Positions 1 through 28,728 of a stretch of 28,728 nt of DNA are shown here, piece by piece. Location of the stretch: assembly GCA_034722215.1 (NCBI GenBank), contig JAYENS010000047.1, positions 1-28,728 on the forward strand, given 5' to 3'. This stretch comes from Nanobdellota archaeon (GTDB lineage: Archaea; Nanobdellota; Nanobdellia; Pacearchaeales; GW2011-AR1). A program made the position numbers and the translations under genes. Under the pieces are notes generated by a model. It did not search any database. It saw only the letters and a list, made by a program, of their open reading frames with translations, and was not told where the DNA came from. Numbering within the stretch: the first letter of the stretch is position 1; the number at the start of each line of letters is the position of its first letter.

Positions 1-2
1 AT

Positions 3-203
3 CAAATATTTTCAAAAGCCAAGGAGGAAAGAATAGATAAACAATATTATACTTCTGAGTTACAAGATGTTCCATTAACAAAAGATTTAGCTTTCCAAAG
101 CTTTAGAACAGCAAATATATTTAATGTAAAATTAGATATATTAAAAAATAGTTTAAATAATAATGAAATAAATAAAATAAGAGATAACTTTTTGGAATTA
201 TGA
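3..203 (+). CDS. 3' end of an unidentified protein running in from the left edge
   Basis: Frame 3 is open from base 3 to TGA 201-203 (QIFSKAKEERIDKQYY...KIRDNFLEL*) and ends 3 nt before the hsdM ATG. Confidence 0.6.
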   Translation, partial: QIFSKAKEERIDKQYYTSELQDVPLTKDLAFQSFRTANIFNVKLDILKNSLNNNEINKIRDNFLEL

Positions 204-206
204 AAA

Positions 207-422
207 ATGTTAGATGTAGAATTAAAATCAAAAATAAACTTGTTATGGAATAAATTTTGGAGTGGTGGAATTAGTAATCCTCTGAATGCAATTGAGCAAA
301 TGTCTTACTTAATCTTTATGAAAAGATTAGAGGATGAAGATAATTCAAGAGAACAAAATGCTAAACTTTTAGGGGAAGAATTTACTTCATTATTTCCGAA
401 GAATGATTGCTTTTTATCTTGA
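207..422 (+). pseudogene. hsdM: Truncated type I restriction-modification methyltransferase (HsdM N-terminal fragment)
   Basis: LKSKINLLWNKFWSGGISNPLNAIEQMSYLIFMKRLE is the typical HsdM N-terminus. It stops after 71 aa with no methyltransferase motifs downstream. Confidence 0.8.
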
Positions 423-458
423 CAAGATTTATAAATAGTAAAGAGCACACACAATTGC

Positions 459-554
459 ATGAAAAATAATACTTATTCAAATAAGCTAATACAAACTATT
501 ACTCTCGATAAAAATTCTTCTCACCCCCTTCCAGATGCTCCAATAGCCCGATAG
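459..554 (+). CDS. Possible 31-aa small ORF (MKNNTYSNKLIQTITLDKNSSHPLPDAPIAR) or 5' part of a small RNA
   Basis: ATG 459, TAG 552-554, TATA-like TTTATAAA at 428-435; no family recognised. Confidence 0.3.
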   Translation: MKNNTYSNKLIQTITLDKNSSHPLPDAPIAR

Positions 555-576
555 ACGGTCGGGGCGTTATCTTTTT
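533..576 (+). terminator. GC-rich hairpin followed by a T-tract
   Basis: GCCCGA (546-551) pairs with TCGG(G)GC (559-565); T-run at 572-576; strongly GC-rich relative to its surroundings. Confidence 0.45.
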
Positions 577-605
577 AACTCTTAAACTTCTTTGAGAAAT
601 ATAAT

Positions 606-678
606 AGCTCTGTAGTACAGTGGTCAAGTATACTAGACTCTGGATCTGGTGACCCAGGTTCGAATCCTGGCAGAGCTA
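606..678 (+). tRNA. trnQ: tRNA-Gln (anticodon CTG), CCA not encoded
   Basis: Acceptor stem AGCTCTG/CAGAGCT with the archaeal tRNA-Gln A1-U72 pair, anticodon arm CTAGA-CTCTGGA-TCTGG, T-arm CCAGG-TTCGAAT-CCTGG, discriminator A678. Confidence 0.97.
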
Positions 679-715
679 TGCAAATCTTTTTATACTTTTT
701 TTTCTTGTCTAATTC

Positions 716-1066
716 ATGGCAATAGGAGTAACATTCTTTATTATAGCAATTTCAATAGTTGTAATTTGGTTGATTATTGAATTCAAGAGATTAAAACATA
801 AAATACTTGCAATTTTTTTAATTGGTTTAATAATTTTTACATATATAAGTTTTACAGTAAGTGTAAAAAAACATGACTTAGATTTAAGGACAGTGGAAGG
901 TTTGCTAGAAGGAGGAAAAATTTATGTAGCTTGGTTAAGCACTCTATTAACAAATACAAAATCAATAACAACTTATGCTTCTAAACAAGACTGGAAAGAA
1001 TATGATGAAAAAATTTTAGAAAAAAATCTTTCCGTAGATAGATTTCTCTTTAATGAGACATCATAA
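716..1066 (+). CDS. Hypothetical membrane protein (2 predicted TM segments)
   Basis: 116-aa ORF with two hydrophobic stretches separated by a basic loop. Confidence 0.8.
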   Translation: MAIGVTFFIIAISIVVIWLIIEFKRLKHKILAIFLIGLIIFTYISFTVSVKKHDLDLRTVEGLLEGGKIYVAWLSTLLTNTKSITTYASKQDWKEYDEKILEKNLSVDRFLFNETS

Positions 1067-1097
1067 TATTTATATACTATAAAATATATATTAAAAT

Positions 1098-1436
1098 ATG
1101 GTAAAAAAGAAAGTGACAAAAAAAAAAGTAGTGAAAAAAAAGATTCCTACTAAAAAAAGAACTTCTAAAAAAAAGAGTACTCGCAGTTCTGTATATACTA
1201 AAACACTGAATAAAGGAGCAAAAAAACAAAATATTTTAAAAAAAGGAAAATTCAAAACACATAAACTTTTCAAAAGTTCATTAATTGGATTTATATTGTC
1301 TTTAATAATTGTATGGATTTCTCAAAATGAAGTAATTGATGCTTTTTTTGGACTCATTTTAATAATTTCAGGAGCATTAATAATTCTTTCAATCCTTTTG
1401 GAGATAATCTTCTTGGTTCTTAAAAATAAAAAATAA
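1098..1436 (+). CDS. Hypothetical membrane protein with a very Lys-rich N-terminal tail
   Basis: 112 aa; MVKKKVTKKKVVKKK... followed by two C-terminal hydrophobic helices. Confidence 0.75.
   Translation: MVKKKVTKKKVVKKKIPTKKRTSKKKSTRSSVYTKTLNKGAKKQNILKKGKFKTHKLFKSSLIGFILSLIIVWISQNEVIDAFFGLILIISGALIILSILLEIIFLVLKNKK
1184..1211 (+). repeat. Diverged copy of the in-frame coding repeat (encodes SSVYTKTLN)
   Basis: CAGTTCTGTATATACTAAAACACTGAAT matches the reverse complement of the 11950-11983 copy at 22 of 28 positions without gaps. Confidence 0.45.
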
Positions 1437-1439
1437 ATT

Positions 1440-3116
1440 TTATTTATATTTTTCAAAAATAGTTTCTAAATTAATTTCTAATAAAACAATAGGCATTTTA
1501 CATTTCCAATTCTTTAAAATTTTAGGATGAATTTCTCCCAAATTTCCTATAATTTTTTTATTAAATAAAATATTAACAGATCTTCCCTCAATAAAATAAC
1601 CATTTGATTTTTCTTGTTCTTCTATTTCAAATTTTAAATCTAATGTTTTCTCTAAATATTCTAAAATTTGTTTAAGTTCTGTAAAATTTCCTGGACTAAG
1701 TCCAATACTTAATCTTTCAGATTCAATCAACTCTTCTGTTTCTTTAGATTCAAAAACTCTTCCAATTTCAAAAATTCTATGAGGATATTCTCTATCTATA
1801 TTTTCAGAAAAAATCTTCATTAAATAATGAGATAAATCTTTTCTAAGGATATTATTTTCTGTTTTTGATTCTTCAACTTCAATAAAACCTTTTTCTTGTT
1901 TTTCATTAATTCCCATTTTTGTAAATTGATTTTGTTTTTTTGTTAAATGATAATTAGAAATTTCTAATAATCCTAACCCAATAAGAATCTCAGAAATTTT
2001 TCTTTTAATAATTTCTTTAGATTGTTCGCTTCCAATACAGGAGATATTAGGAATAACAGATTCAAATTTATCATAACCATAAGCGATTGCAACTTCTTCA
2101 ATTAAATCAACTTCTCCAAGGATGTCAACCCTCCAAGAAGGAATTTCTACAAAACCTTTTTCATAATTATGTCCCATCTTTTGAAAAAGAGGTTTCAAAT
2201 CTTTTTCTTTTAAATCTAATCCAAGAAGTTTATTTATTTTTTCAACAGAAACTTTCATTTTTTCTGTCTTAAAATTAGGAGTTATTTTTGTCCTAGAATT
2301 CTTAGATTTGGGGTATGCAGAACTGTACCAAACTTTCATTGGATAGATTTTTCCTCCCATTTCAGAAAGTGTTGTAATAATCATATTCAAAGTTTTATTC
2401 AAGATTTCTTCTTCAAATCCTGAAACTTCTACAAAAACCTCTTTTGTTTTCAAATCAACTCTACCAGTATGTTCTGAATTAATTATTGGAGGCATTGAAA
2501 GGATTTTATTATCAGCATCGATGAAAATAGGAAAATTAGCCTTACATTTTAATAGATGAGCATAATCTTTTCCAGCAGGGTGTTTCTGAAGAACTTCTAA
2601 ACCAGACATCTCTCTTGAAGATTCTAAAGGGGTAAATTTAATTTTAAATGGTTCTATTGCTTTGTAAGTTATAGGAAGTTTAATTTTTTCTAAAGGATAA
2701 ATCCCAATTGCAAATTTTCCTCTTTTTCGTCCTAAAGTTGAATGTAACTTTTCTTGCAAATCAATAATTTCTTTAATTTTTTCATTATCAAGTTTTAAAT
2801 TTTTAACAATTGAGCAAACAGTTAAAGGACGAACTTCCTTTACAGAACTATCTATTTTAACTTTGTGATTTTTTTCAAGTTTGTTTAATTTATATTCTTT
2901 CAAACCTTTTCTTTTTCCAAGAAAAGTTAAAAATTCTCTTTTAAAATTTCCATAACTTAACAAATCAGGTCTATTTGGAGTAATATCTAATTCAATTTCT
3001 TTATCTCCTACACTTTCAACAGTTGTTCCAAAAAGAGCAATTTTATTTTGAAAACTTTCTGTTAATTTCCCAATTTCTTTTTCAAATTTTTTCTTATTAA
3101 ATTTTACTGATGCCAT
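1440..3116 (-). CDS. pheT: Phenylalanine--tRNA ligase beta subunit (archaeal type)
   Basis: DITPNRPDLLS, MPPIINSEHTGRV and RVDILGEVDLIEEVAIAYGY motifs; 558 aa; adjacent to pheS. Confidence 0.97.
   Translation of the reverse strand: MASVKFNKKKFEKEIGKLTESFQNKIALFGTTVESVGDKEIELDITPNRPDLLSYGNFKREFLTFLGKRKGLKEYKLNKLEKNHKVKIDSSVKEVRPLTVCSIVKNLKLDNEKIKEIIDLQEKLHSTLGRKRGKFAIGIYPLEKIKLPITYKAIEPFKIKFTPLESSREMSGLEVLQKHPAGKDYAHLLKCKANFPIFIDADNKILSMPPIINSEHTGRVDLKTKEVFVEVSGFEEEILNKTLNMIITTLSEMGGKIYPMKVWYSSAYPKSKNSRTKITPNFKTEKMKVSVEKINKLLGLDLKEKDLKPLFQKMGHNYEKGFVEIPSWRVDILGEVDLIEEVAIAYGYDKFESVIPNISCIGSEQSKEIIKRKISEILIGLGLLEISNYHLTKKQNQFTKMGINEKQEKGFIEVEESKTENNILRKDLSHYLMKIFSENIDREYPHRIFEIGRVFESKETEELIESERLSIGLSPGNFTELKQILEYLEKTLDLKFEIEEQEKSNGYFIEGRSVNILFNKKIIGNLGEIHPKILKNWKCKMPIVLLEINLETIFEKYK
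2292..2325 (-). repeat. 34-bp repeat inside pheT (encodes SSAYPKSKNSR)
   Basis: 28/34 ungapped identity to 11950-11983. Confidence 0.75.
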
Positions 3117-3117
3117 T

Positions 3118-4629
3118 TTAAACTCCTATCCAACTTTTCATTTTTCTAAGTTGGTCAATATCATTTTTATATAATTCTCTTAAATCTTTAATTTTATAAT
3201 AATCCATTAAAATTCTATCAAATCCCGGACCCCAAGCTAAAACAGGAATATTTTCTCCAAAAAGTGCAACACTAACTTCTGGTCTAAAAATTCCAGCTCC
3301 ACCTAATTCCAGCCAAATCTTTTTTTCAGGATGCCAAGCATCAATTTCTAAAGAAGGTTCTGTATAAGGAAAATAAGCAGGCCTAATTCTAATATCTTCA
3401 AATCCCATTTTACTAAAAAATTGTTTTAAGTAACCAATCAAATGCCTAAAATTCCCATTTCTATCTACAACAATTCCTTCTGATTGATTAAATTCAAAAC
3501 CATGCGACCAATCAATTGTTTCATTTCTAAAACATTTTCCAATTGAAAAGTATTTTTTAGGCAAATCTTCTTTTTTTAATTTAGCAAGAGTTTGCGCCGA
3601 AACGCAAGTTGTATGAGTTCTCAAACACATTTTCTTTGTAAGTTCTTCATTCCATTTATATTTCCAACCTTTACTTCCTTCAACTCCTTTTTCATGAGAT
3701 TTTTTCACGGCTTCAATAATTTTCTTTTCAGGAAGTTTTCCTTTTTTATTAATAAAGAAAGTATCTTGCATTTCTCTAACAGGATGATCTTGTGCAGTAA
3801 ATAATGCATCAAAATTCCAAAAACTAGTTTGAATATAATCTCCACTCATTTCTTCAAATCCCATTTCAGTCCAAATTTTTCGAGCACCATCAATACTTGA
3901 ATTTACAAAATGTCTTTTTCCTCCATAAATTTTTGGAACAGGAGCAGTCACATCATAACGTCTAAACTTTTTTCCTTTCCAATTTTTTTCATTTTTCAAA
4001 ATTTCAGGAGTTATTTGTTCAATCAATTCTTTTCCAAGTTCCTTTGAATTCATAATTTTTTTACCAACAGGAAGAATTTTAATAGTAGTAATTCGCTTTT
4101 CATCAACTTGAACAATACCTCTTCTTTTTTGTAAATTTTTCAAAGCAAGTTTCTCTTCTACTTTTAATGAATTTTCTTCTAAAGGTAAAGAGTCAATAAA
4201 AATTTCCTCTAAACTTTTTTTAGAAATTTCCTCATTGGGCGCATTAAGAATTAACTTACCATTTTTCAATTCAATCAATGCTTTTTGTTTTAAAGTTCCA
4301 ATAGAAACTTTGAATTCATTAGGACTTAATTTAGATTCTTTTTGAGCTTCATTTAAACCAATAATTCTTTTTTGGCTAAGTAATAAAAGTAATCTTCTTT
4401 CAGGCAATCCTTTTTTTCTGTAAAGAGCTCCATTAATTCCAACATTAATAATTCTCTTTTTTTTAACATTTAATTTAACTAAATTTTTATTTTGAAGATA
4501 TTCTAAAGCTCTTAAAACAGAAATTTTATCTAAGTTTGATTTTTTACAAATATCTGAAATATTCCTCTCTTCCAAAAAAGGTAAGATTTTTCTTTCCATA
4601 GGACTAAGAGATTCCATCAATTTTTCCAT
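3118..4629 (-). CDS. pheS: Phenylalanine--tRNA ligase alpha subunit (archaeal/eukaryotic type with N-terminal extension)
   Basis: FWNFDALFTAQDHPVREMQDTFF, LRTHTT, FRNETIDWSH, PAYFPYTEPSLE and AWGPGFDR motifs. Confidence 0.98.
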   Translation of the reverse strand: MEKLMESLSPMERKILPFLEERNISDICKKSNLDKISVLRALEYLQNKNLVKLNVKKKRIINVGINGALYRKKGLPERRLLLLLSQKRIIGLNEAQKESKLSPNEFKVSIGTLKQKALIELKNGKLILNAPNEEISKKSLEEIFIDSLPLEENSLKVEEKLALKNLQKRRGIVQVDEKRITTIKILPVGKKIMNSKELGKELIEQITPEILKNEKNWKGKKFRRYDVTAPVPKIYGGKRHFVNSSIDGARKIWTEMGFEEMSGDYIQTSFWNFDALFTAQDHPVREMQDTFFINKKGKLPEKKIIEAVKKSHEKGVEGSKGWKYKWNEELTKKMCLRTHTTCVSAQTLAKLKKEDLPKKYFSIGKCFRNETIDWSHGFEFNQSEGIVVDRNGNFRHLIGYLKQFFSKMGFEDIRIRPAYFPYTEPSLEIDAWHPEKKIWLELGGAGIFRPEVSVALFGENIPVLAWGPGFDRILMDYYKIKDLRELYKNDIDQLRKMKSWIGV

Positions 4630-4668
4630 AATTATTCCAAGATTTTGGTTCTTAAAAAAGGTTTGTTT

Positions 4669-4944
4669 TTAATATGCATAATCATAATGGACAAAATCTT
4701 CAAAGAAAATTATATTATTTTTAAATTGAAAAGTTAAAACAAAACTTCCAACATGAACTCTCTTCAAATTGTTTAAAGGTTTTTTCAAATTTTTAAAATG
4801 ATTTATCTCCTCTAAATTAGAACCAATAATTTGAAAAACTTTCTTTTCAAAACTCTTGAAAAGTTTTTTATCTCTCTTTTTAACTAAGTAGAAATCTCCA
4901 CATTTCAATGTGGATTTGTTGAATTCTACTTTCAATTCTGACAA
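4669..4944 (-). CDS. RelE/ParE-superfamily toxin-like protein (TTG start)
   Basis: HFKNLKKPLNNLKRVHVGSFVLTF...FEDFVHYD resembles archaeal RelE-like mRNA interferases; 91 aa. Confidence 0.65.
   Translation of the reverse strand: MSELKVEFNKSTLKCGDFYLVKKRDKKLFKSFEKKVFQIIGSNLEEINHFKNLKKPLNNLKRVHVGSFVLTFQFKNNIIFFEDFVHYDYAY
4886..4931. repeat. Two-tier inverted repeat inside the RelE-like CDS
   Basis: AAGTAGAA (4886-4893)/TTCTACTT (4924-4931) enclose TCCACATT (4897-4904)/AATGTGGA (4907-4914). Confidence 0.7.
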
Positions 4945-5044
4945 AAATATTTATTCTAAAAGGATATTATAATTAAAAGAAAAAAGCCGAGATACTCAGT
5001 TATTGAATAAAACATTTTATAAATAATTTTAATCTTAGATTTAT

Positions 5045-6334
5045 ATGAAAAAAAGAGGAATGTCTCAAGTAGTTTCAACAATCCTATTAATCTTATTAAT
5101 TCTTATAGCAATTGGAGGAATTTGGGCCGCTTTAAACCAGTTCATTTTTTCAGAAACTTCAAAGATAAGTTTAACAAAATTAACAACAGATGTAAAAATA
5201 AAAAATGTTGCAATTAACGCAACTTCTGGAATTGCAGATATAAGAGTAATGAGAGATATCGGAGAAGGAAATATAACAGCTATAAAATTTATTGTTAAGG
5301 ATACTAAAACTTCAGAGGTTTTTGAAGTTCCTGTAGAAGATTTTGTAGAATTATCTGAGAGAACAATTTCTCTAAATTTTTCAGAAAGTGAATTATTAAA
5401 TATCTCAGATGTTTATGAAATTTCAATTGCACCAGTTTATATTTCACCAACTACTGGAAATTCTCAAATAGGAAGAATTACAGATAGTGTAGGGGATTTA
5501 TTTATTTATGTTAATGGAACTACTTCTACAGGAGGAGGTTCTTCTCCAGATGGAACTTTTTGTTCAATTCCTTCTGACTGTGGAACAGATGCTTGGGTAA
5601 ATGCAACTCAACTTTGTTCAGAAGATACTACAAAAGTTTTACAATATAAAAAAGTTTTTTCATGTACTTTAAGTTTTTGTACAAGCACAACAGATCAATA
5701 CACTAAAGAAAGTTGTGTAGAAGGAGATTATTGTTTTAATGGAGAATGTATTAATCACCCAATTCCTTGTACTAATGCAACAGTTGAACTAGATTGTGGA
5801 ACAGCTGGCTTTATAGGTCAATTACGTTGTGCTTCTTCATCCCCTCCTCATGTAACAGTTCAAGATTATAGGAATTACTCTTGTGTAAATAATTTATGTC
5901 AAGAAACAACTTATGAACAAACAGTTGAAACTTGTATTTCAGGAGATGAATGTTTCAACGGAGAGTGTTTTACACCTGTAGAATGTATTCAATATGAAGA
6001 TTGTGACTTGGGAAAAATTTGTGAGGGAGGACTTTGTGTAACAGAACTTTTTTCAAATAATGGAACAATAAGATCTGTTTGGCCTTATGGAATAGGAGAA
6101 TATTTTGATAGTTTTGAATTACCTTCAGATAACACTTCTAATTTTGATGCAACAAATAATTATATTATTTTTCCTTATAGTTCTGAAACAAGATGTTTAC
6201 AAGTAAAAGAATTTACCAAACCAGGTTTTGTAGGAGGTATTTCTTATATAAGATTAAATGAAACTCCTACAAATATTTCAGATAATGATGTTTACCAGCT
6301 TTGGGAGACAGATTATGCGTGTAGTTTAATTTAA
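5045..6334 (+). CDS. Type IV pilin/archaellin-like protein with a cysteine-rich repeat region
   Basis: Class III signal peptide-like start MKKRG|MSQVVSTILLILLILIAIGGIW; 22 Cys, all in the C-terminal part, including two 8-Cys repeats ending CFNGEC. Confidence 0.8.
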   Translation: MKKRGMSQVVSTILLILLILIAIGGIWAALNQFIFSETSKISLTKLTTDVKIKNVAINATSGIADIRVMRDIGEGNITAIKFIVKDTKTSEVFEVPVEDFVELSERTISLNFSESELLNISDVYEISIAPVYISPTTGNSQIGRITDSVGDLFIYVNGTTSTGGGSSPDGTFCSIPSDCGTDAWVNATQLCSEDTTKVLQYKKVFSCTLSFCTSTTDQYTKESCVEGDYCFNGECINHPIPCTNATVELDCGTAGFIGQLRCASSSPPHVTVQDYRNYSCVNNLCQETTYEQTVETCISGDECFNGECFTPVECIQYEDCDLGKICEGGLCVTELFSNNGTIRSVWPYGIGEYFDSFELPSDNTSNFDATNNYIIFPYSSETRCLQVKEFTKPGFVGGISYIRLNETPTNISDNDVYQLWETDYACSLI

Positions 6335-6760
6335 CTCCTTAACCATCCAAGTAGGCATTCCTAAAATTAATCCTAAACTTTTACAATCATGAGTTTCAGG
6401 ACAATCAAAAAATTTTATTTGAATTTTATTTTTATTACATAAAAAAATATTCTGTTTTAAACGAGCAAGAATTTTTTCTTTATCTTTTGCATTAAGAATT
6501 TCCTTAAAATCAACCCCAAGAGAAATATTATTTTTCTTTGCAATTTTTGCCATAACTTGATTAAATCCAGAATTTCTTTGTTTCATATAATCTTTCCTAT
6601 TTTCAAGAGGAATTAGAATAATTTGAATATTTAATTTTTCCATAACCTTACGATTCAAATCATCATCAGAAGAACTAAACACAATCTTTTTTTCTTTATT
6701 TTTTTTAACAAGTTCTTTTAACTTATTGAAATTAGTCTCTGTTAGGATAATTCTTTTCAT
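6326..6760 (-). CDS. rnp3: Ribonuclease P protein subunit Rpp30 (short form)
   Basis: DDDLNRKVME, RKDYMKQRNSGFNQVMAKIAKKNNISLGVDF and SLGLILGM match the Rpp30 pattern; 144 aa. Confidence 0.8.
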   Translation of the reverse strand: MKRIILTETNFNKLKELVKKNKEKKIVFSSSDDDLNRKVMEKLNIQIILIPLENRKDYMKQRNSGFNQVMAKIAKKNNISLGVDFKEILNAKDKEKILARLKQNIFLCNKNKIQIKFFDCPETHDCKSLGLILGMPTWMVKELN

Positions 6761-6790
6761 GTTTTTAATAAGAATAAAGGGTTTTTAGTT

Positions 6791-7474
6791 TTAACCTTCA
6801 ATAACAGTTCCAACAAATTTTTTATTTTTCAAAAAATTATCAAGTTCTTTAACGTCTTTAATTATCAAAGTTTTAATCTTGTTTTCCATAATAATTTTAG
6901 AAGCTGTTTGATCTAAAACAAAATGTTGTCCTGGTTTAAATTTTATTTTTTGTGCTAATTTATTAAATTTTTTCCAAGTTATTTTAGGAATATATTTTGC
7001 ATTTTTAAACATTTTAGGATTTTTATCATAAAGTCCTTTAATATTTGTAACATTCACAAATTCTCCCTTAAGTTTTCTAGCAATCTCTGCAGCAGTTGAA
7101 TCAGAAGTTTGGTTTGGTTTATATTTCAAAGCGCCACAAATTACAAAGTTTCTTTTTTTCAAATATTTTTTCAATGTTTTAATATTGTGAGGAATTCCCC
7201 ATTCGGGATTATATCCAAAAAAATATGAAACAAAACGCGCGTTTGCACGAGTCGCATTAATTCCTACTAAAGATTGATGATATAAATCTCCTTTCTCTTT
7301 TGCAATCGCTTCAATATATTTTCTAGCAAGATTTCCTCCTCCACAAACAACAACAATTTTATATTTTTTCTTATGTTTAATTATAACTTCCTTAAATTTT
7401 TTTAAATAAGAATAATTAACTTTATCTGGAATTATTTGGCTACCTCCAAGACTAATAACAATCACCTTTTTCAT
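6791..7474 (-). CDS. pyrH: Uridylate kinase (archaeal type)
   Basis: VISLGGS, VVCGGGNLARKYI, TSDSTAA, TNIKGLYDKNPK and PGQHFVLDQTA motifs. Confidence 0.95.
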   Translation of the reverse strand: MKKVIVISLGGSQIIPDKVNYSYLKKFKEVIIKHKKKYKIVVVCGGGNLARKYIEAIAKEKGDLYHQSLVGINATRANARFVSYFFGYNPEWGIPHNIKTLKKYLKKRNFVICGALKYKPNQTSDSTAAEIARKLKGEFVNVTNIKGLYDKNPKMFKNAKYIPKITWKKFNKLAQKIKFKPGQHFVLDQTASKIIMENKIKTLIIKDVKELDNFLKNKKFVGTVIEG

Positions 7475-7582
7475 ATACTCTAAAACAAAATAATCTTTTT
7501 ATAGTTTGTTAAAAGAATTTTTTGTAGTTAAATTAATTAACCTTCCAAAATAAAGAAGGAACACATCTTCTGATATTATCAA

Positions 7583-7589
7583 TTATAAA
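7583..7589 (+). promoter_or_regulatory. TATA-like box positioned to drive transcription of the repeat array
   Basis: TTATAAA about 22-29 nt upstream of 7611-7618 where the first unit begins; same spacing as promoters of coding genes in the window. Confidence 0.45.
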
Positions 7590-7610
7590 TGTTTTAGCGA
7601 CACGGAGTGC

Positions 7611-7904
7611 GAGTTAGGTTGTAAGAGAACTAGTGGATTTATTTATTTTTATCGTTTCTATCGGAAGCATTTTTAGAAACAACCATTCACTTCTTCAAGG
7701 AGAGTTGTAAGAGAACCAGCGGATTTATTTGTTTTTTTGTGACTTCAGACGAGGGCTCAATAAGAAGTCACCGTTCAGTGTTTTGAGGAGAGTTGTAAGA
7801 GAACCAGCGGATTTATTTGTTTTTTTGTGACTTCAGACGAGGGCTCAATAAGAAGTCACCGTTCAGTGTTTTGAGGAGAGTTGTAAGAGAACCAGCGGGT
7901 TCTT
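7611..7904 (+). repeat. Non-coding tandem array of 86-88 bp hairpin-containing units
   Basis: Anchor GTTGTAAGAGAACYAGYGG at 7618, 7704, 7792 and 7880. Units 2 and 3 are identical; unit 1 differs but keeps a hairpin at the same position. Confidence 0.92.
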
Positions 7905-8186
7905 TTACTTCACTGTAAATAAATCCCGATCATCGACTTGAAAGACATCTAATCTAACCCCTGAATCAATCCATCCATGAGCATAATTTAAAGCACCAAA
8001 AGCTAAAACCCATTCTCCTTTTTCTTCAAAATGTTGTGCATCTGAAATATAATTACCAACCATTTCAATTATCTCTTTTGCATATTCTTCCTTTCCAGGG
8101 ATAATACTTTCTTTAACAATTTTAAAAGCATCTTGAGTGATTTTAAAATATCTTTCTAATTTGTCTTGAGTTATTTCTTTATTCAT
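7905..8186 (-). CDS. DUF357 family archaeal protein
   Basis: YISDAQHFEEKGEWVLAFGALNYAHGWIDSGVRLDVF is the DUF357 signature; 93 aa. Confidence 0.9.
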   Translation of the reverse strand: MNKEITQDKLERYFKITQDAFKIVKESIIPGKEEYAKEIIEMVGNYISDAQHFEEKGEWVLAFGALNYAHGWIDSGVRLDVFQVDDRDLFTVK

Positions 8187-8241
8187 ATTATTACATTTCC
8201 ATAGATATTTAAATATCTTTATTTTTTAATAAATAGGTAAA

Positions 8242-8937
8242 ATGAGGAAAAAAATAGTTATTTTTGTAATGATCTTTGTATTGTTCTTAGCAACAAGCGT
8301 TGTAGCAGAAACAATTTCAGTAACAAATGAAATGGGAGAAATCATAAAAGATATAGCTTTAACAAAAGGAGTTTCCAAAGAAAATATTAAAGAAATACAA
8401 GAAGTTAATTTTGAAGAATTACCTGAAGAGATAAGCTTAGAGAATATTGATGATACAAATTTGGCATTGTATAAAGTTGATACTGGAGGAGATAAACCTC
8501 TTTATGTAATAACAGCGTCGGAGACAAAATTCAAAAAAGTTATACAAAAATTCACAAATAAGATGATGCTTAGTTTTGGTTTTTCAGAAGATTTTTCTAA
8601 ATCAGGATATTTAAAAAGTTCAACAGGAGTATTAGGAGATCTTGAAAAAGGATATCCTATGATGAGAACAGGAAGTATTACAGGAATGTCTACTAATTTA
8701 GAGGTTATAGAAGGTGAAGGAGAAATTGAAATAATTATTTACAAAGATAAACAAGAAGTAGAATTTAGAAATGCTTTTAATATAAAGAATACTGGAATAT
8801 ATACAGATTACGATACTCTATCTGGAGAAATTTTAAATTTTCAACCAGGAGATGTTATTTCAATCTATGTTGAAATTCCAAAAGGAATGATTTTAAAAGA
8901 CATAAATACTCTTTTAGAAATAGAATCAGAAAATTGA
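8242..8937 (+). CDS. Hypothetical secreted or membrane-anchored protein
   Basis: Signal-peptide-like N-terminus MRKKIVIFVMIFVLFLATSVVA; acidic 231-aa protein. Confidence 0.85.
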   Translation: MRKKIVIFVMIFVLFLATSVVAETISVTNEMGEIIKDIALTKGVSKENIKEIQEVNFEELPEEISLENIDDTNLALYKVDTGGDKPLYVITASETKFKKVIQKFTNKMMLSFGFSEDFSKSGYLKSSTGVLGDLEKGYPMMRTGSITGMSTNLEVIEGEGEIEIIIYKDKQEVEFRNAFNIKNTGIYTDYDTLSGEILNFQPGDVISIYVEIPKGMILKDINTLLEIESEN

Positions 8938-8952
8938 AAGGAGGTTTAAAAT

Positions 8953-9240
8953 ATGAATTACGATAAAAAAGACAAATCAAATAGAATGATGAAAATCCTT
9001 ATAGGAGTGATTATTGTATTAGTGGTATTTATAGCATTTTTCTTCTTAATAAAACCAGGGTATAATAAATTTGTATATAATCAACAAATGCAAGGTTATA
9101 ATATAGGAGTAACAGATATTTATACAAATATGTTAACTCAAATAGAAAATAGTGGAGCTTATCAAGTACCCATAAGTGAAAATCAAACATTAATTTTGGT
9201 TCCTTATAATCCAAACCTTCCTGCTACTCCAGCAGCTTAG
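8953..9240 (+). CDS. Hypothetical single-pass membrane protein
   Basis: 95 aa with one TM helix; GGAGGT SD-like sequence just upstream of the ATG. Confidence 0.85.
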   Translation: MNYDKKDKSNRMMKILIGVIIVLVVFIAFFFLIKPGYNKFVYNQQMQGYNIGVTDIYTNMLTQIENSGAYQVPISENQTLILVPYNPNLPATPAA

Positions 9241-9274
9241 GTTTTTTATATTTTACCTTGTTTATAAGGTTTTC

Positions 9275-9303
9275 ACACCTCTCGAGGGTGTTTTTTATTT
9301 TTT
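9275..9303 (+). terminator. Hairpin plus T-tract after the 8242-9240 gene pair
   Basis: ACACC(T)CTCGAGGGTGT followed by TTTTTATTTTTTTG; a second small stem ACCTT/AAGGT lies at 9255-9270. Confidence 0.55.
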
Positions 9304-9391
9304 TGATTTAGTTACTTACAAGAAGATAATTTATAAAGTGAAAGGTTTAAATATTTATTTTTTATTATTATTTTAAAGGTTGTTACTTACA

Positions 9392-10882
9392 ATGGCATAT
9401 AAAAAATATATTAAAAGAAATGGGAAGATTTATGGCCCATATATTTATCATAGTAAACGTGTTGATGGGAAAGTTGTTTCCGAATATAAAGGTCCAAAAA
9501 AATTAGAAAAAGATTTTAAAAAATTAAAATTAATTTTAACAATAGCAGGAATGATAATTATTGCTGTCTTTCTTCTATGGATTTTATTAACAAAAACTCA
9601 AATTACAGGAAATGTTGTTGCAGAAAAACAATCTTATCTTTCCAAGAGTAAAATTTTTGGAAATTTAAATTTAGTGTTACAAGAGGGAGAATTAATTCCA
9701 ATAAATTCGAAAGTATTTATAAAAAGTGGAGAAAACTCTTATGAATATAATCTTTCAGAATTAATTTCTTCACAACAAACTTCTGGAAATTATTATTTAG
9801 AAAATGTAAATGTACAAGGCTCTGGAGAAGGTTTTGGATTTCCTGGAAATTCAGAAGATGCTGAAACAATATTTTTTCAATATAAAATAACAAAACAAAA
9901 TTATTCTCCAGAACCAGAGGAATCTCTAAAAGAAGATTTAATAGAAATTATTGAAGAAAATAAAACAGAAGAAAATAAAACAGAAGAAAATAAAACAGAA
10001 GAAAATAAAACAGAAAAGAATAAGACAATTAGTGTTGAAGAAAATACTTCAATAATAGAACCTCCTGAAGAAAATGAAAGTTCTGAATCTATTTCAGATT
10101 CAACAGAAGAATTAGAACAAATTGAAGAGACTCCTAAAACAACTCCTATAACTGGCGCAGTAATTGGAGATATTTCAAATAAATTGTTCAAGATAACTGG
10201 AAATGTTGTAAATGAAAATATTCAAGCAGATGTTTCAAAAGATAAAGAATTCAAATATAAATTAAAAGAAGATGAGAAATTTGAAATAATTTATGATTCA
10301 GTAAGAATAGAAGAAGGTCAAATAAGTCAAGATAATTTAAAAATTGAATATCAGGATAATTTTGTAATTGTTTCAACAGTTTATTCTAAACAAGAAAAAG
10401 GTTTTGGAAAAGATTATTTAAGTTTAAATAAAAAAGCTTATGAAATTTTGTTAGGAGAAGAATTATTCACTCAAGATTTAGAAGTAAAAATAATTTATCA
10501 AGATAAGGAAATAGCTTTCTATTCTCAAAAAGCAGAATTAGCAATTCAAACTCCTGAAGAACCAGAAAAAATTCTCCTTGTCGAAGAAGATTATACTCTT
10601 GAATTAAATCAAGAAGAAATTGATATTTTAAAAGAAAGATTTGGAGAAATAGAAATTTCAACTTCTGCACAAATTTATAGAGATAAAACATTAGTAATTT
10701 TCAAGATAAGTGATTATCAAATAGAACATTATTATGATGGTGCTCTGCCAGATCAAGAAATAACAGATTTAATTGAACAAGATAAAATAAGATTTTTAAA
10801 AGATTTTGCAAGAGAATTCTTGAAACAAGAACAACAAAAACAACCTTTGCAAATTTTTACTGATTCAGAAATTATTACCTAA
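9392..10882 (+). CDS. Membrane-anchored acidic surface protein with a basic N-terminal motif
   Basis: Likely start ATG 9392 (MAYKKYIKRNGKIYGPYIYHSKRVDGKVVSEY), one TM helix, and a large acidic extracellular part. Confidence 0.85.
   Translation: MAYKKYIKRNGKIYGPYIYHSKRVDGKVVSEYKGPKKLEKDFKKLKLILTIAGMIIIAVFLLWILLTKTQITGNVVAEKQSYLSKSKIFGNLNLVLQEGELIPINSKVFIKSGENSYEYNLSELISSQQTSGNYYLENVNVQGSGEGFGFPGNSEDAETIFFQYKITKQNYSPEPEESLKEDLIEIIEENKTEENKTEENKTEENKTEKNKTISVEENTSIIEPPEENESSESISDSTEELEQIEETPKTTPITGAVIGDISNKLFKITGNVVNENIQADVSKDKEFKYKLKEDEKFEIIYDSVRIEEGQISQDNLKIEYQDNFVIVSTVYSKQEKGFGKDYLSLNKKAYEILLGEELFTQDLEVKIIYQDKEIAFYSQKAELAIQTPEEPEKILLVEEDYTLELNQEEIDILKERFGEIEISTSAQIYRDKTLVIFKISDYQIEHYYDGALPDQEITDLIEQDKIRFLKDFAREFLKQEQQKQPLQIFTDSEIIT
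9953..10027 (+). repeat. 15-bp coding tandem repeat (EENKT x4 plus EKNKT)
   Basis: GAAGAAAATAAAACA four times, then GAAAAGAATAAGACA. Confidence 0.95.
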
Positions 10883-11543
10883 TTTTTCTAATTAAAAAAC
10901 TAGAACCTTTTTTAGGAGAAATGTTTGCATCCAAAATTAAATTCCCGTAAATTATTTTTAAAGGACCTTCTTGTACAGGAATTTTTGCAGCTTTAGAAAA
11001 TTTATCAATAATTTCATTTATCTCTTCTTTATTCAATACAATTCCTGTAGATTGTCTTCCCATTTTTCCAGTAACAATTATTTTTTTATTTTGTTCAGAA
11101 ATTTCCATTGTAACCACATTTGGATCACTAATAAGAGGATTAATTTTTCCTAATTCAATTGATTCTGCTGTAGCAATAGGTTTAATATTATTATTGTTTT
11201 CAACAGGTCTTAAAGGAGCTCTTACAGGTCTTCTCATTAAAGATTTTCTTTTAATAGGGACTCTTAAAGATTCTTCTGCCCTTTTTAGTTGAAAGAAATC
11301 TTCTTCAGGTGGAGAAAGAATACTTTTAGACATTTTTACAATTGTTTTATCTTTTTGTAATTTTTCTTTAACTTGTTCTTCTACACTTTTTGGAGAAAAT
11401 TCCTCATTTTCAACAATTACATTTTTTAATTTTAAAATTTCTTTAAGTCTATAAAATTCAGCAACTTTAGAATTTTTAATCATAGCTTCTGTAAAACTTA
11501 ATAAAAAATATCCCTTTCTTTCTAAATTATAATCTTCTATCAT
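10875..11543 (-). CDS. Protein ending in a stand-alone VirB11/CpaF ATPase N-terminal-like domain, no P-loop
   Basis: LGKINPLISDPNVVTMEI...LNKEEINEIIDKFSKAAKIPV...SFLIRKI resembles the N-domain of secretion ATPases; no Walker A motif present. Confidence 0.6.
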   Translation of the reverse strand: MIEDYNLERKGYFLLSFTEAMIKNSKVAEFYRLKEILKLKNVIVENEEFSPKSVEEQVKEKLQKDKTIVKMSKSILSPPEEDFFQLKRAEESLRVPIKRKSLMRRPVRAPLRPVENNNNIKPIATAESIELGKINPLISDPNVVTMEISEQNKKIIVTGKMGRQSTGIVLNKEEINEIIDKFSKAAKIPVQEGPLKIIYGNLILDANISPKKGSSFLIRKIR

Positions 11544-11544
11544 C

Positions 11545-12066
11545 TTATTGAAATTTATTAAAGGGTTCTGAACTTTCTTTTACAATTCTTTTTTTCGGAG
11601 GATTATTCCCTAATCTTCTTGGAATATTCACTTCATTAGAACCTATTGCATAATTTATATTAGGATCTGTAGCAGTATCATGTATTAAAGTTAATCCTTT
11701 TGCAAGAAGTTTATTTTGTTCTAAAATAGCATCAATTTTTGTTATCAATTCTCTTTTTGATTTTTCATCAATTGGATGGAATTCTTTATTTATTACAGAC
11801 TTTGCAGCACCTTCAAACATATTTAATAAATCATCAATCCTATTTGTTAAGTCACTAAATTTTTCAGTTAGATGAACAAGAATTTTTTGCATTGAAACAA
11901 AATTATCAATCAAAATTTTTTCAGTAGCAGGTCTAACATCCTTTTTTACCCTAGAATTTCGTGTTTTGGAGTATGCAGAACTGCCTGTTTTATGTCCTTT
12001 CTTCAAGTATGTTTTTTTAGAAGCATTACTGTGTATCTTTTTTTTAACCACCTTCTTTTTTGTCAT
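11545..12066 (-). CDS. Hypothetical coiled-coil protein with a Lys-rich N-terminus
   Basis: 173 aa; heptad-like LTEKFSDLTNRIDDLLNMFE; 1-nt gap to the downstream gene. Confidence 0.85.
   Translation of the reverse strand: MTKKKVVKKKIHSNASKKTYLKKGHKTGSSAYSKTRNSRVKKDVRPATEKILIDNFVSMQKILVHLTEKFSDLTNRIDDLLNMFEGAAKSVINKEFHPIDEKSKRELITKIDAILEQNKLLAKGLTLIHDTATDPNINYAIGSNEVNIPRRLGNNPPKKRIVKESSEPFNKFQ
11950..11983 (-). repeat. 34-bp repeat inside the coiled-coil gene (encodes SSAYSKTRNSR)
   Basis: 28/34 ungapped identity to 2292-2325. Confidence 0.75.
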
Positions 12067-12100
12067 AATGAGTTAAGGACAAACATATTTATAAACTTTC

Positions 12101-14329
12101 TTAGTCAAATTTTTCAGGTTCATGTTCAAATTTTTCTTCAGGATATTCTTTAATATGTTTAATATTATCTTTTATTTCTTCACCCTGTTCATTAACTTCA
12201 CTTATAATTTCATCAGGATGTTCTTTTAAATATTCCTTTTTTTCTTCTTCAATAGCTTCTAAATCATCTTCTATTTTTTTTTCTTTCAATTCAGTATTTT
12301 GAGATATATTAGGTAGTGCTTGTTTTTCATTAGTTTCTTCAAGTTTATCTTTTTCTTCAACTTCCATATCTCTTTCTTTAACTTCTTTTCTCATTTCATA
12401 TTCTCGGGGTTCTTTATCTGTTCCTTTAATAACTTCTTCTTCAATTTTATCAAGGTTATTTGTAATTTGTTTTGCATATTCTGCTTGAACAACAACAGCA
12501 TCAATACCTTTTTTAATAAATTCTTTTAATATTTCTTTATTTTTTAAAACAGATCCCATAATGTTTGTTTCAATATTTCTTCTTTTACAAACTCTAATAA
12601 AATAATCTAATTGATAAGTAAATGCTTTATTATCTTCTTCAAAAAATTCTGAAACTTTTTTATTATTTTTATCTATTCCTAAAAGATGTGTAGAAAGTTT
12701 ATCTGAATCAATTAGAACAAATTGAATTCCTTCGTCGATAAAATCTTTAATTAATTGAACTGAAGAAGGTGTTTCAATAATAATCCCTAGTTTTGCTTCT
12801 GAATATCCTATTTTCTCTAAAATCTGTTTAAATTTTTTTAATTCATTTATTGAAGAGATATTTGGAAGTAAAATTCCTAATTCATTTTTTGCAACTCCAA
12901 TTTTTTTTAAAGCATCAATTTCTGCAGTTAGAATTTCTTGATTTTTTAATAAATATTTTATTCCATGTAATCCTAACAGAGGATTATTTTCTTTTTTAGG
13001 AGCATCTTCTAAATTTTGATATTCATCTGTTTTAACATCTGATAATCTAACATAAATTTCATTTAAATTATCACAAGCATCTTTCAATCCTTTAAAGATA
13101 ATATTTTCATATTCATTTGTGTAACCTCTCTCAATATAATAATTTAGATGTTTTCCAGAATTTTCAATAATTTTTTCAATTTTTAATAATCCAATATTTT
13201 TAATTCCAGATTTTCTAGCTTCATCCATTAAATAAGGAGAATCTAGAATTAGTTTAACTTCTGTTTTAGTAATTTTATCAATTTTTTCAATTTCTTTGTT
13301 TTCTTTTTTAACTTCTTTATTTTCTTTCATAAGGAATTCAAGAGTTTCAAATTTAAGATTTTTAGATTGAACAATATAAATTTCATTTTCATCAATAACA
13401 AATTCTAATTCTTGAGGTGTTCCAAAATGTTTTTCAGCTTTTTGTCCTAAATCTCCCAGTCTTTGAATTTCATATTTTGTTAAAACTTCATGAATGCTTC
13501 TTTCATATTTCAAATTAACTTTTTTTAATTTTCCTGAAGAAGTTCTTATAATTGCAAATTTTTTATCTCCAATTTTTTTATCTAGAATTTCTAAAGTACT
13601 TGATAAAGAATATTTATCAGGAGAAATTTCTTCAATATTCATTCCTTCTCCTAATCCCCAAATAGCTTCTATTGAAATATTTTTTGAAGAATCTTTTGAA
13701 TAAATTTTTCCAGAACGATCTCCTTGAATCATTTCTTGAACTATAATTGCAATTTTTAATTCATTAAATTCTTTATTTTTTAAAAATCTCTTAATTGTTT
13801 TTTCTCTAAATAAAGAAGCAAAAGATTTTTTTATATGATATAAAATTTGTTCATTTCCTTTAACATTTAAGTAACTATCTTGTTCTCTTATTTTTATATT
13901 TATAGGATTTATTAAACTACTTCTAATAGAAACAAAAGGAGGTTCATTCGCATTGTTTAAAATCTCATAAGCAGATCCTTGTTCAATTTCAACTTTATCT
14001 GTTCCAAGATTTTCATAAGAATCTAAAATTTCTTCTTTAAGTTCTTCTGCAAATTCTGCATTAATAATTAATTTACGGATTTTCTCACAAGCTTCTTTTA
14101 ATCTTTCAGAATTATTATAATCTAAATTTTGTAAGAGTTCTTTTATTTTTTCTTTTAAACCAGATTGCAATAGAAATTCTTCATAACCTTGGATTGTAAT
14201 AACAAAACCTCTTGGAACAGGGAATCTAGAATTATAAATTTCGGAAAGGTTTGCACCTTTTTCACCTACAATTTTTTTATCTGTTTTCTTTAATTCAGAA
14301 AACCATTTTACGAATTTATCACCTGCCAT
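12101..14329 (-). CDS. Degenerate phosphoenolpyruvate synthase-like protein lacking the phospho-histidine domain
   Basis: N-domain (VGEKGANLSE, FPVPRGFVIT, VSIRSS, EAIWGLGE) joined directly to a PEP-binding-like domain (IGLLKIE, VRLSD, ENNPLLGLHG, GIIIETPS); no TSHAAI motif. Confidence 0.85.
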   Translation of the reverse strand: MAGDKFVKWFSELKKTDKKIVGEKGANLSEIYNSRFPVPRGFVITIQGYEEFLLQSGLKEKIKELLQNLDYNNSERLKEACEKIRKLIINAEFAEELKEEILDSYENLGTDKVEIEQGSAYEILNNANEPPFVSIRSSLINPINIKIREQDSYLNVKGNEQILYHIKKSFASLFREKTIKRFLKNKEFNELKIAIIVQEMIQGDRSGKIYSKDSSKNISIEAIWGLGEGMNIEEISPDKYSLSSTLEILDKKIGDKKFAIIRTSSGKLKKVNLKYERSIHEVLTKYEIQRLGDLGQKAEKHFGTPQELEFVIDENEIYIVQSKNLKFETLEFLMKENKEVKKENKEIEKIDKITKTEVKLILDSPYLMDEARKSGIKNIGLLKIEKIIENSGKHLNYYIERGYTNEYENIIFKGLKDACDNLNEIYVRLSDVKTDEYQNLEDAPKKENNPLLGLHGIKYLLKNQEILTAEIDALKKIGVAKNELGILLPNISSINELKKFKQILEKIGYSEAKLGIIIETPSSVQLIKDFIDEGIQFVLIDSDKLSTHLLGIDKNNKKVSEFFEEDNKAFTYQLDYFIRVCKRRNIETNIMGSVLKNKEILKEFIKKGIDAVVVQAEYAKQITNNLDKIEEEVIKGTDKEPREYEMRKEVKERDMEVEEKDKLEETNEKQALPNISQNTELKEKKIEDDLEAIEEEKKEYLKEHPDEIISEVNEQGEEIKDNIKHIKEYPEEKFEHEPEKFD

Positions 14330-14350
14330 AAAACATAGAAATATGAAAAG

Positions 14351-14728
14351 TTAATAAATGTTTTTGTAGTAAAGTTTCATGTCAAATTCAATTTGTTCTA
14401 AATTATTTTCTTGCATAAAATTTAATTGAGAAATATCCTGCATAAAAAGTTCTGCACCTCCTGAAGAGGAAATCCTAGTATAAGCTTTACCTGTTTCTAA
14501 AAAAGTTTCACAAAGATTCTTTCCAATAGACATTTCTATTTTTGAATTTTTCAAGTATTTATAATCTGCAGAAGAAGGATTTCTAAGATTAGAGTTAATT
14601 TGAAAAGGAACAATTATCTTTGAAGAATATTTAAAAAGCTATCCTTCAAGACCTTTTGAAAGTTTAGAAATTTCATCTTGAGTAAGGTAAATAAAAAAAT
14701 TCATTGATTGATCAATATAACCTTTCAT
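14351..14728 (-). pseudogene. Hypothetical ORF interrupted by one in-frame TAG
   Basis: ATG at 14728 is in frame with the 14351-14554 ORF; the only internal stop is TAG at codon 30 (plus-strand CTA 14639-14641). Confidence 0.65.
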
Positions 14729-14775
14729 GAAGAATCTAAATAAAACTTCTTTAAAAAAATTTAGATATTAAAATT

Positions 14776-14943
14776 CTATTTACTAATTGCATCAACAGGG
14801 CAAGAATCAATTGCTTCTTTAACACAAGGAATATTTTTTTGTGCTTTTACTTTTGCTTTTGCTCCGTCCATTCCAAAAACTTCTTCACAAACAGCAGCAC
14901 AAGTTCCACAGCCAATACAAGCATCACTAATTTTAATTGTCAT
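14776..14943 (-). CDS. fdx: Single-cluster [4Fe-4S] ferredoxin, 55 aa (not in ORF track)
   Basis: MTIKISDACIGCGTCAAVCEEVF...IPCVKEAIDSCPVDAISK: CxxCxxC plus a distal CP. Confidence 0.95.
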   Translation of the reverse strand: MTIKISDACIGCGTCAAVCEEVFGMDGAKAKVKAQKNIPCVKEAIDSCPVDAISK

Positions 14944-14993
14944 AAAAGTATTTAGATAAATAGCTTTATAAATTTAATTTAATTATATAATAC

Positions 14994-15542
14994 ATGATAG
15001 TTTGGATATTATTAGGAGCAGTTGTATTAGTACTTTTAATTATATTTGGATATTACAATAGATTTGTGGTTTTATCGAATAGAATAGATAATTCTCTTTC
15101 ACAAATTGATGTTCAATTAAAACGAAGAGCAGATTTAATTCCGAATTTAATTAATACTGTTAAAGGTTTTGCAAAGCACGAGAAAGCAGCAATAAAAGAA
15201 GTAACCGACGCTAGAAAAGTTCTTGTTGGTGCAAAAGGAATAGAAAACAAGGTTAAAGCAAACAACCAACTTGAATCAGCATTAAAATCAATCTTTGCAA
15301 TCGCAGAAGGATACCCTGATTTAAAGGCAAACACAAATTTCCTAGAATTACAAAAAGAATTATCTTCAACAGAAGATAGAGTTGCATACGCAAGACAAAA
15401 CTACAATGATTCAATCCTAACTTACAATAACATGACTCAAACTTTTCCTGCTTTAATTTTTGCAAAGATGTTCAACAAACAAAAGAAAGATTATATTAAG
15501 ATTCAACCAATTGAAAGAAAAGTTGTTAAAGTTGATTTTTAG
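14994..15542 (+). CDS. lemA: LemA family protein
   Basis: N-terminal TM, IDVQLKRRADLIPNLINTVKGFAKHE and AEGYPDLKANTNFLELQKELSSTEDRVAYARQNYN. Confidence 0.96.
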   Translation: MIVWILLGAVVLVLLIIFGYYNRFVVLSNRIDNSLSQIDVQLKRRADLIPNLINTVKGFAKHEKAAIKEVTDARKVLVGAKGIENKVKANNQLESALKSIFAIAEGYPDLKANTNFLELQKELSSTEDRVAYARQNYNDSILTYNNMTQTFPALIFAKMFNKQKKDYIKIQPIERKVVKVDF

Positions 15543-15547
15543 AAGTT

Positions 15548-15661
15548 ATGGGTTTTAGCGAACATTTAATTTTTTATTTATTAGGTTTTATTATATTCCA
15601 ATTGTATTTTTTAGATATTTTTAAGAAAATATTTAGGAAATTTTTTAAGAAAGATATCTAA
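15548..15661 (+). CDS. Possible 37-aa membrane microprotein downstream of lemA
   Basis: MGFSEHLIFYLLGFIIFQLYFLDIFKKIFRKFFKKDI*; starts 5 nt after the lemA stop. Confidence 0.5.
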   Translation: MGFSEHLIFYLLGFIIFQLYFLDIFKKIFRKFFKKDI

Positions 15662-15757
15662 TTAAAATATTAATTTTTTACCTTTGGAATAAACACCTTG
15701 ACTTTTAGAAACATCATCTCCTAATTCAATGTTAACTCCTGCGTCACTATATTTCAT
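15662..15757 (-). pseudogene. purM: 5' remnant of AIR synthase (PurM)
   Basis: MKYSDAGVNIELGDDVSK resembles the PurM N-terminal Y-x-x-A-G-V-x-I motif, then unrelated sequence and TAA after 31 aa; TATA box intact near 15778-15786. Confidence 0.7.
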
Positions 15758-15814
15758 AAACAAAAATATACAAATTAATTTATAAAGATTTGTATAATAA
15801 AAAAATTAGTAATC

Positions 15815-16621
15815 TTATCTAACTGCTTTCATTTCCTTCCAAGCCAATTCAAACATTTGTTCTAATGCTTGAGAAAAGAACTCAGTATTAATCCAAACAC
15901 CAACATCATAGTTAGGATGAAACTTATCATCATCAAGAAGCATAAACATTAATTGATTAGAATCAATAATAATAAACCGAGCTTTTATATTTGACATATT
16001 TTTAACTTCAGCAACTTTTTTTAATTCTCTTGCAACTGTAATATTATTTTTATCAATTGGAGCAGCAATTCTAACTTTAACTCCTCTTCTCTTAATTTTT
16101 TCTAGAGAAGGCATTAAGGCTTCAATTTTTCGATTCAAACCTTCACTTGTTGTAATAATTGTAACTGTTTTTTCAGCATCTCTTACCATCATATCTAAAT
16201 GATTGTAAAGATTTTGTCTCCCTTTTAAACTTCCAGAAAGATCAGAAGGTTCAACAAATTTAATTCCTTTAGTAAATAATCCTGTTAATTCTGTAAGAAC
16301 TTCATCACCTTTCAAAGTTTCAAGTCTTTTTGATTTATTTTTAGCTTCAACCATTAAATTTTTTTTAACTCTTTCAACAACTTCTTCTGGTTTCAAAGCA
16401 ACAAATTTAATTGGTTTACCAATTTTCATAATAATAAAACCTTTTTTTTCTAAAGATTCAAGAATATCATAAGTTCTAGATCTAGGGACATCAGAGATAG
16501 TTGATAGTTCACCAGCAGTAGAAGTACCTCTTGACAGCAACGCTGTCCAAACTTTTACTTCATAAAGATTAAGATCGAATATCTTTCTTAATCTACTCAA
16601 AAATTCATCTTTAACTATCAT
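15815..16621 (-). CDS. TrmB-family transcriptional regulator or chromatin protein
   Basis: LNLYEVKVWTALL...VPRSRTYDILESLEKKGF wHTH plus C-terminal domain; 268 aa. Confidence 0.92.
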   Translation of the reverse strand: MIVKDEFLSRLRKIFDLNLYEVKVWTALLSRGTSTAGELSTISDVPRSRTYDILESLEKKGFIIMKIGKPIKFVALKPEEVVERVKKNLMVEAKNKSKRLETLKGDEVLTELTGLFTKGIKFVEPSDLSGSLKGRQNLYNHLDMMVRDAEKTVTIITTSEGLNRKIEALMPSLEKIKRRGVKVRIAAPIDKNNITVARELKKVAEVKNMSNIKARFIIIDSNQLMFMLLDDDKFHPNYDVGVWINTEFFSQALEQMFELAWKEMKAVR

Positions 16622-16668
16622 TTTATGATTTATTGAAGTATTTTTAGTTTTTAAAGATTGCTATCCTA

Positions 16669-16689
16669 GACTAGTAATCCTATCTAGTC
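16669..16689. promoter_or_regulatory. Inverted repeat GACTAG-N9-CTAGTC upstream of the trmB promoter
   Basis: Lies between the ileS stop and the TTTAAAAA box (minus strand, about 16648-16655) of the trmB gene. Confidence 0.35.
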
Positions 16690-16697
16690 ACTCCTAA

Positions 16698-19556
16698 TCA
16701 GTTTAACAACTCAATGTAAAGAGTTCCTTTATAATTTTTAATTTTGAACTCTTGAAAATTCTTTAAATCTTTTTTATCGTCGACAAATTTAATCTTAGTA
16801 GCATTAATTCTCTTTTTCAAATTTTTCAAATTAATTTCTAATTTTTTTCTTAAGTTTTCTTCACATTGAATAAAAAGTTCAATTTTGTTTTCTTTTTCAA
16901 GTCCAAGTTTTTTTCTAAAAGCTTGAACATTTCTTGACATTTCTCTCATAAACCCTTCTGCTTCTAATTCAGGAGTCATTTCCAAATCTAAATCAACATG
17001 TAAACCATTTCCTTTTTCGAATTTCAAAGTTTTAACATTTAGTTGTTGTTTTATTATTTCTAAAAGACCCAAATCTTCTACTAATTCAGGAGTATGAATT
17101 TTAGCACTTACTAAAGGCCATTTTAATCCGGTTTGGTTTATATCTCTTTTACGAAGCCCTTGTGAAACAATTTCTCTTACCAATTCCATTTGTTTAATTA
17201 ATTCTTTATTTTGTTTATTCTCCTCAACTGGAAATTCTTTCAAGTGAACTGATTTTTCTTTTCCATTCATATCTTTATAAATTTTTTCACAAGCAAAAGG
17301 AATAATTGGAGCTAAAATTTTTACCACTTTTTCCAAAACATATCTTAAAGTTTTTCTTGCATGAGAATCTTTTTCATTAAATCTTTCTCTTGAATTTCTA
17401 ACATACCACGTCGATAAATCATCAAGATACTTTTTAATAAAAGCACACGCTTTAATAGTATTATATTTTTCTAAATTTTCTTCAACAACTTCTCTTAATT
17501 GTTCTGTTCTAGAAATAATCCATTTATCCATTAAATTATCTGATTTTTTATAATCTAAATCACTTTCTTTTTTATGCATATTATAAAAATTTCCAACATT
17601 GTATAAAAGAATTAAAACTTTTTTATAAATTTCTTCTACACCTTTTTCAGAAAAATTAAAATTATCTGCATTCATAACAGATGATTGTAATAAATAAAAT
17701 CTTAAGGAGTCTGCTCCATATTTTTCAACAATTTTTAGAGGATCAGAAAAATTCTTTTTTGATTTACTCATCTTTTGACCGTCTTCTGCTAAAATGGTTC
17801 CAGTAGTTAAGACATTTTCAAAAGGTATTTTATCAAAAAGAATTGCAGATAAAGTCATCATATAATAAAACCAAGTTCTTGTTTGAGCAATATATTCTAC
17901 TACAAATTGTGCTGGAAAATGTTTGTCGAAAAATTCTTTATTTTCAAAAGGATAATGAAATTGAGCAAAAGTCATTGATCCACTTTCAAACCAACAATCT
18001 AAAACTTCTGGAATTCTTGTATACTCTTCCCCATTAATTTCTAATTTGATTGAATCTAAAAAATCTTTATGCAAATCAATCTCCCCTTTTGGTAAATTTT
18101 TAGCTAGAGATTTTAATTCTTCAATTGAACCTAAAACTTTTATTTTTCCTGATTTTGATTTCCAAATTGGAATAGCTGTTGCCCAATACCTATTTCTTGT
18201 AATGTTCCAATCAGGAGCAGTAGAAATATTATATTTCATTCTACCTTCTTTTAAAAATTCAGGGATCCAATTTATTTTCATATTTAATTTTTGTAATTTT
18301 TCTTTTACTTTTTGAATGTTTACAAACCAAGCTGGTAGTGCACGATAAATTAATTTAGTATCACATCTATAACAAAAAGGATATTCATGTTCTATCTTTT
18401 GAGAAAGAATTCCTTTACCTGATTTTTTCAAATCAATTACAATTGCTTCGTTAATATCATGAACATATTTTCCGGAGTAATCAGTTACCTCTTTAGTAAA
18501 ATGCCCTGTATCATCAACTGGTTGAACCATTGGAATATTATATTTTCTACAAATAGCATTATCATCTTCTCCAAAAGCAGGAGCAGTGTGAACAATTCCT
18601 GTCCCTTCTTCAGCACTAACAAAATCTCCTAAAATAAATTTAAATGCATTTTTAGTATTTTTAAAGTAAGGGTAAAGAGGTTCATATTCAAGACCTTCCA
18701 ATTCTTTTCCTTTCATTTCTTTTATAATTTTATACTCTTCTTTTGATTTATAAAATTTAGAAATTAAATCTTTCGCCATAATATACACATTTCCATCTTT
18801 ATCTTTTACAAATGAATAAATTAAATTAGGATTAATAGCTAGTGCTAAATTTGACGGAAGAGTCCAAGGAGTTGTAGTCCATGCAATTGCATAAGTATTC
18901 TGCTCCAGAGGTATACCTTGAGCAATATTTGCTTTAATTTTAAATTTTACCACAACTGAAAGATCTTTGATTTTTTTGTAAGAATTATCCATACTAATTT
19001 CAGATTTTGCTAAAGGTGTTGAACACCGAGGACAATACATTAAAATTTTCTCTCCCTCATATAAATAATCTTTTTCATAAAGTTGTTTAAAAGCCCACCA
19101 AACAGATTCAATGTAATTAGTATCCATTGTTTTATAACCTCCTTCAAAATCTACCCATCTTCCAATTCTATCAATATATTTTTTCCATTCTTCAACATAT
19201 GTCAAGACATTATTTCTACAAGTATCATTGAATTTTTTCACTCCCATTTTTTCAATTTCATCTTTAGAATTAATTTTAAGTTCTTTTTCTACAATATTTT
19301 CTACAGGAAGACCATGGCAATCCCATCCCCAATTTCTTTTAACATACATTCCTTTCATTGTAAAATATCTTGGAAAAACATCTTTCAAAATAGAAGCCAA
19401 TAAATGCCCATAGTGAGGAAGCCCTGTTGCAAAAGGGGGTCCATCATAAAAAATATAAGGTTTTCCTTTTTTTGTTTTTTCTAAAGATTTTTCAAAAGTT
19501 TTATCTTTTTTCCAAAATTCAATTATTTCTTTTTCAATTTTATTAATATCTGTCAT
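16698..19556 (-). CDS. ileS: Isoleucine--tRNA ligase (archaeal/IleRS2 type)
   Basis: DGPPFATGLPHYGH, GWDCHGLPVE, WTTTPWTLPSN, GTGIVHTAPAFGEDD, DWNITRNRYW and KMSKS. Confidence 0.98.
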   Translation of the reverse strand: MTDINKIEKEIIEFWKKDKTFEKSLEKTKKGKPYIFYDGPPFATGLPHYGHLLASILKDVFPRYFTMKGMYVKRNWGWDCHGLPVENIVEKELKINSKDEIEKMGVKKFNDTCRNNVLTYVEEWKKYIDRIGRWVDFEGGYKTMDTNYIESVWWAFKQLYEKDYLYEGEKILMYCPRCSTPLAKSEISMDNSYKKIKDLSVVVKFKIKANIAQGIPLEQNTYAIAWTTTPWTLPSNLALAINPNLIYSFVKDKDGNVYIMAKDLISKFYKSKEEYKIIKEMKGKELEGLEYEPLYPYFKNTKNAFKFILGDFVSAEEGTGIVHTAPAFGEDDNAICRKYNIPMVQPVDDTGHFTKEVTDYSGKYVHDINEAIVIDLKKSGKGILSQKIEHEYPFCYRCDTKLIYRALPAWFVNIQKVKEKLQKLNMKINWIPEFLKEGRMKYNISTAPDWNITRNRYWATAIPIWKSKSGKIKVLGSIEELKSLAKNLPKGEIDLHKDFLDSIKLEINGEEYTRIPEVLDCWFESGSMTFAQFHYPFENKEFFDKHFPAQFVVEYIAQTRTWFYYMMTLSAILFDKIPFENVLTTGTILAEDGQKMSKSKKNFSDPLKIVEKYGADSLRFYLLQSSVMNADNFNFSEKGVEEIYKKVLILLYNVGNFYNMHKKESDLDYKKSDNLMDKWIISRTEQLREVVEENLEKYNTIKACAFIKKYLDDLSTWYVRNSRERFNEKDSHARKTLRYVLEKVVKILAPIIPFACEKIYKDMNGKEKSVHLKEFPVEENKQNKELIKQMELVREIVSQGLRKRDINQTGLKWPLVSAKIHTPELVEDLGLLEIIKQQLNVKTLKFEKGNGLHVDLDLEMTPELEAEGFMREMSRNVQAFRKKLGLEKENKIELFIQCEENLRKKLEINLKNLKKRINATKIKFVDDKKDLKNFQEFKIKNYKGTLYIELLN
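18901..18924. repeat. Imperfect palindrome inside ileS (encodes part of NIAQGIPLEQ)
   Basis: TGCTC(C)A(G)AGGTA|TACCTTGAGCA; perfect core AGGTATACCT at 18909-18918. Confidence 0.55.
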
Positions 19557-19593
19557 AATATGCTGTAGAAGAATAAGTTTTTAAGATTTTACT

Positions 19594-19854
19594 TTAGAAA
19601 ATTTTTTTAGTCATTGCTACAATCCATTTCCAATGAAGAATAAAATGAAGAATCACTAAAATAGCCATAGCTATTCCAGATAATTGGTGAATTTTAAACC
19701 AAACTTGTTTTGTGAGTCCTAAAAACAAAGCAACAAAACGCCCTGAATTTCCTAGTTTTGAAGCAATAAACATTACCAACCCGCTAGTAATTGTAAGAAG
19801 TCCAGAAAGAGTTAATAACAAATCTACAAAATAATTTACTTTTGCTTTTGCCAT
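19594..19854 (-). CDS. DUF4405-like small membrane protein (possible heme b binding)
   Basis: Two TM helices with W-x-x-IH...LHFILHWKW histidines; 86 aa. Confidence 0.8.
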   Translation of the reverse strand: MAKAKVNYFVDLLLTLSGLLTITSGLVMFIASKLGNSGRFVALFLGLTKQVWFKIHQLSGIAMAILVILHFILHWKWIVAMTKKIF

Positions 19855-19935
19855 AAATTAAATTAGAGGAATTAGTTTTTAATGTTTGTGCTGAATCTTA
19901 ACAATACTTAAATACTCTTAAAAGTTTATTTTTTT

Positions 19936-20127
19936 ATGATTCAAAGTTTATCTATTGAAAAGAAATTAACTCCAATTCAACTTAAAGAATTATATAGAGA
20001 ACTTTTAGATAATGCTTATTCAAGATTTTTTTTTAAACTTAATAATTTAGATTATACAAATCCAGATATGGATAAAGTAAGACAAATAACTTTTAAACAA
20101 TATTATGCAAGAATAACAGAAGCTTAA
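19936..20127 (+). CDS. Hypothetical protein
   Basis: 63-aa ORF with upstream TATA-like sequence; stop overlaps the dph5 stop by 4 nt. Confidence 0.6.
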   Translation: MIQSLSIEKKLTPIQLKELYRELLDNAYSRFFFKLNNLDYTNPDMDKVRQITFKQYYARITEA

Positions 20128-20849
20128 TCCTTCCTCTCAAAATATTCAACACTTTCTTTTTCCACAAAGTGCATTTTAGAAGGTAAAATAATACAATATG
20201 GTTTCTTAACTCCTGTAAATTCTTCAAGCTCTTCAACACCTCTATACAAAATTTTTTGATGCTTTGTTCCCATTGCTTGACAAATAACTAATTTATTCAA
20301 TTTAATTTTATTGTTTTCAGCAGAAATTTTTAATTGTTTCAAAGCTTCCCCCCATTCTAATCCAATATCTACTAAGATTAAAGAATGAGCTTCTTGGCTC
20401 AAATTTTGTTGAACAATTTTCATAAATGAATCAGGAGTAAAAGACTTTTTCCAAGTAGGCATTGATGCAACTTTTCCAAACTTATATAATTGTAAACCTG
20501 TTTCTGCAATAGCATCAAAAATAGAAGCATTGTGAATAATTTTACATTTTACCCTGCTTGCTTTACATTCATTAACAATTGTAATATGTGTAGTCGCTGT
20601 TAAAGGCGAACCATAAACTAAAAGTGCAATATCTAATTTTTTAGCCTCATCAATAATGCTCAAATTTTCTACATCTTCCCTATTTAAAGATTTAATTTTT
20701 TTATTAAAAACTTCTTCAAGATTATGAAGAGTATAAGGGAAATCCACAGTGTAACTTTCCAAATAAACTTTTTTACATTTAGAAAGAGCTTCAAGCCCTT
20801 CTTTAGTAATGCTTTTCTTGTTTAAACCTAATCCAATTATATATAACAT
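20124..20849 (-). CDS. dph5: Diphthine synthase
   Basis: MLYIIGLGL (ATG 20849 is likelier than 20870), VYLESYT, LVYGSPLTATTH, ETGLQLYKFGK and HSLILVDI. Confidence 0.95.
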   Translation of the reverse strand: MLYIIGLGLNKKSITKEGLEALSKCKKVYLESYTVDFPYTLHNLEEVFNKKIKSLNREDVENLSIIDEAKKLDIALLVYGSPLTATTHITIVNECKASRVKCKIIHNASIFDAIAETGLQLYKFGKVASMPTWKKSFTPDSFMKIVQQNLSQEAHSLILVDIGLEWGEALKQLKISAENNKIKLNKLVICQAMGTKHQKILYRGVEELEEFTGVKKPYCIILPSKMHFVEKESVEYFERKD

Positions 20850-20899
20850 AAAATCAAAAATATCAATCAATTTATAAATCCTTCACTATCTATTTTTTT

Positions 20900-21577
20900 A
20901 TGAAAAAATCACTTTTATCCTTATTAGGAATTTTTATGTTAACAACACCTTTATTAAATTCTTGTACAGATGAATGGATCCAAAAAACAGAAGATGGTTT
21001 CATAAAACAGGAAATTTCAAAAGGAAAAAATAATTGTACAAATAGATTTCTCAAGGAATTTGATAGCGCCCATATGTTTTATATAATTAAAGGAGATACT
21101 AATCTTCTTGTTAAAGATAAAACAAGTTATGTTTCAAAGTTAATTAGTTATTCTTTTGGAATGTCTTCTCCAGAATGGCAATCAAATCAGTTAGGGTGGC
21201 TTGTTGAAAAAAATGATTCAATTTTATTTACAGCAGATTCATTACATCTGGTTCATTATATAACTGACAATGGAAAACATGATTATAAAAAAATAGTAAG
21301 TTATTCATGCGAAGAACTTTCAGAAGGAATAGAAATACAAACAGAACTTTGGTCTAATAAGTATGCTCACTTTGCAAGATTAAAAGATAAGAAGTTTGGA
21401 AAAGATGTTTCTTCCAAAATTAAAGTGGAACATGAAATTCCTATTTTTGAAATAGTTAGAAAAGGTCATTTTTATTATGGGGGGAAAGAGTATGTTAACG
21501 ACGAAGGAGATACAATTCAAATTAAAGCACTAAAAGATCATTTTATTTATATAAAAAAAATTGATTCAATACAGTAA
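20900..21577 (+). CDS. Hypothetical secreted protein with a lipobox-like signal
   Basis: MKKSLLSLLGIFMLTTPLLNSC, Cys22 following a hydrophobic stretch. Confidence 0.75.
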   Translation: MKKSLLSLLGIFMLTTPLLNSCTDEWIQKTEDGFIKQEISKGKNNCTNRFLKEFDSAHMFYIIKGDTNLLVKDKTSYVSKLISYSFGMSSPEWQSNQLGWLVEKNDSILFTADSLHLVHYITDNGKHDYKKIVSYSCEELSEGIEIQTELWSNKYAHFARLKDKKFGKDVSSKIKVEHEIPIFEIVRKGHFYYGGKEYVNDEGDTIQIKALKDHFIYIKKIDSIQ

Positions 21578-21607
21578 TCTTAAAAACAACTTTTTCTTCT
21601 ATAAATT

Positions 21608-22504
21608 ATGAAACACAATAAGAGGATTACTATTATTATTCTTGCAATGTTTTTACTAACTCAATTTATTGGTTTAGGAATTGTGAATCACTATTCTCAA
21701 GAAAAAAATGTTTTGCCTTATGGAATGGATAATTCTGAATTACAAGATCAAACAGCCTCTAGTAATTTATTTTCAATTGTTTTTGCCTTTATTATTGCAA
21801 TATTTTTGGTATTTTTATTAATGAAAGTTAAAGCAAAATTTATTTTAAGAGCTTGGTTCTTTTTAGTCACTGTTTTAGCTTTAGGAATTTCCTTCACATC
21901 CTTTTTACCAGGAATAAAACAAGCTTCACTAATTGCAGCAGTTATAGCTTTACCAATAGCTTTATACAAGATTTATGGTAAAGGATTCATTGTACATAAT
22001 TTATCCGAATTATTAATTTATCCAGGAATTGCAGCAGTGTTTGTATCTTTACTAAATCTAATTGGAATAATTATTTTATTAGTAATTATTTCTCTTTATG
22101 ATGCTTGGGCTGTTTGGAAATCCAAAATAATGCAAAAAATGGCGAAGTTTCAAATGGATGAATTAAAAATCTTTTCGGGATTTTATCTTCCTTATGCTTC
22201 TAAAAAACAAAGAGCAAAGATTAAAAGATTAAGAAAAGCAAAAAAAGATTTGTCAAAATCAAAGATAAAGGTAAATGTAGCAATTCTTGGAGGAGGAGAT
22301 ATAATTTTTCCAATAATCACCTCTGGAATTGTTTTTAAAGTTTGGGGATTATGGTCTGCAATATTTGTAATTTTTGGAGCATTATTTGGATTAACTTATC
22401 TATTAATTTTTTCTGAAAAGAAAAAAGCTTATCCTGCAATGCCTTTCATAACAACTGGAATGTTTTTGATGATGTTAATTAGTTGGTTGATTTTTGTTCT
22501 TTAG
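21608..22504 (+). CDS. Presenilin/signal peptide peptidase-like intramembrane aspartic protease (A22 family)
   Basis: Polytopic; LYDAWAV (YD), LGGGDII (GxGD) and C-terminal PAMPF (PAL-like). Confidence 0.92.
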   Translation: MKHNKRITIIILAMFLLTQFIGLGIVNHYSQEKNVLPYGMDNSELQDQTASSNLFSIVFAFIIAIFLVFLLMKVKAKFILRAWFFLVTVLALGISFTSFLPGIKQASLIAAVIALPIALYKIYGKGFIVHNLSELLIYPGIAAVFVSLLNLIGIIILLVIISLYDAWAVWKSKIMQKMAKFQMDELKIFSGFYLPYASKKQRAKIKRLRKAKKDLSKSKIKVNVAILGGGDIIFPIITSGIVFKVWGLWSAIFVIFGALFGLTYLLIFSEKKKAYPAMPFITTGMFLMMLISWLIFVL

Positions 22505-22814
22505 AATTATTTGTCCAACGACTATAATTTTTAATTAATTTTTGTAAATATCCTTTATTATACGCTTGAAATCCCATGTTTTGTGTTAAAGGAAAAGTGG
22601 TGGGAGTTTCTTCATTCCAAACAGGCTTAAATTCCCATTCACCAGGTTTATTAATAGGAATATTTTCGAATACAATTGAGGGTTTAAGATAAACTATTCC
22701 ATCTTCTATTTTTATAAAAATACCCTGAAAAGTTCTATTACCATCACTAGCAATAACTTCTTCTCCTTCATAAATTGAGGAATATTCTTTTAATTTATTT
22801 GTAATGTGGTTCAT
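22479..22814 (-). CDS. Hypothetical protein
   Basis: ATG 22814 (MNHITNKL) lies about 25 nt from a TATA box at 22836-22844; no family recognised. Confidence 0.7.
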   Translation of the reverse strand: MNHITNKLKEYSSIYEGEEVIASDGNRTFQGIFIKIEDGIVYLKPSIVFENIPINKPGEWEFKPVWNEETPTTFPLTQNMGFQAYNKGYLQKLIKNYSRWTNNSKEQKSTN

Positions 22815-22917
22815 AAAAATAAAACATTTAAATCTTTTATAAAACTTTCTATTTGTAATCATTCTTTAGATACAACATTATAGAAACATTTATAAACTAT
22901 TATTATTTAGTGATAAC

Positions 22918-23691
22918 ATGTTAGTAAAAGAAGAATTAATCGGAAAAATTAGAGACTACTTTAATTTGAATATTTATGAAACAAAAGTATGGTTAGCCTT
23001 GCTTAGCAAAGGAGCTGCTTCAGCAAGTGAAATTGCTTCAATGTCAGGAGTTCCAAGATCAAGAACCTATGATGTTTTAGAATCTTTAGAAAAAAAAGGT
23101 TTTGCAATTGTAAAATTAGGAAAACCAGTAAAATATTTAGGTGTTAAACCAAAAATAGTTCTTGAAAAATTAAAGAATAATGTTAGAAATTATGCAGAAG
23201 AAAAAGTAAAATCTCTTGCTAATTTAACAGGAACAAACGAATTTCATCAATTAGAAGAACTTTACAATGTAGGAATTCATCCTGTAAAAAGAGAGGATTT
23301 ATCTGCTTCAATTAAAGGAAGATCAACTGTTTCAAATTATTTAAAAGAAATTATTAATTCTGCTGAAAAAGAAGTTATTGTTTTTATGAGTGCAGATGAA
23401 ATGATATTAAAAGAAAGATTATTTATTGATACTTTTCAATCTTTAACAAAGAAAGGAGTTAAAGTAAGAGTAGCTCTTTCAGGTAAAAAAGAATTAGTTG
23501 AAAAATTATCTAAATCAATTAAAGTTCCAACAAAATATATTGAAATTTCAGCTAAATTCTTTATTATAGATAGATCAGAAGTTTTGTTTTATCTTTCTGA
23601 AAATTCTTCAAAAGACGATCAAGCTATTTGGTTAAATTCAAATTTCTTTTCAGAAGCTTTTGCACAACTTTTTGATATTGCAGTAAAATAA
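22918..23691 (+). CDS. Second TrmB-family protein
   Basis: LNIYETKVWLALL...VPRSRTYDVLESLEKKGF; 257 aa; clear paralog of 15815-16621. Confidence 0.92.
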   Translation: MLVKEELIGKIRDYFNLNIYETKVWLALLSKGAASASEIASMSGVPRSRTYDVLESLEKKGFAIVKLGKPVKYLGVKPKIVLEKLKNNVRNYAEEKVKSLANLTGTNEFHQLEELYNVGIHPVKREDLSASIKGRSTVSNYLKEIINSAEKEVIVFMSADEMILKERLFIDTFQSLTKKGVKVRVALSGKKELVEKLSKSIKVPTKYIEISAKFFIIDRSEVLFYLSENSSKDDQAIWLNSNFFSEAFAQLFDIAVK

Positions 23692-24963
23692 TTAATAAGA
23701 AATTAGTTTCAATTTATTAATATTCATTTCTTTAATCTTTTTCTTATTCTTTTTTTTCCATTTTAAGAAAAATTCTTTTGGAAAAATATTTAAATTCTTT
23801 TCATAACAATATTTTCCTTTTTCAATAAAAACTTTTTTATGTTTTAATTTGAATTTTTCTACATTTTTTAAATCCTTTTCAGAAGGTCCTGAACAAATAA
23901 TTTTCTTTTTAGAAGTTAAAACAAATACATTAATTCCTTTTTTCTCGTCAATATATTCAAATCCAAAATCTTTAATTTCAAAATATTCTTTTAATTCATA
24001 AGAAAAATGTCTAAAGAATTTTAACAATTTTGTTCCTGCAATATCTCCTTTTTGCTTTTTAGTTTTAGTTTCAAAAACTAATATATTTTTTGAATTTTTA
24101 ATTATATTAATAACATCAAATTTTTTCTTGATAAAAAATTCTTCACAAGGTTTTTTTAAAAAATCTTTTGCATCTTGTTTAAATTTTTCAAAAGTTGCTT
24201 CTGATAAAGCAGCAAGAACGTTTCTAGATTTAAAAGTTGGATCAATTAAAATAATTGGAGAATCTAATTTTGAACTATTAAGATCTAATAAAATATCTTT
24301 TTTATTTTTATAATATTTTTCATCATCAATTATTAATTTATTTTTAGATTTTGAAAGGACTTCCAACATTTTTAAAAAACTTTTATAATGATAAATTAAT
24401 AATTCCAAAGCATAACCTGAAAATCCGTGAACATAGCTTTCAGCACCATAAGTTTTATTTGCATAAGTAAAAGCTTTTGCTAATTTTATTTCATCAAGAA
24501 TATTTTTATTTTTAATTTTTTTATTTATATATTTTACATGGGAATAACTAAAATCAGTGATGTTTATAGCATCTTTAATTTTTGTGATTTTTCTAACAGG
24601 AACAACTTCTATACAAAGCCAATGATTAATTTTAACCATATAATATTCTCTAGAACCTTTTATTTTTTTAACATTTTTAAATCCTTTCAAAAGTTTTTTA
24701 GTCAATTTGGATAAATCTTCATTTTTATATTTTTTATTAAATCTTAAAAATAAGTCAATATCATAATTTTTTTTATTTATCAAGGTTTTTTTTGCAAAGC
24801 TTCCTCCTAAAAAAGGATCTACAACTAAATCTAATTTATCAATTCTCTTCTTTAATTTTTTTAGGAAATTTTCAGATACTCTTTCCATTAGATTTAATTT
24901 TTCTTTTTCTATATCAACATTTTTTAGAATTTTTTTTAAAATTTCTTCATGTTTTTTTGTCAT
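23692..24963 (-). CDS. cca: CCA-adding enzyme (archaeal class I)
   Basis: GGSFAKKTLI...YDIDLF, GSREYY, YGAESYVHGFSGYALELLI and LIDPTFKSRNVLAALS. Confidence 0.95.
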   Translation of the reverse strand: MTKKHEEILKKILKNVDIEKEKLNLMERVSENFLKKLKKRIDKLDLVVDPFLGGSFAKKTLINKKNYDIDLFLRFNKKYKNEDLSKLTKKLLKGFKNVKKIKGSREYYMVKINHWLCIEVVPVRKITKIKDAINITDFSYSHVKYINKKIKNKNILDEIKLAKAFTYANKTYGAESYVHGFSGYALELLIYHYKSFLKMLEVLSKSKNKLIIDDEKYYKNKKDILLDLNSSKLDSPIILIDPTFKSRNVLAALSEATFEKFKQDAKDFLKKPCEEFFIKKKFDVINIIKNSKNILVFETKTKKQKGDIAGTKLLKFFRHFSYELKEYFEIKDFGFEYIDEKKGINVFVLTSKKKIICSGPSEKDLKNVEKFKLKHKKVFIEKGKYCYEKNLNIFPKEFFLKWKKKNKKKIKEMNINKLKLISY

Positions 24964-25044
24964 ATTTCTATTTGTTAAAACTCATTTATATTATTTGCCA
25001 TGAGAATGTTTATAAAGATTTTTCCCCATATATAAATTATAAAA

Positions 25045-27600
25045 ATGAAGGTGAAATTTTTCTTAATATTTGGAATAATTTTCTTAATTGGAATTACTTC
25101 TGCATCTTTTTCAATAGACAATAATTTTTCATCAATAGCATTAGAATATCCTAAAGATTCAACAATTTTTGGTTCTTTAAATTTAAGTTTCGATAATCAA
25201 GCAGGAGATTCAATAATTTCAGATTCTTTTGAAAACAAAATTGAACTATTAGATTTATTAAAAACAGATTCAAATTACAAATACACTTGTAATCCTTTAG
25301 ATTGCGGATTAACTTACAAAGAATCAAATTCAGAATATGAAAAAAAAATTACTCTAAAAAAAGGAGAATCAAAAATAATAGGAATTGTATTAGAAGGAAT
25401 AATAACAGAAATAGATTCTGTTAATTTTAATATTTCTACAAATGCAGGAGAATCTTGTGAAGATCAACTTCAAATTGATTTTTTATCGGATGAATCTATA
25501 GAAATTAAAAACAAAAATATTTCAATAAATACTTGCTCTGAGAAAAGTTATTCTTGTTTTAAAGAATCAGGATCAACTGAGATAATAATCTCTCAAACAC
25601 CTTTTTGTCAAAAATTTTCCTTACAAAATTCCCCTGGATTGAAGGCAGGAGCTTGGATAAAACAAATAAATTCAGGAACAGAAAATTTAAATCTATCTCT
25701 TTATAGTGAATATGGAGACAAATTAGCTTCTTGTGAATTAGATAAAACCCAAATAACTTCTTCAGGAAATGAAGTGTTTTGTAATCTTGAACATTCTACA
25801 AATATAGATCAAGAATATTATATTTGCCTTTCAGCAGATGATTCTTTTTCAAGTTATAGAACAAAAGGTCATTCAGGAACTTGTGGTTTTTCAGGGTATC
25901 CTATAAAAACCCCTACAACAGCTTACTTTATTTCTGCGCAAACTCTAAAATTTGCAAAACCCTCTTTAATAGAAATAAAAAATATCCAAGAAGAGTTTGA
26001 ATTTTCAATTTTAATGGAAAATTATCTTCAAGAAAAATATGATAATAATTGTACAGATAGTTGTTTGATTCCAATAAAAATAAATTCAAATATAAATCAA
26101 GATATAAATATTAAAGATATTAAAATAATTTATTCTAAAAAAGGATTACCTGGAATAGAGGAAAATAATTTTTATGATTTCAAAATCACAGCCCCAAAAA
26201 TAAATTCAGAATATCAATTATTATCTATAAGTAATGCTGGTTTTAAAACACCCTCTACAATTGGAGAAAAAAATTATGAAATAGATTTTGATGGAATAAA
26301 TATTTTTAAGGAGAAAATCAAAATACTTGATTTAATTTTTGATATTTCTCCAAAAAATTTTGCAGTATTTTTTCCTGCAAAAATAAATATAAATTCAGAT
26401 ATTTTTGGAAAAATATATATTTGGGATTTTGGAGATAATGAAATATTAAATACAACAAAAAACACAACAATTCATTCTTATTCTTCTGAAGGAGAATTTA
26501 TTATTGAAGTGAAAATTATCAATCAATTAAATCAAATATTTTCAAAACAATTTAAAGTAAATGTTTTTGATTCTAATAAACTTGTTGAAAAGAGATTATA
26601 TGATTTTCAACAAAACATAAAAAATATAGAATTAATATTTTCTGGTTTAGATATTTTTACCAAAGAAATGATAAAAAATTCTATTAATTTTGAGAATACT
26701 AAATTAGAAATAAAAAAAATTGAAACTGATTTCGCAAAAAATTTAACAGGAATAGCTTATGAAGAATTGGTAAAATCTGTTCTAGAGATAAATTTACCTA
26801 AGAATTTATTTATTTCTTCTACAGATGAGATATTTTTTTATCCTGATGAAGACATAATAGATATGAAAGTTCTAGCACAAATACAAAATAAATCTACAAA
26901 TTTAACTTCTTCATCAATTTTATCTTGGTATGAAAATTCTATTTCTACTAAAATTTCTACTAAAGATGTTTCATTTTTGAAAGAATCAGGAGAAAATATT
27001 TATGGATTTAGGATTTATTCTTTAAATTTTAAAAATATAAAAGATTCTGAAGAAGTATATTTTATAATAGAAAATTTACAAAAATTACAATTTGAAAATC
27101 CTGGATTAGTTAATTCAATAAATAATTATAAATATTATAAAATAAAAAATAATGAAAAAATAAAATTTTCATCTACTGGAAAAATAGATGTAGCAAATTT
27201 ACCTATTTTTTTCTCCCCAGATTTATCTAAATTAAATACAAATGAATTCTATGAAGAGCATGAAGAAAAAAACAAAACACTTTTTGTAATTTTAATTATT
27301 CTGTTTATAATTGTTGTAGTTTTGATAGTTTATTATTTTATGAGTATGTGGTATAGAAAGAATTATGAATCTCATTTATTTCCAAATAGAAACAATCTAT
27401 TCAATATTTTAAATTATATCAATACTTCAAAAAATAAAAAAATGTCTCAAACAGAAATTAGAAAGAATTTAAAAAAAGTTGGATGGAAACCAGAACAAAT
27501 ATCTTATGCTTTTAAAAAATATTCAGGAAAAAACACAGGACTTCCTGTTTTTTTAGGTAAAAAAAGGATAAAAACTTTAATAAATAAGAGAAAACAATAG
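25045..27600 (+). CDS. Large cell-surface protein with a PKD domain, C-terminal TM and small cytoplasmic domain
   Basis: Signal peptide, Cys-containing N-terminal region, IWDFGDN...HSYSSEGEFIIEV (PKD), TM near aa 745-770, tail YINTSKNKK...IRKNLKKVGWKPEQISYAF. Confidence 0.88.
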   Translation: MKVKFFLIFGIIFLIGITSASFSIDNNFSSIALEYPKDSTIFGSLNLSFDNQAGDSIISDSFENKIELLDLLKTDSNYKYTCNPLDCGLTYKESNSEYEKKITLKKGESKIIGIVLEGIITEIDSVNFNISTNAGESCEDQLQIDFLSDESIEIKNKNISINTCSEKSYSCFKESGSTEIIISQTPFCQKFSLQNSPGLKAGAWIKQINSGTENLNLSLYSEYGDKLASCELDKTQITSSGNEVFCNLEHSTNIDQEYYICLSADDSFSSYRTKGHSGTCGFSGYPIKTPTTAYFISAQTLKFAKPSLIEIKNIQEEFEFSILMENYLQEKYDNNCTDSCLIPIKINSNINQDINIKDIKIIYSKKGLPGIEENNFYDFKITAPKINSEYQLLSISNAGFKTPSTIGEKNYEIDFDGINIFKEKIKILDLIFDISPKNFAVFFPAKININSDIFGKIYIWDFGDNEILNTTKNTTIHSYSSEGEFIIEVKIINQLNQIFSKQFKVNVFDSNKLVEKRLYDFQQNIKNIELIFSGLDIFTKEMIKNSINFENTKLEIKKIETDFAKNLTGIAYEELVKSVLEINLPKNLFISSTDEIFFYPDEDIIDMKVLAQIQNKSTNLTSSSILSWYENSISTKISTKDVSFLKESGENIYGFRIYSLNFKNIKDSEEVYFIIENLQKLQFENPGLVNSINNYKYYKIKNNEKIKFSSTGKIDVANLPIFFSPDLSKLNTNEFYEEHEEKNKTLFVILIILFIIVVVLIVYYFMSMWYRKNYESHLFPNRNNLFNILNYINTSKNKKMSQTEIRKNLKKVGWKPEQISYAFKKYSGKNTGLPVFLGKKRIKTLINKRKQ

Positions 27601-27606
27601 TTTAAC

Positions 27607-28248
27607 ATGGCAAAAATAAAAATGGATTTTTTTAAGAAATTTATCTCTAAAATTTTCAAGAATAAGAAAGATATTAGCTTAGGTTTTTACGGTCCTCCAA
27701 ATGCAGGTAAAACTTCTTTAGCAAATAGAATTTGTAAGGATTTTACAGGAGAAGAAATAGGGAGTGTATCAAAAGTACCTCACGAAACAAGAAATATTCA
27801 ATTCAAAGAAAAAGTTGAGATTTCTTATAAAGGAAAAATAATGACTTTTAAAATGGTAGACACTCCTGGAATTGCTACAAAAGTTGATTATGAGGACTTT
27901 CTAAAATATAAAGTAAAAAAAGGCGAAGCAAAAACAAGAGCAAAAGAAGCAACACAAGGAATAATTGAATCAATAAAATGGTTAGATGATATGAGTGTTG
28001 TAGTGATTGTATTAGATGCTACAGAAAATCCTTACAATCAAGTAAATATAACAATTATAGGAAATTTAGTAGCAAGAAAAATTCCTGTTTTAATTGTAGC
28101 AAATAAATCAGATTTAAGAAAAGCAAAAATAAAGAAAATCGAAGAAGCTTTTCCAGAATATCCTGTTGTAGGTATTAGTGCAAAGTACGGAAAAAATTTA
28201 GATAATTTTTATGAGCAAGTGTTTAAATTAGCAAAAAAAGTAAAATAA
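27607..28248 (+). CDS. arvA: Small GTPase OapA/ArvA-like
   Basis: G1 GPPNAGKTS, G2 HETR, G3 DTPG, G4 NKSD, G5 ISA; followed by DUF2073-like and Zn-ribbon genes. Confidence 0.85.
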   Translation: MAKIKMDFFKKFISKIFKNKKDISLGFYGPPNAGKTSLANRICKDFTGEEIGSVSKVPHETRNIQFKEKVEISYKGKIMTFKMVDTPGIATKVDYEDFLKYKVKKGEAKTRAKEATQGIIESIKWLDDMSVVVIVLDATENPYNQVNITIIGNLVARKIPVLIVANKSDLRKAKIKKIEEAFPEYPVVGISAKYGKNLDNFYEQVFKLAKKVK

Positions 28249-28249
28249 A

Positions 28250-28657
28250 ATGGTAAAGAAAAAAGTGGTGAAAAAAATAAAAGGATTTTCAATCCAGTTT
28301 ATGCCTTATACTGAAATAAGAGGATTGACTTCAACAGAAAGAATTAAGAAAATTTTAGGGATAGTTTTTACAAATTCAATTTTAATTTTACAAGGAAGGC
28401 TTAAACCTGAAGAAGAAACTCGTTTAATTGAAGATACGATGGCAATGATTGGTCATGTAAAAAACTTCAAAGGTATTGAATTGGCTGTAATAGCTTCAAA
28501 CGGAGCTCAACAAAGCTTTTTTGATAGGTTCAAAACACGTCTTGCAATAAGTTTAAGCGGAGCAGATTTAGGAGCTATCACAATAATTGGTCCTGCTTCA
28601 ATTGTAAAGGAAATTAAAAGAGATCCAAAGAAAATTGAATTGTTGTTGAATAAATAA
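28250..28657 (+). CDS. arvB: DUF2073-like protein (OapB/ArvB)
   Basis: ERIKKILGIV...LILQGRLKPEEETRLIEDTM...FKGIE...ITIIGPASIVKEIKRDP; 1 nt after arvA. Confidence 0.85.
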   Translation: MVKKKVVKKIKGFSIQFMPYTEIRGLTSTERIKKILGIVFTNSILILQGRLKPEEETRLIEDTMAMIGHVKNFKGIELAVIASNGAQQSFFDRFKTRLAISLSGADLGAITIIGPASIVKEIKRDPKKIELLLNK

Positions 28658-28690
28658 TTTTAAATAACCCTCCTTCTTTTAAATATTACA

Positions 28691-28728
28691 ATGCCTCACC
28701 AATGTGTTAAATGTTCTAGAATTTTGCC
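28691..28728 (+). CDS. arvC: Zn-ribbon protein (DUF2072, OapC/ArvC), 5' end only
   Basis: MPHQCVKCSRIL, an MPHxCxxC start in the expected operon position. Confidence 0.8.
   Translation, partial: MPHQCVKCSRIL

Follow-up and report, generated by a model that had tools for sequence, protein, structure and literature searches.

Rickettsia palindromic elements (RPEs; Ogata et al. 2000) are bacterial repeats of 105–146 bp which form long stem-loops and carry terminal inverted repeats of ~12 bp (PMC2229807, PMC10969869). REP sequences and REPINs lie outside genes, arranged in inverted doublets adjoining the gene for a RAYT Y1 transposase (PMC3116915). The present analysis concerns a repeat family with a core of only ~36–42 nt, studied from a window (the whole stretch of DNA analysed) of 28,728 nt from a Pacearchaeota-type DPANN archaeon. 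With a probability of about 0.7, these repeats are miniature insertion elements of a single non-autonomous family, placed in intergenic as well as coding DNA. Insertion into coding DNA postdates the split of this lineage from its sister species, and the element has multiplied recently in this ultra-small archaeon.

Element copies in the window and across the genome

Three element copies are located in the window, all of them inside genes. The first (2289..2330, minus strand; nhmmer and covariance model matches) interrupts pheT (1440..3116, minus strand), coding for an archaeal-type PheRS beta subunit of 558 aa (Pfam B3_4, B5 and tRNA_synthFbeta), between the B3_4 and B5 domains. The net insert comprises 12 codons (36 nt; W-Y-S-S-A-Y-P-K-S-K-N-S) and is predicted as a loop in the AF2 model, with pLDDT below 50 at residues 270–273. 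The second copy (11947..11985, minus strand; 59.6 bits with the covariance model) encodes G-S-S-A-Y-S-K-T-R-N-S-R-V within the K-rich N-terminal tail of a conserved 173-aa protein (11545..12066, minus strand). This ORF matched no family in the Pfam search, and its previous labelling as a coiled-coil protein thus lacks Pfam support. The third copy (1182..1220, plus strand) encodes R-S-S-V-Y-T-K-T-L-N-K-G-A in the K-rich tail that forms the N-terminus of a 112-aa protein with a C-terminal membrane segment (1098..1436, plus strand; convergent to pheT) and is an older, more diverged family member. The earlier note had described the first two as one DNA element residing in frame in unrelated proteins, and positions 2292–2325 and 11950–11983, both on the minus strand, are indeed identical at 28 of 34 positions without gaps and share the reading frame within the two ORFs (SSAYPKSKNSR in PheT, SSAYSKTRNSR in the 173-aa ORF). 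Its weaker third copy at 1184–1211 (plus strand) likewise proved to belong to the family (51.4 bits, E 2e-6) and to be in frame in the ORF at 1098–1436. A common 13-mer of the element has 3 matches in the window with up to 2 mismatches (0.19 expected). In the 525-kb genome it recurs exactly 4 times, against a first-order Markov expectation of 0.003.

Profile searches of the whole genome (G000; an assembly 81 % complete) added further copies with strong strand and frame bias, as the idea of a dispersed element had implied, and raised the total to 17 units or more, distributed over about 14–15 loci. Of these loci, 11 are located in ORFs. Nine encode the family peptide S-S-A-Y-P-K-T-L-N-S-G-A in one and the same sense frame, another is read in a second sense frame, and the last is antisense. 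The use of a single one of five open frames by 9 of the 11 corresponds to a binomial estimate of P ~1e-4. Many intragenic copies are located in Lys-rich tails, and all insert positions, judged from Pfam domains and the AlphaFold model, coincide with linkers, tails or loops. The remaining units form intergenic tandem clusters that contain stop codons and adjoin gene ends or starts; intergenic copies occur directly 3' of stop codons in sense orientation, and the doublets are arranged head-to-tail (C25, C23, L157). Overall, 16 of the ~17 units share the orientation of the local gene.

The gene rtcB has element clusters on either side. This arrangement could be taken to mean that the inserts are never translated, being removed from the mRNA (e.g. 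by the archaeal splicing endonuclease together with RtcB) or bypassed by the ribosome in the manner of yeast mitochondrial byps, which are reportedly likewise GC-rich hairpins in an AT-rich genome. Such an explanation is nevertheless barely credible, since the intragenic copies are all stop-free and multiples of 3 in length (36, 39–42, 39 and 69–72 nt), as opposed to intergenic units of 35–38 nt (periods of 35, 37–38 and 38 nt), since the one frame containing TGA is used by none of the 11 intragenic copies, and since a bulge-helix-bulge motif is not evident in the predicted folds.

Anatomy, covarying hairpins and base composition

The GC-rich core contains two small hairpins. It consists of a 3–5-bp hairpin (GCAG-TT-CTGC and covarying versions), ATAC, a second hairpin (CCCCA...TGGGG), CA and usually an A-run. 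Most copies terminate in C/T plus A5–7; the A-run beside the PheT insert is host sequence. With a hairpin model built from the same sequences that served for counting pairs, 77 % of the cells were paired, as compared to 33–48 % with partners slid, and 24 cells had changed on both sides (4–13 with partners slid); none of 500 shuffles reached the observed value. One stem pair occurs as AU 14 times, as CG 8 times and as UA once, and is unpaired in no copy. Folding energies of single copies are mostly no better than those of shuffled sequences (z-scores from +0.8 to -2.5), and the assignment of hairpins therefore rests on covariation. Decay of the hairpins is seen in the pheT copy (-2.5 kcal/mol with RNAfold). 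A single long palindrome was considered and found unsupported, the predictions giving two short hairpins alone. Terminal inverted repeats are absent from the element, and a clean target-site duplication was not found. Its boundaries are ambiguous by a few bases, and its flanks are similar to its own 3' end.

Archaeal C/D box sRNAs possess a C box (RUGAUGA), a D box (CUGA), guides of ~12 nt and duplicated C'/D' boxes. The combination GTGATGC...CTGA was accordingly assessed as a candidate and rejected: only the GTGATGC subfamily is C-box-like, the box order in tandem copies is wrong, and Rfam returned nothing.

The GC content of the element amounts to 41 %, that of the genome to 27 %, and the element uses codons that are rare in the long ORFs of this genome (TAC, 13 % of Tyr; AGG, 10 % of Arg; CCC, 5 % of Pro; GGG, 9 % of Gly). 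To the earlier note, conservation had looked DNA-level on account of shared synonymous positions, unexpected TAC and AGG codons among them. This argument holds, because the intergenic copies contain stops, rare codons are used, GC content is 41 %, and copies exist in a second sense frame and in antisense. The copies vary at all four bases, compensatory stem changes included. The same observations bear on the proposal that the peptide S-S-A-Y-P-K-T-L-N-S-G-A is itself selected (for modification, binding or sorting) and has spread or converged, with likeness of the DNA as a side effect. While 9 of 11 intragenic copies do share the frame and a recognisable peptide, and many reside in Lys-rich tails, selection on the protein would account neither for stops in the intergenic copies nor for the copies in another frame and in antisense, nor for rare codons identical at synonymous sites. 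Compensatory changes in the hairpins make no sense at the protein level, and the housekeeping enzymes of sister species do without the motif. The proposal is thus largely refuted already and must be regarded as extremely unlikely.

Empty sites and distribution among relatives

The inserted nature of the PheT peptide, a further suggestion of the earlier note, was borne out by comparison with close orthologs (60–69 % identical in 18 same-genus genomes): the segment corresponds to a gap in 19 of 19 orthologs, and none of the 19 carries the element. Relative to same-genus orthologs, the M16 peptidase is longer by 13–14 codons, MetRS by 13, a POR subunit by 23–24 (about two units) and PolB by a net 13, and the antisense copy in a PD-(D/E)XK nuclease lies within an extra segment of 33–40 aa that is missing from the orthologs. 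The 173-aa protein has 5 same-genus orthologs with variable K/S-rich tails and without the element, and the 112-aa protein 6 syntenic orthologs without it; the K-rich tails of both are variable and poorly alignable, which renders support for insertion softer in these two cases. At the same place in the 112-aa protein, the ortholog of one relative (G002) contains a copy of a different subfamily. A reciprocal case is provided by LeuRS, which carries a copy in another relative (G067) and none in the genome under study. That the insertions are recent follows from the empty sites in sister species. The empty site of the M16 peptidase gene reads GTA ACT TCT followed by TAT (in G034), that of the POR gene AAT TCT AAG.

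The covariance model gave 15 strong matches in the genome under study versus 0–2 per genome in 22 same-genus and 150 same-order genomes, G067 being the sole matching genome among the 150. Searching 400 same-phylum genomes with a 20-mer (up to 2 mismatches) yielded 3 single matches. The element is therefore abundant in this genome alone among the ~170 relatives compared, which represents a lineage-specific burst. Four other metagenome contigs contain the same core, all in intergenic position and one as a perfect tandem doublet. A viral source was rejected, as the exact 20-mer pattern had 0 matches in IMG/VR.

Several of these findings could also reflect a sense-strand hairpin that functions as a signal in cis (3'-UTR stability or processing, or a protein-binding site) and is maintained by selection, the in-gene copies being by-products or the same signal. 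The hairpins covary, intergenic copies follow stop codons in sense orientation, unrelated contigs with 30–38 % GC share the core exactly over a length of 20 nt, and the G002 site of the 112-aa protein has a different but still paired hairpin. However, a search of the element against Rfam matched no family, the fold is lost in the coding copies of the window, orthologous genes in ~20 sister genomes manage without the element, and copy number differs ~10-fold between sister species. A cis-acting function is thus unlikely as the explanation of the family; moreover, it could coexist with mobility and would not compete with it.

In the interpretation as insertion elements, those in-gene inserts would have survived that kept the frame, offered a polar, stop-free frame and fell into a linker, loop or tail. 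The in-gene copies would be translated as 12–14 extra residues and subsequently decay. The earlier note had envisaged a mobile element that lands in protein loops and becomes domesticated there. The former part is strengthened by five further conserved host genes, by the stops in intergenic copies and by the low-confidence AlphaFold loop of PheT; domestication is not, and the inserts look tolerated by their host genes.

Mobilising enzymes and relation to known elements

The search for a mobilising enzyme covered Y1/HUH transposases, TnpB and multi-copy IS repeats. The TnpA/RAYT-type HUH nuclease anticipated by the earlier note was not found in the 81 %-complete assembly, no match to Y1/HUH (PF01797) being obtained at E up to 1, and TnpB gave no match above the cut-off, only sub-threshold zinc-ribbon-like ones. 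Similarly, self-BLAST of the genome uncovered neither the expected longer palindromic parent nor an IS-like multi-copy repeat, but only assembly overlaps and few gene duplicates.

The sole reverse transcriptase (RT) gene is intact and part of a classical diversity-generating retroelement (DGR) at G000:C15, which has its own template/variable repeat (TR/VR) pair with 10 of 10 mismatches at TR adenines. As this pair is unrelated to the element, a link between the two was rejected. The intact RT gene nonetheless invites the idea that a small sense-strand RNA is copied into DNA in a SINE-like manner, priming on A/T-rich targets, which would account for the A-rich tail of most copies, the near-universal sense orientation and target sites homologous to the element's end. 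If correct, this would amount to a SINE-like retroposon in an archaeon. Retro-insertion is yet very unlikely, given that the RT is that of a textbook DGR possessing its own TR/VR pair, that the A-run at PheT derives from the host and that A-runs are common in a genome of 27 % GC with Lys-rich tails; DGR-type RTs are not known to mobilise other RNAs. For the favoured insertion elements, integration may prefer sites resembling the element's own 3' end (AAYTCT / RGG beside an A-run). Such end-like targets might point to integration guided by end homology and catalysed by an enzyme supplied in trans, which would be encoded outside the assembled 81 % of the genome.

Since the insertions are recent, essential genes were struck and no transposase is visible, this lineage offers a good natural system for investigating how mini-elements move and what share they have in protein-length variation of reduced genomes. 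The essential genes affected are pheT, metG and polB, as well as leuS in a relative. On the practical side, work on DPANN MAGs can be led astray by such inserts when orthologs are aligned, genes are called or indels serve as phylogenetic markers.

Among described systems, MITEs are characterised by terminal inverted repeats, target-site duplication and a size of 50–800 bp; the present element lacks terminal inverted repeats, is below this size range and has flanks like its own 3' end. It also differs from the template/variable repeats of DGRs, as its copies vary at all four bases and not at template adenines alone. The small dispersed repeats (SDRs) of heterocyst-forming cyanobacteria (Elhai et al. 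2008) resemble it in size. SDRs are bacterial, mostly non-coding repeats of tens of nt, mobile-looking, without a known enzyme and at times adjoining or nested. A euryarchaeal methanogen possesses palindromic repeats that double as protein-coding sequence; these elements are reportedly longer and belong to another lineage, but provide an archaeal precedent for protein-coding repeats. With REP sequences the element shares the length of tens of nt, a small GC-rich hairpin, clustering and lineage-specific sequence families, whereas it differs from REP/REPIN-RAYT systems in the intragenic position of 11 of about 15 loci, in direct tandem doublets and in the absence of a PF01797 match from the 81 %-complete assembly. 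With RPEs it has in common that the repeats are dispersed, hairpin-forming and non-autonomous, without a known transposase, that they occur both between genes and as in-frame fusions with conserved housekeeping genes, that they encode a recognisable family peptide, and that the host-dependent organism carrying them has a small AT-rich genome. It departs from RPEs by its 36–42 nt, its two hairpins of 3–9 bp, the lack of terminal inverted repeats, direct-repeat-like ends, tandem clusters and the orientation of nearly all copies as the gene. The best reading is that of an RPE/REP-like miniature mobile element, implying that 'selfish DNA inside genes', known from Rickettsia and one methanogen, operates in DPANN archaea too, at a size of 36–42 nt.

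Copies inside genes

Within the window, copies of the 36–42-nt element are located in pheT (2292–2325, minus strand; ORF 1440–3116, minus strand), whose product possesses the Pfam domains B3_4, B5 and tRNA_synthFbeta, and in the ORF of a 173-aa protein (11950–11983, minus strand; ORF 11545–12066, minus strand). Their 28/34 identity without gaps and their shared reading frame, both claimed in the earlier note, were confirmed by alignment and from the ORFs, respectively. The third, weaker copy, in frame at 1184–1211 (plus strand) in the ORF of a 112-aa membrane protein with K-rich tail, proved to be a true family member (covariance-model score, 51.4 bits), and the codons regarded as unusual are indeed rare in this genome (TAC 13 %, AGG 10 %, CCC 5 %, GGG 9 %, GGC 3 %). 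The 13-mer selected for counting has three matches at ≤2 mismatches in the window (0.19 expected) and four exact copies in the whole assembly of this genome, G000 (525 kb, 27 % GC, 56 contigs, 81 % complete; 0.003 expected). Iterated nhmmer converged on 17 units (E <0.01).

Eleven loci in G000 are intragenic. Nine of them use one sense frame, encoding approximately S-S-A-Y-P-K-T-L-N-S-G-A: PheT, the 173-aa and the 112-aa protein in the window, M16 peptidase (contig C31), POR gamma/alpha subunit (C9), PolB (C55), the tail of topoisomerase IA (C12), a DUF1003 protein (C34) and a K-rich protein (C35). MetRS (C6) uses a second sense frame, and a PD-(D/E)XK nuclease (C54) carries an antisense copy. 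The consensus is open in five of six frames, and by our estimate nine of eleven loci sharing one frame corresponds to P ~1e-4. All inserts (36, 39–42, 39 and 69–72 nt) reside in inter-domain linkers, tails or loops; in PheT as modelled by AlphaFold (mean pLDDT 89.8), the insert forms a coil between strands 256–264 and 276–279, with pLDDT below 50 at residues 270–273. Insert lengths in multiples of three, against intergenic unit periods of 35, 37–38 and 38 nt, and a TGA-bearing frame used by no intragenic copy are the pattern expected if the inserts undergo translation and persist only where they keep the frame; the same two features make removal of the insert from the mRNA highly improbable.

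At the position of the PheT insert, exactly 12 codons are missing in all 19 orthologs, 17 of which are same-genus proteins, identifying the peptide as an insertion. Compared with orthologs from four to five same-genus genomes, M16 peptidase is longer by 13–14 codons, MetRS by 13, POR by 23–24 (about two units) and PolB by a net 13, and the nuclease contains its antisense copy in a 33–40-aa extra segment. In the reverse case, LeuRS of a same-order relative (G067) has a 12-aa element insert which is missing in LeuRS of G000. These insertions at linkers, tails and loops, set against element-free orthologs, support the earlier proposal of a small mobile-type DNA element lodging in protein loops. 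The cases of the 173-aa and 112-aa proteins are softer, because the K-rich tails, variable and element-free in orthologs, align poorly. One ortholog of the 112-aa protein, in the same-genus relative G002, does hold an element at the equivalent tail position (locus L037, G002:C32:1588–1644; window 1182–1220), belonging to another subfamily with a different yet paired hairpin sequence, and six further orthologs are without it; either a hot spot was hit twice or compensatory change occurred in place. In a sister species, a copy using the second frame (locus L039, G034:C2:47603–47661) encodes GASPGVPQNTEFRGKK in an N6-adenine/HemK-type methyltransferase, a short distance upstream of the NPPY motif.

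Anatomy and fold of the element

The core comprises a short palindrome (GCAG-TT-CTGC or GCA-GTGA-TGC), ATAC, CCCCA, ~13 nt ending with GAATTC, TGGGG, and CA, mostly followed by A5–7; where it begins and ends is uncertain to within a few bases. Mean GC content of the cores is 41 % versus 27 % for the genome. In an alignment of 15 G000 units (C37a unit included) and eight copies from relatives, 77 % of cells in the two hairpins are paired versus 33–48 % with partners slid, pairing being counted on the same sequences from which the hairpin model was derived. Double-change cells number 24 versus 4–13, and none of 500 shuffles reached the observed value. One pair occurs as AU (14), CG (8) and UA (1) and is unpaired in no copy, and the first hairpin exists as GCAG/CTGC, GTAG/CTAC, GTCG/CGAC, CACCG/CGGTG, CACTG/CAGTG and CGCCG/CGGCG. 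Well-kept intergenic copies fold into two hairpins at -9 to -13.6 kcal/mol. As single-copy folding energies are modest and the fold is lost in two window copies in genes, covariation constitutes the evidence for structure. Pairing and double changes would agree with a selected sense-strand hairpin signal, itself compatible with mobility; the fold is, however, lost in two window gene copies (-2.5 and -3.1 kcal/mol), and this explanation is considered unlikely.

Intergenic copies and distribution

The other G000 units are located between genes, where the family frame is interrupted by stops and units follow one another head to tail in clusters: two units immediately 3' of a stop codon (C25), two after rtcB (C23) and two to three before rtcB (C37), besides a single unit after a gene (C42). 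Such stops, like the second-frame and antisense gene copies, argue against a protein-level motif, for which there is very little likelihood.

The rtcB gene is split over two contigs (186-nt overlap), with same-orientation clusters of the element on either side (G000:C37:9650–9792 and G000:C23:1650–1743). The C37 cluster includes further small hairpin modules (e.g., GGTGTAT...ATACACC), and another GC-rich hairpin (GGGGGC...GCCCC; G000:C42:27640–27700) directly follows the C42 copy, in the space between two convergent genes. In this AT-rich genome, the 3' ends of genes thus seem to be places where GC-rich hairpin modules accumulate. Since a tandem array of 86–88-nt units (window 7611–7938) has an 82–85 % identical relative at G000:C53:3046–3232, this genome harbours a second family of dispersed repeats. 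Among internal repeats, a 795-nt duplicate of 90.6 % identity (G000:C8:3718–4508 and G000:C38:30279–31069) is the longest in the assembly.

The host is a DPANN archaeon from a brine metagenome; related MAGs carry the labels Pacearchaeota, Woesearchaeota or Nanoarchaeota. Strong covariance-model matches amount to 15 in G000 (E ≤1.5e-4) and one to two each in G034 and G002, with none in the other 20 of 22 same-genus genomes; a permissive re-search of five same-genus genomes yielded only few weak, diverged extra copies. Two matches, both in G067, were obtained among 150 same-order genomes, and a 20-mer at ≤2 mismatches had single matches in 3 of 400 same-phylum genomes. An exact-pattern scan detected the same core in four other JGI metagenome contigs (30–38 % GC, all intergenic), one of them with a tandem doublet (38 nt, perfect) that follows an L1-L10-L12 ribosomal protein operon on its downstream side; a fifth JGI match is probably due to chance. 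IMG/VR contained no match to an exact 20-mer pattern of the element. With 15 matches in G000 against few or none in relatives, the family is patchily distributed and has undergone a recent burst in this species.

Probable mobility and relation to known systems

From sequence comparison, the element probably (roughly 0.7) represents miniature mobile DNA of a non-autonomous kind that is tolerated if its translation proceeds in one frame. In many copies, the few preceding bases resemble the element's own 3' end (AATTCT / RGG), and empty sites visible in close relatives already hold an end-like motif (GTA ACT TCT|TAT in M16 of G034, AAT TCT AAG in POR orthologs). This suggests that integration is directed either by homology to the element's end or by a specific target sequence, and points to no particular enzyme. 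Neither the TnpA/RAYT-type HUH nuclease nor the longer parent element envisaged in the earlier note was recovered: the 81 %-complete assembly revealed no Y1/HUH transposase and no IS-like multi-copy repeat, and TnpB had no match above cut-off in G000. Retro-insertion via the genome's reverse transcriptase (RT) is quite improbable, as the sole RT (G000:C15) belongs to a classical diversity-generating retroelement (DGR) with its own template/variable repeat pair.

This DGR is complete and located outside the window (G000:C15:2685–4157). It comprises a 245-aa gene bearing the variable repeat (2685–2766) at its 3' end, the template repeat (3006–3087) and the RT gene (348 aa, 3111–4157); all 10 of 10 differences between the repeats fall on template adenines. 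A second RT fragment is present on C24. In the window, a 61-nt stretch (411–469) shares 88 % identity with the DGR's RT gene at the 3' end of the latter, the remnant reading ...FINSKEHTQLHEK*. Located ~135 nt upstream of the gene for tRNA-Gln(CTG) (605–679), it may be a scar left by a second retroelement.

Since the element has neither the size nor the TIRs that define RPEs (Rickettsia palindromic elements) and MITEs, and shows none of the extragenic restriction, inverted doublets and RAYT of REP/REPIN (PMC3116915) in the 81 %-complete assembly, it belongs to none of these groups, though it works in a similar way. According to the cited accounts, RPEs measure 105–146 bp, possess TIRs and occur as in-frame fusions in 19 ORFs, with translation demonstrated for one, and an archaeal precedent is cited for M. 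jannaschii (PMC2229807, PMC10969869). Of the behaviours described, that of RPEs is the closest to the present element.

Follow-up and report, generated by a model that had tools for sequence, protein, structure and literature searches.

In the tandem array at positions 7518-7910 of the window (the whole 28,728-nt contig that was analysed, C47 of its genome), three good copies and one degenerate copy of a non-coding element have piled up; the element measures about 88 nt and carries two hairpins. We consider it probable, at roughly 0.7, that the array is a cluster of a dispersed mobile mini-element.

Composition of the array and fold of the element

In agreement with the original prediction, the 19-nt anchor GTTGTAAGAGAACYAGYGG was found four times on the + strand, at 7618, 7704, 7792 and 7880, with anchor-to-anchor periods of 86, 88 and 88 nt, and none of 100 shuffles gave a match. 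When run on the window, TRF reported a period of 88 nt (2.3 copies, 100% identity, 7698-7898). Hairpin 1 is formed by GTTTCTA/TAGAAAC at 7654-7680 in the first array unit and by GTGACTTC/GAAGTCAC at 7739-7771 and 7827-7859 in the two B units; these hairpins, as well as the AGGAGA boxes, were located where they had been predicted. The terminal hairpin was also present, with a stem longer than claimed: instead of AGAACC-AGCG-GGTTCT, it reads GTAAGAGAACC-AGCG-GGTTCTTTTAC and forms 11 bp at 7883-7908. The tRNA/tmRNA scan detected nothing in the array region. The features of the array are collected in Table 1.

Table 1. Features of the array, in window coordinates.
Feature	Position	Strand	Remarks
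Probable degenerate unit 0	7518..7567	+	T-run, short palindrome replacing hairpin 1, CCTTCC, purine box GAAGGAAC
50-nt module with TATA-like ATTATAAAT, purine box to hairpin 2	7568..7617	+	about three quarters identical to G000:C38:28741-28790
Anchor 1, variant ...CTAGTGG	7618..7636	+	5' arm and loop of hairpin 2, cut after the loop
Unit A body	7637..7703	+	AT-rich leader 7637-7650; hairpin 1 7651-7683; CCATTCA; AGGAGA 7698-7703
Anchor 2	7704..7722	+	anchor sequence match
Unit B body, copy 1	7723..7791	+	leader; hairpin 1 7739-7771; CCGTTCA; GAGGAGA; model match 7734-7822, 86 bits
Anchor 3	7792..7810	+	anchor sequence match
Unit B body, copy 2	7811..7879	+	identical to copy 1 (TRF); unitig depth 2.6x flanks
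Only complete hairpin 2 in the array and element 3' end TTTTACTT	7880..7910	+	stem 7883-7893/7898-7908, loop AGCG; folds as 11 bp
DUF357 stop codon (convergent gene)	7905..7907	-	inside the 3' arm of hairpin 2; ORF 7905-8186

In its natural order, the unit is composed of a short pyrimidine/AT-rich leader, hairpin 1 (8-bp stem), CCGTTC, about 8 nt, GAGGAGA and hairpin 2, the 3' arm of which (7898-7908) is kept only by the last array unit. The anchor corresponds to the 5' arm and loop of hairpin 2. It had been taken for the 5' start of the unit, whereas it forms the front half of the hairpin at the unit's 3' end.

Upstream of the first anchor, the probable degenerate unit 0, whose boundary is uncertain by about 10 nt, could be aligned by eye with the CCGTTCC...GAGGCGAG part of the copy on contig C38. 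Near this unit, the sole match of the element model was weak (7565-7648, E 0.58), and the local alignment with C38 begins only at 7568. The alignment of the 50-nt module runs on into the anchor, and in C38 the module likewise extends from the purine box to hairpin 2. The TATA-like motif (7583-7589) lies inside this module, which recurs in one other copy, that of C38. Unit A was matched by the model at 7646-7734 with 71.6 bits, and its part at 7639-7701 showed 97% identity to G000:C53:3046-3108 by BLAST (G000 being the genome of the window). Furthermore, the 31 nt at 7880-7910 are 100% identical to G000:C53:3198-3228.

Between array units 2 and 3 the identity is 100%, and the contigs in Logan are interrupted within the array, as would be expected if the assembler had collapsed or duplicated these units. 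However, in the single run examined from the source metagenome (Logan), a 113-nt unitig lying over the B unit had a depth of 67, compared with 25.5 and 26.8 for its flanks. This 2.6-fold depth relative to both flanks indicates that at least two, possibly three, tandem B copies exist and that the duplication is real. In addition, tandem clusters with the identical junction occur on other contigs and in other genomes. An assembly artefact is therefore considered extremely improbable.

Head-to-tail junctions all break the upstream unit at a fixed place within the 3' arm of hairpin 2, 2-5 nt beyond the loop. The breakpoint follows AGCRG at the three internal junctions of the window and also in C53 and C16, whereas it follows AGCGGGTT in the congener G015 and AGGGGGTTG in G114. 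The 19-nt anchor thus recurs because the upstream units are cut at one fixed position of hairpin 2, and this breakpoint could be where a newly made strand is first able to fold back.

Hairpin 1 differs between subfamilies A and B of the element through compensatory changes. For 41 copies from this genome and its relatives, 94.2% of the stem cells were paired and 14 of the 16 pairs were changed on both sides, in an alignment that was fitted to the model and hence flatters the pair count; the stems covary. The observed pairing was reached by none of 500 shuffles, and slid partner columns gave 43-58%. The same two helices were returned by RNAalifold on a MAFFT alignment. Conservation across genera extends to the YCGGAGGCA loop of hairpin 1 and to the two boxes CCGTTC and GAGGAAG. 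The conservation of these loop and linker motifs exceeds what a passive template-switch substrate would need, which hints at specific recognition by a protein or at a function as RNA.

Concerning the nature of the folded molecule, the stems contain 20 G-U against 19 A-C combinations and carry no strand signal. Without an excess of G-U, nothing singles out RNA from the + strand as the fold under selection; folding as single-stranded DNA has at least the same likelihood. Pairing of the hairpin 1 loop (NCGGA) with the linker (TCCGN) in a pseudoknot was not supported for the family as a whole, the majority TTCAG subfamily having an uncompensated C-A; a few compensatory variants make such pairing possible in the TTCCG subfamily. 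When Rfam was searched over the window, only tRNA-Gln passed the gathering threshold. At permissive settings (E up to 10), the best match in the region 7400-8000 was SNORA32, with 17.5 bits against a gathering threshold of 60 and an E value of 5.1.

Distribution and insertion sites

The genome, that of a DPANN archaeon of the Woesearchaeota type, was obtained from a brine metagenome and comprises 525 kb in 56 contigs. The anchor (2 mismatches allowed) and the whole unit recur on six other contigs of this genome. An HMM and a covariance model (R1) were built from ten of its own copies, and R1 detected 14 solid copies at E<=1.3e-9, besides several degenerate ones. These copies include a second tandem A-B pair on C53 and long variants on C24 and C38, with about 70 extra nt in hairpin 1. 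The array is consequently not the orphan that had been supposed: its unit is dispersed genome-wide in about 14 copies. The suggestion of a REP-like cluster with exchangeable hairpin cassettes was essentially right, since the unit is a dispersed multi-copy repeat whose hairpin 1 exists as the A and B forms.

Outside this genome, model R1 had matches in 16 of 61 relatives. Ten of the 22 congeners are among them, as are three other genera, which have 6-8 copies each. Of 151 Woesearchaeales genomes sampled, 19 were matched by a broader model (R2), at between 1 and 14 copies per genome. By family, matches were obtained in 17 of 105 genomes in that of the window, in one of five from a second and in none of the 24 sampled from a third, f4. 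As these genomes are MAGs of 70-98% completeness, a copy that was not found is not to be equated with one that is absent. The element family is patchy among the relatives.

The insertion of the array can be followed at the locus of the window. The spacer between DUF357 and pyrH measures 434 nt, against 40-50 nt in the three congeners that keep the two genes adjacent (G002, G020 and G015), where the DUF357 stop codon almost touches the pyrH TATA box. Together with unit 0, the array accounts for the approximately 390 nt beyond the spacer of the congeners. The DUF357 protein ends at a residue shared with the congeners (...FTVK before the stop). As this protein ends unchanged and its stop codon falls within the 3' arm of hairpin 2, the array is placed exactly against that codon. 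From the comparison of these loci, the array is an insertion between the pyrH promoter and the DUF357 stop codon. Two other sites of the genome were compared with their orthologs. The C3 site was empty in 22 orthologous loci, in which the 28-nt repeat that flanks the element is single-copy, and the C25 site was empty in 17 of the 17 congeners with a contig reaching it, the repeat of about 57 nt being single-copy there.

As a separate observation, an unrelated insert, about 360-540 nt long and with a small open frame, occupies the DUF357-pyrH space in G001, G004, G017 and G008 (loci L067, L072, L073 and L075); insertions thus appear to be accepted repeatedly at this spot.

Landing sites were tabulated for 42 copies. 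In eight of them, the stop codon of a convergent gene falls within the last 1-6 nt of the element, another eight lie 3-12 nt after a co-directional stop codon, and about 12 abut or lie near tRNA genes; this proximity to gene ends is not claimed as an enrichment, as in compact genomes almost any intergenic element is near a gene end. Copies were found in either orientation to the neighbouring genes. One copy (L036:1501-1584, G010:C17) lies antisense in the intron of a tRNA-Ile(GAU) gene and starts right after the anticodon loop. Another (L059:2972-3063, in the Woesearchaeota MAG contig CAYITA010000048.1) forms a 90-nt in-frame, stop-free insert of 30 aa in pyrH, between the conserved ...NPIKSK and NAKFIP, and the gene remains open.

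Tyrosine-recombinase genes were observed 0.5-2.5 kb from tRNA-adjacent copies at G178:C1:1263-1748 and G144:C1:51842-52309. They probably belong to separate integrated elements at the 3' side of the tRNA genes.

The original prediction had preferred an orphan transcribed RNA acting as guide, decoy or antitoxin, and had named genome-wide dispersal beforehand as the outcome that would speak against it. More generally, the array could have been kept because it benefits the host, either as a functional non-coding RNA of several units or in cis, as a 3'-UTR element or terminator. The fold is indeed conserved, and so, without variation, are the single-stranded motifs, two GGAGG-like boxes among them; upstream there is a TATA-like motif, and the copies usually stand just behind genes and end in a hairpin followed by a T-run. 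However, the site was empty in every congener examined at the three loci, so that positions are not conserved between congeners, and the number of copies varies from 0 to 14 in a patchy distribution. The copies in frame in pyrH, antisense in the tRNA-Ile intron and in either orientation to their neighbours also argue against a role for the host, as do the lack of an Rfam match and of a G-U excess over A-C in the stems. Finally, the neighbouring genes in the window would transcribe the array antisense. Conservation for host benefit is accordingly considered very unlikely, and the guide, decoy or antitoxin RNA is not supported.

Duplicated gene ends and possible routes of spread

The flanks of 40 copies were compared with mismatched-flank controls. 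For nine copies, the direct repeat of the flanks exceeded the 95th percentile of the controls. Clear duplications measured 11, 17, 21-28, 29, 32 and 55 nt, and further cases were present in G130, G178, G114 and G191. The duplicated stretch consists of the last 11-57 nt of the upstream gene or of the first 11-27 nt of a tRNA. The left duplicate is the end of the intact gene: it ends at the stop codon, within 1 nt, in four clean cases of protein genes, and stops 0-6 nt outside the tRNA in the tRNA cases. Between the left duplicate and hairpin 1 are found 3-19 poorly conserved nt, whereas the right duplicate begins no more than 2 nt from the 3' end of the element. The anchor that recurs in tandem arrays is the counterpart, within the element, of this duplicated gene end. 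About three quarters of the copies have no flanking duplication; either there are two modes of insertion, or old duplicates have decayed.

At locus L174 (G191:C7:43110-43835, - strand), two elements are stacked behind one gene, and three copies of its last 15 codons (VETNVPRNLETLRLR, then stop) are present. These gene-end copies in G191 show 6-10 codon differences, all of which are synonymous, a pattern that does not fit a simple target duplication followed by decay. Similarly, the duplicates at C25 differ only by two synonymous codons and by the stop codon, which is TGA in one and TAG in the other. In appearance, the displaced copies are gene ends that were functional in another lineage, or in this one before the insertion. 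This kind of divergence in G191 and C25 points to a spread between lineages by homologous recombination, with the gene end serving as homology arm.

Other small inserts were noticed at similar places. At G000:C25:1-230 (L111, - strand), behind a PCNA-like gene (...PRVETED before the stop), a different hairpin unit of about 52 nt is arranged in tandem, and behind each unit 14 nt of the gene end are repeated (gagNNgaggattag). Other unrelated mini-hairpin inserts occur at the same PCNA-like gene end in G010 (L147) and G022 (L151), with the same 14-nt gene-end copy. In G003, a separate segment of about 43 nt (tgtcaccaatat...) is found at the 5' end of two tRNA-Leu genes (L037:1591-1660 and L047:640-713), one of the two sites having a 14-nt duplicate of the tRNA start.

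For the element itself, we propose a selfish DNA that would spread in two steps without an enzyme of its own. The first step would be a copy-and-paste event on single-stranded DNA during replication or repair. The nascent strand would leave its template at a pause point, either a gene boundary or hairpin 2 starting to fold back, copy a donor element to the end of hairpin 2 and return slightly upstream, whereby the target would be duplicated. This template-switch version of the first step is tentative and rather doubtful, and it gives no reason for the nascent strand to halt exactly at a stop codon. The second step would be ordinary homologous recombination between related lineages, in which the conserved gene end would act as homology arm and the resident gene end would remain as an intact, unused duplicate; to this recombinational spread between lineages we assign about an even chance. 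No movement was observed, and no polymorphic pair of filled and empty sites was found within one population.

A route through an RNA copy, as in SINEs, would have the element transcribed to the T-run after hairpin 2 and reverse transcribed at a nicked target. The precise 3' junction (hairpin followed by TTTTAY), the poorly conserved stretch on the side of hairpin 1 and the variable length of the duplications, 11-57 nt, are all consistent with it. Furthermore, in the first family-level sample of 15 genomes, reverse transcriptase was detected in four of four element-bearing genomes and in three of 11 others, and the genome of the window encodes one of about 350 aa at G000:C15:3321-3926 (RVT_1, 71.9 bits). 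However, this link was lost within the genus, where 4 of 10 element-bearing genomes and 7 of 12 others were positive and no association remained, and among the 151 Woesearchaeales genomes (11 of 19 versus 50 of 132). RVT_1 had no match in the genomes with 14, 9, 8 and 7 copies (high-copy genomes without it: G106, G114, G144 and G178), which are incomplete MAGs, and G-U did not exceed A-C in the stems. Retroposition of this kind is considered quite unlikely.

Movement could instead depend on a dedicated DNA enzyme that recognises the hairpins. Candidates would be a transposase of the Y1/HUH type, which serves REP/REPIN-RAYT and the PATEs, and a nuclease so far unrecognised that would cut at the loop of hairpin 2. 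The covarying stems and conserved loop motifs resemble those of hairpins recognised by transposases, all tandem junctions share one breakpoint at the loop of hairpin 2, and Y1 transposases occur in the family (13 of 41 genomes). On the other hand, Y1 transposase (PF01797) was not found in the genome of the window or in G030, G032, G114, G144 and G178, all of which carry several copies and are incomplete; it was present in G027 and G106, one of five high-copy genomes being positive. TnpB was found in none of five high-copy genomes. Cas1 (PF01867) was likewise absent from the genome of the window and four copy-rich relatives, while the same search was positive for 7 of 14 control genomes. Tyrosine recombinase (PF00589) was detected in all five genomes tested and also in 14 of 14 controls, and is uninformative. 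Moreover, transposition of the IS200/IS605 type (Y1) makes no target duplication. This route is unlikely on these grounds; a dedicated enzyme of an unrecognised kind is nevertheless a serious rival to the two-step proposal, given the well-conserved loop motifs.

Since no enzyme was found to track the family, host replication and recombination would be favoured as the machinery of spread. We regard it as possible, with somewhat less than an even chance, that the array represents a hitherto undescribed class of mobile elements of DPANN archaea, defined by their structure and lacking a transposase, which would insert precisely at gene or transcript boundaries with long variable duplications and then recombine between lineages via the duplicated, still-coding gene end; the array would record repeated events at the element's own 3' hairpin.

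Comparison with described elements

A literature search found no published description of this element family. A CRISPR array was rejected, as the apparent spacers are conserved structured repeats (units 2 and 3 being identical and unit 1 97% identical to the C53 copy) and no Cas1 match was obtained.

Like REP/REPIN-RAYT sequences and the haloarchaeal IS200/IS605 PATEs, the element is short, non-coding, multi-copy and intergenic, has covarying hairpins, is often clustered and lacks terminal inverted repeats in the MITE sense. In contrast to them, no Y1/HUH transposase was found in its own genome or in most of the copy-rich relatives, and its units are arranged head-to-tail, whereas those of REP/REPIN form inverted pairs. 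Its long target duplications, above controls in 9 of 40 copies and missing in about three quarters, also differ from the absence of duplication in Y1 transposition.

With the prokaryotic MITEs (Correia/NEMIS, ERIC and RUP, and those of Sulfolobus), the element shares a miniature, gene-less, dispersed and patchy character and a location next to genes. It is small (about 88 nt), non-coding and multi-copy, with 0-14 copies per genome and empty orthologous sites, as expected for MITEs with presence-absence variation. However, its 5' end (YCTTTGT...) and its 3' end (...GGTTCTTTTAC) are not inverted copies of each other, its duplications are absent or of 11-57 nt without fixed length, and no parent insertion sequence was found. 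The REP/REPIN, PATE and MITE models thus share the small, structured and multi-copy nature of the element but fail on transposase, terminal repeats or target duplication.

The Rickettsia palindromic elements are small structured repeats of a reduced genome that lie in frame in protein genes without breaking them, and to our knowledge no transposase is known for them. Unlike these, the present element offers one in-frame case only, that of pyrH, most of its copies are at gene ends, and there is no sequence relationship. SINEs and other target-primed retroposons resemble it by a precise 3' end, a ragged 5' end and duplications of variable length; here, in contrast, reverse transcriptase does not track the family, neither an internal promoter nor an A-tail is present, and G-U is not in excess. 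Elements bounded by attL/attR and moved by tyrosine recombinases also differ, as the present element is an 88-nt non-coding sequence and the duplicated sequence is different at every site.

Closer parallels exist for the duplicated gene end. The tRNA-linked repeats (TLRs) of E. coli (Egan and Landy 1978, as described in PMC8144298) consist of 1-5 tandem units behind a tRNA or rRNA gene, each unit closing with 18-19 bp that repeat the 3' end of the gene upstream (PMC8144298). The succession of gene end, element and gene-end copy is the same, and the recurring 19-nt anchor may be compared with it. However, the two are not related in sequence; TLRs are confined to enterobacterial stable-RNA operons and are conserved in place, whereas the present element also occurs downstream of protein genes, within an intron and within a coding gene.

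In the "insertion with long target duplication" described for restriction-modification genes (Nobusato et al. 2000; Furuta et al. 2010, PMC2853133), direct duplications are long and variable and often overlap the 3' end of a gene, the inserts carry no mobility gene, their mechanism is unknown and tandem amplification proceeds through the repeats (PMC2853133). Similarly, the repeat flanking the present element is single-copy at the empty site (28 nt at C3, about 57 nt at C25), and no mobility gene is carried. The Furuta cases differ in being kilobase gene cassettes of bacteria, none from archaea having passed that survey, as opposed to a family of 88-nt structured repeats; the threshold of the survey was >30 bp (PMC2853133), and several of the duplications reported here are shorter. 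In its insertion behaviour, the element fits no described mobile-element family.

Genomes of the Woesearchaeota type have about 0.5-1 Mb and almost no spacer DNA, yet the family reaches up to 14 copies in single genomes and leaves the genes unbroken. Its landing sites are stop codons and tRNA ends, where it re-creates the gene end that it displaces. If no enzyme encoded by the element is needed, this would represent a distinct way of life for selfish DNA in streamlined genomes, and a source of tandem repeats, of new 3' UTRs and occasionally of peptide segments in essential proteins. The synonymous-only divergence of the stacked gene ends would in turn read out the exchange of DNA between uncultured DPANN lineages. 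In genome annotation, such arrays should not be taken for CRISPR-like or guide-RNA loci.

The window contains a further tandem repeat at 9953-10027, where the 15-nt unit GAAGAAAATAAAACA occurs five times in a 500-aa ORF (9380-10882) and gives rise to EENKT peptide repeats.
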